The position numbers were made by a program, and so were the translations under genes. From positions 113,881-177,880 of the IMG/VR virus record IMGVR_UViG_3300035670_013228: a stretch of DNA of 64,000 nucleotides, one strand, 5' to 3'. Positions 1-64,000 of this stretch are shown piece by piece (within the stretch, counting starts at the first letter, position 1; every line of letters begins with the position of its first letter). This stretch comes from a virus. Under the pieces are notes generated by a model that made no database searches, was not told the DNA's origin, and saw only the letters and a list, made by a program, of their open reading frames with translations.

Positions 1-479
1 AAAGAGTTAATATGTTCGATTCCAATATTTTTCCAATCTGATACAATCTTGTCGGCAATAACAAGCTTGTCGGCAATAAAAGATCCTAAATGTCCACAGA
101 TACAGACTAGATCACCTCTAACGTATTCTTTTAATAAGGACAAATCTAATCTTGGTTTATGATAGTAAAAATTGGGTCTGTTAGATAAAGAAACAATTTC
201 TATTAAATTCTTCCATCCTCTGTAATTTTTGGCCAAAACCAGTAAATGGCTTAGTTTTTTATTTTCCTTAGTTTGAACAGAAGCATCGTCGGAAGCGATA
301 TATAGCTCACAGCCAATAATAGGCTTGATGCTATTCTTCTTCATTTCTGTATAAAACTTAATAGCTCCAGAAATATTTCCATGATCTGTTAGTGCGCATG
401 ATTTTGCATTAATTTCCAAACATCTATCGGCGATTTGATGAGGTTGAGAAAGTCCATCCAATAGTGAGTAATGAGTCAC
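1..479 (-). CDS. dnaE: DNA polymerase III alpha (DnaE-type), PHP domain; main body, runs off the left window edge
   Basis: Manual translation from GTG at 479 gives (V/M)THYSLLDGLSQPHQIADRC...ALTDHGNISGA...KPIIGCELY...HLLVLAKNYRGWKNL...YHKPRLD, with no stop down to base 1. These are classic DnaE PHP motifs. Not in the supplied ORF track. Confidence 0.9.
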   Translation of the reverse strand, partial: MTHYSLLDGLSQPHQIADRCLEINAKSCALTDHGNISGAIKFYTEMKKNSIKPIIGCELYIASDDASVQTKENKKLSHLLVLAKNYRGWKNLIEIVSLSNRPNFYYHKPRLDLSLLKEYVRGDLVCICGHLGSFIADKLVIADKIVSDWKNIGIEHINS

Positions 480-523
480 TAGGAATGGACATGAAGAGGA
501 ACATACGTTCTTCTCATATCCAT
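479..523 (-). CDS. 14-aa N-terminal segment of DnaE (MDMRRTYVPLHVHS), out of frame with the body
   Basis: ATG at 523 follows an AG-rich RBS (GAAAGGA). It encodes the LHVHS start of the PHP HxH motif, then TAG at 481-479. Confidence 0.75.
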   Translation of the reverse strand: MDMRRTYVPLHVHS

Positions 524-575
524 TATATTTTTATCCTTTCCTTTTCTAAAGATCTGTCAACTATTTATAACAAAA

Positions 576-1622
576 CTATTCGGCACTACCCGGAGCTTTG
601 TACTGTCCTACATTATACCCCGGAGCTTGGTATTCGTCAACCACCACATCTATGCCCTTAACCGATATGTCGTGATGAACTTGTTCGCACATTGTCATAT
701 GTTCACCAAGTGGTGTAATCTGATTTTCTCTATATTCTATTATGGGAAGATGATTGGTATTATTAAATGTATTTTTGCCAAAATGACATAATTTTGTACA
801 TTTCCAGCTTTTGTTTAGTTCTGGATTAGTAGTATTTTTTATGGTTTCAAATTTATTCTTTAACATATTTTCAATTTTAGATATATGAGACTTGTCAAAA
901 CAGATCGAAAACATACCACCATCATTAATAAAATATATAGACACTATAACATATTTAGCATCTGGGTATAATTTATGTACAGCATAGTAGTAGAGCATTA
1001 GTTGTGGATCTTCATGTAGTTTTGCCAAGGTTTTTTCCTGACCGGTTGCCCAATCTAATCTCTTGCCGGTTTTATAGTCTATAATTTCTAGTGTATCGTC
1101 ATTGACGCGCGCTATTAGATCCATAGTTCCTTTAATAGCTAAGTACCCATTAATTTGTCCCGTTTTAGTTTGATAATTATATTTAGCCCATTCTTTTTTT
1201 ATTTCTATATCAAAATGCTGTTCTGGTTGTACAATATTTTTATTCCTAGGATCAAATATGCCATCAGAATAATTAAGGGCTTTAAAAATCCATTTTTTGC
1301 ATTCATTATAGTCGGCTGCCGACCACTCATGATGATTAAATTTTGATATGTAATAATCGTATACTTTTTCTATAATTAGATTAATATCATAATTATTAAT
1401 ATCTATTATACCCAATATTTCTGTATCATTATAGTACTGTTGATTATTTTGATCACACAATTTTATATGTGCAAGAATTTCGAAAACTTTGTGACATATA
1501 GTACCTTTATCTGCTTTTTTGTTGGATTTAGATTTTATCCCAAGAACATATTCGAACATATATTGCATAGGACACATGGAGTGTGTTCCGTAACTGGAAC
1601 TTCTTAGATATGTGATAATCAT
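576..1622 (-). CDS. PD-(D/E)XK (Cas4/RecB-like) exonuclease
   Basis: KGTMDLI...IIDYKTG motif and QLMLYYYA, plus an N-terminal Cys and C-terminal CTKLC...C resembling a Cas4-like Fe-S staple. Confidence 0.85.
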   Translation of the reverse strand: MIITYLRSSSYGTHSMCPMQYMFEYVLGIKSKSNKKADKGTICHKVFEILAHIKLCDQNNQQYYNDTEILGIIDINNYDINLIIEKVYDYYISKFNHHEWSAADYNECKKWIFKALNYSDGIFDPRNKNIVQPEQHFDIEIKKEWAKYNYQTKTGQINGYLAIKGTMDLIARVNDDTLEIIDYKTGKRLDWATGQEKTLAKLHEDPQLMLYYYAVHKLYPDAKYVIVSIYFINDGGMFSICFDKSHISKIENMLKNKFETIKNTTNPELNKSWKCTKLCHFGKNTFNNTNHLPIIEYRENQITPLGEHMTMCEQVHHDISVKGIDVVVDEYQAPGYNVGQYKAPGSAE

Positions 1623-2212
1623 ATAGTTTCTTTTGGTAGAATATTTTTCTGAATAATAATTTTTTTTATGGTCTCAAATTGTTCTCTTACGGTCATATGA
1701 GCATTATTAATGATAAAATCAAATTTATTCCAATTATAATTTATTGCATCTAATATTGTTTCACTACTGTGATCAGAGTTGTGTGGATTTCTATTCAGAC
1801 GTATAATAATACCGTTTTGATTTTTAATAGCTTCTATTTCATTTGGAAATCTACAATCAGATACTATGACAACCTCATGTTTATTTTTCTTTATTTTATT
1901 CATCAAAGCATTAACCCAAACATTATTATTTAATTTTCTAAATAAATCAGTGCCTATTAATTGCATCAGATCTCTAGCGGTCAATTGTTTATTATCCCAA
2001 TAGGCATCAACTAGTTCATTTTTATTATGATCTTCACCATAACATTGAACATAGGATAATCCAAACATATTCATACAGATGTCTTCTTTCAATGGGTCTG
2101 CAAAATTATATATTGCAACATCTGAGTATCCATTGGCCAATAATAATCCTTTTAAAAAATCTGAACAAATAGTTTTGCCGGATTGTTTACGTCCAGATAG
2201 TCCTATGATCAT
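1619..2212 (-). CDS. deoxynucleoside monophosphate kinase
   Basis: P-loop GRKQSGKT, FADPLKE, RDLMQLIGTD and SDCRFPNE, typical of T4 gp1-like dNMP kinases. Confidence 0.9.
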   Translation of the reverse strand: MIIGLSGRKQSGKTICSDFLKGLLLANGYSDVAIYNFADPLKEDICMNMFGLSYVQCYGEDHNKNELVDAYWDNKQLTARDLMQLIGTDLFRKLNNNVWVNALMNKIKKNKHEVVIVSDCRFPNEIEAIKNQNGIIIRLNRNPHNSDHSSETILDAINYNWNKFDFIINNAHMTVREQFETIKKIIIQKNILPKETI

Positions 2213-3369
2213 AGTACAATATTCCTAATAAAAGTTTTGATTTGCTGTTCTATCTCAACAGAAGTCATCTCTGCAACGTCACCTTTTGAAATTTCTGGAC
2301 AATATACCTTATAAGTATTTTCGCATTTTTCTTTGATCTGTGACGATGCTTTTTTACCGGCTTCATCGTTGTCCATTAGAAGTATTATAGTCATAGCTCC
2401 GGTTGAATCCAGAATCATTTTTTGCTTATCACTGAGCGAACAACCAAAAATGCCAACGCTGTTATGGATATTATTTTCTTCTAATTTCCATACATTACCA
2501 GGACTCTCTACGAGAATCACAATACCGGTTTCCTGAATATGTTTTTTAGCAAACCATATATTGTATAGAGAGTTTTGACTTTTAAAGTTTAGGCTGTGTT
2601 TCCATTTTGGATATAAATATAGCTTGTCCTCAGATGGACAATTATCTAGCTGGTTATGAAAACACGAACATTTTTGACATTTTTCGAAAATACTTCTTCC
2701 GGAACAACCTATAACGTACTCATGATCTAAATCATAAATAGGAACTACCGTTCTATTATACATTTCTCTGTTTGGGTTAGAGCATAAACCAACATCATAT
2801 TTATCTAGTATAGCTCTGCTGAATCCTCTGTTAAGATAATATTCAGATGGAATATTAAGTAAAGATCGAGCTTTATCTCTATTGATTGTTTTTTCTGTAT
2901 TGGATATGTGATTTTGTATAGCTATTTGACTAACAGCATTTGTAAAAGTATTTTTATTTTTAGATACTTTACATATTTTGATATTACTTAAGTCTTTATT
3001 TAGAAATTTTGATACAAATTGTATAGTATCTTCAAAAGATACCATTTTATCACCATCTTTTGACCAATTATATTTTTGATAGGATAATAATCCTCTGGTA
3101 AATCCTAGAATAGATCCTTTAAACGTTTTTTCACACTGATGTGTTCGACACTTCCAATTTCCTCTATAAGAATCGCCTTCTATATATAGATTTAATGCAC
3201 TACTATTGTCTCCTTGATGTATTGGACACGCCATTGATACCATTTTACCGGCATGTTTATACTTTATATCAAAATAAGATAATAGGTCATCTATATTATC
3301 ACATAATAAGTCACATAATATTTTATATTTATCTTGATCATTGGAACGGGATTTCTTCATCATTTGCAT
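2209..3369 (-). CDS. dnaG: DNA primase (Zn-binding domain plus TOPRIM)
   Basis: N-terminal CPIH...CRTHQC zinc finger; TOPRIM motifs VESPGNV and MDNDEAG; adjacent to DnaB. Confidence 0.85.
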   Translation of the reverse strand: MQMMKKSRSNDQDKYKILCDLLCDNIDDLLSYFDIKYKHAGKMVSMACPIHQGDNSSALNLYIEGDSYRGNWKCRTHQCEKTFKGSILGFTRGLLSYQKYNWSKDGDKMVSFEDTIQFVSKFLNKDLSNIKICKVSKNKNTFTNAVSQIAIQNHISNTEKTINRDKARSLLNIPSEYYLNRGFSRAILDKYDVGLCSNPNREMYNRTVVPIYDLDHEYVIGCSGRSIFEKCQKCSCFHNQLDNCPSEDKLYLYPKWKHSLNFKSQNSLYNIWFAKKHIQETGIVILVESPGNVWKLEENNIHNSVGIFGCSLSDKQKMILDSTGAMTIILLMDNDEAGKKASSQIKEKCENTYKVYCPEISKGDVAEMTSVEIEQQIKTFIRNIVL

Positions 3370-4801
3370 GAATATCCTCCATTATAAATCCATCACTATT
3401 ATTTTTTGTATTTGTTACTAGCTCTAATCTGGTTTTACCTTCTGTAATTTTAGCGCACCAGCCTTTCATATGACAATTGATATAGTCATTATCGTCTAGT
3501 CCTCCACCATGACGACTAATAAGCGGCACAAGTTTTCTATTACCATTTTCTGGACCGTCCTCAGATATCTCTTCTGGAGTTTTTCTTTTAAAGATGCTGA
3601 AATTACTACACAGCCATATAATTCTATCTGAACCACTGGCTGTGTCGGTGCTCTCTTTTGTTATGCCGTCCCTATTTAATTGTATAAATGCCACTATTGG
3701 AATTTTATATTTGGTAGCAAAATTATGTAGCGATGTCATCATAAAACCCAATACTTGGTATTCTTTCATATCCTGAGATATCCCAGCAGAGTCCATTAGT
3801 TTCAGATAATCATAAAAAATTACACAATCTTTAGCTGTTCCGTCATCATTTAAGCCAACATCTTTAATAAGCCATCGTCTCATAATCGAAAGTTGATCTT
3901 CGAATGGCTTACCGGCTATCGATTTATAAAATAATTTTGTTTCTTTTAGATCTTCTACAGCTGCTTTTATTTTTGATAGTTTGTTTGGTGTATCAGAAAA
4001 CTTGCCGGTTTCGATATGATTAATTTCTATTTCTGTCATCATAGCCAAAACTCTGTTCAAATGATCTTCTTTGGACATTTCGGTGTCCATATTTAGTACA
4101 GGAATTTTAAGCTTATTTGCTATGTAAAATCCCATATTATCGGACAAAAGAGTTTTACCAACTTTTGGTCTGGCTGCTATAACATTGATAGTGCCTTTCC
4201 TAAGACCTCCGCCTATAGCCTGATCATAAACAGGAAATCCTGTTGGTATACCGACTTGATCTATTTTGTTCTCTAGTAAGTTATTTATATAATCATCAAG
4301 ATTTGAGCCAATACGTTCCGCATTATTATCAACATCATTTAGAAGATTAGAGAAATCAAAAATACTATCCTCAGCTATACCTAATATAGAACCTATGCTT
4401 TCGTTGCCAGTAACGTCTAATATTTTGTCTTGTGCTTGTTCTAACTGTTGTCTTAATAGTCTAGCTATTTCTAGCTTACGAATTTTTGAAGCAAATTTTC
4501 TAATATTAGAAATATTAACAGGAAAATCTAGTATGGCTTTAAGATGTTGTATTTCCTCTTTTTTCGATAGAATATGAGATAATCCAAGTTCCTCTGCTAC
4601 AGAAAATATCGACGCTACATCGATAGATATTTTTATATCTCTATCCAATAATGTTTTAAGACATTTAAATATAAACTTATTACTATCTACTGTAAAAGAA
4701 GATTCCTGAATAATATCAGAAATATCTAGATACGCATCTTCAGTATATTTACATATTCCTGCCAAAACAGCTCTTTCGGCAGAAGTATCGCATAGGATCA
4801 T
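3338..4801 (-). CDS. dnaB: replicative DNA helicase
   Basis: AERAVLAG N-terminus, TGFPVYD, Walker A AARPKVGKT, DYLKLM and QLNR. Start reassigned to ATG 4801. Confidence 0.95.
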   Translation of the reverse strand: MILCDTSAERAVLAGICKYTEDAYLDISDIIQESSFTVDSNKFIFKCLKTLLDRDIKISIDVASIFSVAEELGLSHILSKKEEIQHLKAILDFPVNISNIRKFASKIRKLEIARLLRQQLEQAQDKILDVTGNESIGSILGIAEDSIFDFSNLLNDVDNNAERIGSNLDDYINNLLENKIDQVGIPTGFPVYDQAIGGGLRKGTINVIAARPKVGKTLLSDNMGFYIANKLKIPVLNMDTEMSKEDHLNRVLAMMTEIEINHIETGKFSDTPNKLSKIKAAVEDLKETKLFYKSIAGKPFEDQLSIMRRWLIKDVGLNDDGTAKDCVIFYDYLKLMDSAGISQDMKEYQVLGFMMTSLHNFATKYKIPIVAFIQLNRDGITKESTDTASGSDRIIWLCSNFSIFKRKTPEEISEDGPENGNRKLVPLISRHGGGLDDNDYINCHMKGWCAKITEGKTRLELVTNTKNNSDGFIMEDIHANDEEIPFQ

Positions 4802-4802
4802 A

Positions 4803-5183
4803 TCAGCCTGCTCCCTGTGAACATTTATTGCACTTATATCTCTCAACATTATCATGTATCAATGTTGGACTTATGCTTTCTTTTTTACCACAAATTCTAC
4901 ACACAACAGATATTGGCTGAAATTTTCTAACCCTTGGTGTGGGAGCATATTTAGCTAATTTTTTATCAATTTCTACATCGTCTTTATGTAAATTAGCTTC
5001 TGTCATACTATCAAACTTATTAATAGACGATACTCTTGGTTTTTTATCACGAGTTTTTATAGAATAATTTGACTCTGCGATTTTGGGTTCATCATCAGTT
5101 ATACCGCTTGGCACGTCCTTTGTCAACATGCTTTGCAACAAAGAGATCATTTCTTTAATTTGTTCTTGTGATAGATTATCCAT
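4803..5183 (-). CDS. hypothetical protein with C-terminal Zn ribbon
   Basis: CRIC...CNKC near the C-terminus; coupled to its neighbours. Confidence 0.6.
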   Translation of the reverse strand: MDNLSQEQIKEMISLLQSMLTKDVPSGITDDEPKIAESNYSIKTRDKKPRVSSINKFDSMTEANLHKDDVEIDKKLAKYAPTPRVRKFQPISVVCRICGKKESISPTLIHDNVERYKCNKCSQGAG

Positions 5184-5670
5184 GTTTTGACGCCTTAGTT
5201 TTTTGAATAGAAATAAGTATATCCGATAGATTTTTAATAGATGTTGCTATATATGTTAGTCTGTCTGATCTTTGTTTAGCATATTTTTTAATTTTATTTA
5301 ATGCCGATGCCCTATCATTATGCTTGATAGCTTGTGCGGATTTTTCTATATATCCGTAGCCCTTATATGAATTAATATCATCTGCTATAATATCTTTAAT
5401 TGTTTCTTCGGACCAATTATATCTAGCTATTTCTCTATTTAATGTTCTTTGTATATGAAAAGAAAACTGTCCTAATCTATAACTGATTTCACCGCATTGT
5501 TCCGGAGTAAGTTTTTCTAGGACATCTCTATTCATTGTTAAGTATGATTGTAACTCTTGTTCAGGTAAAGCATTCGATAAATACGCTGGTAATCCAATAT
5601 TATTTTCATATTCATCTAAAATAGAATCCCAATGTTCTATTTCTTCTTTTGCTGTTCTACTAGTATTCAT
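5176..5670 (-). CDS. helical protein, possible UvsY-like recombination mediator
   Basis: All-helical, about 160 aa, two genes downstream of RecA. The function is inferred. Confidence 0.35.
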   Translation of the reverse strand: MNTSRTAKEEIEHWDSILDEYENNIGLPAYLSNALPEQELQSYLTMNRDVLEKLTPEQCGEISYRLGQFSFHIQRTLNREIARYNWSEETIKDIIADDINSYKGYGYIEKSAQAIKHNDRASALNKIKKYAKQRSDRLTYIATSIKNLSDILISIQKTKASKHG

Positions 5671-6070
5671 TTAGTATTCTCTTTTTCCATTCTGGTAATG
5701 ATTCATTATATGGTAACTCTATATATTCTATTTTATTAATACCGCACCATTCTTGCTTATCTTTATCTCTTTTTTTATGTCTTAAAAATCCCATCTTGTC
5801 TTTATGATAAAATCTAGAGAATGCATAATGTTGTTCTCCGTGAACCTCTATACATTTTTTATTTAATGGCAGATAAAAATCTAAGAATAAAATTTCTGTT
5901 TTTCTGATATGAACAGGTATTTCTTCTAATACTTGTAGTGTTGGAAAACAATCTCTAATTAACTGTCTTGCTAGTAAATGATAAGAAGATTTTTGTTCAT
6001 CGTAGCTATTAGAAATACCTCCAATTAATTTCCAGTGATATATATTTCCGTCTAGGTCTTTGACTTGCAT
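5660..6070 (-). CDS. DUF559/Vsr-like PD-(D/E)XK endonuclease
   Basis: LDFYLP...IEVHGEQHY...RDKDKQEWC pattern. Confidence 0.75.
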   Translation of the reverse strand: MQVKDLDGNIYHWKLIGGISNSYDEQKSSYHLLARQLIRDCFPTLQVLEEIPVHIRKTEILFLDFYLPLNKKCIEVHGEQHYAFSRFYHKDKMGFLRHKKRDKDKQEWCGINKIEYIELPYNESLPEWKKRILNEY

Positions 6071-7077
6071 GGTGTACCAATAGTCTCATTTAGTTTTTCG
6101 TATAGTTCGTTATAAACCGTTTCATTCTCTGCTATATATTGTCTAAGTTTTTCTGTTCCTTGATATTTTTGCTTATCTCCTAAGCAACTAATTGTATACC
6201 ATGCTCCGCTTTTATTAATTAGTCCAAAATCTATACACAAAGTTGCCAGCTCCATTGGTTTATCTATACCCTCTCCATACCTTATGAAACTTTTAATAGA
6301 GCCGCCAGGAGGGCCTAAAGCAGAGCATATGGTTTGCCAATCTACTTCCTGACCTATTTGAGGACCATCGGCACCGCTCAACCATGGCTTGAACATCTTA
6401 GCTTTAATTTTGATATCTGTTTGATATGCTATAGCTTGACCACTTTTTTCTTTCCACTCAACATTACCGTATCCAGGATTACCCATTAAATGAGTAATGC
6501 CTATAACTATGTTTTTATTCACAGGTATTACATTCGCTACTTTACGACAAAATTTTGCTAGTAATTTTGCACCGTCTGCTCTTTGCATTTTATCCATTTC
6601 GCTAGTTATCTCAGCTTCTGTGCATAAAGCAGAATAGGAGTCGATTATCATAACAGATCCTGGTTCTTCATTAATAATTCTTTCTGCTATTTGAAGATAC
6701 TCTTCTGCATGTAATATTTTACCCTGTTGACTACCTATAATATTTAGTCTATTACAATCTAAATTTTTTATTCCTTCCAAGTCTCTTTTCTTGATTCTAC
6801 CTTCTATGTTTAGATAGAACACTTCCCTAGGATTTTTTAAGGTTCCTTGATATTCTTCTTTCTGAGCAGTAGCCGCAAAGTCTAATGATGTTACTGTTTT
6901 TCCACACTTAGGATGTCCAGTCAATATAACAAAACTACCTTCTGGTATTCCACCATTTAGTATAATATCTAGAGCAGGACTAACCGGTATGGTGACCAAT
7001 TCTCTGTCTATGATTGAATTAGCAGATAATAGTATATCTGAGCCGAAATCCTTTTTAACATCTTCTTTAATGCTCAT
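6052..7077 (-). CDS. recA: RecA/UvsX-like recombinase
   Basis: GGIPEG, Walker A GHPKCGKT, Walker B IIDSYSAL, and C-terminal GLINKSGAWY. Confidence 0.92.
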   Translation of the reverse strand: MSIKEDVKKDFGSDILLSANSIIDRELVTIPVSPALDIILNGGIPEGSFVILTGHPKCGKTVTSLDFAATAQKEEYQGTLKNPREVFYLNIEGRIKKRDLEGIKNLDCNRLNIIGSQQGKILHAEEYLQIAERIINEEPGSVMIIDSYSALCTEAEITSEMDKMQRADGAKLLAKFCRKVANVIPVNKNIVIGITHLMGNPGYGNVEWKEKSGQAIAYQTDIKIKAKMFKPWLSGADGPQIGQEVDWQTICSALGPPGGSIKSFIRYGEGIDKPMELATLCIDFGLINKSGAWYTISCLGDKQKYQGTEKLRQYIAENETVYNELYEKLNETIGTPCKSKT

Positions 7078-7499
7078 TCGTCTAGGTCCTTAATTCTGGA
7101 AATAATATTTTTATTTGATTGTATATTTTTGATACCAAAAATTATATCTTCTTTTCTATCAACATGCTTAGTCATGGTCTGATTTTGTTGATCTAGTTTT
7201 GCTTGTTCCTTTACTATCATATCTGGTAGATGCGGCGCTCGCAAAGAATAAATTTTTTGTCCGTCTCTACTCAAAAGAGCAGCTATGATAGCTTTATCTG
7301 AATATTGTTTAAGTAGTTTATTAGCAGAACCTATTTGGTTTCTAAAAAACTTGCTCCATTCTTTACTAATCCAAAACCTATAATGTAGGTCTTGCTTATC
7401 TTTTACTGCTTTTCTTTCACATATTATTTCTGTAATGTATTGTGCAGCAGAGACTAGCTTATCGTTGGAGTATTTAGATATGTACTTCTTTGATACCAT
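7074..7499 (-). CDS. hypothetical protein
   Basis: 141-aa ORF coupled to recA. Confidence 0.6.
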   Translation of the reverse strand: MVSKKYISKYSNDKLVSAAQYITEIICERKAVKDKQDLHYRFWISKEWSKFFRNQIGSANKLLKQYSDKAIIAALLSRDGQKIYSLRAPHLPDMIVKEQAKLDQQNQTMTKHVDRKEDIIFGIKNIQSNKNIISRIKDLDE

Positions 7500-7902
7500 C
7501 TTTTTTATGTATTTTCTTTGCGCAATCTAATAGGCTACTATCAAATTTATCGATGAATCCAGATATTTGACATAGATAATCGACACCGGAGGGTACTGGT
7601 ATATGATAAAAGCTTTCGAGTATTTGAGATATCTCTGTAAATTGTCCCATATCATTTACTGCCGACATTTCCATCCTTAGCTCCACATAGATTTCTCTTG
7701 GATAAGTACTAATATGTCTTGGATGTATAGGATCGTCAACAAGAATATTGGGATCATGGAGAAGTCCAGATAGATCTATATTAGGATCTAGTGGTTTGTT
7801 TTTAAGATTATCTTTTAGCTTATCTTTGATTTGTTCTCTAACTTTCTCAAAAACCTTTTGTTCTTCCGGAGACAAATCTAGTTTTATATTTTTATGATCC
7901 AT
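7474..7902 (-). CDS. hypothetical protein
   Basis: 142-aa ORF in operon context. Confidence 0.55.
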   Translation of the reverse strand: MDHKNIKLDLSPEEQKVFEKVREQIKDKLKDNLKNKPLDPNIDLSGLLHDPNILVDDPIHPRHISTYPREIYVELRMEMSAVNDMGQFTEISQILESFYHIPVPSGVDYLCQISGFIDKFDSSLLDCAKKIHKKDGIKEVHI

Positions 7903-8227
7903 GTGGCCTATATATATGGGTAGAGGGTTTGATACTATTATTCGAATAGTTTAGTTTTTTATTTTCATCATTCATCTCTGAAGCAGCTTTTGTCATAATA
8001 GCTACATTTCTAGTACCAGACTGACTATTTCTGATCATAAGATCCTTTGATGTAATTTTGTTTTCTTTAACAGGGGCTTCTGTAGTTGACTTTGTGGTTG
8101 TATTCTTAATTACGCTAATTATTTGCTTAGAGTCTAATTTAAGTTCTTTTTGTATATCTTCTATGGTTAGATTCTGCGACTGTAACCATAATATAGCATA
8201 TTTTTGCGTTTTAGTAATCCTTGCCAT
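7892..8227 (-). CDS. hypothetical protein with N-terminal HTH-like segment
   Basis: TQKYAILWLQSQNLTIEDIQKELKLDSKQI resembles a helix-turn-helix. Confidence 0.5.
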   Translation of the reverse strand: MARITKTQKYAILWLQSQNLTIEDIQKELKLDSKQIISVIKNTTTKSTTEAPVKENKITSKDLMIRNSQSGTRNVAIMTKAASEMNDENKKLNYSNNSIKPSTHIYRPHGS

Positions 8228-8629
8228 TCAATCAACCTCTCTTTCTGCATTATGATAATAAGCTATATTTTTTGAAGTTAAAAATTGTATATAAAAATTA
8301 AAAGCTTTTTCATTGACTGTCTTAAATTTAGTAGATGATTTGCATACACTATCTAAAAAAGTATTAGTTTTTTCTTCTCCGTATATAGAGATAGGATTAT
8401 ATAGTTTACCATTATTGGCAAGTTTGATCATATACTTATATGATCCATCAATTTTTCTATATTTTTTGGCATATACCAGATTATCATCCTGGTTCCTTAA
8501 TGGAATATTATCGAGATATGCTTCTTGAGACCCATCAAGGGTATAAAAAAGGGTTTGATGAGCCCCGGCAGTGTTTTGTTTATCAAAAATACTATTGTTT
8601 GATCGAAAAAAATCCATAATTATGTCCAT
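8228..8629 (-). CDS. hypothetical protein
   Basis: 133-aa ORF in operon context. Confidence 0.55.
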   Translation of the reverse strand: MDIIMDFFRSNNSIFDKQNTAGAHQTLFYTLDGSQEAYLDNIPLRNQDDNLVYAKKYRKIDGSYKYMIKLANNGKLYNPISIYGEEKTNTFLDSVCKSSTKFKTVNEKAFNFYIQFLTSKNIAYYHNAEREVD

Positions 8630-8964
8630 TTCGGTTTTGGAGGTTTTTTTACTCTAGACATACCTTTAGGTAATGGTTTATCACTTACCGTTTGTTTATA
8701 TTCATTATGTTTATGAGCTAGATATTGTTTATGATCATCGGTCAGTCTATCTCTATTACGATTTGCTAAGTCTCCAACAGTGCGTAATTCCGAGTCATGT
8801 TTTTTAATTGACGAGGATACAGAACATATGTCGTCGTGATAGCTTCGTTCTGTTTTTGACGAATCACAAAATACGCATAATGGGCAATCGGTATAATCGG
8901 ATATATGAAAAAATAATTCAAATTTTTTACTACATTTATTACAATAATATGTATATGTGGGCAT
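8620..8964 (-). CDS. FmdB-family zinc-ribbon protein
   Basis: MPTYTYYCNKCSKKFE...CVFCDS. Confidence 0.8.
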   Translation of the reverse strand: MPTYTYYCNKCSKKFELFFHISDYTDCPLCVFCDSSKTERSYHDDICSVSSSIKKHDSELRTVGDLANRNRDRLTDDHKQYLAHKHNEYKQTVSDKPLPKGMSRVKKPPKPKWT

Positions 8965-9563
8965 TATGGTTTCAGTAAATCAAGATAAGAATCAATATAT
9001 TTCTTCCATTCCTCATAGTCTGTACTACTGTATATAGTAGTTAACTCCTTTGCTAGAGGCAAGTATCTTAATTCATAAAAAGGTTTTGTAGGCGCGGTAA
9101 GTATCTGCATATTAGCTTGTTCGGGTGTTTTATTAGATTTTTTACGATTGCAATTAATGCAAGCAGTAGTTATATTAGACCAATTTGTAGCAGAACTTTT
9201 ATTAGAATAGAACTTACTTTTTGGCACAACATGATCATATGTTAATTCATTATATGAAAATTTTTTTCCACAATACTGACAAGTATAATTATCTCTAATA
9301 AATAGATTTTTTCTAGAAAATTTTAGAGATCGACTATATATATCAAAGTATTTTGATGTTTTTGCCACCATTGGTACAGAGAATGTTCTTCCATTTGTTC
9401 CTTGTATATATTTATCTTTATAGTACTCTATGATTTCGATTTTAAAAGTAGGATTATTTTCGTACTTAATAGACCATACTATAGCTTTTTGCCATCCAAT
9501 AATTCTCAATGGCGAATAGTCTGCATTAAGTAGTAAACATTTACTATTTTCTGCTTTCTTCAT
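8964..9563 (-). CDS. HNH endonuclease
   Basis: RDNYTCQYCG, TYDHVVPKS and TACINCNRKK. Confidence 0.9.
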   Translation of the reverse strand: MKKAENSKCLLLNADYSPLRIIGWQKAIVWSIKYENNPTFKIEIIEYYKDKYIQGTNGRTFSVPMVAKTSKYFDIYSRSLKFSRKNLFIRDNYTCQYCGKKFSYNELTYDHVVPKSKFYSNKSSATNWSNITTACINCNRKKSNKTPEQANMQILTAPTKPFYELRYLPLAKELTTIYSSTDYEEWKKYIDSYLDLLKP

Positions 9564-10281
9564 AAATATCTAACTTAGCTAAGATTTTTGCTATTATAGG
9601 ATTGCGAATAATATCATTGTCTGTTAAAGTAGAAATACCAATACCCTCAACATTAGCAAGATTGGTTATCATCTCATAAAAACCACCCTGTAAATGTCTG
9701 GCTAGATCGGATTGTGAAACATCTCCGGTCAATACCATTTTACTGTTTTGTCCAATCCTTGTCAACAACATTTTTAATTGTTCGTACGATGCATTTTGAC
9801 ACTCGTCAGCAACTATAAAACTATCATGAAAATTACGGCCTCTCATAAAACCAAGAGGAACAATCTCAATTTTATTGTTGAGTTTTAGCGTTGTATTTAG
9901 AGCTTGTCCAATAAAATAATTGATTTCGTCTTCTATTGGCAATAGATAGGGAAATAATTTTTCTTCGTATTTACCTGGTAGATATCCTATTTTTTCTCCT
10001 GCTTCAACAACGGGTCTTGTTATGATAATTTTTTTGATTTTGTCTTCTAGCAAATATTCTAACGCTAAACCAACAGCACAATGTGTTTTACCGCTACCAG
10101 CACTACCTTGACAAAAAGTAATAGTATTTTCTACTATAGATCGTATATATTCTTTTTGATTTTCTGTTCTTGGTTTTAATCTATTCCTGGATGATAATCT
10201 TGTATTGTCTTGATTAAGGGGCGAATTTGTGAGATCAATAATTTTTTCTTTTCTAGTGCTACCATTTTTTTTCTTTCTCAA
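9544..10281 (-). CDS. phoH: PhoH-like ATPase
   Basis: GSAGSGKT, TRPVVEAGEKIGYLPG, MRGRNF, DECQN and GDVSQSD. Confidence 0.97.
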   Translation of the reverse strand: MRKKKNGSTRKEKIIDLTNSPLNQDNTRLSSRNRLKPRTENQKEYIRSIVENTITFCQGSAGSGKTHCAVGLALEYLLEDKIKKIIITRPVVEAGEKIGYLPGKYEEKLFPYLLPIEDEINYFIGQALNTTLKLNNKIEIVPLGFMRGRNFHDSFIVADECQNASYEQLKMLLTRIGQNSKMVLTGDVSQSDLARHLQGGFYEMITNLANVEGIGISTLTDNDIIRNPIIAKILAKLDIYEESRK

Positions 10282-10320
10282 GTTATGCCCTTTATAATAA
10301 GTGATATATTAATAATAACA

Positions 10321-10334
10321 TATTAATATACACC
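10321..10334 (-). promoter_or_regulatory. recurrent intergenic motif GGTGTATATTAATA (candidate phage-specific promoter)
   Basis: One of about 8 same-orientation RGTGTATWWT-type copies upstream of genes (see finding). Confidence 0.5.
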
Positions 10335-10339
10335 ATATA

Positions 10340-10705
10340 TCATATTACAAATGAGTTAAGGTCAGGAGCTTTCCATCCGTCTGGTTTTAGTACTTTACCA
10401 TCTTCTCTCTTTTTTACTTTTCCTGTAACAGGATCTACTTTAGCGAAATTGGTTTTCATCACTTCATCCCATGCCCCTTGAGCATTGCTGCCTGTGCTGT
10501 TTATAGCTCCTGCTGTAACCACAATGATATCTATTAAAGCATCTAGTATTTCTACTTTATCTTTATTATGTAGAGCCTCTTGTAATTCCGATACTTCTTC
10601 TTTGATAAGAGTATAATACATATCTAGTTGAGATTGATTCCATTCGCAAACTGTTTGGTCACAAGCAACCATAAATTTTGTTTGATCTTCAAATACATTT
10701 CCCAT
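10340..10705 (-). CDS. MazG-like / PRA-PH-like nucleotide pyrophosphohydrolase
   Basis: EEVSEL...DALIDIIVV, EVMKTNFAK and DGKVLKP. Confidence 0.85.
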   Translation of the reverse strand: MGNVFEDQTKFMVACDQTVCEWNQSQLDMYYTLIKEEVSELQEALHNKDKVEILDALIDIIVVTAGAINSTGSNAQGAWDEVMKTNFAKVDPVTGKVKKREDGKVLKPDGWKAPDLNSFVI

Positions 10706-10718
10706 TATATATTCTCCT

Positions 10719-12371
10719 TTAAGATTCGCAATTACTACATGACAAAATATTTCTTGCTAATTCTTGAGCGGGGTTGGCGCTTCGTTGATAATAAAAGGTT
10801 TTAATGCCTAATTTCCACCCTTCTATAAGAAGATCACTAACTTGTTTTGGTGGTATATCTGGACCTATCATTAGATTTAAAGACTGAGACTGATCTATAT
10901 ATTTTTGTCTCTGAGACGCTTGAATAATAATTTCTTTCTGACTAATTTCTCCAAATGTTTTAAATACTTCTTTTTCATTATCGGATAAGAACTTTAGATG
11001 TTGAACAGAACCTCCCTTAACGAGAATACTCTTCCAGACAGTTTCGTCATTTTTATTGTATTTTTTAAGAATTTCTTTTAGATGAGGGTTCTTATATGTG
11101 AATTTTCCTTTTGCTAAATTCTTAACAAAATAATTACTATTCAATGGTTCTATGCTAGGACTTACTTGTCCCAATATAAAACTACTGCTAGTTGTTGGAG
11201 CAATTGCTAGCGTTGTTACATTTCTACGGCCATATCCTTCTAGAATAGGAGCCTCTCCGAATTTTTCTGCTAATTCTCTTGATGCTTTATCTGATCGTTC
11301 TCTAATAGTTTGCCACATATTAGTATTAATTAGTTTAGCTTGCATACTTTCAAAGCTTATCATTTTGCTTTGAAGATATGAATGCCATCCCAATACTCCC
11401 ATACCTAATGCCCTATGATTTAAGGCAAAGTTTCTTGCGCTCTTCATAAAACGAATATTCTCTGTTTTATTTACAAACTCTTGGTTAACGCTATCTAAGA
11501 AGTAGATAAGAGTTTCTATCGCGTCGGTTTGTATAATTTCATCCCAATGAAGTAGATTAAGAGAACTTAGAACACAAACAAAACTATTATTTTCATCTGA
11601 TGCTAGATTAATTTCTGAACATAGATTGCTACTATTTATTTTTATATTTTTGTCTTTATAAGCTTGCGGAGCATTATTGTTTACAGTATCATAAAAGAAT
11701 ATATATGGATATCCACTCTCAAATCGTTTTTGAATAATTTTAGCCCAAATTTTTCTTTTGTGCTTATCTCCTTCTACCATACTATGCATCCACTCATCGG
11801 TTATTGTAACACCAATACTCATATTTTGAATAGGATGACCTTCATTACGAATTTGTAAAAATTCCTCTATATCAGGATGCTCCACCGGCAAGTAGGCCGC
11901 AAAGCTTCCTCTTCGTGCCGATCCTTGACTAATAACATCTGCTACTTTATCGAACAATTCCATAAAGTGAACAGGGCCGCTACTTTCTCCTCCAACACTA
12001 ATACTCGCTCCTCGTGATCTTAATTCTCCGAAATAACCACTAGTACCACCGCCTAATTTGCTCATCATACCAACTTCGGCCACTTTATACAGAATGCTGT
12101 CCATTCTGTCGCTGATATGGGAATTAAAGCAACTAACTGGCAATCCTCGGGAATTACCATAATTAGTCCAAACTGGTGTGGATAATGAGTAAAATCCTAA
12201 ACTCATATACTTTTCAAATTTTTCTGCAAAATTTGGAATACCTAATAATTTTTCAGCATTTTGAGATATATTTTTTATTCTATCTTCTGGAGAAACATCT
12301 TGTTGAAGATATCCTCTTTCTAAGAATAGGCGACTATGTGAATTAAGCCAATAGTATGGTTGGGTCGTCAT
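10719..12371 (-). CDS. nrdA: class I ribonucleotide reductase alpha subunit (short, no ATP cone)
   Basis: PVSCF, GGGTSG, SNLCSEI, AIAPTTSSS, KTFYYQRS and C-terminal CSNC. Confidence 0.95.
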   Translation of the reverse strand: MTTQPYYWLNSHSRLFLERGYLQQDVSPEDRIKNISQNAEKLLGIPNFAEKFEKYMSLGFYSLSTPVWTNYGNSRGLPVSCFNSHISDRMDSILYKVAEVGMMSKLGGGTSGYFGELRSRGASISVGGESSGPVHFMELFDKVADVISQGSARRGSFAAYLPVEHPDIEEFLQIRNEGHPIQNMSIGVTITDEWMHSMVEGDKHKRKIWAKIIQKRFESGYPYIFFYDTVNNNAPQAYKDKNIKINSSNLCSEINLASDENNSFVCVLSSLNLLHWDEIIQTDAIETLIYFLDSVNQEFVNKTENIRFMKSARNFALNHRALGMGVLGWHSYLQSKMISFESMQAKLINTNMWQTIRERSDKASRELAEKFGEAPILEGYGRRNVTTLAIAPTTSSSFILGQVSPSIEPLNSNYFVKNLAKGKFTYKNPHLKEILKKYNKNDETVWKSILVKGGSVQHLKFLSDNEKEVFKTFGEISQKEIIIQASQRQKYIDQSQSLNLMIGPDIPPKQVSDLLIEGWKLGIKTFYYQRSANPAQELARNILSCSNCES

Positions 12372-12400
12372 TTAAAGTCCTATAAAACCTGTAGCAGTGA

Positions 12401-13372
12401 TTAAAACAAAGCCTCTATGTCGAACGACAGAGCTTTCTTAGAGTATTCTACGGGGCGAGAATGGAAGAAATCGGTCATATTGTTACCAAGAATCTGTTCG
12501 TCGAACCATAATGTTTTTGACAACAATTTTTGATCAATATCAAATACAGGTTCGTATCCTATTTGGCTCAACGATTCATTTAGTCTATTTTTGATGAACT
12601 CTTTAAGAAGATCAGAATTTAGATTTTCTTCTACATAACCATTAACAATCCAGTCAATAATTTCGCATTCGTATTTGACCGCTTCCTTGGATTCGTGAAT
12701 AATTTTATCTTCTAGTTCTTTATCAAACAGTTCTGGATATTCTTGTTTAATGGTGTTGATTATTTTAATACCTATCATAGCATGAAGATTTTCTTCTCTA
12801 CTGGTATATTCAACTTGCTTATTTGTATCTTTAAGTAAATTCAGAAATCTACCAAAATAACTAATAGTATAAAATTGAGAAAACAATGCTATATTCTCAA
12901 CGAATAGAGTAAATAGAATAAGAGAGTAAATAAATTGTTTTTTGTTATCTTGATGGAATTTATGTAAATGCTTACGAAGATAATTAACCCTGCCTTTGAT
13001 AATATCTAATTCTAAGATTTTTTCGAAATTATCATCTATGCCCAAAACTTCTAAAAGTCTTTCATAAGCATCGCCATGAATAACTTCCACATGAGCCATT
13101 GTATATCCTAAATCATTCAGAGATGGATGTGGCAGATTGTCTCCTAGTTTGGCCCAAAATTTCTTCACACTGATTTCTAGTTGGCCTATAGTTGATAGTG
13201 CTCGAATTATTATTTGTTTTTGTTGTTCAGTTAAATTAACCCTGAAATCTTGAGTATCACTACTAAAATTAAATTCTCTGTGTGTCCAAAAGCCATTATG
13301 CATAGCCTCTATGAAGTCTTGTGTCCATGGATAATTATCCGGCTTGCGACTAATTTGCTCATCAAAAATCAT
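12401..13372 (-). CDS. nrdB: class I ribonucleotide reductase beta subunit
   Basis: EVIHGDAY, VENIALFSQF, SREENLH and DFFH. Confidence 0.95.
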   Translation of the reverse strand: MIFDEQISRKPDNYPWTQDFIEAMHNGFWTHREFNFSSDTQDFRVNLTEQQKQIIIRALSTIGQLEISVKKFWAKLGDNLPHPSLNDLGYTMAHVEVIHGDAYERLLEVLGIDDNFEKILELDIIKGRVNYLRKHLHKFHQDNKKQFIYSLILFTLFVENIALFSQFYTISYFGRFLNLLKDTNKQVEYTSREENLHAMIGIKIINTIKQEYPELFDKELEDKIIHESKEAVKYECEIIDWIVNGYVEENLNSDLLKEFIKNRLNESLSQIGYEPVFDIDQKLLSKTLWFDEQILGNNMTDFFHSRPVEYSKKALSFDIEALF

Positions 13373-13384
13373 AATAAGACTCCG

Positions 13385-13522
13385 TTATTTTTTTAGTAGT
13401 AAAGACATAAACCCCAACATGACCAAACTAGCAAATTCTTTATCGACAGGATTAAAAGTTGGGTCAAAATATATTCTTATCGTATGTATTATAGACACAA
13501 TATAAAATAGGGTAACTATCAT
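13385..13522 (-). CDS. 45-aa two-TM membrane peptide
   Basis: Manual translation MIVTLFYIVSIIHTIRIYFDPTFNPVDKEFASLVMLGFMSLLLKK. It has an ATGA overlap with the upstream stop and fills the gap before nrdB. Confidence 0.5.
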   Translation of the reverse strand: MIVTLFYIVSIIHTIRIYFDPTFNPVDKEFASLVMLGFMSLLLKK

Positions 13523-13992
13523 AATACACCAATACTTTGTTTCATCCAATCAAGATTTGGTTGTATGTAAAAAATTTTTATACCACTCATTTTCACAAAT
13601 TTATCGAATCTTTCCTTTGCTTTGTTATCAAACAGAACCGTCCCGTGATTATCTATCATATAGACGGTGTCGATGCCTTCTTGCCATAATGCTATAATAC
13701 AATCATTGCAACATTGACCGGTAACATATGCTGTTCCGCCATCTGGTCTTACTACGCAATTACTAAGAGCATTTCTTTCGCTATGTACCATCCAATCGTA
13801 TTTGTCTGGTCTTTCGGTTGGTAACTGGGAATCATCCAGACCACGAGGAAAACCATTATATCCCACGCCTAAAATTCTATTTTGCTTATCTGTAATCACA
13901 CATCCGTGTTGGGTGTGTATATCGTGGCTTCTTTGAGAAACTACTTTGGATAGTCCAAGAAAATAATCTGTCCAGTTTGGTCTGTTTTTCAT
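13519..13992 (-). CDS. dCMP deaminase
   Basis: HSERNA...CCNDC zinc motif and GYNGFPRG. Start reassigned to MKNRPNWTDYF. Confidence 0.9.
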   Translation of the reverse strand: MKNRPNWTDYFLGLSKVVSQRSHDIHTQHGCVITDKQNRILGVGYNGFPRGLDDSQLPTERPDKYDWMVHSERNALSNCVVRPDGGTAYVTGQCCNDCIIALWQEGIDTVYMIDNHGTVLFDNKAKERFDKFVKMSGIKIFYIQPNLDWMKQSIGVL

Positions 13993-14036
13993 ATAACATA
14001 TGATACCGCAGATCACAACTATGTCAATAGGATCAT

Positions 14037-14867
14037 TTATATTTTTAAAATTGGTTGGTTCATGAAATGATAATGACAAAGATTACCAATATTAGAATAT
14101 TGTATATTTTTATGACTACCGTCTCCTATTTTATAAGCATAAACAGCTTCTATAATTTTTGCTGTATCGTTATCAGACAGTAGATGATATGCTTTGAGAT
14201 TATTATCTATAATTGTTTTTGCTAACATACTCTCGCAATCACATCCCTGTATAGCATCCCAAGGATAATAATGTGGGTGTTTCTTTTTTATTTCTTCATA
14301 AAGAGTTTTTAATCTAATAATTTCAGAATAATCCGGATACCAGTTAGTAATTTTGTTTTTATATATATAGTAGTTAGTTTGTGGATAAAAATAAGATTGG
14401 TTTTTTATATTATCAAATAATTGTTTTTTGCTAACATTATTAAAAGCAGCATATCCTATATTATTAATATAGAAAAAATCATAGTTATTATCTATAATCA
14501 CATCAAAAATACTCATATCCGAAATAATATCATTTGAAAATTTCCAAACATATTTAGTATTTGTTTGTTTAAAATATTCAAATAGAATAAAATCTAGATG
14601 CATAGCACCAAAAATAGGTCCTATGTTTTTATTATATAGGATTTGTATTTTATTTTGATTATATATATTATTTAATTGTTTATTGCAATCGTTTGCTAGT
14701 GATTCATCTGATCCATTAATACTTAATACAATTTTATTAAATTTATTAAGCCATGTTTCATTGAAAATAAAATATTGTATAAATTTTACTAAAGATTCTT
14801 TGTCACTGATATTTCCAACAAAACCAACCGACGAATCAGATATTATATTACTTAATTTAATTTGCAT
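14037..14867 (-). CDS. hypothetical protein, possibly glycosyltransferase-like
   Basis: Sits in the GT cluster. NKNIG...KFSNDII is loosely GT-A-like. Confidence 0.35.
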   Translation of the reverse strand: MQIKLSNIISDSSVGFVGNISDKESLVKFIQYFIFNETWLNKFNKIVLSINGSDESLANDCNKQLNNIYNQNKIQILYNKNIGPIFGAMHLDFILFEYFKQTNTKYVWKFSNDIISDMSIFDVIIDNNYDFFYINNIGYAAFNNVSKKQLFDNIKNQSYFYPQTNYYIYKNKITNWYPDYSEIIRLKTLYEEIKKKHPHYYPWDAIQGCDCESMLAKTIIDNNLKAYHLLSDNDTAKIIEAVYAYKIGDGSHKNIQYSNIGNLCHYHFMNQPILKI

Positions 14868-15636
14868 TGAGACACTTAGAGTTATCTATTGGGTTGTGTT
14901 GTGCTAGTCTTCCCCATTTATACTTAAAATATAAATGACTATTATATTCATATATTTTAGATTTTTCAATTTGATCAGGCGATTTTGCTGATACTGATAC
15001 AAAATGATAAAAGTGAAGGCTATATATTCTTTGCATTTTAAGACCATTCATTTTACATTTCATAAAAAATTCCCAGTCTGCTACAAAACCGCTAGGAGAA
15101 GGATAATCTTGATCGAAACCTCCACATCTTAGAAAATTTATTTTATTCATAAAAATAGGAAATGTTGAACCGGAATCTTCTATAATATTTTTACTGATTC
15201 TATCAGAATACTCAAGAAAACTATTAAGATCAAAACTTTTAGGATCTCTACCTAAGTCTTTGATGTGAAACTGACTAAATATGCTATTATATGGTTCTAT
15301 TTGATTCGGACTAATAACGCTTTGGGATATGTCTATATCAGATAAAATAATATCCCATTTTTTAGGAAAAACATTATCATCATTAACAATTAAGATAGAA
15401 TCATATTGAGATTCATAAACCCCAATATTAGTTGCTTTGCATGTTCCTACATTCTTGTCAAGAATAATAGGATTAATATATTTTTTATATTTGAGTAGTA
15501 TATCTTTATTAATTTCAAATGTTCCGTCAACTACAACAACAATATTATTTATATTATTTTGTGATTCTATAGCAGATTTTATACATAAATCAAGAGCCGT
15601 TGGAGTATTATATGTAGGTATAATAACACTAATCAT
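14857..15636 (-). CDS. glycosyltransferase family 2
   Basis: ISVIIPTYN, VVDGT, NIG, VNDDNVF and GGFD...DWEF. Confidence 0.92.
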   Translation of the reverse strand: MISVIIPTYNTPTALDLCIKSAIESQNNINNIVVVVDGTFEINKDILLKYKKYINPIILDKNVGTCKATNIGVYESQYDSILIVNDDNVFPKKWDIILSDIDISQSVISPNQIEPYNSIFSQFHIKDLGRDPKSFDLNSFLEYSDRISKNIIEDSGSTFPIFMNKINFLRCGGFDQDYPSPSGFVADWEFFMKCKMNGLKMQRIYSLHFYHFVSVSAKSPDQIEKSKIYEYNSHLYFKYKWGRLAQHNPIDNSKCLNAN

Positions 15637-16267
15637 AGAAATTATAATATTCTCCTATTTTAAATTTGGATTTCATGTTGATAGATCCGTGTTCACTAGG
15701 AATATAATTCTTATATTCTATTACTCTAAAATCGATACTAACTCTTGTTTTACCAGTTGTATTTATTTTGTTTCCATGTAAAAGATTTGGCCCGTCCCAC
15801 TGTATAAATTCACCATATTTACAAATCATTGGACTAAAATCATTTTTATCTTCAGAAGATTCTACCCATATGGTATTAGTATCAAAAGCATCTGTAAAAG
15901 GCAGGAAAAAATTTAATTCTTTAACTTTTGCTGCCCAATCGCCATTTCTATACCACTTATCTTTATGGAATTCTCCAACAGCTATATTATTAGGATAACA
16001 AATGCGAAAAGTGGGGATTTTTTGAATAACAATTGAGTTCTCATATAGTGGCCTAATATATTGCTTAATAAATAAATCATACATAGAGGTAAAATCACCA
16101 GTCCTGCTCCATTCATAAAATAATTTATGATGAGGTGTACTTTGATCATTTTCTCTTTTCAGCAGATCAATATCGCTATTGATAGTTGCTAAATCAGCAA
16201 CATTGAAAATTTTAGCTAGACTTGAAGCAAAGTTAAATTCATTTGTATTATACATATATTTATACAT
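15629..16267 (-). CDS. 2OG-Fe(II) dioxygenase (StrG-like)
   Basis: FHKD...LLHGN...TRVSIDFR (HxD...H...R). Confidence 0.8.
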   Translation of the reverse strand: MYKYMYNTNEFNFASSLAKIFNVADLATINSDIDLLKRENDQSTPHHKLFYEWSRTGDFTSMYDLFIKQYIRPLYENSIVIQKIPTFRICYPNNIAVGEFHKDKWYRNGDWAAKVKELNFFLPFTDAFDTNTIWVESSEDKNDFSPMICKYGEFIQWDGPNLLHGNKINTTGKTRVSIDFRVIEYKNYIPSEHGSINMKSKFKIGEYYNFYD

Positions 16268-16952
16268 AATTGTTCCAGTTAATTAATGGTGATAAGTATT
16301 GTGTTTCTCCGTGCGTAGAATATCCCGGGATAGGCGAAATTAAAAATTTTTGGTTTTTTGCTAGTTCTAAAAACATTTGAAAGTCATTAGGATGCGTACC
16401 ACTTGTCCATTTTCTCAAAATATATTCATCTTGCTTTAGCGTTTTAACGGTGGTTGCAAAGGTCATGGTAGTAGAATTGGTAATTTTCCAATGACACGAT
16501 TGAGATAAATAGACTCTGGTGTTTTCCGCCCCACCACTACAAAAAGGATTGCCTCCATTAGAAGGATCTATATATTTATCTGGATGGTCATATAGTGTAA
16601 TATAAGGAAATCCTATTGTAAATCCTTCTAATAAAATATTAGAACTTCTAGTTCTATGAAGATAATCGTTTTCAACAAAATAGATATATTCTTCGTCATC
16701 TAATAATAATGCTCTATCTAGAGCTAAATTAAATGTTCCTGCTCCATGACCCACTGCAACTTTTTCGATTTGATCTTTTTTAACATATTCATTAATCATT
16801 TTATATGTATTATCGCTTACATTGTCTGCAATGATGTTGATGTCAGATGGATCAAAATGTTGACAAAAATTATGTAAACAATTTTTATTATTGATATAAG
16901 ATGGTTTGTTTTTTGGATATCCAGTATCACTAATCCTATAGAAAATTTTCAT
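16260..16952 (-). CDS. GT-A fold glycosyltransferase
   Basis: IADN and YFVENDYLH (DxD-like). Start reassigned to MKIFYRISD (ATGA coupling). Confidence 0.75.
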   Translation of the reverse strand: MKIFYRISDTGYPKNKPSYINNKNCLHNFCQHFDPSDINIIADNVSDNTYKMINEYVKKDQIEKVAVGHGAGTFNLALDRALLLDDEEYIYFVENDYLHRTRSSNILLEGFTIGFPYITLYDHPDKYIDPSNGGNPFCSGGAENTRVYLSQSCHWKITNSTTMTFATTVKTLKQDEYILRKWTSGTHPNDFQMFLELAKNQKFLISPIPGYSTHGETQYLSPLINWNNYV

Positions 16953-17527
16953 AAAGCTTTTAGTCCATAAAAATATAAGTCGCAATGAGGCTCGGGATTA
17001 TAGAAGAATTGGTAAGAAGCAAAGATTTTATCTATGTCTAGAACAGATCTAATATCATATTCTGTTATATTTCTGTAATAGTTCATCCAGTCTCCCTCTT
17101 CTATATTCGCTGTTAAGGGAGAAGAGAAGGCATCTTTGCCTTCGGACCTAACTGTGCCGTGTTCGGGCCTGCCTGTGGAAGCGCATGTAATAAGCATTAA
17201 TTTACCTGGTTTCAGTAAATCTACCATACGTTGTATAGATTTTTCCCAAAACATATCGTGCTCAAGAGCCTCTGTGCTTATAACAATATCATAAGTTTGG
17301 TCGCTTTGAAACTCATGAGTTTTTGATACTATATCAACATTATTTCCTGGACCAATATCAACACCAGTATAGTTATAATTAAAGAATAAAAAACGATTAT
17401 TTCCATTGATATCTTGAGATCCAAAGTCTATGACATTAATTTTATCAGATAGAGATTTTCCTATAAAATAAGATAAGAAATGCCTTCTAACATTAATTAA
17501 AAATTCTTGTTGAGCATAGTGAGCCAT
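16949..17527 (-). CDS. class I SAM-dependent methyltransferase
   Basis: VIDFGSQDING, GVDIGPG, YDIVISTEALEHD and LLKPGKL. Confidence 0.9.
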   Translation of the reverse strand: MAHYAQQEFLINVRRHFLSYFIGKSLSDKINVIDFGSQDINGNNRFLFFNYNYTGVDIGPGNNVDIVSKTHEFQSDQTYDIVISTEALEHDMFWEKSIQRMVDLLKPGKLMLITCASTGRPEHGTVRSEGKDAFSSPLTANIEEGDWMNYYRNITEYDIRSVLDIDKIFASYQFFYNPEPHCDLYFYGLKAL

Positions 17528-17567
17528 ATTAAATTTTTATTTTTCAGTTTAAGGTATGTATAGGTGA

Positions 17568-18266
17568 TTATTCTTTTATAATATAGCATCCTGCCGGTAA
17601 GCCTGAGTTATCATTGGTGTGTTTTTTATTAATGTCTAAAGGCTGATCGGTTACCGGATGGTTAATGAATTCAGGAATATTTCTTTGCCCGAAGAATGTT
17701 TTAATAGCGTCCAAAGTTTCATATAGACACGAATCATCAAATATAATATATCCTCCACATTGAACTTTATCATATAATTCTTCTAAGGTTTCTAATGTGG
17801 CAGAATAGGCGTCTACATCTATTCTTAGTAAAGCTATCTTTTTGATTCCGGAGGTGGGTAAAGTGTCTTTAACAAATCCTTTTAAAAATTTGATTCGATC
17901 TTGATTGCCCAAACCATAATTTTCAAAATTAGTTTTAACTTGCTCTAAACTAATAGCCAATGGACCCACAGCATTATGTGTAAAGTTAGGAGTATGTCTT
18001 TCTTTGTCATACTTATGTTTTGCTGTTGCTAAGGGCTGGAATCCTTCGTATGAATCACATACCCAAATAGTTTTGTTTTCAAATACACGACTTAGAAATA
18101 TGGAAAATCCGCCCCTCCAGACGCCGCATTCAACTATGTCTCCTTCAACTTCGGATATTTTGGAATAATGTTTGAATATTGTTTTAAATTCATCTGGACG
18201 AACCATAGTAATTTTTTTATTGATCAGATCCTTAGCTAGATCTTCGTATTCTTTAATTGTTTTCAT
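17568..18266 (-). CDS. TylF/MycF-family (sugar) O-methyltransferase
   Basis: GDIVECGVWRGG, DSYEG, KGFVKDTLP, LRIDVDAY and GGYIIFDD. Confidence 0.92.
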   Translation of the reverse strand: MKTIKEYEDLAKDLINKKITMVRPDEFKTIFKHYSKISEVEGDIVECGVWRGGFSIFLSRVFENKTIWVCDSYEGFQPLATAKHKYDKERHTPNFTHNAVGPLAISLEQVKTNFENYGLGNQDRIKFLKGFVKDTLPTSGIKKIALLRIDVDAYSATLETLEELYDKVQCGGYIIFDDSCLYETLDAIKTFFGQRNIPEFINHPVTDQPLDINKKHTNDNSGLPAGCYIIKE

Positions 18267-18296
18267 ATTTTACTCGACTATATTGTTTATATTTAT

Positions 18297-18902
18297 CTAT
18301 AGAATTTGTTTTGTAAAAAGAATATCAAAACCACTATTTTGTTTTATTGTATAGTTGTGTGATGTTAAATAAGATATTGTTTGTTCAAGTTTTCTACCTT
18401 TAGAAAAAGGGCCGTCGCTATGAACCTGTTCAAAGAATATATTATTAATATCTAAATTGTCAAAATTTATAGACAATAATATATCGCAATCATGTCCTTC
18501 TGTGTCTATATATAGATAATCTATAATGCCTTTTATATTAAACTTATCTATAAAATCATTTAAGGTATAGCAGTCGGCCTCGATTTTCTCTATATTGTTC
18601 TGGTGTCCGTGGGCTAATAAGTGATCATAACTAATAGAGCAATGTTCATCTAAATTATTGGGATTGCGTATATTTTTTTGACAGTATAGAGGTATTTTAC
18701 CAGTAAATGTTGAAATAGCACATTTATAAAAAATAACTTGATTAATAGCGGCGATATTTTTATAGTTTATTTGTAACTTGGCAAAATTATTATCTAGAGG
18801 TTCTATCAGATGAATTGTAGTATTCGCTAATGGTCTGGTGAGAGATTCAGTAACATGATCTTTTCCACCACAAGCACCTATTTGTATTATGTGTTTTTCC
18901 AT
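18297..18902 (-). CDS. FkbM-family methyltransferase
   Basis: IQIGACGG, LIEP, TLNDF and LYIDTEGHD. Confidence 0.88.
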   Translation of the reverse strand: MEKHIIQIGACGGKDHVTESLTRPLANTTIHLIEPLDNNFAKLQINYKNIAAINQVIFYKCAISTFTGKIPLYCQKNIRNPNNLDEHCSISYDHLLAHGHQNNIEKIEADCYTLNDFIDKFNIKGIIDYLYIDTEGHDCDILLSINFDNLDINNIFFEQVHSDGPFSKGRKLEQTISYLTSHNYTIKQNSGFDILFTKQIL

Positions 18903-18913
18903 ATCAAAAATGA

Positions 18914-19546
18914 TTATATATGTTTATAAAATTCGTTTTGTTGTCTTTGTTTTTCTATAGTTTTATGATGTATAATAGATAGATTCGGCTCACTCGGCAA
19001 GATCGCGGAACTTCTATGATTTACAAGTTGTTCATGTACATCTCCGCGCCATTCTATTCCACAGTTGTTTTTGTATATTCTTGGTTGATAGTCGGGCCAA
19101 TTTACCCACCCGTGTTGATTTATTGACCAATTATATTTTTTAATATCCTCGATAGTATAATTATCAACAGTATTAATTCTAGGTACAAAAAATAAATCAT
19201 TATTATTATTTTGTTGTATAATAGTTTTCCATAATTGTAGTGTTTGACTATAGATCATCTCATCTGCATCTAGATTTATAATAAAATTTTTTGTTGCTAA
19301 ATTATTTAAAGTGTTTTTCATACTAGAAAAATTATTTTGAAAATGAAAATTTTTATATATATGACTATATTTTTTACAAATATTTTGTATGTCTAAGAAC
19401 CATTGTTCGTATTGTTCTTCTGGATTTCTATATGTATGAAGTACAATTATTTCATCTTCAATTGTTATCTCTTTAAATAAAAAAGATAAAAGTTTTTCTA
19501 TTTCTAATATTTCATTATAAACACTAATAGTATAAGATATGTTCAT
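18914..19546 (-). CDS. glycosyltransferase family 2
   Basis: ISYTISVYNE, NLDADEM, WPDYQPRIYK and WRGDVHE. Confidence 0.88.
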   Translation of the reverse strand: MNISYTISVYNEILEIEKLLSFLFKEITIEDEIIVLHTYRNPEEQYEQWFLDIQNICKKYSHIYKNFHFQNNFSSMKNTLNNLATKNFIINLDADEMIYSQTLQLWKTIIQQNNNNDLFFVPRINTVDNYTIEDIKKYNWSINQHGWVNWPDYQPRIYKNNCGIEWRGDVHEQLVNHRSSAILPSEPNLSIIHHKTIEKQRQQNEFYKHI

Positions 19547-20652
19547 ATATTTGTTATAGTTCCATTATTAATAGTATTTTCATTTGCTATAAATCTTCCT
19601 CTAATAGAACCGTAGTTGATTCCATTTTTTAAAGTAATTCTTTCTCCAACAACAGTACCATAATTAATAAAATTATCTAAGAGAATATTAGGACTAACAA
19701 TGCTACAAGAAGGAGTAAGTACTGTGCTATTATCTTCGTTATCAGCTCCTTCTATTCGTATAGAGTCTGATGGTCCAAGATATTGATTTATTCTGGATCT
19801 ACCGTCATAAGGTAAATTATTTTGATCATTAGATAACGATCCCTGCATCTCAATAACCATTCTTTGTGTTTTTGTTGCTTGTAATCCATTAATAACGTAT
19901 GCGTTAACTATATTTATTTCTGGACTATCAATTAATCCTATAATATTTTGTGAATTAGAAATATTGGCTGTTTTATCAGCTATTACTGATAAATCAAATA
20001 AGTTAAAATTATTAATGTTAACTATATTACCAGAAATCAAGGTATTCTTAAAATCATCGTTATCTCCGTCGTTTAGGGTGATAGTCTTTGTAGATCTTAT
20101 AGATGAATTTAAAAAAACAGAATTATTAATTTCTATATTGCCAACAAAAATATTTGTATCGGATAAGTTTACAGTATTAAATAATGATGTATTATTTATA
20201 TCTTTTTTAGATTGATTAAGACTATTAATACTTCCACTAATATTTGTTAGTGTTGTATTTTTATTAACGCTAATACTAAATGGTTTAATATAGCATGGTC
20301 CACTTATGGTGAGTGTATCACAAGATATTAAGGCTGTAGAAAAACGAGTTTCATCAGCTGGAGATACTATATTTAGTGTTGTGGATGTATTACATATAAG
20401 TTGAGCTATTCGGTTTGATGATCCAGACTTTAAATTTATGGTAAAAGTACCATTAGGGGGTTGATTAACAGTTAAAGAAGCTATCTCATCCAAACAGTTT
20501 AAAGAATTCATATTTAGAGTAAGATTATTGGCGCTTGGTAAATCTGCTAGTAAACAAACAAAATCTTGGTTTCTTCTTGATATAATTTTAGCTGGTTTTG
20601 TGGTAATAACATCTGTCCAGAGATTAGAAATATCGCATAAAGATAAATTCAT
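19543..20652 (-). CDS. Asn/Ile/Ser-rich beta-rich protein (possible beta-helix, structural)
   Basis: Repetitive N/I/T strand pattern and C-terminal INYG repeats. Confidence 0.45.
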   Translation of the reverse strand: MNLSLCDISNLWTDVITTKPAKIISRRNQDFVCLLADLPSANNLTLNMNSLNCLDEIASLTVNQPPNGTFTINLKSGSSNRIAQLICNTSTTLNIVSPADETRFSTALISCDTLTISGPCYIKPFSISVNKNTTLTNISGSINSLNQSKKDINNTSLFNTVNLSDTNIFVGNIEINNSVFLNSSIRSTKTITLNDGDNDDFKNTLISGNIVNINNFNLFDLSVIADKTANISNSQNIIGLIDSPEINIVNAYVINGLQATKTQRMVIEMQGSLSNDQNNLPYDGRSRINQYLGPSDSIRIEGADNEDNSTVLTPSCSIVSPNILLDNFINYGTVVGERITLKNGINYGSIRGRFIANENTINNGTITNI

Positions 20653-22442
20653 GTTGGTGGTGGCCTATAATAAAGTTTTTGCTCTTTTAAAATATCTTTA
20701 ATAGATTCTACAGGATAATATTTTTCATGATCTAGATCTTGTTTTGGAAATCCCTCAGACAAAGAGATAGCGAATAGAAATCCAAATGCAGATTGATATT
20801 TTCTACAATCATAGGGATCGCACCTTCCAACAGAATCCGCTCCACAATTACTACATCCAGCAAAGTCATGAGTAGGAAAATAAGAAATCATACATCTAAG
20901 ATGGCTTTCTGTAACTAAAAAAGCTCCTGTGGGTAATTCTCCCCATTCCGGATGACCGCCACTATTCCACTCTCCAAAAGGACATTGTAACACATATACA
21001 CACTCATTATATAATGTTTTTGTGTCGTCGTAACCTATAATACTATAGGTTTGATAAAAAATACGATCCGGATACGATACGCCCGTAGAATCTCTAGTAT
21101 CTGGGAATCCTACATTAGTCAATAATAATACTCCATATCCATTCCACAATAGATCTTTTACTCTTTTTAACATCCATTCGGAGTCTGTTGTTACATTAGC
21201 ATAACTATCTACACTTGCTTTAAGAATCAGAGAAATAGTTTTAGCTTTATAAATGAACAAATAAGGAAATTCTTGTAATTCGAGAACTCGATTTTTTAGA
21301 AATGTATCTTCAAACATTATTGGTAAATTATATGCAGAACATTGACTTGTAAAATCGGCATATCCATCATAACAAGCTCTTTCTAAGAGTCCGACTTGTT
21401 TTAATCTATCTCCAACTCTACCATTAGCAAAGGTACCATCAAAAATTCCATCATCAGATTTTACCCATAAAGAAAAATCTATTAATCTATTACTTAGTGC
21501 TTTACTTTTATTTTTGAGTGTTGTGCTTAAGGATCTAGCTGCCGATCCGGTTACTCCCTCGGCTTTTAAAACACCTTTTTCTATTACATCAAATAAGCCG
21601 GATTTTTCTGATAATGTTATCATTACGGTGGTATTACAACATTCATTAGCATAATATATAGTCCCTTCTTTGCAACATGGATGATTTGGATCTATTGGTT
21701 CTCCATTTTCTTTTTTTGGACATTCTGAACAACTGGCACATTGTGGATTTTCGGCATTAGGAGGAATACAAGTATGACTTGCTCCCGCAACTCCTTTTGG
21801 AGTAGTTGGAAAACATAACATACCCACATCATTTTCGGCAGCTTCCTCTAGAATGGATCCGTCCTGATCATCGGATGATGCTCCAGATATATCATATGGC
21901 TCATTACTTTTTACCTTATATCCTGGGGCTCTATAAAATTCTGCTACTACAGGATCTACTAGATCTGGACCGCACATCATTAAACAATCTGGTAAAGAAT
22001 TATGAGCAAAATATTCTAAATATTCTGTAGCCATTCTAGCATACCAGTGATTTTGCAAATTATTTGCTATTAAATAACAAGCTCTTGATAAATCACATGT
22101 ATTTCTTACAGAATGAGATGTTCCCGCCCTAACATTGGGTTGTCTCTCTTTGTATGCTTCTATATCCATAGATTGTAAAAATCTAAAAGATAAACATAAT
22201 TTATACTGCCCAGTATCTAGTATTTCGTCTATATGTGGAGCACTTTCGAAACAAGGATATTTTACATGTTTAAAAAATTTGGTTATTCTAAGCCAATTAA
22301 TAGGGGTCCCAGCTCCGACATCATAAAATGGTCCAAGAGGATCGTATACATCATCAAAACTTAACTGACTGTACGGAGATCCTAAATATCTTGTGCAAGG
22401 ATCGTTGGAATATTTTTCGTATAATTCTTTTGGAGTTAGCAT
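20649..22442 (-). CDS. papain-like (C1) fold paralogue lacking catalytic residues, with Cys-rich insert
   Basis: ERQ...GTSHSVRN, QTYSIIGYDD and QCPFGEWNSGGHPEW align to the peptidase at 25496-27442. Start reassigned to MLTPKELY. Confidence 0.75.
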   Translation of the reverse strand: MLTPKELYEKYSNDPCTRYLGSPYSQLSFDDVYDPLGPFYDVGAGTPINWLRITKFFKHVKYPCFESAPHIDEILDTGQYKLCLSFRFLQSMDIEAYKERQPNVRAGTSHSVRNTCDLSRACYLIANNLQNHWYARMATEYLEYFAHNSLPDCLMMCGPDLVDPVVAEFYRAPGYKVKSNEPYDISGASSDDQDGSILEEAAENDVGMLCFPTTPKGVAGASHTCIPPNAENPQCASCSECPKKENGEPIDPNHPCCKEGTIYYANECCNTTVMITLSEKSGLFDVIEKGVLKAEGVTGSAARSLSTTLKNKSKALSNRLIDFSLWVKSDDGIFDGTFANGRVGDRLKQVGLLERACYDGYADFTSQCSAYNLPIMFEDTFLKNRVLELQEFPYLFIYKAKTISLILKASVDSYANVTTDSEWMLKRVKDLLWNGYGVLLLTNVGFPDTRDSTGVSYPDRIFYQTYSIIGYDDTKTLYNECVYVLQCPFGEWNSGGHPEWGELPTGAFLVTESHLRCMISYFPTHDFAGCSNCGADSVGRCDPYDCRKYQSAFGFLFAISLSEGFPKQDLDHEKYYPVESIKDILKEQKLYYRPPPT

Positions 22443-22446
22443 AAGA

Positions 22447-23628
22447 TTAAGAGATAATGTTTTCTGTTTTGATAAATAATGGATATATAGTAGCGGACGT
22501 AGAGGAGTACGCATTAGCGGATACGTATTTTATACCATTAATAAAATCTGGTCCTACGTATGTTCTAGTATATTGTACATTACTAATACTTGCATATATA
22601 CATATAGTATTAGAATTATTTGGACTATTAGAATTTAATGTCAATGTTATAGGTTCTCTAATAATAATTGGATCTATACCATTCAAAGCAAAGCCAGGAA
22701 TTCCGTTTCTGTAGATTTCTGAACAATCAGTATCATTAGGACCATTGGTATTTTTTATAGTTATAGGATAAGTATGTATAGTATTAATAAAATTATTACC
22801 TCCTCCACTAATACCAACTTTAAGTTCGAATGTATCAACAACAAAAGACGAGCTAGTTTCTGCAAAATCCTGAGAATTTTGATTAGATAGTTCTAGTTGT
22901 TTTCTCTCATTCGTAAGGCCAGAGGCTGGAACGAATGGAATAGGATCGAACGTTATATTTGATACCTTTAATCCAATGGTACACAACAGTTTCAAACTTT
23001 CATTAGTCTTTGATTGATAAAAATCACTATAGTTAATTGATAATAAATTATATCCGCTAGTCGATGGAGCAAAATTATTATCTAGATTAGATATTATTTC
23101 AGCAGTGGTCTTGGTTTTGGTTTTTTCAGAATTCAGAATAGTATATTTGTGTGGCCATGCGGACTCTATCGTGTATGCTATACCATTACCGTCTAACATA
23201 TTTAGACCAGTAGTAGATATTATTCCGCTATGGAATGGTGGTCCTGTTTTGCCGTAAACAAGCGACGATGCAGTGTTGGAGGCAAAATTTAATTCTATAT
23301 TATTTCCAGCTACACAATTTAAACCTGTGGTGCTAATAGTTTGATTATAAGGAAAATCTGTAGCATAATCATATCTCATTAGATTACCGGTGAGCGGCGA
23401 ATGATTAATAGTTAAAATATTTGCGCCACTATTATAATATGTACTAATTCCAGACTGTGGACTAGTTAATAGATTTAGTCTAACTATATATCTTCTGATT
23501 AAACCTAATGGTACTTTGATATTTTCTGGAAAAGATCCTTCCTCTAAATGACCAGTAACCACAACCATTAGATCTTTATCCAAGATGTATGGAGATAGTG
23601 GTAGATCAGAAATTTTACTATCTGCCAT
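22447..23628 (-). CDS. probable virion structural protein
   Basis: N-terminal MADSKISDL...DLMVVVTG module shared with the neighbouring gene; S/T/N-rich. Confidence 0.55.
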   Translation of the reverse strand: MADSKISDLPLSPYILDKDLMVVVTGHLEEGSFPENIKVPLGLIRRYIVRLNLLTSPQSGISTYYNSGANILTINHSPLTGNLMRYDYATDFPYNQTISTTGLNCVAGNNIELNFASNTASSLVYGKTGPPFHSGIISTTGLNMLDGNGIAYTIESAWPHKYTILNSEKTKTKTTAEIISNLDNNFAPSTSGYNLLSINYSDFYQSKTNESLKLLCTIGLKVSNITFDPIPFVPASGLTNERKQLELSNQNSQDFAETSSSFVVDTFELKVGISGGGNNFINTIHTYPITIKNTNGPNDTDCSEIYRNGIPGFALNGIDPIIIREPITLTLNSNSPNNSNTICIYASISNVQYTRTYVGPDFINGIKYVSANAYSSTSATIYPLFIKTENIIS

Positions 23629-23648
23629 TTTTTATCCTATTTTTATTA

Positions 23649-24443
23649 TTAGATTATTTTTTCCGCTTTAAGCCAACTACCTTTCTTTAGTACTCCGCTT
23701 GTAGCTTGGTCGTTACTATCGGTAGTAAAATCGAACCGTATTGTATCAGCTTCTGAACTATTTGTTTCTACAATAAATTTATTGACCAAGGAAATAGGCA
23801 GGCCAGTGGCGGATGAATGAATAGTTTCTACTGCTAAACCATAGCCACTAATTGATGATGTTGATCCTCTTAAAAGTAAGACTCCTTCATTATCCAAATG
23901 ATAATGATTCCAATTTCCATATATTTGTGTAGGATAATTAACTTCCATAGTACCTGTTACAGCAATAGAGCCTGATATGTTCATATCTACTTCGTTACCA
24001 ACAAATATTGCGCCAAGTTCACATAAGTATTTACTGTTACCGGATAAAGGTATACTTAGATCTGAACTTTGAACCCATAAAGATCCGGTGGCTGGTAAAT
24101 CGGAACTTTGAAATTTAATTATTTGTTGTATTTGTCCACTTACAGTACTAGCAAAATCTGTAATATTTGATGCTGTATGAGTATGGGATGTGTATGCATA
24201 GCCACTAACATTAATATTGACTTTATTCGGTAGTGTTGCGCTGATAGTTGGTACTAGATGTATACCGGTGCCATTAGTAATAAGTTCATCTATATTAACA
24301 ATATTATTTACTAATCCAGATAATGGAAATTTATGTGTGACTAGTGTTGCTCCGGGGGTGCCTACTCCGGTAACAACAACCATCAAATCTCCGCTAGCTA
24401 CACTTTGTGTTGCTGTTAATTCAGATATTTTTTTATCGGCCAT
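23649..24443 (-). CDS. probable virion structural / fibre-like protein
   Basis: MADKKISEL...DLMVVVTG module and a fibre-like SHTHTASNITDF motif. Confidence 0.6.
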   Translation of the reverse strand: MADKKISELTATQSVASGDLMVVVTGVGTPGATLVTHKFPLSGLVNNIVNIDELITNGTGIHLVPTISATLPNKVNINVSGYAYTSHTHTASNITDFASTVSGQIQQIIKFQSSDLPATGSLWVQSSDLSIPLSGNSKYLCELGAIFVGNEVDMNISGSIAVTGTMEVNYPTQIYGNWNHYHLDNEGVLLLRGSTSSISGYGLAVETIHSSATGLPISLVNKFIVETNSSEADTIRFDFTTDSNDQATSGVLKKGSWLKAEKII

Positions 24444-24454
24444 ATTTTATCCTT

Positions 24455-24703
24455 TCACTTATTTAAAAATTTGTTATATAATATTAAGCTTATAATACCA
24501 CCAGCAACACCCATAAATATACCCGAAGGACTTAGACTATCATAAGTGCCTAAGATATATAGTATAGCTCCACCCATGTAAGAACCAGCAACACCAAGAG
24601 CTATTGTTTGAAAAAATCCAAGTCTTAAATTTATTGGTACAATAGCTTTAGCCAATGACCCCACAAATAAACCATACACTATCCAGATTAAAAGATTAAA
24701 CAT
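24455..24703 (-). CDS. GlsB/YeaQ/YmgE (transglycosylase-associated) membrane protein
   Basis: Three Gly-rich TM segments: WIVYGLFVGSLAK...TIALGVAGSYMGG...GVAGGII. Confidence 0.8.
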   Translation of the reverse strand: MFNLLIWIVYGLFVGSLAKAIVPINLRLGFFQTIALGVAGSYMGGAILYILGTYDSLSPSGIFMGVAGGIISLILYNKFLNK

Positions 24704-25085
24704 TTGTTGCCTCCAGAAGCGTTAAAGATTCACTATCATTGAGATTCTTACCAACTTCCATGATGGCATTTTTTAAACTAACTCCATATTGTTTATACTG
24801 TTGTTTACTCAAGTGTTGTTTGATTATTTTATTTAATCTATAATTATTTAGCCAATTATCTTTAATAGTTAAATTTACTATGGTATGTCTAAGATCCAAA
24901 GCTTCGCTCATTTTATCATTTTTGCGTCTTTTGCTTCTACATTCTTGAATAACTCTTATTAAACTAAGTATAACGCCAATCACAATAATTATTGTTATTG
25001 GATCAAAACCATAGTTATTATTTTTAATATTTGCTTTATCTATTACTTTTTGAGCAATATGTTCTAAATTAGGATCTATTTGCAT
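24696..25085 (-). CDS. single-TM membrane protein
   Basis: FDPITIIIVIGVILSLIRVIQEC. Confidence 0.6.
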   Translation of the reverse strand: MQIDPNLEHIAQKVIDKANIKNNNYGFDPITIIIVIGVILSLIRVIQECRSKRRKNDKMSEALDLRHTIVNLTIKDNWLNNYRLNKIIKQHLSKQQYKQYGVSLKNAIMEVGKNLNDSESLTLLEATNV

Positions 25086-25097
25086 ATTATATCTCTC

Positions 25098-25328
25098 TTA
25101 GGGTAGGCAATAACCACAATCAACCATTTTGATTCCATCGCCACTCAAATATTTACCACTTCCTTTGCACACCGGACATTCTTTTCTTTTGTATTTTTTA
25201 ACTGGTTCATTGCCAATATTTTTTATTATAGCTCCGGATAAAACAACAGGAGCAGACGAATTACCACTGTATCTGGATGATCCAAATATTATAGCAATAA
25301 ATAATAGTGGTAGTATTAGTTTATTCAT
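25098..25328 (-). CDS. small exported protein with CPVCKGSG / CGYC Zn motif
   Basis: Hydrophobic N-terminus MNKLILPLLFIAII and a DnaJ-like CxxCxGxG. Start reassigned to 25328. Confidence 0.6.
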   Translation of the reverse strand: MNKLILPLLFIAIIFGSSRYSGNSSAPVVLSGAIIKNIGNEPVKKYKRKECPVCKGSGKYLSGDGIKMVDCGYCLP

Positions 25329-25488
25329 TTCTACCTCTTGGAAATAGTCGTTTGCGTTTTGTTGGTGGTTTGGGAACGATAGAATCATCTGATTCTGTTT
25401 TTGGTACTACTAATTTTATAACAGATAATATAAAGCTTAAAATAATAGATATTAATCTATTTAGCGCTAATTTATCCAGAAATCTCAT
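25321..25488 (-). CDS. 55-aa hypothetical protein with hydrophobic helix and basic tail
   Basis: Manual translation MRFLDKLALNRLISIILSFILSVIKLVVPK...KRKRLFPRGRNE; fills the gap between genes. Confidence 0.55.
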   Translation of the reverse strand: MRFLDKLALNRLISIILSFILSVIKLVVPKTESDDSIVPKPPTKRKRLFPRGRNE

Positions 25489-25495
25489 ATTGTTC

Positions 25496-27442
25496 TCAGC
25501 TTTCTAAATAATCAAAACCATAGTCTGGTAATTTTTGTAATGGAAATCCATCAAAGTCGCTAAAAGCATATGCTCCGTTGCCTTTTAACATACCAGCTGC
25601 TACATCTGCTTTTATTAAAAATGACCCGTTTGGAATAGTGTCCCATTCAGGATGCCCTCCAGAGTTCCAACTATTCCCACACCAAACAGCCCTTCCGTTT
25701 CTTCTAACATACATAATATGATTAGGAATAGTAGCACAATATATTTTACCATTATAAGGTAATAATATTGGTTTTGTTCCGTTATGTTCTCTTGGTGTTA
25801 GTGAAATTTCTTTTATATTAAGTCTATATTCTTTATGTCTAGTTATATTTTTATGACCATTTTTTTCATTATCTCTACCAATACGATTAATCTCTATTAT
25901 ATCTGCGGCTAATCCTATTTTTAGTATTAGTTCTTGCATATCATCTGCTAGTTTTTTTGAGGATGTATAATAATTAATTTTCCCATTAGACCTAGAACCA
26001 TCTCCTAGCATCATAGCATCAAAAAATATTTTTTGTTGTCTTGATGATAAATTTTTTATATAGTCTGGGATATATTTTTGATGAGCTTTACCATAAATTT
26101 TCAATTTATTATATAAGCTTTTGTCATAAGACACCATATTCGAAGAAAATCTAAATGGTAGCTTATTTATACAATTTTGTATTATTTCTCTTGATTCTTT
26201 TTTATTCTGACTTATACCAACTAATCCATAATATTTAATATCTCCATTAGACATTACTTTTTTATGATTACAAGTATGTCCTTCAGAAATAAAATATCCT
26301 AAAAATTCTAACCATAAGTCCATAGATATAATATTTGAGCCTATTTTTATATTCTCGACTTCTTCTCCTTTCCATTTTGCATTTTTTTTAATATGAATAT
26401 ATTTAGGGCAATTTTGTGATTCTATTAATTGCCAAGAATCAATTCTATCTAAATCAGAATTTAACTTACCAATATACATATTATGATTATCTGTAACCAA
26501 TAAATCTACTCCTCTAAAATGATAATGATTTAAATAGCCATTATAATCATACTCAAATTTTTGTTGAATTTGTTGCCACTCTAAATAATGATTATTGGGA
26601 TTTAATGTTGCTAATATGTCAGTGTCTGTTAAGTTTTTAAATAATTTCCATCCTGTTTTAGTAAGCACTTCAGTATCGTCTGAATAACAACCCCAACTAT
26701 TTTGTACTAAAAACGCTGGTTCACTACCAGTATCATCACAAGCAATCCAGGCCATAGCGTGAGCCCAAGAACCTTGTGGTTTAGCAAAACCCTTATTATC
26801 TCTTTTATTACTAAAACCATACATACTACAAACACTAATACCATAACCATTAGCTAAGGCATCTCGTGCTTCTTCTACTGTTCTTACTAAACTAACAGTT
26901 TTTACTTGATGATCATTAGCTAAATCTATAACTTTATCTGGTAGTCCTCGTCCTCCCCAACCAGCACCTAGCATACCTTGATATTTTGTTAAATCTATAA
27001 CACCCTTATAATCTTTTCTGACTAAAACTCCACCATACTTACTTACAAATTCTGCTGCTCTAGCACAACTCATACCCTGACCACCATGTCCTCTTGCTCC
27101 ATAAATAGCTTCTGTTGCTCCTCTTGCTATCCATGCTTCTCTATTTCTCTTAACATCTATTTCTACAGCACGAGTAACATCTACCGCATTACGGGTAGAG
27201 TGGCTAACACAGTCACTCGTCACCTGACGCTCATTATATGGATTCTTATCAAACTTCAAAACACTTTTGTATGGAGTAGATAGTTTACCCTTGCCTGTCC
27301 CAACTATTCTTTTTGCTCCATCACCAAAATAAGCATATTTAGAAACTTCTAATAAATGATCAAAAATATGCTGTTCCCACAAGCACCCTTGAAATCCATC
27401 CTTATAAAGTTTGTATAATTGTTCTGGTGAGTATCTAGCCAT
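25496..27442 (-). CDS. papain-like C1 cysteine peptidase containing an intein
   Basis: ERQVTSDCVSH (oxyanion Gln, catalytic Cys), SWAHAM (His) and QNSWG (Asn), interrupted by an intein. Confidence 0.88.
   Translation of the reverse strand: MARYSPEQLYKLYKDGFQGCLWEQHIFDHLLEVSKYAYFGDGAKRIVGTGKGKLSTPYKSVLKFDKNPYNERQVTSDCVSHSTRNAVDVTRAVEIDVKRNREAWIARGATEAIYGARGHGGQGMSCARAAEFVSKYGGVLVRKDYKGVIDLTKYQGMLGAGWGGRGLPDKVIDLANDHQVKTVSLVRTVEEARDALANGYGISVCSMYGFSNKRDNKGFAKPQGSWAHAMAWIACDDTGSEPAFLVQNSWGCYSDDTEVLTKTGWKLFKNLTDTDILATLNPNNHYLEWQQIQQKFEYDYNGYLNHYHFRGVDLLVTDNHNMYIGKLNSDLDRIDSWQLIESQNCPKYIHIKKNAKWKGEEVENIKIGSNIISMDLWLEFLGYFISEGHTCNHKKVMSNGDIKYYGLVGISQNKKESREIIQNCINKLPFRFSSNMVSYDKSLYNKLKIYGKAHQKYIPDYIKNLSSRQQKIFFDAMMLGDGSRSNGKINYYTSSKKLADDMQELILKIGLAADIIEINRIGRDNEKNGHKNITRHKEYRLNIKEISLTPREHNGTKPILLPYNGKIYCATIPNHIMYVRRNGRAVWCGNSWNSGGHPEWDTIPNGSFLIKADVAAGMLKGNGAYAFSDFDGFPLQKLPDYGFDYLES
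25673..26689 (-). mobile_element. 339-aa intein with LAGLIDADG homing endonuclease
   Basis: Block A CYSDDTEVLTKTGWK, block B VTDNH, LAGLIDADG helices FLGYFISEG and FDAMMLGDGS, block G ...GRAVWCGN followed by Ser at +1. Confidence 0.93.
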
Positions 27443-27945
27443 TATTTACTTCCCTCATAAAAAGCCCATGCTAAACCATTAAAAGCTTCAACAGCTTTTT
27501 TTCTAAGTTCAGGATCTAGGGCCACATTATCATCTCCGATATGCTGTACAACAACATAAGTAGCGGCCTGCGTTAGATCAGGATATTTACCCTTAAGATC
27601 AAGATTATAAAAAGCTCCAGCTATTTTATTAGCTTCTCTAATCTCATCAGTATTTTTAATTACTTCATCTTCACCGTCTAGTTCTATTAGTCTTGCCAAG
27701 TCAGAGAATAAACCACTTAATTTCACACCATCAACTGATCGATCAGAACTTCCGGATTTTAGAATTTCGGTTACTTTTTCACAATTATCTTTTAGTGATG
27801 GATCCAACGGCGCTAGTACTAATGGAACATTATTTATTGGATTAGTTGATAGATTATTTTTAATAACTGGTCCAAGTAATCCGTATGCTAGTAATAGTCC
27901 TCCAATAGTTAGAACTATTATATTAGTATTATTTTTAATATTCAT
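27442..27945 (-). CDS. N-terminally anchored membrane protein
   Basis: TM segment IIVLTIGGLLLAYGLLG followed by a helical domain. Confidence 0.6.
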   Translation of the reverse strand: MNIKNNTNIIVLTIGGLLLAYGLLGPVIKNNLSTNPINNVPLVLAPLDPSLKDNCEKVTEILKSGSSDRSVDGVKLSGLFSDLARLIELDGEDEVIKNTDEIREANKIAGAFYNLDLKGKYPDLTQAATYVVVQHIGDDNVALDPELRKKAVEAFNGLAWAFYEGSK

Positions 27946-28298
27946 TTGTTCTCCTGATCACAAACATTAGGACTAAGATATGGAAATGCACTATCTAAAA
28001 CCTCAACAGCTTTTGGACACCCCATTTTTTCTGCTAAATCCCTAGTATTTTTCCAACTACTAATTAGTTTGAGAAAATCATTATCATTAGTTTTAACTGT
28101 GGTTACAGGCGTAGATGTTACGGCGTCGTTTTTGACCTTATTCACAACGCTATTATAAGTATTAATTATTAGATCTTTTAATGGAGTTAATTTATCCTTG
28201 AACAATACAAATAATACTAAAGCGGCTCCGCCGTAAACCATTAAATCCGTTGTTGATAATCGACTACTAAATTCTTGAAAACTTTCGGCATAATTCAT
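27942..28298 (-). CDS. single-TM membrane protein
   Basis: LMVYGGAALVLFVLF. Confidence 0.6.
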   Translation of the reverse strand: MNYAESFQEFSSRLSTTDLMVYGGAALVLFVLFKDKLTPLKDLIINTYNSVVNKVKNDAVTSTPVTTVKTNDNDFLKLISSWKNTRDLAEKMGCPKAVEVLDSAFPYLSPNVCDQENK

Positions 28299-28311
28299 AA
28301 GATTCGTCCTT

Positions 28312-28740
28312 TCAGACTAAATAATTGTTTTGAACTGTTAACTTTGGTTTAAAGACGCCCGCTTCTCTAAAGATTTTAACCATACTATCAATTGTTGAAC
28401 TGACCAAAATCATAAGAAAACTTTTAACATAAGAATGAATGTACCCTTCTATTATGTGAGGTACAACAGGAATGTCAACTGCTAAAAATAAGCTATCGTA
28501 GAATTTACTAATCATGCTCATAGCAAGAGCTTTTTTATCTGGACTACTTAAATCATTTCCTATTATTTCTATAATTTGAATAATACTAGCTATTGCTAAC
28601 TGTAAAATTTTCCATGCTTGATCAATTGCAAATCTTTTAACATCCTTAAATGATTCTTTTGTTCTATTTATCAGTTTTTCTACTTCGTTTAGTATTAGTT
28701 CTTGGCTTTTTGGTTGTTCGGGACTTTCTTGGTTTATCAT
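28312..28740 (-). CDS. hypothetical helical protein
   Basis: GAGGAG RBS before ATG 28740; overlaps the upstream gene by 77 nt. Confidence 0.55.
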   Translation of the reverse strand: MINQESPEQPKSQELILNEVEKLINRTKESFKDVKRFAIDQAWKILQLAIASIIQIIEIIGNDLSSPDKKALAMSMISKFYDSLFLAVDIPVVPHIIEGYIHSYVKSFLMILVSSTIDSMVKIFREAGVFKPKLTVQNNYLV

Positions 28741-29008
28741 CTTTTTTCTCCTCATTAACAACTGGTGGGGTGTTGACAACTTCTGGTTTGATTTCAGCTT
28801 TAATATTTTTTCTACTATTAATATACTTATATAATATTACAAATTGACCACCAATTAGAATACAACTTTCCACAGCATGACTAACAACACTAATAAGTTC
28901 TTCTTTATTAGTATGATCATTAATAATACCGGTTAGATATAATCCACTAAAAATAAAACTAACGAGTGTAAACCAGAACTCGCTTGTGCGGTATCCGGGT
29001 TTGATCAT
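28664..29008 (-). CDS. two-TM membrane protein with basic tail (holin-like)
   Basis: KPGYRTSEFW followed by two hydrophobic segments and a K/R-rich C-terminus. Confidence 0.45.
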   Translation of the reverse strand: MIKPGYRTSEFWFTLVSFIFSGLYLTGIINDHTNKEELISVVSHAVESCILIGGQFVILYKYINSRKNIKAEIKPEVVNTPPVVNEEKKDDKPRKSRTTKKPRTNTKRSRKTDK

Positions 29009-29059
29009 AATTTTTCTCCAAAAATAAATACTATATAATAATACACCATCTCATTTTTA

Positions 29060-29929
29060 TTATTGTTTATCAAATTTTACGGTTTTTAAAGCTTGGTCAA
29101 ATATATTTTGTATAGAATTTTCTGGTATTCTTGATTTAAAGTATGAGAAAATTTGCTTTATCATTTCGTGGTCTGGATCTTGAGTTAATTCCAACCATCC
29201 AATAAAATAATTCCATATTCTATCTTCAAGTATTAGTGGATATTTTACACCAAGCGGTCTTCCAAATCTATGTACCCATCCAAGTTGTGGCAAGCATATA
29301 TTTTTGCCACCATTTCTTCTAAATTTTTCTGCTATATATCCTTCTTCTCCACCAAATCCTTTAAAGTGTTCACATATTCCCGGCCAGTTTTTCTTTTCAA
29401 AAGAACACAAACCCATACCATGCATTAGTATCTCAAATGGTTTATTAGATTTATATTTTTCATGATCAGTAGCCCATGTTCCGTACATATCTCCGCTCCA
29501 ATTAGGATCAAAATGAGTAGAAAAATTTTTTAGATCATCATAAATCAACGGACCTTGTATCAAGTTCTTACAATCCGTATTTTCTGCATAATAATTTAAT
29601 AATGAATTAATAGCATCTTTAACTAATAAAATATGACAATCAATAATAAGAATATATTTTCCAATAGCGTGTTTTACTATTTCATATTTGTTAAAACTAG
29701 AATTTTTATCTGTTTTTGGTAAATATTTTCCCAGTTGATTTAATCCGTTTTCAACAAATTTTTTTGTAACTTTCCCGCTTTCGCTATTTGAATTATTGTC
29801 TAATATAATATATTCTACAGAATCTGTGTTACAGATTTCATGATACATTCTTAAACTTTGTATTGTAAAAAATACTCCATCATAATCATCGTATGTTGCC
29901 ATGCCAATTGTTAATAATTTTTGATTCAT
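29060..29929 (-). CDS. glycosyltransferase family 2
   Basis: LTIGMATYDD, IILDN, IIDCHIL and GFGGEEGY. Confidence 0.85.
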   Translation of the reverse strand: MNQKLLTIGMATYDDYDGVFFTIQSLRMYHEICNTDSVEYIILDNNSNSESGKVTKKFVENGLNQLGKYLPKTDKNSSFNKYEIVKHAIGKYILIIDCHILLVKDAINSLLNYYAENTDCKNLIQGPLIYDDLKNFSTHFDPNWSGDMYGTWATDHEKYKSNKPFEILMHGMGLCSFEKKNWPGICEHFKGFGGEEGYIAEKFRRNGGKNICLPQLGWVHRFGRPLGVKYPLILEDRIWNYFIGWLELTQDPDHEMIKQIFSYFKSRIPENSIQNIFDQALKTVKFDKQ

Positions 29930-29932
29930 AAA

Positions 29933-30427
29933 TTATCTTTTATTTAAATATGGATATTCTACATTCGGTATAGATTTATTTAAATAATTACACAATTTAT
30001 CCCACTTGTTCGTGTCATTAAGATATAATACTAATAAATCATTTGGTCTATTTTTGAAATAGTTCGTTACAAAATCGTGATAATTGTCGTATGCGTCTAG
30101 AAATTTGTTTCTGTCAAAAACTATAGTTTTGTATAATATCGCCCTGCCCTCTAGTAACCAAAGAGGATCGTTGTGATTACGAACCAAAGATGCGGCGCTG
30201 TCTATCCAATTGTATTTGTCTCTGGTTGTAAGTATAAACTTGCTATTAGGATAAAAAATGTCTAGTATGGGAAATCTTGCGGCAACAGGAGTATCTGTGC
30301 TAGCATCATAATTTTCTATGTCGTGATAACTCATAGGAAGATGCTTGGCGGAATAGCCTAATATTCTCAACGCTTCTGTTAGCGATGTTGTACCTGTTCG
30401 TGTTAGTCCGATACCAAATATTTTCAT
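29933..30427 (-). CDS. sulfotransferase (P-loop, Sulfotransfer_4-like)
   Basis: KIFGIGLTRTGTTSL, KFILTTRD...W..S and WDKLCNYL. Start reassigned to 30427. Confidence 0.88.
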   Translation of the reverse strand: MKIFGIGLTRTGTTSLTEALRILGYSAKHLPMSYHDIENYDASTDTPVAARFPILDIFYPNSKFILTTRDKYNWIDSAASLVRNHNDPLWLLEGRAILYKTIVFDRNKFLDAYDNYHDFVTNYFKNRPNDLLVLYLNDTNKWDKLCNYLNKSIPNVEYPYLNKR

Positions 30428-30999
30428 ACCAACTTGGAACCTTCTGGCACACAAAATCCAAACATAAACATTATTCTTGGAGATTCTCCATGACACTGGT
30501 CTACGCTGTGGTAAAGATCCGTTACAAGGTATGCCATCAAGTCTCCGGGATTCATTTGATAAGTTTTGTCTTGTACATGAATTAATCCGCCACTTTCTGG
30601 TACGCTTGAAAGTATATTGAATCTTGCTCCGCTCAAACCTTCTCCAACACTAGGATCTTTATGTTTATAAACATCTCCATCGTTATAGGTTACACTAACA
30701 ACCACTCCATCTTTGCCGTGACCGTCAATAACTGGAGCATCAGATATTTTAGCAAAATCATTCTTGAGTCTTTTTTGGATAGTGTATACAGTTTCGCAAT
30801 AATTTATGTTTGTACTCATTCTGTTGGTGAGTCGTGTTTTTACTCTTGTAAATTCTTTAGTGTCCCAATTTCCACTCACGCCATCGACAAATTGGTTCTC
30901 TTCTACGGCTTCCATGGCCCACTTTGTTAATAAATCGCACTCTTCCTTGGTTGCGTAATTTCTTACTACAACAACCTGACCGTCGTATTGTATTTCCAT
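30424..30999 (-). CDS. 2OG-Fe(II) oxygenase, prolyl-4-hydroxylase-like
   Basis: YKHKD...GG...LYHSV...RIM. GGAG RBS before ATG 30999. Confidence 0.85.
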   Translation of the reverse strand: MEIQYDGQVVVVRNYATKEECDLLTKWAMEAVEENQFVDGVSGNWDTKEFTRVKTRLTNRMSTNINYCETVYTIQKRLKNDFAKISDAPVIDGHGKDGVVVSVTYNDGDVYKHKDPSVGEGLSGARFNILSSVPESGGLIHVQDKTYQMNPGDLMAYLVTDLYHSVDQCHGESPRIMFMFGFCVPEGSKLV

Positions 31000-31000
31000 A

Positions 31001-32101
31001 TTAATGCTCCAGAAATAAACAGTTAACATCGCTACTATCGCTCGGGCCAAAAACATAACCCAGCGGCACATTACCATTCATCAATCGTCTTGGAAGTCGT
31101 GAGTTGCTGAACAAGTAAATATCTCGTAATCTGCCTAGCGTGTGATTAGAGGCATATGATCTAAAAACTATTGGTACTTTTACCAATCGTCCAGATCTTG
31201 TAAATAAAGACAATGAAGATACAAGACCGGAGATATCTGACCAAAAGTTTCTTGCTTGATTTGCGTCATTATACCAAGTTAGTGGAATAATTCTCATGGA
31301 ACTTGAAGTATTTGGCTGAAATATAACGCTTTTTATTGATGATAGTTGATTTGTATTAAGAGCTATACTAGTACTATTTTGTTTTACACTTTCTAACCAA
31401 TTACTACTAAAAGTGTTGATAATAGTACCATATAATTTACCATCACTCTCACTGTCCAGTGTTGTGTCGGGACTTTCAGGATCAATTATTGCTCCTGCAA
31501 GTAGGAAATAATTTTGTGAACCCACAAACGCCACCGCCAAACAATCACTTGACTCATAAACATAAACGCTTCCTGTGAATCCTGAACTGGTTGTAACTAA
31601 AGTTTTATAATATCCGTAAAAAGAACCACTAGTAAAAGGATTAACAGCGGTCCAGTGAGAATAATTTCCGGGGTTTTTTATGATGGTGGAAAAAATTGAT
31701 AGATGACCACCGTTTGCCTTGTAAGATCCCAAAACCCAATAACTCCCCCCTTTACCGCTGCTAAAACCATCTTCTCCAGTTGCTATTGTTGGTAGTCTGC
31801 TTGCTCCGTTGGGAAGTGATGTTGCTGCATTAGCAGCAGTATCTATCCCAGCAGTATCCGCACACAACACTATTTTGTTGTTTATGGTGCGCACAGAAGG
31901 ATCAATATGTAATACTCTGGTTGTGCCGCTAGAAACAAGGTTATATGTTCCGGCGGAACCACTACCGGGAGTTCTTGCTGAACCATCAGGATAGGTCGTG
32001 CCTAATCCCAAATTATATATTCCGTCTATAATTGTTGTTGTGGTTGCTGCACTACAAGATACAACTCCCAAATATCTCCATTGTGTTTTTGGTAAACTCA
32101 T
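31001..32101 (-). CDS. probable structural protein
   Basis: S/T/G-rich beta-type composition within the structural block. Confidence 0.5.
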   Translation of the reverse strand: MSLPKTQWRYLGVVSCSAATTTTIIDGIYNLGLGTTYPDGSARTPGSGSAGTYNLVSSGTTRVLHIDPSVRTINNKIVLCADTAGIDTAANAATSLPNGASRLPTIATGEDGFSSGKGGSYWVLGSYKANGGHLSIFSTIIKNPGNYSHWTAVNPFTSGSFYGYYKTLVTTSSGFTGSVYVYESSDCLAVAFVGSQNYFLLAGAIIDPESPDTTLDSESDGKLYGTIINTFSSNWLESVKQNSTSIALNTNQLSSIKSVIFQPNTSSSMRIIPLTWYNDANQARNFWSDISGLVSSLSLFTRSGRLVKVPIVFRSYASNHTLGRLRDIYLFSNSRLPRRLMNGNVPLGYVFGPSDSSDVNCLFLEH

Positions 32102-32298
32102 GATAATACTCCTGTAGAAGTTATGTGTTCTGAAAATGTAGTCATAAGATTATCTCCCAATCCAGCCTGTGTATAATAGTTGGAAGATAAAATCTTGGGC
32201 GAATTAGGCTCATAAAAAGAGTTAGGATAGTTTCCACCTAATATGTAACTATTAATATCTTTTAACTTAAACAAACCATTGCTATTATTTTTATTCAT
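32098..32298 (-). CDS. 66-aa protein sharing an N-terminal module with the LamG protein
   Basis: NGLFKLKDINSYILGGNYP versus NGIYSLNAINDAIIQGQYP. Confidence 0.55.
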   Translation of the reverse strand: MNKNNSNGLFKLKDINSYILGGNYPNSFYEPNSPKILSSNYYTQAGLGDNLMTTFSEHITSTGVLS

Positions 32299-32848
32299 TC
32301 TTTAACCTCTCATAAAGAGATATATCATCGGCAAAATAAGCTTGAACTCTAACTAATTCTTCGGGGGTTAATGTTGGCTTGTTCTGTTCGCCATTTAATT
32401 CTGGTAGGGGCAAATCTAGACCAAGATAAGCGGCGCAATCATTTAGTTGAGTTTCAAAAAGAAAATATTTAGCCAAAGGAGCATCTAGTAGCCCCATGCT
32501 TTTTAGTGTCCAAACATGAACATTATCCATATGACTATCCAAAACTTCTGTGGGACTTTTCATTAATCTAGCACATGAACTAGCGAATCTTTCCACAGGA
32601 TTTCGTACCATCACAGCAAATTCTTTGGTTAAAAACTCTTTTGGTTCGTGACTCATATCAATAATGTTGGGCAGATTCATTACTGGATGCCATCTATCCT
32701 CTGTATTTACAAACGGCCAATTACCGCCGTCTTGAGGCAATTCTGGATAGTATTTGCTTAGTATGCTTTTGAATAGAGCATGACTACCACTTCGTGTTAC
32801 CAGAGCCACACCCACATTACCATTGTGCCATAAAACGCCTTTGCTCAT
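32291..32848 (-). CDS. sulfotransferase family 2-like protein
   Basis: VTRSGSHAL (5'-PSB-like) and VRNPVERFASS (3'-PB). Confidence 0.8.
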   Translation of the reverse strand: MSKGVLWHNGNVGVALVTRSGSHALFKSILSKYYPELPQDGGNWPFVNTEDRWHPVMNLPNIIDMSHEPKEFLTKEFAVMVRNPVERFASSCARLMKSPTEVLDSHMDNVHVWTLKSMGLLDAPLAKYFLFETQLNDCAAYLGLDLPLPELNGEQNKPTLTPEELVRVQAYFADDISLYERLKNE

Positions 32849-32865
32849 AATATTCTCCTTTTTAG

Positions 32866-34533
32866 TTAACTATTTAAAATGTATGATAATTGTTCTGTTG
32901 GTACTGTTACGCTTGTTAATCCGGGTTTGTTGTTAATAATAAATTCATCTATATATCCAGAATAGTAGTTTAGGTTTTGAAATCTCCAAAATATAGGATA
33001 ATTATATGATAATAAAGTACCATAAGCTTCATTAGCTCCATATCGAGGAGTAATACCAATAACCATTGTGCTATTCTCTGCGGCAAGATTGCTAGATGAT
33101 GATCCTGTTGCTACTTGATTTCCATTTAAGAAAAGTCTAAGAGTATTATTATTTCTAGATACATGTATATGATGCCAAGTATTAGCACTTACCAAGTTGT
33201 TAGCGCTTCGTATAGTAGTATTACCTATAGTAAATGCTACTGATCCATTGTTGGGATTTTGAAATCCGCTCTTAGTACTATATGTTCCACCACCAACTCT
33301 AAGATATGAAGAATAAGCAGTAGTAACAAAATTAGGATTGATTTGCGCAAAATCATTGATAAAAAATATAGGACATTCGCTAACAACTGAAGGTTTGATC
33401 CAAACGCTAATGTTAAAATCACCAGTAATAGATTTAGGATCCATTAGTATTTGTTGATATGAATTGTTTAAATATAATGATGAAGATCCAAACTTTTTAT
33501 CATTAGAAACTACTGTCGTGTTGCTGAATATATATTCGTTTCGTTCTGTTAAATCTTTTTGTCCTCCTCCAACAGTATCTAAAACTTCATTTTCAAAATT
33601 ATTATAGAATAGTATGCTTGGCGTTGGTTCACTTGCAAATTCTGTGTCTGGTGGCGTAAAATTAGAAGTATATTTTGCAATATTATTTGTAAACATTACT
33701 TCATCGCCAAAAAAAGTATTACTACCCGTTACACCCGTAAATAGAGATACATTGCTATAATTTATATTAGATGTTTTTAAATATCCTCTTTGCGTATTTC
33801 TGCCATCTTCAGACCAATTAAGTAAGTTCCTTACGGGGTAATTACTACTTGAAGTATCAATAGAAGTATTAGGAACAAAGTTTAAAATATTAACACCATC
33901 TAAAAATACTCTATAAGTATTATTTTGTTTTACTAATGCGATATGTTGCCAAACATTAGTGTTTAATGCAGAAGATGATTCTGAACTTATATTTGAGGTT
34001 ATATTCAGACTGCTGCCAGGACTGCTAATACTTCTATTAATTCTTAATTTACCATTGCTTCCAAAGTATAAAGCAATATAATTTCCACTACCAAAATCAC
34101 TATCGGCTATAACAAAAATATTTCCAGTACCACCAAGCGCTGTCAGATATATCCAGCCTTCGATTGTAAAGTTGTTATCTCCTATGTTAATAGGTTCACC
34201 ACGCATAAATATACCATCATTGTTTCTATAACTAGAAACATTATTATTACTATAACACGAAGATCCAAACTTAGATCTAGTATTTACAACTGATCCGTCC
34301 CCCGTGGTTCCTGTCTTTGTACTGAATCTTGATGTTGCAAACCAACGTCTTTTATTAACACTATTATAGTATGTTCTTGATCCATTACTTTCTTCAAACT
34401 TTAATAAAAATTCAACAACAGGATCTCCTTCAACAATATCTTGTAATGAACCGGGATATTGACCTTGTATAATAGCATCATTAATAGCATTTAACGAATA
34501 AATACCATTAGCACCTTTTTTTGAACTATTCAT
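32866..34533 (-). CDS. tandem LamG/concanavalin-A-like domain virion protein
   Basis: Two repeats with KFGSS, FTIEGWIY / FNISVWIK, WQHIALVK / WHHIHVSR, FLDG / FLNG and GYIDEF. Confidence 0.9.
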   Translation of the reverse strand: MNSSKKGANGIYSLNAINDAIIQGQYPGSLQDIVEGDPVVEFLLKFEESNGSRTYYNSVNKRRWFATSRFSTKTGTTGDGSVVNTRSKFGSSCYSNNNVSSYRNNDGIFMRGEPINIGDNNFTIEGWIYLTALGGTGNIFVIADSDFGSGNYIALYFGSNGKLRINRSISSPGSSLNITSNISSESSSALNTNVWQHIALVKQNNTYRVFLDGVNILNFVPNTSIDTSSSNYPVRNLLNWSEDGRNTQRGYLKTSNINYSNVSLFTGVTGSNTFFGDEVMFTNNIAKYTSNFTPPDTEFASEPTPSILFYNNFENEVLDTVGGGQKDLTERNEYIFSNTTVVSNDKKFGSSSLYLNNSYQQILMDPKSITGDFNISVWIKPSVVSECPIFFINDFAQINPNFVTTAYSSYLRVGGGTYSTKSGFQNPNNGSVAFTIGNTTIRSANNLVSANTWHHIHVSRNNNTLRLFLNGNQVATGSSSSNLAAENSTMVIGITPRYGANEAYGTLLSYNYPIFWRFQNLNYYSGYIDEFIINNKPGLTSVTVPTEQLSYILNS

Positions 34534-34892
34534 TAACTAATCCTTTCATAACTAACAAAACCACTCAAATCACCACTAACACTGGCGGTTAGTCGTAAAC
34601 TCTGATTTTCAGTAATATAGATGGGAGTTTCAACAGTCACAATATTAACAGTACCACCAGCACCAACATTTAATCCTTTGGTAAGATAACTCAAAACCTC
34701 TGATCCGCTGTATACATCAGCAGTTACTGATGCTGTATTTGTTCCATCAATATTACTTACATAAAGACTATTTATTTTTAAAACTTGATTACTTGAACAA
34801 GTTACTATACCACTAGCAGTAGTAGGAATATCAGCTATACTAGCATTTTCGCCCAATACCGTTGTTAAACTTTTAAGATTTACGTTAGCCAT
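34533..34892 (-). CDS. small beta-rich probable structural protein
   Basis: KINSLYVSNIDGTN...PIYITENQSLR...SYERIS pattern, common in aquatic phage structural blocks (from recall). Confidence 0.55.
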   Translation of the reverse strand: MANVNLKSLTTVLGENASIADIPTTASGIVTCSSNQVLKINSLYVSNIDGTNTASVTADVYSGSEVLSYLTKGLNVGAGGTVNIVTVETPIYITENQSLRLTASVSGDLSGFVSYERIS

Positions 34893-34905
34893 ACTTTTCT
34901 CCTTT

Positions 34906-36000
34906 TTATAATAGATCGTATTCTAAATCGTATATGTCATTATTAATACTATCAATGTAGGTCAAATCTAAAATTTTGTAAACATAACTAAATGTTGCTG
35001 GCGGTAATGTTGTTGTTGTTGTTGTTGTTGGTTCTGGAGTTGTGGTGGTAGTTGTTGGCGCTGGCGTGGTTGTGGTCGAAACTACCGTTGCTGATTCTTG
35101 AGCTATTTGATTTGCTATATTAGATATTGTTGTGGTTTTGTTTTCTGTTACACTTCCAATATTTTCTAATATTTTTTTTGTAAAAACTATAGAAGAAAAT
35201 GTATTACCTTTTGAGAATTCTTCTATATCTTTATTTATTATTGACGTTGTATTATTAGAAATAATATCAATTTCATTTGTTTGTTCTTGTGTTAATTGTT
35301 GATTGTTATTTAAGTTAAGAACTTGTTTTTTAGACTCAACTAAGATAGTATTAGTTTTTTGATTAAAAAATTCTGTTGGATTTAATCTTATAGTATTATC
35401 TTCTATAATTGTTTTAGCAATTGATGAAAAAACATTACTTTCGGTAGTTTCTAATGCTGTTTTTGCAATCAAAACAACAGAAGATAATTTTCTATTTGTT
35501 TCGTATGCATTATTTATTGTATTAGAAAACGTAAATTCATCGTTTCCATTTGGATTAATATAATTTGTTAGATCAAATCCAAAAAGATTTTGAATACGAT
35601 TAATAGGATTATTTTCTCCAAGTCTAACAATTTCATTATAAATAGTAGAAATAGCAGAAAATATAATTCTATTATTAATTTTGTTTGAATTATAAAGATA
35701 TGTATATCTAAACTCTATGGGTTGATTTGTTTCTGTGTCTATTGATAAATTATTGCTATTAACTACAAAATAATCAGGACTTAATTGTATAATTTGATTA
35801 ATTTCATTTTGTGATAAAATCAAATTACTTCCACTAACGGTTTTACTAAATCCTATTGAATTATTATTTTTTACCATTCCAAATGTAAAATTAGAAATCG
35901 TGGATCCTTCAATCAAAATAGATGGAGTACTAGTCCTTCTAACTTTAGCAACTCCGTTTACCATTAATAATTTATTAGTATTAATTTTAAATGATGTCAT
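34906..36000 (-). CDS. probable structural protein with Thr/Pro-rich linker
   Basis: N-terminal FKINTNKL...NGVAKVR module; TTTTPAPTTTTTTPEPTTTTTTT near the C-terminus. Confidence 0.6.
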   Translation of the reverse strand: MTSFKINTNKLLMVNGVAKVRRTSTPSILIEGSTISNFTFGMVKNNNSIGFSKTVSGSNLILSQNEINQIIQLSPDYFVVNSNNLSIDTETNQPIEFRYTYLYNSNKINNRIIFSAISTIYNEIVRLGENNPINRIQNLFGFDLTNYINPNGNDEFTFSNTINNAYETNRKLSSVVLIAKTALETTESNVFSSIAKTIIEDNTIRLNPTEFFNQKTNTILVESKKQVLNLNNNQQLTQEQTNEIDIISNNTTSIINKDIEEFSKGNTFSSIVFTKKILENIGSVTENKTTTISNIANQIAQESATVVSTTTTPAPTTTTTTPEPTTTTTTTLPPATFSYVYKILDLTYIDSINNDIYDLEYDLL

Positions 36001-36200
36001 AATTTAAATCTTAGAGAGTTACTCAACCTGTTATGCTGTATTATACACTACTACATTTGTATATTTTTTTAATTTTCATTGTACCGTTATTATTGAATAT
36101 TTTATTAACTTTGACCTTAAACTTTGCTAATATTTCTGATATAGTTGTAAACCATCAGTTACAATACAATTATGTGACATGATTTAAATCTTAGAGAGTT
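35995..36200. repeat. 26-bp direct repeat pair (35995-36020 and 36175-36200), 2 mismatches, 180 bp apart
   Basis: tgtcataatttaaatcttagagagtt versus tgacatgatttaaatcttagagagtt. Confidence 0.9.
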
Positions 36201-36394
36201 CCTGAGCCTATTGTATAGTATGTTATATCATCAAATCGTTCATCATATTTATTTTCAATATCAGCAATAACTGGTTTATTATAAACGTTAGAATTTTGAT
36301 ATTGAAAACTATTTGTAAAAGGAGACGGGGCCACTACAAGAGTGCCATGTTTGATAGATGTGCCGCTTTTTGCTAAAGTTATATCGTTTGCCAT
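36191..36394 (-). CDS. hypothetical 67-aa protein
   Basis: AAAGGG RBS; compact ORF in the structural block. Confidence 0.55.
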   Translation of the reverse strand: MANDITLAKSGTSIKHGTLVVAPSPFTNSFQYQNSNVYNKPVIADIENKYDERFDDITYYTIGSGTL

Positions 36395-36406
36395 ATTATA
36401 CCCTTT

Positions 36407-37375
36407 CTAACAAGAATAATTTGAAGCTACTGGACCGTTACCATTAGAATCTGCTGCTACACAAGTTGGATCTGTATCGCTTTGAGTAGCATAAACCCAG
36501 TATCCAGCATTAGTTCCGCCGCCTTTGTAATATGCCGCCTTGTGCCATTCATTTTCGGTGGGTAAATGATATTTAGCATCATTATTACTGGGTACAGCAT
36601 TTCCAGTAGTTCTTCCGTCTGGAATAGTGTATGCTCCACTTTCGGTACTGCCATTGCCTTTTCCGTTATGTAGCCAGTTGCAATATCGGGCACAGTCAAA
36701 CCAACTTACATAAGTTACTGGCTTGTTTCCCATGTTATTTTTAACACTATAAGTGTAACTACCACTAGAGCCGCTTCTAGTTATTCCGCCCCTAGCATGG
36801 ATATTCATATCGGTATTGTATAAATTGTAAGTGTCTATTGCTGCTACAGCATTTAAAAATTCAACATATTCACAGTTGGTAACAAGATATTGAGCTATAA
36901 CATACTCATAATTCACACCGCCATACCCAGTGCTGTGATTAGAGTTGTTAATATCATTAACAAGGGCAAAGTGTGGTAGATTTAAAGGATTAAGGGTAAC
37001 AAAACGACTTGATAGACGAAAACCGAGGCTGTCGTACTCGGCCGACGGGGCGAACGTGCTCCTGCTGGAGGACGACAAGTAGTACGCGATGTTGATCCAG
37101 GAGCCGCCCCGAAGCCCACGAGATGAACCTGTTGTATTATTTAAATCATTCCACTCATAAACTTGTCCACTTTGATCATATGTTCCATAAGCAGATGGTC
37201 CTCCATTAGAGCCAACCGTGGTAACATTACCGTCTTGGCCGTCCCAATCAGCACAAGAGTTAAAATTAGCACTATTAGGACCAGCACTAAAAGGCCCGGT
37301 AACATATGCTTGTTTTCTAACTTTAGCTACTCCATTTTGATATTTTAATTTGTTAGTATTAATTTTGAATAACAT
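36407..37375 (-). CDS. FGE-sulfatase (C-type-lectin-fold) domain protein, circularly permuted; putative DGR target
   Basis: GQVYEW, RGGSW and GFRL come before VTNCEYVEFLN, PVTYVSWFDCARYCNW and LPTENEWHKAA. Confidence 0.88.
   Translation of the reverse strand: MLFKINTNKLKYQNGVAKVRKQAYVTGPFSAGPNSANFNSCADWDGQDGNVTTVGSNGGPSAYGTYDQSGQVYEWNDLNNTTGSSRGLRGGSWINIAYYLSSSSRSTFAPSAEYDSLGFRLSSRFVTLNPLNLPHFALVNDINNSNHSTGYGGVNYEYVIAQYLVTNCEYVEFLNAVAAIDTYNLYNTDMNIHARGGITRSGSSGSYTYSVKNNMGNKPVTYVSWFDCARYCNWLHNGKGNGSTESGAYTIPDGRTTGNAVPSNNDAKYHLPTENEWHKAAYYKGGGTNAGYWVYATQSDTDPTCVAADSNGNGPVASNYSC
37016..37120 (-). other. DGR variable-repeat-like segment
   Basis: 65 G/C in 100 nt (37021-37120) versus about 35-38% in the flanks. 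29 consecutive codons end in G/C, with NNC codons at the expected variable positions. Confidence 0.75.
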
Positions 37376-37695
37376 TATGTTCTTTCTATTCTCTCTTCTA
37401 ATGCTTCTAGTGTTTTCCCTAATGTAACTAATTGAATTTTTAGTTCGTTCATAACTTCTGTGTTTCGTTGTAGTGCAGAAGCGAACGCTGCTTGACTTTC
37501 TTTATTAGCTGCTAATCTTTCCATAATAAATTGACGATCTTGAGAATACGGACTTTGAGTTTCTATCATATGTAAAACATCATTTTTTGTGGCCATATTT
37601 TTTCCTACAGTTACCCAAAATCCTATAAGCGTTACCACTATTCCGAAACTTGTGGTTGCTACTACTTGCCAAAAATCGATAAGATTTTCATTCAT
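37375..37695 (-). CDS. single-TM plus coiled-coil protein
   Basis: VVATTSFGIVVTLIGFWV followed by a heptad-rich tail. Confidence 0.6.
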   Translation of the reverse strand: MNENLIDFWQVVATTSFGIVVTLIGFWVTVGKNMATKNDVLHMIETQSPYSQDRQFIMERLAANKESQAAFASALQRNTEVMNELKIQLVTLGKTLEALEERIERT

Positions 37696-37712
37696 GATAA
37701 AATGTCTCCATA

Positions 37713-37747
37713 AGAAAAAAGCCAGAGATGCCTAAACACCTCTGGCT
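37713..37747 (-). terminator. Rho-independent terminator-like hairpin
   Basis: AGCCAGAGGTG-TTTAGG-CATCTCTGGCT followed by a T run on the minus strand. Confidence 0.75.
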
Positions 37748-37778
37748 CTCTATAAAAATATACACCTAACTTATATTA

Positions 37779-38354
37779 TCAAGTAGTTTTAGCAGGATAA
37801 TCTACGGACACTGGTGAAGGTTGGCCGAGTTTATAGGTTAATTCGCCAGGGACACTTCGTGTAGGAGTTGCCGCTTCATCTGTTGAAGTAGACGAGGTTG
37901 TATCATTAGCAATATCCCAGAAAGCATCAACAGCAGTTGTTGGAGTTGTGCTCCATGTACCACTGTAAATATTCCAATAACCGGCTCTAATAGCAGTTGT
38001 TGTTCTTGTTGTTCTAACTTTTTCTTGACGATGAATACTACGTCTTGAACTTAGATCAGAAGCACCACTGCGTAAAAAAGTATTACTCTCAGAACCAGCA
38101 AGAGTTGTTGTGAACTTAACTGCTACTGGTCTATTATTATTGTAGGCAAAAGTACCTCCGGAAAGAGCAGGATCAGCATAATCTGCCGTAGCATCCGAGA
38201 CTACTGTTGATCCAAACACTGTTTGATTATTTGCACCTAGTGCTCTGTTTGCTAAAAGTGTAGCAGAAGCGCCTACGTTGATAGCGACGCCGCCATTGTT
38301 TACTGTGCTAGATGCTGTAACAGCCGATGAACCATCTGTTTGTACTGTGGCCAT
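37779..38354 (-). CDS. probable structural protein
   Basis: A/T/S/G-rich 191 aa with a GGAG RBS. Confidence 0.55.
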   Translation of the reverse strand: MATVQTDGSSAVTASSTVNNGGVAINVGASATLLANRALGANNQTVFGSTVVSDATADYADPALSGGTFAYNNNRPVAVKFTTTLAGSESNTFLRSGASDLSSRRSIHRQEKVRTTRTTTAIRAGYWNIYSGTWSTTPTTAVDAFWDIANDTTSSTSTDEAATPTRSVPGELTYKLGQPSPVSVDYPAKTT

Positions 38355-38416
38355 AAATATTCTCCATAAATAAAGTGTATTATTACTTTAATTAGTATAC
38401 CCCAAATTAGATTTTA

Positions 38417-39079
38417 TTATGTTTTTTTCATTTTGTGAAAAATTTTTTCTAGAGTATGAATATTTGTGGTTTTATAGCTATTAATATTAGGATTTGACAA
38501 TATTAAATTAATATGTTCATCGGTCCATGCTTGTCCATTAACAATAACATTCATATTAGGATTTTTTTTAATAATCATCATAGCCACAAGGATATTGTCA
38601 GAAATATTATCTAATGAATAGCTACTAGATGGGTAAATATTAATAATATTTTTTGTATACAATATAGCTGCAATTTTTTGTAAAACATCCAGGGTATATA
38701 GTTTATATTCAAGAATATATCTAATATCTATATTATTTGTAGAACATAACAACTTTATTTTATCTACTTCTAGTCTAAATCTATCATACTTTCGATTGCA
38801 TAAAAAATAATTAGGACATATAATTTCAATATTGTCTATTCCATCATCTATTGCTGTTCTGACGGCGTGTTCTCTAGATAAGGTATCAGAAAGACCAAAC
38901 GGATAATCTATTATGGTACTAAGCCGTATGTATTGTGGTATTATTTTTTTAACATTTTTGACATATTGAGGTAATACAGAAATGATTGCTGGCATATACT
39001 TAATAGCTATATCAATATTTTCTTGGGTTTCTTTTTCATTACTATCTATATCATAGAAACCATATTCTAAATATTGCAT
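38417..39079 (-). CDS. DeoC (deoxyribose-phosphate aldolase)-like protein, apparently lacking catalytic lysines
   Basis: SVLPQYV, TIIDYPFG, AIDDGIDNIEI and IRYILE. The KTSTG position reads YPSSS. Confidence 0.7.
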   Translation of the reverse strand: MQYLEYGFYDIDSNEKETQENIDIAIKYMPAIISVLPQYVKNVKKIIPQYIRLSTIIDYPFGLSDTLSREHAVRTAIDDGIDNIEIICPNYFLCNRKYDRFRLEVDKIKLLCSTNNIDIRYILEYKLYTLDVLQKIAAILYTKNIINIYPSSSYSLDNISDNILVAMMIIKKNPNMNVIVNGQAWTDEHINLILSNPNINSYKTTNIHTLEKIFHKMKKT

Positions 39080-39081
39080 AA

Positions 39082-39750
39082 TTATTTTTTTTTGTTTTTA
39101 AGAGTATCTATATTTGGAAATCGTTTACTACCTAATACACCGTCAGCAAATCCATAACTCACAGCCTCATGGGAATCTAGTATCCAATCGCTTTTATTTG
39201 CTAATTGAGAAAGTATGTGTTTTTTAGCAATCATTTTATTCCAGTTTTTTTCTTTAGCTATTGGACTATTAGAGCATTTGTCTGCAAAAATATCTATCAT
39301 TTTATTCGATTCTTTTTCGCTCCATTGTAAACTGCTCATTGCTGCTTTGTGATCGTGATCTAAGGTTAAAGACCCGTAATGAATTAATACATGAGTATTT
39401 GGCATTAAAATTCTATAGTGAGCCGCCTGAAAAATAATACTACTAGCTGATTCAACTTTAGCATAAGCTAGAATATATATCTTGGACTTTGAATATTTTA
39501 TAGTATCATATATACCCAAACCATCTTCCCATACTCCTCCTGGTAAATGCATATGAACAAGAATAGGTTCTGATCCAAGTATGTTTAGATATCTTACATT
39601 CTTTTCAAAGACTACTGCTGTTTTGTAGTCCACGCCGCCTTCTTCTTCAAAGTCCATATTAGAGTGGAGATATATCTCTCTTTGTTTAGTGTCTATACAC
39701 ATAGTATGTATATTATATAAATCAGATTCGGAATTATTGATCATGCTCAT
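39082..39750 (-). CDS. clpP: ClpP-like (S14) protease
   Basis: REIYL, HLPGG...GLGIYDTIK, ESASS (Ser), VLIHYG (His) and WILDSHEAVSYGFAD. Confidence 0.85.
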   Translation of the reverse strand: MSMINNSESDLYNIHTMCIDTKQREIYLHSNMDFEEEGGVDYKTAVVFEKNVRYLNILGSEPILVHMHLPGGVWEDGLGIYDTIKYSKSKIYILAYAKVESASSIIFQAAHYRILMPNTHVLIHYGSLTLDHDHKAAMSSLQWSEKESNKMIDIFADKCSNSPIAKEKNWNKMIAKKHILSQLANKSDWILDSHEAVSYGFADGVLGSKRFPNIDTLKNKKK

Positions 39751-39753
39751 AAT

Positions 39754-40194
39754 TTATATCTCTAAAAAAGATAATACTTCTTTACTAATTGAATTCATTA
39801 CAGTTGGAGCATCAAAAAGTTTGCCTATTCCTATTCTAAATCTATATCTGGTAAAGACATCTAATGTTTCTACACCATCTGTCAATTCAATAATAGAAGC
39901 AACATGCGTTGTGATATTGAAATTTGTGTGTCCTATCCAAAAGTTAAAAATTTTATTAGATGAAGTATTTTCTGTATAAGGTATTATTCCCATAGGAGTT
40001 ACAATAACCTTAGTTGGTCTTTCATAAAAATTGTGTTTTGTATTATTTTTATTATTAGGAATATTTTTTTCATAATCATCATTTTCATCATCATAAAATT
40101 CAGGTTCAAATATTTTTATATCTTCTATGTCATCCTCTCCTAACGGATCAGACCATTTTTGCCACACTATATTAGGATTCGAATAGTTGCTCAT
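39754..40194 (-). CDS. hypothetical protein
   Basis: 146-aa ORF in operon context. Confidence 0.6.
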   Translation of the reverse strand: MSNYSNPNIVWQKWSDPLGEDDIEDIKIFEPEFYDDENDDYEKNIPNNKNNTKHNFYERPTKVIVTPMGIIPYTENTSSNKIFNFWIGHTNFNITTHVASIIELTDGVETLDVFTRYRFRIGIGKLFDAPTVMNSISKEVLSFLEI

Positions 40195-40228
40195 GTTTTA
40201 TGATAAATACAATATAGATTAGAGCAAA

Positions 40229-40621
40229 TTATTGATAGTGCTTAAAAACTTCCGTTGGAGATACCATAGGCAAATAATTAGAAAGATCCTCTTTTTTCTG
40301 TAGTTTTTCTATATTAATAAGCTCTATTAAAACATTATGTACAAAAAGACTATCAAAAGGATTTTGTTTATTATGTTTTTTTAGAGTATTAATTGTTTCT
40401 TTTTCTAGGAATCCATTATTTAAAGCGTGTATAGCAATTGCGTAGAAATAAGCAACATCTTTAATTTTATCAGAATTTTCTTCATTGAAAATCGGCCATT
40501 CACATACTATATCTACTTTTCCATCATAGGATATTAAAAAATTTATAGCAGATATGTAGTCTTTCTTTTGGGGGGTCTGGTTCTTTTTATTCCAGAATAT
40601 TTGTTTTATCAAATTAAGCAT
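40229..40621 (-). CDS. hypothetical protein
   Basis: 130-aa ORF in operon context. Confidence 0.55.
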   Translation of the reverse strand: MLNLIKQIFWNKKNQTPQKKDYISAINFLISYDGKVDIVCEWPIFNEENSDKIKDVAYFYAIAIHALNNGFLEKETINTLKKHNKQNPFDSLFVHNVLIELINIEKLQKKEDLSNYLPMVSPTEVFKHYQ

Positions 40622-41204
40622 ATGATTTAATCTTATTTAAGCCCTTTTGAATATTTTGTCTAATAGCTTCTCTTGTTACTCCATATTCTTTACCTATTTC
40701 AACTAAAGTTTTATTTTCAAAGTAATACTTATATATTTGATTTCTTTGTTTATCAGATAAAATATTACTATTTAATAGTTTTTGGATATCTTCCTTTAAA
40801 TTATCTGATTCTTCTTTGCAAGATACTATTTCATATGGATCAGAAACGGATCTGTCAGGAATGTTTGAAGCATATGTGTTTAGTTCATCTTTAGACATCG
40901 AATCTATAGACAGTTTTGAATACTGATTTTTTTTCTTATATTTGCTAGATATATATGTTTTTATGGCCCATATACCACACTGATTTCTATAAGAATAACG
41001 AGTTTTAGACTGTCCTTCGTGGCCTTTTCTATTTGCATCCCATTTCCAATCTGCCATCATGATTGCAGATGCTATATCAGATATTGCATCATCATTAGAT
41101 AATAATTCTTTTCTAAGACCAATATAGAATGTTGGTGCAAATTTAGAAATAATTTTTTTTGCAAGATTAGTATATACCTCTAGAGTCTCAAATTGTTGTT
41201 CCAT
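40614..41204 (-). CDS. sigma-70-family RNA polymerase sigma factor (regions 2 and 4)
   Basis: AIMMADWKWD...YSYRNQCGIWAI (region 2-like) and KTLVEIGKEYGVTREAIRQ (region 4 HTH). Start reassigned to 41204. Confidence 0.88.
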   Translation of the reverse strand: MEQQFETLEVYTNLAKKIISKFAPTFYIGLRKELLSNDDAISDIASAIMMADWKWDANRKGHEGQSKTRYSYRNQCGIWAIKTYISSKYKKKNQYSKLSIDSMSKDELNTYASNIPDRSVSDPYEIVSCKEESDNLKEDIQKLLNSNILSDKQRNQIYKYYFENKTLVEIGKEYGVTREAIRQNIQKGLNKIKSYA

Positions 41205-41242
41205 TGTCCTTTGTCCTTTTAAAGAAATAAATTCGAAATTAA

Positions 41243-42067
41243 TTAATATTTTCCACCGCACGAACAGGCCATAATATTATTTCCACACTTATTACAAACA
41301 CCATTTGTGGACTTGGTAAGTTTTTTCCACTGTTGTTTATCTGGTCTGTCCGAATCCCCGGGTTTTGCTGGTTTATAATTTTTACCCTCTCTTTGTTTTT
41401 TTCTACGAATATTTTCCCACAAGCCCGGTTTATTCGTCGCCCAACTAGTATCGTCATTCTGAGGTACAAACCTGACAAAATCATGAATAGTTCTCATGTA
41501 GTCCTCGGTGATAGCTATTTTACCCTGAATCCAGCTTTCTGTCAAGTTTTCTTTGACATGAGGATCTGAATCTATAGATCGTAATATTTCTAGAGCATGA
41601 GTTGCTATTGCATTTAATGATCCAATATTCATAACTAAAAAATCTTGTTTATATTCGGATAGTTCATCTTGATCTTCATTTTCTTCTTCGTCTTCTTCAT
41701 CCATCTCTGGTTGAGCATTTAAATCCATGAATGGATCTTTCATGGTTGCTAACTGAACCTCTGTTTTGGTTAATTCTGTACCAATTGTCCAAGTTTTTCC
41801 CTCATTAGTTGTTTTGTAAGAAATAACATTACCTATATTATCTGGTAAAGATTTAATTGCTGTTACAATACCTTCGCTCATATAGTGAATACAATCCGGA
41901 TTGATATTTCTAACCATATTACCGATACTAAATGAACATTTGGCTTTAGATGTTTTGTTAATACCTAGTCTGTCTTTTGTTGCTTCCGGTAGAGCCGCGA
42001 CAAATGCCTGTTCTTTACGTTGGGCTGCTTCAGATATTGAAGATAATATTTCTTTAAATCTTTCCAT
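41243..42067 (-). CDS. modular hypothetical protein
   Basis: SH3-like block, acidic linker and KPGLWENIRRKKQR motif. Confidence 0.6.
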   Translation of the reverse strand: MERFKEILSSISEAAQRKEQAFVAALPEATKDRLGINKTSKAKCSFSIGNMVRNINPDCIHYMSEGIVTAIKSLPDNIGNVISYKTTNEGKTWTIGTELTKTEVQLATMKDPFMDLNAQPEMDEEDEEENEDQDELSEYKQDFLVMNIGSLNAIATHALEILRSIDSDPHVKENLTESWIQGKIAITEDYMRTIHDFVRFVPQNDDTSWATNKPGLWENIRRKKQREGKNYKPAKPGDSDRPDKQQWKKLTKSTNGVCNKCGNNIMACSCGGKY

Positions 42068-42086
42068 GATAGCCTCTCATATTTTA

Positions 42087-42791
42087 CTAAAAGTATTTAT
42101 TATCGAACTCTTTGATTAAAGGATACACCCTTTGAACAAAATCTATACTAGCTCTGTTATCACTATTAAAATGTACCCCTTGTAAGATTCTAGCCAAGCC
42201 ACACTGATCGACAAGGGACCATATATAATTTGAGTCTTCTGGACGCTGTTCAGATAAAATACAGGCCGCTAATGCCGCATATGCTGTGTGTCCGGAAGGA
42301 TATGATGGTGTATGGTGTGTTTTTGTTTGTATAACATCAAGCTTAACATTATAAAAATCGGCTAATTGGAATGGTCGTGCTCTATTATAGAAATATTTAA
42401 GATCTTTAATCATTTGTCTTAAATAAATATATAAATTAGAAAAATTTTCATATGAAAATTTAATATTATATTTGTTTATATACGGTAAAAATAATTTAAT
42501 TGGATTTTTATCAACCAGATATATTAAATCTATTTCTTTGTGAATTCTGTTATTGGCTAACGATATAACTTGGGTTAATTCATTGGTAGTTTTTTGACTA
42601 CTATTTAATGGAGGATTTTTTATCATTGACCAAAAATCAATATTTAATTTATTAGATAAATTAGATTTATATTTTGTAAAAACTAGAGTAGGATTATAAA
42701 CTATTTTATCAATATTTTTAGAAATTATAATTTGTTGTATAGATGATAAAAGTTTCACAATATTTACCAATACATTATGTTGGATCGGCAA
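42087..42791 (-). CDS. PAP2/haloperoxidase-superfamily phosphatase
   Basis: KYFYNRARP, PSYPSGH and ARILQGVHFNSD. Start uncertain. Confidence 0.88.
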   Translation of the reverse strand: MPIQHNVLVNIVKLLSSIQQIIISKNIDKIVYNPTLVFTKYKSNLSNKLNIDFWSMIKNPPLNSSQKTTNELTQVISLANNRIHKEIDLIYLVDKNPIKLFLPYINKYNIKFSYENFSNLYIYLRQMIKDLKYFYNRARPFQLADFYNVKLDVIQTKTHHTPSYPSGHTAYAALAACILSEQRPEDSNYIWSLVDQCGLARILQGVHFNSDNRASIDFVQRVYPLIKEFDNKYF

Positions 42792-43344
42792 TTAGTGTTA
42801 AGAAATTTTCTAATCCCATCTGTTCTATTAGTTTTAAATAAGACTCGTATAATTCAATACCATCCTCACTACCTTTTAGTAATGGTATCATCATATTTGC
42901 TGTTATTTCATCTCCAACGGATCTAGCTTTTACTATGGTTGCTCTTTCAGCAGCGGCGGCTTCTTTGACCGAGTCTAAATTATATTTAATCATAGCAACA
43001 ATATCGTGTCTTGTCCATGATTTCGGATTAACAGATAGAGGCTGATAATCTACATCAAAAAATTCTAATCTTTTTAGATTAATAGCAGAGTGTTCGTGCT
43101 CTTGATCAGCATCTGCTTTAATAATAGCGGCTAGTTTTTTATAACCCCATCTTTCAAGATGAATAGCCTGAGCTGTTAAAGAAGTAGTTTGTTGCCAGTG
43201 TATATTTAATGATTTTTTTAAAAGCTCTATTACGGTATCGCTAGAATATCCAGAAGCTTCTTCTGAAATAACTTTGGTGTCCATACTATTATTTGCCTCA
43301 TATTTAGATAATAGATCGTCGATTGCTTGATCTTTATTGGTCAT
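42775..43344 (-). CDS. bacterioferritin-like four-helix-bundle protein
   Basis: HLERWGYKKLA...DQEHEHS...KRLEFFD and GDEITANM...QMGLENFL. Confidence 0.8.
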   Translation of the reverse strand: MTNKDQAIDDLLSKYEANNSMDTKVISEEASGYSSDTVIELLKKSLNIHWQQTTSLTAQAIHLERWGYKKLAAIIKADADQEHEHSAINLKRLEFFDVDYQPLSVNPKSWTRHDIVAMIKYNLDSVKEAAAAERATIVKARSVGDEITANMMIPLLKGSEDGIELYESYLKLIEQMGLENFLTLIADPT

Positions 43345-43348
43345 AAAA

Positions 43349-43870
43349 TCACCATGCTTTACAAGACCAATATCTAGCTTTCCATTTTGGACCAGGATTA
43401 TCGCAATTGTGTCTTGCTCTAAAGCTTTTTCGTCTTTCGGGTATATTTTTCTTAATTTTCATGTTTGGATCGCCAAAATTAACCTTCACCACATTTCCCT
43501 TTTCGTTCTTCACATAAACACTAAATTTTTTAGGCCCATCCGGTGTTCTAAAAGGTTTATTTAATGTTACTTTACGACCACCCTTTTCTGCTGCAATGAG
43601 AATACCTTCTTCGGAGTATACGTTGGTATCTGTTGATAATTGTATTTCTACAACAAATTCGTCCCACTCGTCGTCCCATGAGCAATTTGATGCTAATAAA
43701 TTATTTTCAAATTGATCTAAAATAGAGGCTTTATTTTTTCTTGTTTGTCCTAAACATATGGCTAATCTTTGTTGTGTATTTTTATAGTCTTTTTTCATTG
43801 TCTCGTCTCCCATGCAACGAGCAGTGAATTTTTGTTTATCCTCATTGGGCTTTGGAGATGGTATTGGCAT
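43349..43870 (-). CDS. conserved phage hypothetical protein (two small modules)
   Basis: MPIPSPKPNEDKQKFTARCM and KKFSVYVKNEKGNVVKVNFGDPNM...RARHNC...YWSCKAW. Confidence 0.7.
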   Translation of the reverse strand: MPIPSPKPNEDKQKFTARCMGDETMKKDYKNTQQRLAICLGQTRKNKASILDQFENNLLASNCSWDDEWDEFVVEIQLSTDTNVYSEEGILIAAEKGGRKVTLNKPFRTPDGPKKFSVYVKNEKGNVVKVNFGDPNMKIKKNIPERRKSFRARHNCDNPGPKWKARYWSCKAW

Positions 43871-43931
43871 AGTAAATCTTTCTGGTTGAATTAGAGTATT
43901 TCCTATAAAAATATTAATACACCAAAATATA

Positions 43932-44987
43932 TTATTCGGCTATTACCGACAGAAGACGATTCGATGAGTTTAACCAACTAAAATTTTTAGCTGTTTCAAC
44001 ACCATTTATATTGGTACTAATAGAATTAGTATATACAAATTTCATGTAATCTATAATTTGATCTTTATGAGAGTCTCCTATTTTAGCCCAATTACCATTA
44101 CCAAAAAACCACATTCCGTCAAACGCTTGTTCGGTTTCATTAATATCGACCAAAAAGCTATTATCAGTATTGCAATAGTCTTTATGAGCTGAATAATTTG
44201 TTACAATAACAGGCTTATTCATGGACAGTGTCTCTAATAATTCTAGATTCCATCCTTCTCCTCTAGAAATGTAAATACCACAATCACTATAAGAAATAAT
44301 TTCTGCAATAGCTTTATGATTAGGTAGTCTAGGAAAAATTTTTATTTTTTTTCTAAGATTAGAGGATTCCACTAAAGATATCCATTGATTTTCTTGATCT
44401 TTATTAAGAAATGGATTATGGGTTACCATCCACAGCTCTACATCGTCCTTATCTGTAAAAGCTTTATTGAAACATTCAATAATAATATCATGAGATTTCC
44501 TTTTTTCCCACTTACCTATTGTGAGAAAAACATATTTATCCGTTTTATTTTGTAGAGAATGATCAAAAATAGATCTGTCAACTCCAAGAGGTACAATCTT
44601 TATAGGTTTATTTATATTATTTTTTAGTAGTACATTTTTAGCCCATTCGGATGATACAATAATTTCATCAGGAAAATTTAAATGATATATTTCTTTTTGA
44701 TTAAGAGTATCTACTTCAAAAAAGGGAAAAGCAAAATATTTTCCATCTCCTATTCGATTAAGTAAATCGAACTGATGCCAGATTTTAACGCACGGACTGT
44801 CGTATGGTATGATGTGACTATAACTGATACAATTATTAAGTATAGATGCTTGTTCTTGAGATTCTACATTAGGATGTCCTATCGGACTTAATCCTATATT
44901 GTGATTGCTAGCTAAAGATAAAAGTATATTTAGACCAGCATATCCATATCCTGTCGATCCTATTGGCGTATTGAGATGTATATTCAT
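43932..44987 (-). CDS. GT-B glycosyltransferase (family 4-like)
   Basis: PLGVD, GKWEKRKSHD, SRGEGWNLELLETLSMNKPVIVT. Confidence 0.9.
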   Translation of the reverse strand: MNIHLNTPIGSTGYGYAGLNILLSLASNHNIGLSPIGHPNVESQEQASILNNCISYSHIIPYDSPCVKIWHQFDLLNRIGDGKYFAFPFFEVDTLNQKEIYHLNFPDEIIVSSEWAKNVLLKNNINKPIKIVPLGVDRSIFDHSLQNKTDKYVFLTIGKWEKRKSHDIIIECFNKAFTDKDDVELWMVTHNPFLNKDQENQWISLVESSNLRKKIKIFPRLPNHKAIAEIISYSDCGIYISRGEGWNLELLETLSMNKPVIVTNYSAHKDYCNTDNSFLVDINETEQAFDGMWFFGNGNWAKIGDSHKDQIIDYMKFVYTNSISTNINGVETAKNFSWLNSSNRLLSVIAE

Positions 44988-46108
44988 AATGTTTTATCGA
45001 AATGTGTTCTGTTGACTCTTATAAATTCTGCACACTTTGACAGATCTTTAAGGGATGAAGAACCAACATATGCACAAGCGCTTCTTATTCCTCCTGTTAT
45101 ATCCGAAATAATATTAGAAACACAACCTTTATATGGAACAGTTAATACTCTGCCTTCGCTAGCGCGATAGTTTTTGACCCCTCCATATTTTTCTTGTGCT
45201 TTGTGTGAACTCATACCATAAAATTTTAATGTCTTTTTTCTTTTATCTGATGGATAATAGCCAGGATCATTTGGTTGCCACCATTCTCTAACTACTTCTC
45301 TGTCGTTATTAATAATTGCGCAACGATACTCGTATTCCCACTCTCCTTCGCATTGATCTGTTCCAGCGAGCATACCTCCAAGCATCACAAAGTCAGCATT
45401 TGCCGCAAAAGCCTTTACAACATCCGATGGTGTTCTACACCCGCCGTCCGCACAGATCAATCCTAGTCGCCTGTCTTCGTTTTTTAAACCATGAGCAGCG
45501 TGTGAGCATTCTGCTATGGCAGACAGTTGGGGGAAACCCACACCCGTTTTTAGTCGAGTTGTACAAGCAGAACCTGGACCTATGCCGACTTTTACTATAT
45601 CAACACCACCATGCAGAATTAACTCTTGAACCATTTCTGGAGTACATACATTACCCGCCATTATAATTGGACTACTACCAAATTCGTGTCTTATTCTATT
45701 GCAGAAATTAACGAAATCATCAGTATATCCATTAGCAACATCTATACAAATATTTGGTATTTGATTTAAAATATTATATATATGATGTACTTTAACTATG
45801 TCTTCTTCTTTAATGCCTATGCTAATCCATTGATAATTACTATCAAATATATTTTTGTAACTATCAATATTATAGTGTTTATGAAGACATGTTATCATAT
45901 GTTGTCTGGCTAATACGGATGACATATCAAAAGTCCCGGTTGTGTCCATATTAGCAGCAATAATCGGCACTCCACTCCAAGATCGACTAGAATGGTAAAA
46001 GGAAAATTTTCTTTCAAGAATAACTTCTTGTCTAGATGCGGCTCTGGATCTTTGAGGAACCAAGAGAACATCATCAAAATCTAATTTTATCTGTTCATTT
46101 ATTTTCAT
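44984..46108 (-). CDS. guaC: GMP reductase
   Basis: [51 protein letters not shown] and ASEG. Confidence 0.95.
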
Positions 46109-46547
46109 TTTTATTTTTTTCTAATTGTTTATATAGATAAGAATCTTCAATGTTCAGTGTGATCTCCTCATCTTTTTCAATATTTTTGTATGCTATAATT
46201 TTACCGTAAAAGTGTTCAAAATTAATATCTAAGAAGGCATTATAAAATTCATTGGGTACAGCATAGTTATATAATCCTCCATATCCCATAGGAAAATAAA
46301 TAACATAACCATGTTTTTGGCATTCTGCACATTTACATGAGTCGTTTATTAATGCATAGTTTATTATGGTTTGATCAAATTGATAGTTAGTTCTAAAATG
46401 TAGTGGTAGTATCGGAAAGACTTCTATCACTGATTGACTAGATATAGCTTCTCTTGCCAAAACTCCTCTACCATGAATATAAGATTTAGATATATATATT
46501 TTAGAACAATCGTATTCTATATAGGGTATTTGTTGTTGTTGAGTCAT
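46095..46547 (-). CDS. SET-domain protein
   Basis: SYIHGRGVLAR, GYGGLYN...NA and IAYKNIEKDEEITLN. Confidence 0.8.
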   Translation of the reverse strand: MTQQQQIPYIEYDCSKIYISKSYIHGRGVLAREAISSQSVIEVFPILPLHFRTNYQFDQTIINYALINDSCKCAECQKHGYVIYFPMGYGGLYNYAVPNEFYNAFLDINFEHFYGKIIAYKNIEKDEEITLNIEDSYLYKQLEKNKNENK

Positions 46548-47074
46548 ATATTAAAAAAACACCATCTTTTATGGTGATCTATAGTGTAAGTATTATTGAT
46601 ATAGTTAAGATATGTTGTGAGTTCATCCCAATTACTAAATATAAATTCATGTGGAATAGTACCAAATAGCCAATCCGGAGCATGATTTTTACCTTGTTCT
46701 ATTTTAATAAGAATTGGTTTTTTTTGTCTGTTGGCCCAAAATATTTCTTCAAGAGTGCCGCACGGATGAGTATTTAGATCCAGATTAACTATTAGAAAAT
46801 CGCTTATGTCTACCATTCTCAAATCAACAGATCTTATTTCCCTCATTATTTCAGATAATTCGTTATATTTACCTTCTTTTTTAAGAATCTGTTTTTTCTT
46901 TGCTACAACTGTATCTTCCATACCAAGATTGGTAGGTTTATTCAAAGGATTGAATACCTGAATTCCATACATTTCTAATATAGGCGTGATAAAATTTCTC
47001 CATCCGCCGCCCCTATCCGGAACTCTATCAACAGCACCGGCCAAGTAACATCTTTGATTTTTAAGTCTATTCAT
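46544..47074 (-). CDS. nucleoside 2-deoxyribosyltransferase/RCL-like protein
   Basis: YLAGAVD, VFNP, DLRMVDISDF and GTLEEIFWA. Confidence 0.8.
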   Translation of the reverse strand: MNRLKNQRCYLAGAVDRVPDRGGGWRNFITPILEMYGIQVFNPLNKPTNLGMEDTVVAKKKQILKKEGKYNELSEIMREIRSVDLRMVDISDFLIVNLDLNTHPCGTLEEIFWANRQKKPILIKIEQGKNHAPDWLFGTIPHEFIFSNWDELTTYLNYINNTYTIDHHKRWCFFNI

Positions 47075-47198
47075 GATTTATATATACAAAAAAGTTTTCC
47101 TTACATTTTGTCTTTGATGATGAGTAATAATCTTGTCTCCAGGTTCTAAGTCCTCTAAGACACCCAGCAATCATGCAAAAAAGAAATACAAAATACAT
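47067..47198 (-). CDS. possible 43-aa peptide with hydrophobic N-terminus
   Basis: Manual translation MYFVFLFCMIAGCLRGLRTW...; fills a gap and overlaps the next start. Confidence 0.35.
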   Translation of the reverse strand: MYFVFLFCMIAGCLRGLRTWRQDYYSSSKTKCKENFFVYINHE

Positions 47199-47204
47199 AA
47201 TAAG

Positions 47205-47750
47205 TTATTTTACATAAATATAAACATTGTTTATATCTAACCATATATCTTCTATTAGTTTTGATATCAGATTCCAGTCTCCACCAGAAGAACCGCATCC
47301 AAATTTTGGACAATGTAATTCTACTGAAGTATTTTCATTATTATTTTTAAAGTTTTTTATATAGTTTTTAACCATAGACATAGAATAAACTAATGCAGCA
47401 TAGTTTATTGGTCTAGGATTTTTCACGCTTCTTAGTCCATTTTGGGCTATCATATTAGCAAAAATAATCTTATGCCTATATAAAGGTTCCGTATAAGTTT
47501 CTACAAATTGTGTGTTTCCTAATTTTTGAGAACCGATAGACATATGATAATTTTCTTTAACTATTGGATAGTATTTAGTAATATATCCTGCAAAAGATCC
47601 GGCAAATATATTATTATTGCTACAAATATGAGGAACAATTACAGAACAACCCTTTTCTCTCATCGAGATTCTCTGTTTGATACTATCAAAAATATTTTGT
47701 TTGTTCATGAAACTTAAAACAAACTTTCGATTATTTATTAATGTAGACAT
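47205..47750 (-). CDS. macrodomain-like protein
   Basis: VPHICSN, FANMIAQ and PKFGCGSSGGDWNLI. Confidence 0.75.
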   Translation of the reverse strand: MSTLINNRKFVLSFMNKQNIFDSIKQRISMREKGCSVIVPHICSNNNIFAGSFAGYITKYYPIVKENYHMSIGSQKLGNTQFVETYTEPLYRHKIIFANMIAQNGLRSVKNPRPINYAALVYSMSMVKNYIKNFKNNNENTSVELHCPKFGCGSSGGDWNLISKLIEDIWLDINNVYIYVK

Positions 47751-47751
47751 T

Positions 47752-48012
47752 TTACACTATTTTTTTCCATTTTCCTAAAGGACACTCCTGATCAGCCCAC
47801 GCCAGTTTATTTAGAAAAATTTTTCTATTATTAACATAGCATCCGCACATCATGCATGTTTGATCTTTTGAATTATACATATCGCAGGAGTTGTGACATA
47901 TATTGTATCTATAAAGAATTTGTTCGTGAGAACTTTTGGGGAACCCAGAATAAATATGAAATATTAAAGATTTAAGAAATGTTTTTATTCTTTGTATCGA
48001 AATTTTTCTCAT
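47752..48012 (-). CDS. small Cys-rich protein
   Basis: RYNIC...C...CMMCGC...CPLGKW. Confidence 0.65.
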   Translation of the reverse strand: MRKISIQRIKTFLKSLIFHIYSGFPKSSHEQILYRYNICHNSCDMYNSKDQTCMMCGCYVNNRKIFLNKLAWADQECPLGKWKKIV

Positions 48013-48241
48013 CTTTAAACTCTTTTAGTAAAAGTATGTTTCCGTCTTTATCTCTGTAGTAAAGATCTATTGTTTCCGTCATTGTGTTATTGTCGAACCA
48101 GTACGATAGTCCATCACTAATACTAATTGCCATTTTTTTAATATTATCTTTTGTTTTTCTGTAGTCAGATGATAATACATATTTATTATTTTTGATCTGA
48201 AAAACATCTCCTGGAGCAATTTCCTCAATGTATTTCGTCAT
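47972..48241 (-). CDS. hypothetical protein
   Basis: 89-aa ORF. Confidence 0.55.
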   Translation of the reverse strand: MTKYIEEIAPGDVFQIKNNKYVLSSDYRKTKDNIKKMAISISDGLSYWFDNNTMTETIDLYYRDKDGNILLLKEFKDEKNFDTKNKNIS

Positions 48242-48413
48242 TATCTACTTCCCAATTATCCAGCTCTTGTTCTTGCAAAAGCTGCTTTTGTTTTTTAAAA
48301 GCTTTTTTCAATTTGTGTTCGTCGTAATCAGAAAAATAGTTCTTGTCGTTATTTTTTTTGAACTTTTTCTTGTTAAAATTGCTTCTTCTATTTTCTTTTC
48401 TATCAAAATCCAT
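48225..48413 (-). CDS. small charged hypothetical protein
   Basis: AAAGG RBS; first gene after a sigma70 promoter. Confidence 0.6.
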   Translation of the reverse strand: MDFDRKENRRSNFNKKKFKKNNDKNYFSDYDEHKLKKAFKKQKQLLQEQELDNWEVDNDEIH

Positions 48414-48436
48414 AAATACCTTTCTGTCACATAACT

Positions 48437-48465
48437 ATGATACTAAACGATCATCAACCTGTCAA
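48437..48465 (-). promoter_or_regulatory. sigma70-type promoter
   Basis: TTGACA-17 nt-TATCAT. Confidence 0.8.
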
Positions 48466-48480
48466 GTGATAATTTTGGGC

Positions 48481-48509
48481 TTGACACGCCATAGATTTCT
48501 CACTATAAC
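48481..48509 (+). promoter_or_regulatory. sigma70-type promoter, divergent/antisense
   Basis: TTGACA-17 nt-TATAAC on the plus strand, pointing into the 3' end of the S8 gene. Confidence 0.6.
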
Positions 48510-48526
48510 TTATGCAGAGGTTTGAT

Positions 48527-49471
48527 TTAATTAATTGGTTGAATAATACCATATCCTTGATATTCCTTAGTACTTGGGTATCTATTGTCCATCATTGGTA
48601 TTGAGTACTGTTTTAGAAGATTTACATAGTCATCCTTTGATTCTAGTTTATATTTCTTGTGTTTTATATTATAGCTTAATACTAAAGATGCTATTCCAAC
48701 AGCAAACGGATTACTCATACTTGTACCACTCATTATCGAATACCTGTTTCCTGGAACACATCCAAGAATATTGTCTCCTGGTGCAAGAAAATCTAATTCT
48801 TCTCCACTGCATGAGAATGGTGTTCTCTTAAAATTTTCGTCTATTGCTCCAATGGCTATTGTATTTGTATATTTTGCAGGATACATTATCCCTAATCCAG
48901 GACCACTGTTCCCGGCTGCACAAAATATTATCTTGTTTTTGGATACTGCATAGTTTATTGCTTTTTCTATATCTTTACTAGAATGACTAGATCCGAGACT
49001 CATAGTGATAAAGTTAACCTCAAAAACATCTGCCGCATAATATATACCGTCCACTACGGACCTAACCGAACCGCCACCTGAATCACTTAATACTTTGACT
49101 GGTAAAATTTTTGTCTTTGGAGCAACCCCGACTATTCCTCTAGAGTTATTAATCGCTGCTATTGTTGACGAAACATGTGTTCCATGCCCATTTTTATCTA
49201 TTGGTCTGTCTTTTAGATCTATAAAATTTTTACCATCTAATAAATTATCAGATAGATCAGCATGACTCAAATCACATCCTGTATCCAAAACAGCACAAAC
49301 AACACCTTCTCCAGAACTTTGATTCCATGATTTTTCTATATTAAATTTTTTTATTTCCCATCCTAAGGTCTGAGGATCATTCGGAGATAGACCATATACT
49401 GGTTCCGAAATATATGGCAATAATCCTATTTTATTTTTATTGAACCATTTCTGAAACATTTTATTTATCAT
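48527..49471 (-). CDS. subtilisin-like S8 serine protease
   Basis: VLDTG, HGTHVSSTI, AAGNSG and GTSMSNP. Confidence 0.96.
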   Translation of the reverse strand: MINKMFQKWFNKNKIGLLPYISEPVYGLSPNDPQTLGWEIKKFNIEKSWNQSSGEGVVCAVLDTGCDLSHADLSDNLLDGKNFIDLKDRPIDKNGHGTHVSSTIAAINNSRGIVGVAPKTKILPVKVLSDSGGGSVRSVVDGIYYAADVFEVNFITMSLGSSHSSKDIEKAINYAVSKNKIIFCAAGNSGPGLGIMYPAKYTNTIAIGAIDENFKRTPFSCSGEELDFLAPGDNILGCVPGNRYSIMSGTSMSNPFAVGIASLVLSYNIKHKKYKLESKDDYVNLLKQYSIPMMDNRYPSTKEYQGYGIIQPIN

Positions 49472-50222
49472 CTGTTAATTGAAAAGCTGTATCTATAATC
49501 CAATCTTTATATACACTAACTCTTGTATGAACCGTGACTGCTCCGTATTTAGACTTTCCCTTGTTGGGTTTATCTTCTACCACACCAGAATGTATTCCTG
49601 CGAGATCATTTCCTATAAAAAGTCCTCCTCCGCTATCCCCAGGAGCAATAATAAACTCTAATTCTGTTTTGCCGGTTTTTACAGATGGCGAACAAAATAA
49701 CAAATACTCGTTTACTGCATCAATAATATTAGATCCTGCTCTTTTTTTACTTTCTTTATTAGATATTATCCCTGTAATAAATGTACCAGTAGCACCGTAC
49801 CCTGCCAAAGAACATACGGATCCGTTTTCTCTGTCGTTTTTATATATATCTGGATACCAATCCAGTCCTATGTCGCCAGAAACCAAACACATTGCTATAT
49901 CGTGTTTACCAAATTTTTCATAATCATAATCTTTATGAACTACTATTTTTTTAACGGGTAATAATTTTGTATTAAAAATTACAACAGAAGTTTTATTATT
50001 ATGAAATATATGAGCAGCTGTTATAATTATATTACTTTTATACGCTACTACAGATCCAGAATACGGAGTATCATCCTGTTTCCTACCTATTATTTGACCG
50101 ACATAAGGAAATTTTGATCCATATTCTATATATTTATCATCAGGCGTAGAAGGATCTATTGTTCCGGAAAAAGATAATGTTCCATAAATCATTAATAATA
50201 TCATTAATAATATTTTTATCAT
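49461..50222 (-). CDS. trypsin-like S1 serine protease with signal peptide
   Basis: TAAH, HDIA and GDSGGG; hydrophobic N-terminus. Confidence 0.93.
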   Translation of the reverse strand: MIKILLMILLMIYGTLSFSGTIDPSTPDDKYIEYGSKFPYVGQIIGRKQDDTPYSGSVVAYKSNIIITAAHIFHNNKTSVVIFNTKLLPVKKIVVHKDYDYEKFGKHDIAMCLVSGDIGLDWYPDIYKNDRENGSVCSLAGYGATGTFITGIISNKESKKRAGSNIIDAVNEYLLFCSPSVKTGKTELEFIIAPGDSGGGLFIGNDLAGIHSGVVEDKPNKGKSKYGAVTVHTRVSVYKDWIIDTAFQLTDDK

Positions 50223-50287
50223 AAAATTGACTTTTTATGTTTAAAAAATTATGCACCATTTTAATAATATATTTTATTGAATAGTAT

Positions 50288-51292
50288 TTAGTCCAGTATA
50301 CTGGCCGCTATCAAACAACCTTTGGCTACTGCATGTAAAGGATCTTTTGAATGCGTAACACTATCTATAGGTAATGGAAAATTATTTTCTAACAATTTTT
50401 CATGTAATTTTTCAATATAACCCTGTGCTTGAGATGTACCTCCAGCAACAACTATTTTAATTGGATTTTTAAACTTAGGTAAAGATTTATGATTTAATAA
50501 AGCTACAGATAATTGTTTTGCTGTATACTCTATTAATCTTTCATAGTACGATGAAACCGCACTCAACACAGGATTTTCGTTAGGTTCTCCTACTTTAAAA
50601 TTTCCTTCTTCTTTCTCGACTTGAACAACACTGTCCGGTTCACCAGTTGCAATAGCACTCATACGGTCTATCCAATCGCCTGACTTAGTTGTACTAAAAA
50701 CAACCGTTGGCTCTCCGTTTAACATAACACAAACATTTGTCATTCCCGCCCCACAACTTACGCCTATTCCCGTATAGTCACACTCTTCTAGTTCAGCATA
50801 ACATAACGCTTCGGCCTCATTCACTGATCGTGCATCATAACCAACTTCTGACAATATTGTTTTGACTACATCTTCATGATATCCAACGTCAAAATCATCG
50901 TCTTCTTGATCGACAGGCTGTGCAGGGACGCAGAACACTATTTTTTCATTTTCTTCTTTTGATTGTCCTACTACTTCTTTTAAAATATATGCTAGAATTC
51001 TTTTTGCATCTTTTTCTTTAACCGATACTACTCCTCTAAACATCGGTCTCCGCGCTGTTTCATTTCTTTCTACTGCTTTTTCGATAGCGTCTTTTCCTAA
51101 TATAATAAAAGATCCGTCGCTATCTTTAATAAAGATCTTACCCTTTAGACCTTTTTCTATCATTTTATTAGCTACTGGCGTCGATGGTTTTATCACATAA
51201 AAAGCATCTCTAAAATCCTTGAAAGATATACCTTCATTATTTTGACTAGCCATAACTATATAAGAAGTACCAACGTCAAGACCCTTACTCAT
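50288..51292 (-). CDS. actin-fold ATPase (MreB/FtsA/ParM-like)
   Basis: Phosphate-1 GLDVGTS, NEAEA, phosphate-2 SCGAGMTN, adenosine motif VAGGTS, and AVAKG. Confidence 0.85.
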   Translation of the reverse strand: MSKGLDVGTSYIVMASQNNEGISFKDFRDAFYVIKPSTPVANKMIEKGLKGKIFIKDSDGSFIILGKDAIEKAVERNETARRPMFRGVVSVKEKDAKRILAYILKEVVGQSKEENEKIVFCVPAQPVDQEDDDFDVGYHEDVVKTILSEVGYDARSVNEAEALCYAELEECDYTGIGVSCGAGMTNVCVMLNGEPTVVFSTTKSGDWIDRMSAIATGEPDSVVQVEKEEGNFKVGEPNENPVLSAVSSYYERLIEYTAKQLSVALLNHKSLPKFKNPIKIVVAGGTSQAQGYIEKLHEKLLENNFPLPIDSVTHSKDPLHAVAKGCLIAASILD

Positions 51293-51296
51293 ATTT

Positions 51297-51611
51297 TTAT
51301 CCTTTCATATTTTTTAATTTATTTATTGATGATTCTAAATTATCTGTTGTGTTTTTAGTTTCACCAAGACTAGTATATTTTTTTTCTAGATTATCCGTAC
51401 TTATTTTTGTAACTATTTTTTTTTCATCTATATTTATCGAGTTTTGATTTGTATGGTTTGTTGAATTTTTATGTGGCCTGATTGAATATTCTATATTAGA
51501 ATTATTATTACTTTTAATTAAATATCCAATAAAAAAAGAAACTATATTTAGTAAACATAATAGTATAAATATTTGACTATTAAAATCAATCATATTTTTT
51601 CTCAATAACAT
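51297..51611 (-). CDS. single-TM membrane protein
   Basis: IFILLCLLNIVSFFIGYLI. Confidence 0.6.
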   Translation of the reverse strand: MLLRKNMIDFNSQIFILLCLLNIVSFFIGYLIKSNNNSNIEYSIRPHKNSTNHTNQNSINIDEKKIVTKISTDNLEKKYTSLGETKNTTDNLESSINKLKNMKG

Positions 51612-51633
51612 GTTTACTTTTTATAATACACTA

Positions 51634-52908
51634 TTATATTAGTATCTCTTTGATTATATTTCCATTATCAATAATTTTAACAGGTCTATTTCCTGGAGCT
51701 ATTAGATGTTTATTATGATCAATGCCTAATAGATTATATAGTGTGGCGCCCCAGTCCTCTACGCCCACCGGATCGTCCTGTGGTTCGCTTGCTGTGTCGT
51801 TGCTGGAGCCGTATACCAGCCCTTTTTTAATTCCTCCGCCTGCCATGACTATAGAAAAAACACGCGGCCAATGATCGCGCCCAGCGGTTGGATTTATTTT
51901 TGGAGTACGACCAAATTCTGTGGCAACACAAACCAGCGTTGAATCTAATAGACCTTTTTCATCTAGATCATTTATTAGTGCAGAAAAAGCTTTGTCGAAA
52001 GATGGCAACTGACTACCTATATTTAGTGCTATATTATCGTGATGATCCCATCCGCCATAAGTTACGTTCACGAATCTGACCCCGGCTTCTACCAATCTTC
52101 TGCTTAGTAGTAATCTCATTCCAGCAGCAGTTTTACCATAAATTTCTTTGGTCTTATCGTCTTCTTTGTTAATATCGAATGCTTGTATAGCCTGAGACGA
52201 ATTCATAATATCATAAGCATTTTGATAAAAAGAATTCATAGAATCCAAAGAGTCCGACTTTTGCCTAACATTGAACTCTTTGTTGACTATTTCTAGCATC
52301 GCTTTTCTTTTATCAAATCTATTTATAGATATTCCATCTGGTAGTGTTAAATCTCTAACTTTAAAGTTTGGATCTTCTGGATTTCCACCAAGACTAAATG
52401 ATGAATAACTGTGACTAAGATATCCGGCACCAGCAAATTCGTTGGGTACATTAGGTACTGTTATATATGGAGGTAAATTATTCCTGACTCCTAATTGTTG
52501 ACTGACTACTGATCCTAAACTCGGATACTGAATGGCTGGACTAGGACGATATCCAGTAAACATATTATTAGTTCCACGCTCATGTGCTGTTTCACTATGA
52601 GTCATGGATCTGATAATGCTAATTTTGTTCGCTATTTTTGCAGTTTCTGTTAGGTATTGACTAAAAAATATTCCAGGAATACTGGTTGATATACTATTCA
52701 AAGGACCCCTATAATCAACCGGACTATTAGGTTTTGGATCAAAGGTTTCTTGATGAGCATATCCGCCCGGTAGATAAATATAAATCACTGACTGTGCTTT
52801 TGCTTCCTTCACAGAAGGTTCTTCTGCTCTTAATTTTAGGTAGTCTCCAAGATTTAATCCTAGATATCCTAAAACACCTGTGTTGATAAAGCCTCTTCTG
52901 TTAAACAT
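51634..52908 (-). CDS. DUF1501-family protein with twin-arginine signal
   Basis: MFNRRGFI, YLPGG..HQETFDPKP, H+RG, RRLVEAGVRFV, GWDHH, TEFGRTP.IN...GRDHWP. Start reassigned to 52908. Confidence 0.92.
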   Translation of the reverse strand: MFNRRGFINTGVLGYLGLNLGDYLKLRAEEPSVKEAKAQSVIYIYLPGGYAHQETFDPKPNSPVDYRGPLNSISTSIPGIFFSQYLTETAKIANKISIIRSMTHSETAHERGTNNMFTGYRPSPAIQYPSLGSVVSQQLGVRNNLPPYITVPNVPNEFAGAGYLSHSYSSFSLGGNPEDPNFKVRDLTLPDGISINRFDKRKAMLEIVNKEFNVRQKSDSLDSMNSFYQNAYDIMNSSQAIQAFDINKEDDKTKEIYGKTAAGMRLLLSRRLVEAGVRFVNVTYGGWDHHDNIALNIGSQLPSFDKAFSALINDLDEKGLLDSTLVCVATEFGRTPKINPTAGRDHWPRVFSIVMAGGGIKKGLVYGSSNDTASEPQDDPVGVEDWGATLYNLLGIDHNKHLIAPGNRPVKIIDNGNIIKEILI

Positions 52909-52947
52909 AAAACATCCTTTTCTGGTTATATTATACACTATTATAGC

Positions 52948-52973
52948 AAAATAGGTGGGACAAGCCCACCTAT
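52948..52973 (-). terminator. Rho-independent terminator after ruvB
   Basis: ATAGGTGGG-CTTGT-CCCACCTAT followed by TTT. Confidence 0.75.
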
Positions 52974-53010
52974 CTTGATTTAAATTAATTGTCTAATTTA
53001 GATACTATTA

Positions 53011-53910
53011 TTAGTTAGTATAGTTTCCTATCACTCTGCCCTTTTGGGTTCGTGATATAAACTTTTTTCTAACTAAATACGGCTCTATACTATTTTCAAT
53101 AGTTTCTACAGCAATACCAGTAAGAGAAGATATCGCTTTTAAGCCTAATGGATTACCCTTGCTACTTAATAGTAAATTCAAATACATTCTGTCATAAGCA
53201 TCCAATCCGTCTTTATCAATACCTTGAATACTAAAAATCTCATCTATAGATTCTGTAGAATTTGGATGACAGGTCTTGTAGTTTTTATACCACTGTAATC
53301 TAGAGTTTAGAATTCTAGGAGTTCCTTTGCTTCTTTTAGCGATCTCAACAAGATCAGTCTCATCAATAGAAATAGAGAGTTTATCACAGTTCGATCTTGC
53401 TAGTTTAGCTAAATCAGTATCGTTATAAAAACTAAGATGTTCTTTGATACTGAATCTATCATAAAATGGTTGACTTAAACTACCACCACTAGTTGTTGCT
53501 CCTACCAAAGTAAAAGCTGGAAGATCAATAGTTTCTGGTTTTTTCTCTAGAGTAATAGTTAATACAAAGTCTTCCATAACAGGATACAAAAATTCTTCAA
53601 CAAGTTTTGGTAGCCTGTGAATTTCATCAATAAATAGAACTGATCGTGGTGCAATTCCCATAAGATATGGAATAATATTTTTAACACTTCTGAGATTTGC
53701 CGCGTTGGTTGTGTACAGATTCACGTTCAATTCGTTGGCGATAGCACTCGCTATGGTAGTTTTGCCAAGGCCCGGTGGCCCATCTATTAAAGTATGTGGC
53801 ATCACGGTTGATGTTTTTAAACAGCCCGTCACGCTGACTTTTAGCCTGTTAATCACATCATCTTGCCCAAGAATTTCGCTAAATTTAGTTGGCCTTATAC
53901 CTTTAGACAT
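53011..53910 (-). CDS. ruvB: Holliday junction branch-migration ATPase RuvB
   Basis: IRPTKFSEILGQ, GPPGLGKTT, FIDEIHRL, GATT, DRF, RSKGTPR, EPYL and RTQKGR. Confidence 0.97.
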   Translation of the reverse strand: MSKGIRPTKFSEILGQDDVINRLKVSVTGCLKTSTVMPHTLIDGPPGLGKTTIASAIANELNVNLYTTNAANLRSVKNIIPYLMGIAPRSVLFIDEIHRLPKLVEEFLYPVMEDFVLTITLEKKPETIDLPAFTLVGATTSGGSLSQPFYDRFSIKEHLSFYNDTDLAKLARSNCDKLSISIDETDLVEIAKRSKGTPRILNSRLQWYKNYKTCHPNSTESIDEIFSIQGIDKDGLDAYDRMYLNLLLSSKGNPLGLKAISSLTGIAVETIENSIEPYLVRKKFISRTQKGRVIGNYTN

Positions 53911-54328
53911 TTTTTATCTCCAATGATTTTAATGATAACTCAATAAGTTGTACGGCATTATCGGTTTGATTAATTAGATACGTTTTAGTTAGTATGTCTT
54001 TAGCCTCTTGATTTTCAATGCCATACTGAACCAGTATTTTAACACATTTGTTTAACAAGTCAACCGGAATTCTTAATTCAGATTTATTGTGTTCTATTGC
54101 ATCCTCGTTTGCGTTGGGCTTTTTCTTTACTTTAGATTGATTGCTATATTTGATTTTTATGTTGTCTATTGTTTTTGGCCTAAACACTGTTCCACAATCA
54201 CAAACGATCTTGAAATTTTTGGTCTTGACTTCTCGTAAAAATAACCAATGATTAGCACCACAATTTTCAGACGGACATCTATATAGAAAAGAAGCATCAA
54301 CCTCAATCGGTTTCAGGTGTTTCATCAT
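53903..54328 (-). CDS. Zn-ribbon protein with RuvA C-terminal-domain-like tail
   Basis: CPSENC...CDC at the N-terminus; CVKILVQYGIENQEAKDIL...LIELSLKSL at the C-terminus; coupled to ruvB. Confidence 0.55.
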   Translation of the reverse strand: MMKHLKPIEVDASFLYRCPSENCGANHWLFLREVKTKNFKIVCDCGTVFRPKTIDNIKIKYSNQSKVKKKPNANEDAIEHNKSELRIPVDLLNKCVKILVQYGIENQEAKDILTKTYLINQTDNAVQLIELSLKSLEIKNV

Positions 54329-54719
54329 CTTTTATCCAGAAAACAAAATCATTGATCTGTTCATCATAAGCGGACTCTATCATGCCCTTACTTGCTAATG
54401 ATGATAGCATATTACTAACTAGTCGTCCATTCATTTCTTCTATAATTTGTGAAAATATTTTTTCATCAATTAAGTATCTTGACTCATTTGTGATTTTATG
54501 TTTTTGTTCTTTAGCCAGACTCTTAACTATGACCAGAGATTCTTGCTGAGTTAAAATTTGATCCATCTCCTCCAAATCATCTTGACTAATTTCTGTAATA
54601 AGTTTTGTAAACTCGTCAGGATCATCTCCTATGCTTTTATCGAAACCATTGAATACAAGTTTTCTGGCCGACCTTGTAAACTCTTCTAAATCATCTATAA
54701 TATAGTTTTGTTTACCCAT
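54303..54719 (-). CDS. hypothetical protein
   Basis: Acidic 138-aa ORF. Confidence 0.6.
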   Translation of the reverse strand: MGKQNYIIDDLEEFTRSARKLVFNGFDKSIGDDPDEFTKLITEISQDDLEEMDQILTQQESLVIVKSLAKEQKHKITNESRYLIDEKIFSQIIEEMNGRLVSNMLSSLASKGMIESAYDEQINDFVFWIKDDETPETD

Positions 54720-54733
54720 GTCTTTCTCCGTAT

Positions 54734-55126
54734 TTAGTTTAGGATATCAAATAATCCTTTGTAGTAATGTGGTTGTAATACAAAATGAACAGCATGACTT
54801 TGAATGTGGTTTAAGTATTCTCTTGCTAATCCAGCGTTAACAAAATATTCTTTTTTCCATATGGGTTGTTTCTGATAGTTACTCCCCAAATACTGGAAGT
54901 TTTTAGGCTTCTCAGTATTGGAGAAATAACTATTCACAGGAAATGACTTTTTGGGAAAATTAACATACCAAACATTTGATGATCCTTCGACTATATCATT
55001 TAGAGTATCATATAGCATTTTACCCCAAGCGTCCCAAGCGGCGGGATCAAACTTGAAATAGTGCTTATATTTGTCTTGAGCATCATCATAATCATGCTCA
55101 TCGTTATAGTCATCATCTTCGTGCAT
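54734..55126 (-). CDS. hypothetical protein
   Basis: 130-aa ORF. Confidence 0.55.
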   Translation of the reverse strand: MHEDDDYNDEHDYDDAQDKYKHYFKFDPAAWDAWGKMLYDTLNDIVEGSSNVWYVNFPKKSFPVNSYFSNTEKPKNFQYLGSNYQKQPIWKKEYFVNAGLAREYLNHIQSHAVHFVLQPHYYKGLFDILN

Positions 55127-55131
55127 ACTAC

Positions 55132-55389
55132 TTACCTATAACTGTATCTATTTTGATTGGCTACATTTTTACGATTGCGTCCTCTACGACCCTTAAATCC
55201 TAGTCTCTTTATGAGATTATTAATCGTTTGGCGACTAAGATAGTACTTATTACCATAAAAGGTATTATTTTCAAAATGATAGTAAAGACCTTTTGCTGAT
55301 CCTAGTTCACTCATCAATTCAATAAACTTTTTCTTAGCTTCTTCATTAGCTAATAAAAGCTGTAAAAGAGGATTAATGTGTCTACCCAT
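55132..55389 (-). CDS. small basic protein, possible DNA-binding
   Basis: AAGGAG RBS before ATG 55389; SRQTINNLIKRLG and an Arg-rich tail. Confidence 0.55.
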   Translation of the reverse strand: MGRHINPLLQLLLANEEAKKKFIELMSELGSAKGLYYHFENNTFYGNKYYLSRQTINNLIKRLGFKGRRGRNRKNVANQNRYSYR

Positions 55390-55418
55390 TTGTTTTCTCC
55401 TTGTTTTATTATAAGGTT

Positions 55419-55455
55419 GTGTCAAAGGGTATAGAGTCTCCTATACCCCTGACAC
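55419..55455. repeat. long inverted repeat / hairpin
   Basis: GTGTCAGGGGTATAG-GAGACT-CTATACCCTTTGACAC on the minus strand. Confidence 0.75.
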
Positions 55456-55462
55456 GGAACCC

Positions 55463-56605
55463 TCATCCAATACAAAACTTGTCACTAAGTTGATTAGCCA
55501 AATCTTTTGCCGCACTACTAAGGAAACGATTATTACTAAAATAGAGAGGCGTTGAGACTTGATTAAGGAACTCTACAACGGTCTTTAAAAGTTTGGTCTG
55601 CTGACCATCAAGGTTTATATCCTCGTCAGGCAGAGCGTCCTTTAACTCCGTAGACCCATTCTCATCGTCCATCAGAGTATCGTCATCATTCGGATGGACC
55701 GGCACTGGATCGCCATAAGTCTTATACATTTTAGTTTTCTGGAAATAAACAGCCTTCTGATTATTAAGATCCTCTGTGCTGTTTGTATAAGTCATCTGGT
55801 TGAGAATATCAGCAGCAACATTAACTGATACTGGAACACCAGTAATATCAGACTGCTTATAAGCCTTAGCATAACCCTTATACCATTCGTCGCTACATTT
55901 CTCAGGAATTATCTGTAGAGTAGCGGGTTGACCAGTAAGAGCAGACTTTAGATCGGCAACATTAATTGGTTGACCAGTACTACCATAAAGAATACTGGTA
56001 AAATAAGGAGCCTTCTTTTCCCATTCCTTACGCCACCAAGTATATGGTACACGATAAATCTGATTGGGCTTAATCGCCCTTGGATCGCCATCAAAATAGT
56101 TTACCAACTTCTTTTGAAGGCCATTCCAGAAAGTTTTGTTGCTTCCAACAATTTTACGACTAGCATCATCAAAAATCCAGTAACACTGATAGCCATTACG
56201 AGTATCAACTACCCAACTAGGCTTAACTGGAAAATCATTGATCTTTTTGAGGAATTGCTTTTTCTTAGTCATAACAACGCTGGGCTTAAAATACTTTCCG
56301 TCGCTATCACGACCAGCATCCATATCACAAAAGCAACAAGTAAATTGCTTGATAGCATATAGTTTACGTCCACCATTTACATAAAAATAAACATCTGAGT
56401 GGTTTGAGATATTAGCCTGTAGAGCATCTTCAAGATCGCTAGTATGACTCATACTGCTAATCTTCTTACGAGGATTACCGTTATAAACAAAGATGTTGTT
56501 CTGTCTAAAAGAACTCAAAAACCTATGCTGTTCTGCTGCGTATCCATTAGCATGAGCATTATTATTCTTATCGAAAGGATTAAATCCAATATTATCGCTA
56601 AACAT
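55463..56605 (-). CDS. RepB-like DNA primase (AEP superfamily)
   Basis: VYFYVN, CFCDMD (DxD), PSWVVDTRNGYQCYW, and GDP...QIYRVP. Start inferred at ATG 56605. Confidence 0.75.
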   Translation of the reverse strand: MFSDNIGFNPFDKNNNAHANGYAAEQHRFLSSFRQNNIFVYNGNPRKKISSMSHTSDLEDALQANISNHSDVYFYVNGGRKLYAIKQFTCCFCDMDAGRDSDGKYFKPSVVMTKKKQFLKKINDFPVKPSWVVDTRNGYQCYWIFDDASRKIVGSNKTFWNGLQKKLVNYFDGDPRAIKPNQIYRVPYTWWRKEWEKKAPYFTSILYGSTGQPINVADLKSALTGQPATLQIIPEKCSDEWYKGYAKAYKQSDITGVPVSVNVAADILNQMTYTNSTEDLNNQKAVYFQKTKMYKTYGDPVPVHPNDDDTLMDDENGSTELKDALPDEDINLDGQQTKLLKTVVEFLNQVSTPLYFSNNRFLSSAAKDLANQLSDKFCIG

Positions 56606-56671
56606 TTTAGTATTCCTTATTTTCCTGTAAACCTTGTTGGGAGAGGCACCATACCTATCATAGTCAACAAA

Positions 56672-56717
56672 AGAGTGTTGGCGGGATCGAACCGCCATAG
56701 CCCAAATTGCTCACTCC
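56672..56717 (-). ncRNA. tRNA-like mini-structure (T-arm plus acceptor-like stem, no anticodon arm)
   Basis: GGAGTG...GGCGG-TTCGATC-CCGCC-AA-CACTCT-TTT. Confidence 0.4.
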
Positions 56718-56724
56718 GTTTTTA

Positions 56725-57576
56725 TCAAACATAATCCTGATCAGGATCATAGTCTTCATCTTCATCTTCATACTGATTCCAATAATCATCATCATACTCG
56801 TCATATAACTGCTCTTCATCGTCATCATAAGAGTCTTCGCTAAACTCAGCCTTGTAAAGAGGCTTTAGTAGTTCGCCTTGATATTCACCAACAACTTCAT
56901 ATCGACAAGTACGAAGTTTCTCATGATTACAATCACTAGGAACGCTGACAACATCCTTTGGATTGATCTTGACAATCATAATATGATCGCCACTATCAGC
57001 ACTACCATAATTAGCCACATAGTTCAAAGCACCAGCATGAAGTCCCTGAGAGCAACCAACACTACGATTGTCGTCAACCTTAGCCCTATTCATTTGGCAA
57101 ACTTGTCCAACATGATTATCAAATGTGCCAGCATACTTATCCATATAATCGCTGCGAACAGCCTTGTATGCTAGAAAATGACCATCCTCAGTTATTGGCA
57201 GATGTTCATGCTCCAAGAAATCATACAGTTCCTTTTGGCTCTGCATACTAGGATTTTCCATAAGATTATTCAAGAAGTTTACAAGAGGCTGAAACGGTAA
57301 TCCCTTACTCATAAACTCTAGAATACGCTTACTAATGCTACCATGAACTTCTTCGCCATCAAAAAGCACCTTGCCGTTCTTGACTTCAACCAGACCATCA
57401 CTAAATGATGATACTGCCTTTTCAATATCCACCAGATCTAGCAACTCATCATTTGTTGCTGTTGGTAGAGCCTCAAGAATCAACTTGTAATTAATATGAT
57501 CTGGAATAACTTGATAAGCCTTATTATTCAAGATCAGTGTCAAATTACCATCAACCCACATAAACGGAACGCTCAT
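56725..57576 (-). CDS. rIIB: RIIB-like protein
   Basis: FLAYKAV, VDDN...CSQGLH, VKINPKDVVSVPSD...KLRTCRY; follows rIIA. Confidence 0.9.
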   Translation of the reverse strand: MSVPFMWVDGNLTLILNNKAYQVIPDHINYKLILEALPTATNDELLDLVDIEKAVSSFSDGLVEVKNGKVLFDGEEVHGSISKRILEFMSKGLPFQPLVNFLNNLMENPSMQSQKELYDFLEHEHLPITEDGHFLAYKAVRSDYMDKYAGTFDNHVGQVCQMNRAKVDDNRSVGCSQGLHAGALNYVANYGSADSGDHIMIVKINPKDVVSVPSDCNHEKLRTCRYEVVGEYQGELLKPLYKAEFSEDSYDDDEEQLYDEYDDDYWNQYEDEDEDYDPDQDYV

Positions 57577-57604
57577 TTTAATTTCTCCTCTTTTCCTGTG
57601 AAAT

Positions 57605-60259
57605 TTATTTGATCAAAACACCTAGACTATTTCGTAACTGTTCAATACCGTTGTCATCAATAGTTATAAACCATGCTGGCGGACTATAGTAACGATTATG
57701 ATGTACTCTAAGTGGATTAGAGGAACCAATTCCGTTTAATCCCGCATCAGCACCGTTTGATTCCAACGTACTGCTCACAATATACTTGAGCATCGGCACC
57801 TTGTCAACCTCCGCTTTAAACTTTTTTCTAAGATCACTACTTTTCGTTATCGACTCACAAAAATCTTTGGATTCTTGAGAAATTGATACTATCTTAGATG
57901 TATAATCTTCGCTATACATAGTATTGATCTCGCTCTTTAAGATATTAAACTCTTGAGTTTGTTTACGAATCTTCTCAGGATCAATACCATTCATATTATG
58001 CTTTGCTAATATTTTTGCCATAGCAGCAAAGTATTCTGACTTCTTACAAAACTTCATATCAAAACTATTATGGATAACATGAGCAAAAAAGTAATGAATC
58101 ATCCATTGATCGACCAGATTACAAAGTTCCGATCCGTCAATATACTTATGATAATCAATACCAAAAATGTTTAGAATAGCAACCGCTACTTGTCTATCTG
58201 TACGAATTCTGTAATAACCATAAGTATCATTCTTCTCGTCTGTATTATACTGTTCAGTACAGTAGTCTACAATATTCTTATATGAACCAACTTCTCCGCA
58301 GAGTTTACTCATCATACTCTTTAATTTAGGCTTGATCCAAGCATTGAAATCAATAAGATTCAAATCTTTGATCTTACTAACAGCACTCTGCTTGATAGCA
58401 AGAATATTCTTGTCTTTCAATAGATTGTGAAGAGTATGATTTTTATCTTTAATGATTTTGTTAAGATAAGCGATAGATGGAAATCCTTCCACCGAAGCAT
58501 ATCTAATAATAGGAATATAAATTGTTTCGTCTTGATCCTCAATAGTTTCGTAGGTATCTTCGTCTACTTCTCTAAGAAGATCAGAATCATTTATTCCATT
58601 ACCAGATAGCACTAGTTTATCGTTAGCGTCTGGACAATCACGAATAATAAAAACCTCACCAGCACTAATCTTACCAAAAGAAACACTGCTCTTGCGTGGT
58701 CCCTTGCTAAGTAGACTACGATAATCAGAAACATTAACTATATTGGTTTCTCCACCAATATCACTAATGATATCATCAAAACCCTCTGTAGAATCTTCTG
58801 GATGATCACTATCCACCATAAGATAAGCAAAGCAATCATTCTGATTACAATATTTTGTCACAATCTTTTTGGCGGTTTCAGCACCCTTAATATCGCAGCG
58901 GAAAAAGATCATTTTACCACTCTTTTTAGTTCCGCTCCAATAGTATTGAGGAACTCCCTTGAGTGTTTCGTTATGAATTTTATCTGTTAGATAAACCATA
59001 CGACGAGAGCGATATCCGGCTGTTCTAAAATTAAAAACATATAACTGCTTATTTTTCTTGAACTTGTATTCAAGATCTTTGCCACTAGTTAATTCGTGGG
59101 TCTTTCCAGACTGATCAGTCCATGATGCACCAGCGGTCCATCCACCAGCAAGATCGCTTAGATTATAATAAGTCTGATAAGCATCTACCAGATTAGTACA
59201 CTGAGTAATCTTTTGGGTCATATCTTCTTTGAGTTGAAGATAAATATCTTGGGTTCTTTCACGCAAAACTTTAAGAACATTCTTTGTATACTGTAAGCCT
59301 TCACGACTCACATCCATTTCTAATTCACCAATATCAAAATTGATTTCAAGATACAAGCCAGACCCTAGAACCTCCTTGACTAGGTTCTTCCAGTTATCCA
59401 CATCCACCTTTTTGAAGGTACGATTCCATCTCTGGATAGCGTCATTGGAAGCGTCTTTTTCTGCTTCTCCAATAATCTTTGAACTATCAACAGGATAAGC
59501 AATATTACCCATGATAGCAACAATACCACTATCAGCATTGTTGTACGCTGAAGGATATTGATCATTATTATTTGCTAGCCTACCAATCCTCCATCCCTTA
59601 CCATCAATAACAAAATTGGTATAAGAGTACGAATGATCGGAAAGATTCTCCCCAAAACCACCCTCAATAATGGGCTTCATTTTGAAGTAATGGAAAATTC
59701 TTTTTGCTTTGGTAGTAAACTCGCCAAAATCACACTGTTTAACAGCAAAACTAATTTCAAGACCATTGGCTTCCTTAGTTGGACTAATATCGAACAGATT
59801 AAGACTAGGAACACCATTCTCGTCCATAGCCGCAATATAAGAATACTTAGTTCCGTTATAGTAAGATACTGTGCTAAAACTCTTGGTATAAGCAAACGGA
59901 CTCTTACTACCTAATCCAAGACAACCAACAAAATCATTACTATCGTTCTTGTTGCTTGCACCATAAGTGGTATACAGTTCCTCCATATCCTGCTGACTAA
60001 GACCCGTGCCATAATCGCGCACAGTAAAAGATGGAACCGCTTGTGTTGGCAGAATAACCTTAAAAGGATTCTTATTACCAGCAGCAACGTGAGCATCATA
60101 AGCATTTGTGCTTAGTTCACGAATAACCGCCATTACCTTATCGGAATACAGAGAGTCCGACAAGATTTTAAACATTTTGCTCGTTTGAGCAATAGTAAAT
60201 TGATTACTGCTTTCCAAGCCCCTACTATGAATTTCAACCGTTCGATCTGCAAGTTTCAT
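57605..60259 (-). CDS. rIIA: RIIA-like protein (N-terminal GHKL/Hsp90-like ATPase)
   Basis: LSDSLYSDK..VIRELSTNAYDAH, RDYGTG and GLGSKSPFAY. Confidence 0.9.
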   Translation of the reverse strand: MKLADRTVEIHSRGLESSNQFTIAQTSKMFKILSDSLYSDKVMAVIRELSTNAYDAHVAAGNKNPFKVILPTQAVPSFTVRDYGTGLSQQDMEELYTTYGASNKNDSNDFVGCLGLGSKSPFAYTKSFSTVSYYNGTKYSYIAAMDENGVPSLNLFDISPTKEANGLEISFAVKQCDFGEFTTKAKRIFHYFKMKPIIEGGFGENLSDHSYSYTNFVIDGKGWRIGRLANNNDQYPSAYNNADSGIVAIMGNIAYPVDSSKIIGEAEKDASNDAIQRWNRTFKKVDVDNWKNLVKEVLGSGLYLEINFDIGELEMDVSREGLQYTKNVLKVLRERTQDIYLQLKEDMTQKITQCTNLVDAYQTYYNLSDLAGGWTAGASWTDQSGKTHELTSGKDLEYKFKKNKQLYVFNFRTAGYRSRRMVYLTDKIHNETLKGVPQYYWSGTKKSGKMIFFRCDIKGAETAKKIVTKYCNQNDCFAYLMVDSDHPEDSTEGFDDIISDIGGETNIVNVSDYRSLLSKGPRKSSVSFGKISAGEVFIIRDCPDANDKLVLSGNGINDSDLLREVDEDTYETIEDQDETIYIPIIRYASVEGFPSIAYLNKIIKDKNHTLHNLLKDKNILAIKQSAVSKIKDLNLIDFNAWIKPKLKSMMSKLCGEVGSYKNIVDYCTEQYNTDEKNDTYGYYRIRTDRQVAVAILNIFGIDYHKYIDGSELCNLVDQWMIHYFFAHVIHNSFDMKFCKKSEYFAAMAKILAKHNMNGIDPEKIRKQTQEFNILKSEINTMYSEDYTSKIVSISQESKDFCESITKSSDLRKKFKAEVDKVPMLKYIVSSTLESNGADAGLNGIGSSNPLRVHHNRYYSPPAWFITIDDNGIEQLRNSLGVLIK

Positions 60260-60294
60260 CGTTTAAGTCTCCAAGTTTCCTGTGTGATACGCCA

Positions 60295-60323
60295 AGTATA
60301 TCATCGACAATCGTGGTTGTCAA
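60295..60323 (-). promoter_or_regulatory. sigma70-type promoter of the rIIA operon
   Basis: TTGACA-17 nt-TATACT. Confidence 0.85.
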
Positions 60324-60330
60324 GCGTTAA

Positions 60331-60636
60331 TCAAAAAGTTTCGTCGTTGTCGTTGTTTTCTTCTCCATAAGACTCGTAATCCTCTGAAACATAATTATTT
60401 TCGTTATATGGCATCCACTCATCAGTATCGTCATATTCTATTTCTTCATCGTCTGGTTCATCTAGAATAATTTCAAATTCTTTCACCTTGTCTGCTATCT
60501 CATCTAATCTTCTATTAATAAGTTTAACAACTTTTTTTAGTTCTGATAAGTCTCTATTATTAGTTTCTTCTATTTTTAGAATCTGTTTATCTAGTTGTAG
60601 AATTTCTTTTAGTATTCTTTCTATATCTTTCGACAT
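60331..60636 (-). CDS. coiled-coil protein with acidic tail
   Basis: MSKDIERILKE... start reassigned; GGTGTATTAG motif upstream. Confidence 0.55.
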   Translation of the reverse strand: MSKDIERILKEILQLDKQILKIEETNNRDLSELKKVVKLINRRLDEIADKVKEFEIILDEPDDEEIEYDDTDEWMPYNENNYVSEDYESYGEENNDNDETF

Positions 60637-60683
60637 ATTTTTTCCTATTAGATAGTTGTAATATCTAATACACCGTTTTGGTA

Positions 60684-61013
60684 TCAAAAATGTCTTTTAT
60701 TAAAATTAGAATACTCTTTTATGTCGCCATATTCCCTAATTTTTGTATCCTCATAAGGAGCGGCTACTCTTCTGTAGAACTCTTGCTTTATATTCTCTAG
60801 AACACCAGTGATCATTGCTATTTTTGCATATGATTCTCTGCCCATCAAAGATGCAATGATTCTGGAAAATGAATAATTAATATCTCCAAGTATAAATGAA
60901 AAATCTTCGTTAGTCATATTTCTGTTTGTGGACTTTGTAATATCTAAACAAGCAATCATTTTATCGATGCAAATATCCAACTCTTTTCTCATATCTTCTT
61001 TAATATATGGCAT
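60684..61013 (-). CDS. conserved phage hypothetical protein
   Basis: MPYIKED...GDINY...KQEFYRRVAAPYEDTKI..GDI. Confidence 0.65.
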   Translation of the reverse strand: MPYIKEDMRKELDICIDKMIACLDITKSTNRNMTNEDFSFILGDINYSFSRIIASLMGRESYAKIAMITGVLENIKQEFYRRVAAPYEDTKIREYGDIKEYSNFNKRHF

Positions 61014-61533
61014 CTGGTTCCTCACATTTACAAAAATATTCGTAACAATAGTAACATTGTGGACCCGGTTTTCCCAATCCCCAAGCGTCACTAGCAGGAT
61101 CAAAACTTTCTAGTCCAGTATCGATACAAACCAATTTATCATTAATTAAGCCTATATTATATTGATGACAATCCCAAAAATCTAAATTAGTATGATGCTT
61201 GATATCCTCAACCAAGTCTTGTATTTTTTCCAGAAAATGAGTATATTTTTTACTCCATCTTGTAATTGGTTCTGTGGTCAAATACTCAGCAATTTCTGTT
61301 ACAAAACCATACGAACTATACAAGGATATATCTTTGATTGGTAATTTAACCACATCAGTATATGCTATTGGAGATAGTCCGTATTTACTAAGTAGTTGTT
61401 GAAAAAATAATGCGGCCTTAGCATCTTTTTCGGATTTAAATTCTTTGAATCCTTTATTGGTTTCGTCGAGTAAAGGATAAAAGTTACAATATCCTCCCTC
61501 ATCAAACCATTCACTATCAATAGTATAATTCAT
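61000..61533 (-). CDS. minimal protein-kinase-like fold protein
   Basis: GFKEF, FVTEIAE, WDCHQYNIG (DxHxxN) and VCIDTG (DFG-like). Confidence 0.65.
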   Translation of the reverse strand: MNYTIDSEWFDEGGYCNFYPLLDETNKGFKEFKSEKDAKAALFFQQLLSKYGLSPIAYTDVVKLPIKDISLYSSYGFVTEIAEYLTTEPITRWSKKYTHFLEKIQDLVEDIKHHTNLDFWDCHQYNIGLINDKLVCIDTGLESFDPASDAWGLGKPGPQCYYCYEYFCKCEEPDAIY

Positions 61534-61534
61534 A

Positions 61535-61849
61535 TCAATACGATATCACCGTAGGATACTCTCCTGTAATATTATACAAAAAATCTTTTGCTTTTTTAAG
61601 ATCAAAAAACTCTGCGATAAATACTAAAGAAGGACTAGGATTATTTTCTCTTTTTTCACCATATATTCTATAAAATGGATCATCTATTGCTTTGTATGAA
61701 TTTTCTAGAAAATCAGCAACATTTCTTATTTCATCAATATATGTTCCACCATCATAATCATTATATTCTCGTACTGTCATTAAAATAAAATAACTAATGG
61801 GAGATTTAGTATTATGATTAGGAACTCTAGCACTACAAAGAGTATTCAT
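61535..61849 (-). CDS. hypothetical protein
   Basis: Start reassigned to the ATG directly after the upstream stop. Confidence 0.5.
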   Translation of the reverse strand: MNTLCSARVPNHNTKSPISYFILMTVREYNDYDGGTYIDEIRNVADFLENSYKAIDDPFYRIYGEKRENNPSPSLVFIAEFFDLKKAKDFLYNITGEYPTVISY

Positions 61850-61850
61850 A

Positions 61851-62087
61851 TTAATTACTACGATATAATGGAATAATTGTTGACTGATCAATGTATGGAT
61901 TATTTTGAAGTCTAAGATCGTATATATCGCCTCTATTATTAGTTCTTGCCCATGCAACTGGATCTATGCTGAATTTTGAACGAAGTCTTTTAAGTTCATC
62001 TTTAGCATTATTAATCCAGAATAAATCTGCCCCAGAAACTAATGCAAAATCAATTAATGTATCGAGCGGATAGGAATTTTTATCCAT
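61851..62087 (-). CDS. hypothetical protein
   Basis: 78-aa ORF after the tRNA. Confidence 0.55.
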   Translation of the reverse strand: MDKNSYPLDTLIDFALVSGADLFWINNAKDELKRLRSKFSIDPVAWARTNNRGDIYDLRLQNNPYIDQSTIIPLYRSN

Positions 62088-62108
62088 AATAATTCACTTT
62101 CTGTAGTA

Positions 62109-62191
62109 TGAGATTGGAGGGAGTCGAACCCTCACGCCTATTAGGCAATAGATTTTGAGTCTATCGTGTATTCCAGTTCCACCACAATCTC
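62109..62191 (-). tRNA. tRNA-Leu(CAA), type II, CCA not encoded
   Basis: GAGATTG/CAATCTC acceptor stem, ATAGA-CTCAAAA-TCTAT anticodon arm, GCCTAATAGGC variable arm, GAGGG-TTCGACT-CCCTC T arm. Confidence 0.95.
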
Positions 62192-62234
62192 GGTTTCCAG
62201 CAACTTAAATAAAAATTGCTGGAGTTTTTGAACA

Positions 62235-62519
62235 TCAGTTGCCAGAATGAGCAGCCTTTAGTCTACGAGCAGTTTCGGCCATAGCCTCAACATTATCGAC
62301 AGTACGAACAGGCTTTGCTCTTTGCATCTCTGGAAGATCAATACCCTTTTCAGCAAGAACCTTTTTAACACGACCAAATCTACTCATTGTACTAGCCAAC
62401 TTTTGTCCAGTTTTACTAGCAATCTCAGCATATGTATTACTCGAATAAACTGCCTCTAGAAAAGCGTCATCACTGCAACGAACGCGAGTCTGCTTGATCG
62501 AAGTACTAACCTCTGCCAT
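62235..62519 (-). CDS. small HTH-like protein
   Basis: TYAEIASKTGQKLASTMSR; GGAGG RBS; first gene after a promoter. Confidence 0.6.
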   Translation of the reverse strand: MAEVSTSIKQTRVRCSDDAFLEAVYSSNTYAEIASKTGQKLASTMSRFGRVKKVLAEKGIDLPEMQRAKPVRTVDNVEAMAETARRLKAAHSGN

Positions 62520-62602
62520 AATTATCCTCCAAACATTCTTTAATAAGCCAAACGAACTTGGGCTTAGTCACCTGACCAATACAACCCTTGCTCGTTCCTA
62601 TC

Positions 62603-62631
62603 ATTCTACTCCTTAGTATCGGTTCTGTCAA
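62603..62631 (-). promoter_or_regulatory. sigma70-type promoter
   Basis: TTGACA-17 nt-TAGAAT. Confidence 0.8.
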
Positions 62632-62676
62632 TGGCTCAACTTGAAAAATTCTTTTTTAGGGACCATCGCGCTAATC

Positions 62677-63555
62677 TTATTTATCGATAAAAATATTATC
62701 GAATTCTTCCTTCAAAAATGCTCTTATTTTTGCTGCGTTTGGGCTACTTTTTAGATTTTCATATAGTTTTTCTTGACTAGAATTTCTAAAATTTTCTATC
62801 TCCATTCCTTCACCGAAAGTTTTTTCCGCTTCTATCAAAAGAAATTTAATAGTATTTTTAAATTGAGGATATGTTTTCCAATACTCGTTATCATGTTCCT
62901 TAACGGCCATAGCAAAACAAATAGCATAAATACTAAAATCCAAACACCCGCTAACAGCATCAACTCTTTCATTTAGAATACCATTATTATAATCTTCAAC
63001 CGCACTTTTACTTCCTAATATATAAGAATTCCATTCGTCAATAATATATGATGGCATATCATTCCAATCCACAATATTTTTAACAAAGTAGAGATTATAT
63101 CTGTATGATCTTAAGTCTGGTGGAATATATTTAGTAACTAAATGCATACTAATATTAGATTCTTCCAATACTATACAGCGAGAATTTAAAACATAAAAAA
63201 CATTTAATTTTTTACTCAATGCTTTACTATATAAATTTCTAAGATGAGATGTTATACCATGAGAAGTTTCATGTACATTGATTCTTCTACTATCTTGATC
63301 ACCGTATGGTTTTTCAAAACTATGTGTTAATACATCTCCGTATATTGTATTTTCTTCAATTTTACGATACTTATCAACCTCCGTAAATACTAATCCGCTT
63401 TTTTCTTTTGGTTTTGGTTTATTTTCTGGAATAGTTTTAGGTTTATCATCCGGCATAATAACCACAATAGTATTGTCTGGTTGATTATTTTCATAGTAGT
63501 AATAACCCAGTGCCGAACTTATAACTATTAGGGATAATATTTGTTTAGTTGTCAT
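62677..63555 (-). CDS. membrane-anchored protein with HExxH (possible zinc metallopeptidase)
   Basis: N-terminal TM segment, VHETSHG and a downstream IDEWNSY. Confidence 0.55.
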   Translation of the reverse strand: MTTKQILSLIVISSALGYYYYENNQPDNTIVVIMPDDKPKTIPENKPKPKEKSGLVFTEVDKYRKIEENTIYGDVLTHSFEKPYGDQDSRRINVHETSHGITSHLRNLYSKALSKKLNVFYVLNSRCIVLEESNISMHLVTKYIPPDLRSYRYNLYFVKNIVDWNDMPSYIIDEWNSYILGSKSAVEDYNNGILNERVDAVSGCLDFSIYAICFAMAVKEHDNEYWKTYPQFKNTIKFLLIEAEKTFGEGMEIENFRNSSQEKLYENLKSSPNAAKIRAFLKEEFDNIFIDK

Positions 63556-64000
63556 GATTAATAGATTGTAGCCAATCCATGTAGTTATCATATATGTATC
63601 CTGCCTTTCTTGATTTCTCTATGTTCCTAGTCCCTGAACAATCTATAACCACAGATGTTGGTATAACATTGTACTTAAATTCTTTTGCTAATTTTTTATT
63701 ATCGTCTATATCTAGGAGACAAATAACAAACTTGTCTTTAATTTTTAGTTTATCAAAATCATTTTCTAAAATTGTACAATACTTGCACCATATACTTTTT
63801 AATATAACTAATAATAATCTTTTTTCTTTTTTTGCAATCTCTAGCGCCTCCTTATAGTCTATATAAACTATTGATTCCTTTGGAGTATTAACTACTGGTA
63901 CTACTATAGATACTGGAATATCTTTCCTAGTAGTATGTTTTGATGTATAAAAAAACACAAAACCTAAAATTAGAATTGCTACTAAATATTTATTAATCAT
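63545..64000 (-). CDS. exported thioredoxin-like protein
   Basis: Signal/TM N-terminus, WCKYC and the IPTSVV cis-Pro motif. Confidence 0.85.
   Translation of the reverse strand: MINKYLVAILILGFVFFYTSKHTTRKDIPVSIVVPVVNTPKESIVYIDYKEALEIAKKEKRLLLVILKSIWCKYCTILENDFDKLKIKDKFVICLLDIDDNKKLAKEFKYNVIPTSVVIDCSGTRNIEKSRKAGYIYDNYMDWLQSINHDN

Follow-up and report, generated by a model that had tools for sequence, protein, structure and literature searches.

The window analysed here, 64,000 nt long, spans 113881-177880 of a virus record of 177,880 bp, whose completeness CheckV puts at 100%. Its first bases belong, on the minus strand, to dnaE, which in this phage occupies a three-gene region (L002:2029-6360; G000 110028-114359) lying mostly before the window start. 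The order is a 615-aa ORF with the PHP and palm domains, a 184-nt spacer, a 228-aa RNase_T/DnaQ-like exonuclease, a 538-aa part with fingers, HhH and OB, and an SSB gene. The 538-aa part and the exonuclease gene share 4 nt. The split falls at a clean domain boundary, and Pfam returned no match to an intein in the split dnaE. Pfam matches to the 615-aa ORF are PHP (6.3e-36) and DNA_pol3_alpha (1.1e-73); with the finger match (7.4e-49), the DnaE domain set of PHP, palm, fingers, HhH and OB is present, and the match to Thermus aquaticus DnaE reaches 3.2e-86. Across the genome, the Pol III alpha match is single and no family A or B polymerase was detected: DnaE is the phage's only recognisable replicase. 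Upstream of dnaE stands a PD-(D/E)XK nuclease gene (576..1622, minus strand), which is found beside intact and split dnaE alleles alike and is not the homing endonuclease considered below. The phage's sole tRNA gene is a tRNA-Leu (anticodon CAA; window 62109-62191, minus strand; G000 175989-176071), and no tRNA-Ser is encoded in the genome.

As annotated, the 615-aa ORF (3..479, minus frame) starts from GTG 479 and begins MTHYSLLDG. Its match to the PHP profile begins only at profile position 6, meaning that the first strand of the domain is absent from this ORF. Residue 2 (Thr, encoded by ACT) aligns with Thr14 of Thermus aquaticus DnaE, in HQHTQFSLLDG, and in the same alignment all seven other PHP metal-ligand motifs, including TDHGN, GxE, H, C and DxH, are found downstream. 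PHP beta-strand 1 with its HxH metal ligands is instead encoded by codons 7-14 of a 14-codon mini-ORF directly upstream (MDMRRTYVPLHVHS; 482..523, minus strand; ATG 523-521). With every other ligand motif in place, the HxH encoded by the mini-ORF is part of a metal site that is otherwise complete.

The junction between the two reading frames is compact. The mini-ORF ends with the Ser14 codon TCC (482..484, minus strand), the candidate take-off codon, which is followed by the stop codon TAG (481-479) and two further nucleotides; read from the window sequence, these form a coding gap TAGTG (477..481, minus strand). A GTG in the downstream frame (479-477, minus strand) overlaps the stop as TAGTG and is a candidate restart codon. 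Next comes ACT (474..476, minus strand), the candidate landing codon, at the Ser/Thr position of the HxH[ST] motif, and after it the minus strand reads CAT, TAC, TCA, CTA, TTG, GAT and GGA. The resumed N-terminal part of DnaE (1..473, minus strand; PHP and Pol III alpha palm), whose resume codon is CAT 473-471, runs past the window start. Deletion of the 8 nt at 481-474 yields LHVHSHYSLLDG (HVHSHYSLLDG), as in intact relatives. The initial annotation had described this as an 8-nt stop/start insert in the PHP motif whose removal restores the motif, and as a description of the sequence this is right on all points. An alternative genetic code was considered and discarded, since in the upstream frame TAG is followed by TGA, and TAA as well as TAG are found out of frame. 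A sigma-70-like promoter at 550-522 (minus strand; TTTAGA, 17 nt, TATAAT; 10/12), whose -10 box overlaps the ATG of the mini-ORF, is not conserved in relatives and probably reflects chance.

A protein-seeded scan of viral contigs yielded 80 related loci, 66-93% identical. The majority of these have an intact start, e.g. MKKYIPLHVHSMYSLLDG, which overlaps the upstream nuclease gene by ATGA, and a subset has a stop codon directly after HVHS, as in the window (hereafter split alleles). A DNA pattern of the PLHVHS codons followed by a stop retrieved 58 viral contigs; this pattern fixed the 3′ arm of hairpin SL1 (see below) together with the stop, so that independent information in this set comes solely from the gap, the opposite (5′) arm of SL1 and the codons that follow the gap, and its YTN would also admit Phe. 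A metagenome scan blind to the junction recovered 10 split alleles among ~70 loci. Identical TAGTGACT was found in L195, which stems from a separate metagenome assembly and is 97% identical over the 374 residues covered, and L003/L210, 93% identical, carry the same insert as the window. The presence of the gap in independent assemblies and in a large family of related phages means that the insert is neither an assembly error nor a one-off mutation private to this genome, the two outcomes that the initial annotation had named as refuting. Cultured phages are distant from this group: blastn of the module against 50,697 phage records gave no match, and the closest cultured-phage DnaE proteins are ~35% identical. 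Among prokaryote genomes there is one match only, L220 (NZWA01000066.1), a 9.4-kb contig in a Flavobacteriales MAG whose DnaE N-part is 77% identical; it may point weakly to the host, or the contig may have been misbinned.

Together, the split alleles comprise 41 distinct junction sequences, which fall into 21 gap types. In all of them the proposed take-off position is occupied by TCT or TCC, and the codon after it is TAA or TAG; TGA never serves as the gap stop codon in any split allele, which may reflect the pairing of TAG with the Leu codon CTA, and of TAA with TTA or CTT, in hairpin SL2. Stop plus spacer measure 3, 5, 6, 7, 8 or 9 nt, and all three frame offsets occur. Immediately ahead of the His or Met at which the motif resumes stands TCT, TCC or TCA in 17 of the 21 gap types, ACT in three (including the window) and GCT in one. 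Re-pairing at this Ser-like codon would restore HVHS[H/M][Y/F]SLLDG exactly in all 21 types. Correspondingly, 67 intact alleles read HxHS[HM]YSLLDG, and the split alleles match this once the stop, the spacer and one Ser-like codon are removed. The gap type of the window is shared by L003 and L195 and resembles the TAACG-ACT and TAAGTG-ACT types.

Upstream of the gap, PLHVHS varies only synonymously, with five Leu codons, CAT or CAC, and TCC or TCT in use; some of these sequences stem from the DNA pattern, which itself fixed the codons concerned apart from admitting Phe, but the unbiased sets agree. This pattern of codon change indicates that the mini-ORF is translated. Given the synonymous-only variation of PLHVHS, the intact remaining ligands and the detection of no DNA polymerase other than DnaE in the genome, the HxH strand must be made.

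Two hairpins set the split alleles apart. The first to be recognised was SL2 (462..481, minus strand), in which the 5′ arm TAGTGA (481-476) is the exact reverse complement of the 3′ arm TCACTA (467-462) across a loop at 475-468; the hairpin over the stop that the initial annotation had proposed is thereby borne out. SL2 pairs the stop and gap with the Ser-Leu codons of YSLLDG and has a stem of 5-8 bp in 30 of 31 variants. Its partners track the synonymous codons: CGA is matched by TCG, AGA or GGA by TCT, GTGA by TCAC, TAG by CTA and TAA by TTA. As gap length shifts the register and fixed alignment columns are therefore unusable, SL2 was tested by permuting native against chimeric arms. The longest stem averaged 5.95 bp for native arm pairs versus 4.18 bp for chimeric ones, and the observed pairing total was reached by 0 of 10000 permutations, a test that does not correct for relatedness.

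The second hairpin, SL1, lies within the mini-ORF. Its 5′ arm, ATGGATATG (515..523, minus strand), consists of the start codon and two further codons and pairs with the 3′ arm, CATGTCCAT (485..493, minus strand), which comprises the His-Val-His codons and ends directly 5′ of the take-off codon; in general form, the mini-ORF opens with ATGGAYRTG, and these nine bases are reverse-complementary to CAYGTCCAT. In 37 distinct sequences, 333 of 333 cells of this outer helix are paired, with compensatory changes at two pairs: one pair is GC in 25 sequences, AU in 11 and GU in one, and the start-codon pair is AU in 36 and GC in one, the latter being a GTG start matched by CAC. RNAalifold recovers the outer helix unaided. 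An inner helix joins codons 4-6 to the Pro-Leu codons; it is only 68% paired under a single register because the register differs between lineages. Sliding the partner by 1-3 columns lowers pairing across the two helices from 86% to 34-48%. SL1 also explains why split alleles carry an MD[MV]xxx N-terminal extension that is absent from every intact allele. For the 74 nt at 453-526 of the window the folding energy is -25.5 kcal/mol (z = -4.27), a value reached by 0 of 200 shuffles, and the same frame gives means of -26.9 kcal/mol (z -5.2) in 37 split alleles and -7.8 kcal/mol (z +0.3) in 43 intact alleles, which possess neither SL1 nor SL2.

The reading that best accommodates these features is a short programmed translational bypass left behind by a homing-endonuclease cassette, which on the comparative sequence evidence appears fairly probable. 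The ribosome would translate the 14-codon mini-ORF and pause with peptidyl-tRNA-Ser on TCC 484-482 and the stop codon TAG in the A site. The peptidyl-tRNA would then detach from the mRNA, the mRNA would slide by 8 nt, and the tRNA would re-pair at ACT 476-474. Decoding would restart at CAT 473-471, giving one polypeptide with the normal LHVHSHYSLLDG PHP motif. SL1 and SL2 are likely the signals for this hop. While TCC occupies the P site, SL1 would have its 3′ arm in the E site and the exit channel, its 5′ arm and inner helix being already outside; zipping of SL1 behind the ribosome could draw out up to ~9 nt of mRNA once codon-anticodon pairing is lost, a pull that would match hop lengths of 6-12 nt. 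SL2 would keep the stop and gap in its 5′ arm, acting as a take-off stem-loop. A conserved Shine-Dalgarno-like element before the landing codon is not evident. Programmed bypassing of a stop held in a stem-loop, as in T4 gene 60, was among the explanations offered in the initial annotation, and it alone gives one product for all 21 gap types; SL1, the endonuclease link and the imperfect match between take-off and landing codons are additions of the present analysis. Several points speak against a hop. The duplicated Ser codon may simply be left over from the origin of the insert and carry no re-pairing signal, and SL1 buries the start codon of the mini-ORF, which should reduce initiation. In the window allele, moreover, the ACT landing codon matches TCC at only two of three positions (the second and third, one of them by G-U wobble), and an in-frame GTG overlaps the stop; this allele type could have drifted towards stop-start reinitiation.

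That GTG allows a different scheme, in which translation terminates at TAG, the 14-aa HxH peptide is released, the ribosome restarts at GTG 479-477 and the peptide docks non-covalently as PHP beta-strand 1. The window allele suits this scheme well, its GTG overlapping the stop in the downstream frame and its landing codon ACT not being a Ser codon; GTG is likewise in frame in the 5-nt (TAGTG only), 6-nt (TAAGTG) and 9-nt types, as is ATG in the GCT type. The family fits it poorly. In 19 of 29 signature variants, the stretch from the nearest in-frame stop to YSL contains no ATG, GTG or TTG in the downstream frame; the TCT TAGGTGAA TCT type (L069) and the TCT TAA TCT type (L079) both lack a downstream start, in L079, L109 and L140 the stop is itself in frame with no start after it, and L104 has a TGA in the downstream frame directly before the landing codon. 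In the 7- and 8-nt classes, the two most diverse, the GTG after the stop is out of frame, and its frequency is accounted for by base-pairing to TCA, the Ser codon, and the C after it. Neither is there a Shine-Dalgarno-like sequence before the GTG, a 14-aa strand working in trans would be unprecedented for PHP domains, and the duplicated Ser/Thr position would have no role. The separate coupled peptide suggested in the initial annotation therefore has its restart codon in the window allele but lacks one in most variants; restarting is a serious rival for the window allele, yet overall it seems unlikely. A -1 or +2 frameshift at CAT-TCC-TAG, or readthrough, would instead separate HVHS from HYS by 2-4 additional residues in the DnaE product. 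A stop in the A site beside an RNA structure is a classic frameshift context, and in the window a -1 shift reads HVHS-LVT-HYS without a stop. The relatives would nevertheless require three mechanisms (+1, -1 or +2, and readthrough of TAA or TAG), as their offsets are 0, 1 and 2; this is what leads to rejection at the family level of the -1 frameshift adding LVT that had been proposed from the window sequence. The TGA of L104 lies in the shifted frame, no slippery sequence or heptamer is present, and none of >100 intact homologues or solved DnaE structures has an insertion at the HVHS-HYS point, all of which makes recoding of this kind very improbable.

Two further explanations dispense with recoding altogether. 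The cassette may have truncated dnaE, leaving the HxH unused and a polymerase without PHP metal site 1 that relies on the DnaQ-like exonuclease. Such tolerated damage would be in keeping with the separate RNase_T/DnaQ-like exonuclease gene between the two DnaE parts and with the degenerate PHP site of E. coli-type DnaE. It sits badly, however, with a YxPLHVHS that has changed only synonymously across lineages down to ~66% N-part identity, with an HYSLLDG conserved in frame downstream though many alleles lack a start codon, and with PHP ligand motifs that all remain intact, so that we regard it as improbable. Alternatively, the 8 nt might be removed from the RNA before translation, by a micro-intron or by processing and ligation, and the location of the gap within a conserved hairpin could be taken in that sense. 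Yet the segment is the 5′ arm of a stem rather than a loop or bulge, its length ranges from 6 to 12 nt when one Ser codon is included, excision of such a segment is not known from any splicing system of bacteria or phages, and an Rfam scan of 380-620 returned only a chance miRNA match (E = 5.6). Removal at the RNA level is hence hardly credible.

Returning to programmed bypassing, the relatives also hint at where the gap came from. In L087, L109 and L121, a ~240-aa HNH-type endonuclease gene lies between the PD-(D/E)XK gene and dnaE (L087:795-1520, L109:1316-2050 and L121:5203-5922). The encoded protein, which has a helix-turn-helix at its N-terminus and is rich in Cys in its middle region, gives matches to PHROG endonuclease and HNH families (1e-22 to 1e-12). 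The closing codons of the gene, KYGRE-stop, overlap with the mini-ORF's ATGGACGTG, the stop falling within the first codons of the mini-ORF. Where the endonuclease is missing, ~20 nt of its 3′ end persist, among them the AAGGAG that precedes the mini-ORF, and all split alleles have an AAGGAGA...ATAAAG-type leader that is near-identical to the endonuclease 3′ end of these three relatives. The leader of the window (524..545, minus strand), A-rich and with a Shine-Dalgarno-like AAAGGA at 539-534, bears a loose resemblance to about the last 20 nt of the relatives' HNH gene; it is short and more diverged than in the other split alleles. No homologue of the L087-type endonuclease is present in the window's genome, which counts against the proposed origin. 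In most split alleles, the PD-(D/E)XK gene ends 74-167 nt before the Tyr codon, too close for a further gene to fit in between. Several other loci have more distant HNH homologues at different positions.

On a tree of the polymerase body the split state requires 10 changes, at least 6-7 of which are forced by well-supported branches, and a single clade of split alleles is rejected (AU test, delta lnL 546, p-AU ~1e-77). Intact alleles do not have the MD[MV] extension and so cannot have arisen simply by losing the gap; an exchange of the 5′ module is required. Sliding identity between the window and L004 and L065, computed to look for recent recombination, was uninformative at a background identity of 60-80%. 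Among intact alleles, L015 carries a 194-aa methyltransferase gene (Methyltransf_24; L015:2387-2968) and L080 a 104-aa ORF with no family assigned (L080:2513-2824) between the nuclease gene and dnaE, and the junction of these two genes hence appears to be an insertion hotspot. It is proposed that the 5′ module, consisting of the leader, the MD[MV]xxx extension and the gap, is the remnant of a putative HNH homing-endonuclease cassette upstream of dnaE. The gap probably also destroys the target site of the endonuclease.

Taken together, the evidence tips somewhat in favour of a broader proposal, namely that the sole polymerase gene of these uncultured aquatic phages harbours a diversified family of programmed hops of 6-12 nt, which would be driven by SL1 and SL2 and would have been spread by, and then have outlived, an HNH homing endonuclease. 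It would constitute an independent, miniature counterpart of T4 gene 60 in ~20 gap-length variants.

If true, this would be a second phage family of bypassing, in which the gaps are much shorter, both hairpins clearly co-vary and gap length comes in many natural variants, and thus a ready-made series for testing how pairing of the exiting mRNA and structures at the A site shift the ribosome without decoding. It would also mean that a recoding element introduced by a selfish endonuclease can persist in an essential gene. In practical terms, gene callers will show split dnaE genes as N-terminally truncated or without the HxH ligands, and the combination of an endonuclease with a tiny stop-led gap may account for other phage genes that appear broken.

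A full-text literature search found no published report of bypassing in dnaE. The recoding papers cited here name only three natural cases of programmed bypassing: gene 60 and its homologues, the yeast mitochondrial byps and the Hau3 candidate (PMC10732093; bioRxiv 10.1101/2022.08.31.505936). The byp elements of Magnusiomyces capitatus mitochondria are 27-55 nt long, have spread like GC clusters and place an unassigned sense codon in the A site (bioRxiv 10.1101/2022.08.31.505936). With these the dnaE gaps would share the character of mobile, hairpin-forming inserts in essential genes that are bypassed during translation, while differing in cellular setting, in length and in the A-site codon.

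Closer in size is the terminase gene of Streptomyces phage Hau3, a candidate for a 10-nt bypass triggered by UUA (Antonov et al., PMC10732093), for which the bypass junction peptide was detected by mass spectrometry upon expression in E. coli (PMC10732093). Both cases combine a short gap (7-10 nt), an essential phage gene and flanking RNA structure, and in both the intact homologues argue against frameshifting. The A-site codon of Hau3, however, is the rare sense codon UUA, for which a regulatory role was proposed, whereas that of dnaE is a stop, and the dnaE element additionally has two co-varying hairpins and an apparent link to an endonuclease cassette.

Ribosomes can also hop over stop codons in simpler settings. 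Low-level stop-hopping in E. coli reporters, with hops of +6, was reportedly described by Weiss et al. in 1987 (cited in PMC10732093). CUU UAG CUA is a specific example. Such reporter hops are unprogrammed, occur at ~1% efficiency and were seen in synthetic contexts. The proposed dnaE hop would resemble them in that peptidyl-tRNA re-pairs a few nucleotides past the stop, and the TCT TAA TCT of L079 has exactly this form; in contrast, dnaE is a natural essential gene with dedicated, conserved structures.

The closest parallel is gene 60 itself, with its matched take-off and landing codons, a stop after take-off, a take-off stem-loop, a MobA homing-endonuclease cassette and a 5′ stem-loop whose formation on exit has been proposed to propel the mRNA forward (bioRxiv 10.1101/2022.08.31.505936; 10.1101/2024.12.09.627546). 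The two systems differ in gene and phage group and show no evident sequence similarity. The dnaE gap measures 3-9 nt, for a hop of 6-12 nt, against 50 nt in gene 60; it comes only 14 codons in, with the nascent peptide still wholly in the exit tunnel; the proposed landing codon lies in the loop of the take-off hairpin; the conserved Shine-Dalgarno-like element 6 nt before landing has no counterpart; and the endonuclease has been lost from most split alleles, that of the window included. Nonetheless, as in gene 60 (Huang 1988; Manning & Atkins; Wills et al.), the proposed landing codon is, in most gap types though only at two positions in the window, similar or identical to the take-off codon, and a conserved protein would be exactly restored. 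An HNH-type endonuclease gene stands immediately upstream of the interrupted gene (for dnaE, in three relatives), and the position of the gap near the beginning of the gene that follows, its patchy, non-clonal spread and the frequent loss of the endonuclease all recall the MobA/gene 60 arrangement.

Follow-up and report, generated by a model that had tools for sequence, protein, structure and literature searches.

A GC-rich variable repeat in the lectin gene of an AT-rich phage matches a DGR template carried by Planctomycetota

How does a single gene of an AT-rich phage come to hold a short GC-rich patch that departs from the composition of the gene around it, and does the source of this patch lie in the phage at all? 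The stretch of DNA analysed here, referred to throughout as the window, is the final 64 kb of a 177,880-bp virus record (IMGVR_UViG_3300035670_013228; 33% GC, CheckV 100%). A first-pass annotation, made from the letters of the window, had read the patch as the variable repeat (VR) of a diversity-generating retroelement (DGR), had noted neither a reverse transcriptase (RT) nor a template repeat (TR) in the window, and had placed both remotely, in the rest of the phage genome or in the host. DGRs are generally viewed as self-contained cassettes, and surveys require RT, TR and VR to lie close together. The coordinates of the features discussed below are collected in Table 1.

Table 1. Features of the phage locus and of the template-bearing contig; positions are those of the window unless a contig is named
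Feature	Position	Strand	Description
Target gene	36407-37375	minus	322 aa; FGE-sulfatase / C-type-lectin-fold protein, circularly permuted
Shared N-terminal ~28 residues	37291-37375	minus	From the translations, common to the neighbouring gene at 34906-36000; direct repeat of 56 nt, 80% identity
VR	37008-37129	minus	122 nt; gapless alignment to TR at L087:1689-1810 / L090:895-1016
Mutable core, codons 92-117	37025-37102	minus	NNC codons at TR AAC positions, alternating with A-free scaffold codons
3' boundary, putatively IMH-like	37006-37024	minus	TR homology stops ~8-10 nt beyond the last variable codon
5' homology arm	37112-37129	minus	TR-identical from codon 85 on; codons 83-84 differ at third positions only
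DUF1501 gene	51634-52938	minus	PF07394, E 9e-111, full-length
bAvd gene (contig L087)	118-570		First in the order bAvd, RT, TR
RT gene (contig L087)	570-~1600		Second in that order
TR (contig L087)	1689-1810		Third in that order

The 35-codon GC-rich patch described by the first-pass annotation in an AT-rich gene was recovered as codons 86-120 of the target gene, which encode exactly the peptide that it quoted. Its statement that codons 4-32 of the 35 all end in G or C, and that none of the 35 ends in A, was likewise borne out, these being codons 89-117 of the gene (37025-37111). Third positions in this run are 66% C and 34% G with no A or T, compared to 27% A, 17% C, 7% G and 49% T in the rest of the gene (GC3 0.24), and the patch is 66% GC compared to approximately 38% in the remainder of the gene. 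As a control, runs were counted in every open frame of at least 100 aa across the 177,880-bp genome (63,780 codons, GC3 0.21); the 29-codon run of G/C-ending codons is the longest in the genome, the runner-up reaching 11 codons, and the chance of a 29-codon run at a given place is approximately 1e-20 at a GC3 of 0.21. An assembly artefact was ruled out, as the identical patch is present in independent JGI and Logan assemblies and equivalent patches are present in approximately 15 other AT-rich viral contigs from different studies. The other GC-rich islands of the genome were rejected as TR candidates, since they are collagen-like or Gly/Ala-rich coding runs.

The target protein is matched by the FGE-sulfatase profile PF03781 with an E value of 7.9e-21 (75.3 bits against the curated Pfam cut-off of 23.3). 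The matches follow a non-canonical N-to-C order, with profile positions 156-253 encountered first along the ORF and 36-134 second, such that the C-terminal third of the canonical domain, including the VR, occupies residues ~30-123 and the N-terminal part occupies residues ~135-318. The host homologues described below have the canonical domain order, opposite to that of the phage protein, and the VR aligns to the canonical RGG..W...GFR segment of the FGE fold. An AlphaFold2 model of the 322-aa protein built from 64 sequences depicts a single compact domain (pLDDT 91, pTM 0.90), and this confident prediction suggests that the permuted chain folds as one domain; an earlier AlphaFold model from 19 sequences was unusable (pLDDT 40). 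Searching with the confident model, Foldseek returned no significant structural match (best E 0.04), the top partial matches, none of them significant, being FGE paralogues and Treponema TvpA (E 0.46), which is attributed to the use of an order-dependent search on a permuted domain. BLAST searches with the target protein and its 15-kb context against 50,697 phage records yielded no match. Relatives of the target protein are encoded on 22 viral contigs, and many homologues are full-length with the same permuted order. To our knowledge, DGR targets of the FGE fold are binding proteins, not enzymes.

Another viral record (IMGVR_UViG_3300034106_006066; L016 / L063) contains a 9.2-kb ORF with several FGE-type units in tandem, one of which has a GC-rich VR while the others have decayed patches. 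Tandem FGE arrays, through duplication and then truncation, could be a candidate source of the circular permutation.

The surroundings of the target gene give an indication of its role. The neighbouring gene at 32866-34533 encodes a 555-aa Laminin-G protein that matches baseplate and virion-structural PHROGs, and this neighbour, together with the N-terminus that the target shares with a second neighbour (Table 1), makes it plausible that the target protein is a virion adhesin. The shared N-terminal residues, as compared in translation, may represent one docking peptide used with exchangeable distal modules. The gene that shares them, at 34906-36000, terminates in a long Thr/Pro run. Two upstream regions near the minus-strand genes at 34906-36000, 36191-36394 and 36407-37375 are also repeated (47 nt, 79%). 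In two runs, a 197-nt contig joins 37374 to 36357 via 37 other letters at a depth near that of the main contig; as this contig skips the whole lectin gene, it points to a co-occurring relative without the lectin gene at that place.

The first-pass report that RT and TR are missing from the window was found to apply to the whole 177,880-bp genome. An exhaustive ungapped scan of both strands for a TR, with mismatches allowed at candidate A positions, recovered only the VR itself, each scaffold motif is single-copy in the genome, and searches of the genome for RT and Avd using RVT_1, the donor RT and bAvd were all negative. No RT was found in nine other VR-carrying viral records, three of which are rated 100% complete, or in a tenth (G004) in which the patch is only partly GC-rich, and the related viral records have a single copy of the scaffold pattern where the pattern applies. 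A scaffold-only pattern search of IMG/VR yielded VRs and chance matches only, with no TR. With no RT, Avd or TR detected, the phage locus is a DGR target and not a complete DGR. The phage genome also contains no member of the tyrosine integrase or serine recombinase families; the database label of 'provirus' is thus unsupported by either, and a lytic lifestyle is likelier.

A complete DGR might nonetheless have been missed, either in cis or travelling with the phage, if it resided in unassembled phage DNA, in a satellite or in a second phage. Assemblies do break at a repeat array of 45-50% GC at the left end of the genome, and one database entry lists a 189,401-bp contig, both of which count towards this explanation. 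However, only the repeat array with small ORFs was found beyond the left genome end, the three other records rated complete have no RT, the IMG/VR search gave no TR with this scaffold, and the TR family that does fit, described below, sits among housekeeping genes of a bacterial chromosome. On this evidence an overlooked cassette is very unlikely. The array itself consists of degenerate repeats with small ORFs at genome positions 1-1250, outside the window (L028, L030, L032), extends at least 1.8 kb past the record, where several assemblies break, and is adjoined by a GIY-YIG/HNH homing-endonuclease-like gene.

Exact searches for a TR initially failed, because the TR string predicted in the first-pass annotation, while close, was wrong at two codons; all-AAC guesses at the template, with one codon wrong, had no match in viral, metagenome or genome collections. 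A per-column analysis of the VRs was used to define the truly variable positions and, from these, a 21-nt search pattern, which matched 17 metagenome contigs and one GTDB genome contig. Eleven of these matches are an invariant TR copy with 11-13 AAC codons in DNA of 63-68% GC, and the 11 TR carriers include VGYR01000422.1, a contig of a Planctomycetota MAG. On the donor contigs, the TR lies just 3' of a bAvd-RT pair (PF22296, E 3e-22; PF00078, E 1e-22), with the RT directly 5' of the TR in L087 and L113, and full target(VR)-avd-RT-TR cassettes are present in L081, L082 and L102. Of the two remote locations that had been offered for the TR and RT, the phage genome was therefore negative and GC-rich Planctomycetota contigs were positive, the adenine-variant copy that had been called for being found on L087 and L090 beside bAvd and a DGR-type RT (Table 1).

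The targets in these host cassettes are 50-66% identical to the phage protein, are approximately 65% GC throughout, and end in a C-terminal VR followed by a PEP-CTERM-like tail. In a relative genome, a cassette with a close variant of the TR resides within a 79.7-kb contig, where its neighbours include transketolase, a sugar-isomerase-like gene, LptF/G, PP2C and an AMP-binding enzyme; these housekeeping genes indicate that the cassette is chromosomal and not part of a prophage. Relatives of the RT were detected in 11 of 201 sampled genomes of the order to which the TR-bearing MAG belongs. The samples that yielded the TR contigs, mostly from one lake, are not those that yielded the phage. In some donor contigs the RT frame runs through the TR (L087:570-1955, L114-L120) and is called as a 461-aa RT with an Asn-rich tail, and identical RT-TR segments are followed by PIN, AbiEii or LssY_C genes depending on the contig. 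An Asn-rich TR-like translation on a 189,203-bp contig (P0127, 253 aa) belongs to a related but distinct TR family.

Comparison of the window VR to this template shows that the differences concentrate at template adenines. Over the 122-nt tract, 17 of 32 adenines differ compared to 5 of 90 other sites, four of those five being at the edges, and over the 96-nt core the counts are 17 of 30 adenine sites and 1 of 66 others (p 6e-10), in agreement with the original reading of the patch as a DGR-style VR. When six equal-length viral VRs were pooled, 94 of 180 adenine sites differed from the TR in comparison to 15 of 396 others (p 4e-41), and this pooled density of 52% agrees with the density of adenine changes of roughly 50% reported for active DGRs (bioRxiv 10.1101/2024.11.15.621889). 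The lone internal non-adenine exception in the window VR is codon 98, which is TAC. Eleven TR copies have TTC at this site and two TR-bearing proteins have Ser, seen at the protein level only, for which the codon is probably TCC judging by the viral VRs, where TTC, TCC or TAC occurs. A TR allele with TAC was sought among the RT-TR fusion proteins, which gave only Phe or Ser alleles, and among the TR alleles found none matches the window VR at every non-adenine site, indicating that the exact donor allele is unsampled.

The edges of the tract were also compared. The 5' limit of the TR was set from host TR/VR pairs in L081, L082 and L102, and the third-position-only differences at codons 83-84 are the expectation for a cDNA crossover inside the 5' arm. 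At the 3' boundary, viral and host VRs have AGT where the TRs have AGC, and the window has two substitutions off the consensus, both of which are also present in L026 and L014; the segment may act as an IMH-like boundary element. A search for a hairpin or cruciform downstream of the VR found that 141 nt fold no better than shuffles. A downstream hairpin is not universal among DGRs.

These comparisons bear directly on whether any template is needed. Without any templating, selection acting on codon usage, on RNA structure or on the amino acids encoded could in principle generate a patch of unusual composition, and amino-acid content does explain the collagen-like and Gly/Ala-rich islands elsewhere in the genome. 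In this patch, however, the excess is at synonymous third positions, no stable fold was found nearby, and the sites that vary track the adenines of a template outside the phage, with the pooled significance given above. The TR match effectively refutes an untemplated origin, to which we assign a negligible probability.

The viral VRs were also compared with one another. In a codon alignment of 15 viral VRs, the A-free scaffold codons (CGG GGC GGC, TTG TCG TCC TCC and GGT TTT CGT, for example) are identical, and variation falls on positions 1 and 2 of NNC codons. The window gene and its homologue L026 (87% amino acid identity) differ at 1 of 29 third positions in the VR and at 52 of 265 elsewhere, and the corresponding counts for L027 (80% amino acid identity) are 0 of 29 and 76 of 265; in both comparisons about one quarter of the VR bases differ, and nearly all of these differences change an amino acid. 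The homologues therefore display the excess of non-synonymous variation confined to NNC codons that had been anticipated, with frozen third positions. Frozen third positions together with changed residues, as seen in these alignments, are the reverse of ordinary divergence and are what repeated copying from a fixed template would predict.

Further comparisons concern the course of this copying. The viral VRs vary synonymously at their 5' end (CTT-CGG, CTG-CGG and CTC-CGC), in parallel with three TR alleles. Two proteins that are 93% identical, P0038 and P0262, differ at 11 of 21 consecutive residues in the 3' portion of the VR and are identical in its 5' third, and a non-adenine deviation in one is at the TR state in the other; this pattern, read at the protein level, is the expectation for 3'-anchored partial homing with a variable 5' crossover. 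Judged by these alignments, the VR has been rewritten after the viral lineages split. In one public run a contig breaks inside the VR at 37087, which is a hint only, as minor haplotypes are invisible in Logan contigs.

The same comparisons weigh on the explanation that the patch is a fossil VR, captured already diversified and not rewritten since. Such relics do exist: the patch has GC3 of 0.62-0.94 in closer orthologues, against 0.1-0.5 in the 150-nt flanks, and distant paralogues, including some encoded by the same viral genomes, have decayed patches of 0.16-0.39. A fossil would also be consistent with the lack of RT and TR in cis and with several clusters of near-identical viral homologues (90% clusters) in which the VRs are identical within a cluster. 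The decayed patches, however, indicate that the GC-rich state needs upkeep, and in the window gene 29 of 29 VR codons end in G or C although the remainder of the gene is fully AT-shifted. Between lineages, 20-29% of third positions differ elsewhere in the gene but none or one of 29 in the VR, where approximately half of the adenine sites nevertheless differ, and the differences between P0038 and P0262 lie mainly in the 3' part of the VR. We consider an unmaintained relic improbable, if by a shade less so than an overlooked cassette.

Recurrent rewriting could instead result from gene conversion, in which the diversified VR genes of the host serve as donors and no reverse transcription acts on phage DNA. 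Host genomes hold several diversified VR genes at the level of identity to the phage protein given above, some viral genes have host-like codons just upstream of the 5' limit of the TR, and a single sequence would look identical under either process. Conversion between genes would, however, have to account for a GC-rich tract that, in the window, L026 and L027, overruns neither limit of the TR. Homology to the host genes is limited to approximately 20 nt downstream, because those genes continue into a PEP-CTERM-like tail that is absent from the phage, and nucleotide identity outside the VR is low as a result of the 30-point GC gap. In addition, cDNA for exactly this tract is a more direct donor, and gene conversion would still need the same host and its DGR. 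We regard gene conversion as unlikely, while granting it more weight than the other alternatives.

A second link to the same bacteria is found within the window, in a gene of the DUF1501 family (Table 1). Across 421 residues its protein shares 63% identity with a single protein of the TR-bearing MAG, whose other copies reach at most 42%. Copies of the family number 21, 15 and 90 in three genomes of the MAG's order, and the family is present in 1 of 14 control genomes. From these sequence comparisons, the phage DUF1501 gene is considered a host-derived auxiliary gene from a family hugely expanded in Planctomycetota. It is flanked by genes for a Volactin-family actin homologue (PF25216, E 4.5e-64) and a RuvB-like AAA+ ATPase, located at 50288-51292 and 53011-53910 (both minus strand). 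The TR match and the 63%-identical DUF1501 protein together lead us to infer that the TR-bearing Planctomycetota lineage is the host of the phage. The GC content of the phage, 33%, and that of the proposed host, approximately 65%, would then be separated by an unusual gap of 30 points. A similar gap between phage and host is known for phiKZ on Pseudomonas.

Taken as a whole, it is probable that the phage VR is rewritten in trans by a DGR of the host, an activity inferred here from sequence comparison. A broader proposal, in which we place slightly less confidence and which we hold at a little better than even, is that the phage belongs to a group of large, apparently lytic, AT-rich Planctomycetota phages that have lost, or never possessed, a DGR of their own, and in which the host Avd-RT-TR hypermutates a captured, permuted adhesin at each infection. 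If the VR is rewritten in trans, the phage gene would descend from a DGR target of the Planctomycetota host, a PEP-CTERM-type surface lectin with the FGE fold, and after capture it would have undergone circular permutation and drifted in composition to the AT-rich norm everywhere but in the VR, the patch being a live or very recently written DGR VR. The phage would carry the recipient half only, with the donor half (bAvd, RT and the AAC-rich TR) on the host chromosome. During infection, host TR RNA would be reverse-transcribed with random bases placed opposite adenines, and the cDNA would then replace the homologous tract in replicating phage DNA. This replacement would be anchored at the 3' boundary with a variable crossover point toward the 5' end, such that non-adenine positions would be reset to the GC-rich template while the NNC codons of the ligand-binding face would be re-randomised.

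Published experiments bear on the trans step of this proposal. According to PMC5758913, avd, TR and RT supplied on a plasmid can act on a target located elsewhere, and homologous sites throughout the E. coli chromosome are edited by a reconstituted DGR (PMC12875486). These results indicate that action in trans is mechanistically allowed. Remote targets were not expected for phages in a survey, on the grounds that target and cassette would not be inherited together (PMC5758913). Among the papers searchable here, none was found to describe a host cassette acting on the VR of a phage.

If rewriting by the host is correct, this would be the first natural DGR to act across replicons and across organisms, and accelerated evolution of this kind would be open to parasitism and would escape present-day searches for DGRs. 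Isolated GC-rich patches in AT-rich phage genes would also have an explanation, and VR-TR matches would offer a new sequence-based means of linking uncultured phages to hosts, here providing a testable Planctomycetota host assignment for widespread uncultured phages of freshwater and the subsurface. It would also raise the question of who gains when a host's diversifier also diversifies the adhesin of its predator. The contrast between a frozen template and a drifted gene may, in addition, serve as a natural clock for the time since the VR was written.

Finally, the locus can be set beside the known systems. In the BPP-1 DGR (mtd-avd-TR-brt), as in the window phage, a phage gene of the C-type-lectin fold is diversified at NNC codons derived from TR AAC codons, with adenine-specific changes at about half of the sites and with a fixed 3' boundary and a variable 5' crossover, both putative in the window phage. 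In BPP-1, however, avd, TR and RT lie beside the target on the phage, whereas the window phage has the VR only; BPP-1 needs a downstream hairpin, for which no counterpart was found in the window phage (z -0.17 relative to shuffles in the fold described above); and the VR of the window phage, unlike that of BPP-1, is internal, because the domain is permuted. The cellular DGRs with remote targets, in the Treponema denticola TvpA family and in Legionella (PMC5758913), similarly have one TR/RT serving distant VRs and targets of the FGE-type lectin fold, but those targets reside in the same genome, whereas here the two parts are on different replicons of different organisms separated by the 30-point GC gap. 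The Planctomycetota cassettes (L081, L082, L087, L102/L113) share with the phage the TR family, the scaffold codons and targets of 50-66% identity, and differ from it in their canonical domain order, their C-terminal VR with a PEP-CTERM-like tail, and a cassette in cis. The E. coli trans systems (PMC12875486, and the plasmid-borne avd-TR-brt cited in PMC5758913) are laboratory constructs, unlike a natural phage; as described there, a target needs homology and boundary elements but not linkage to the RT, and replication favours editing.
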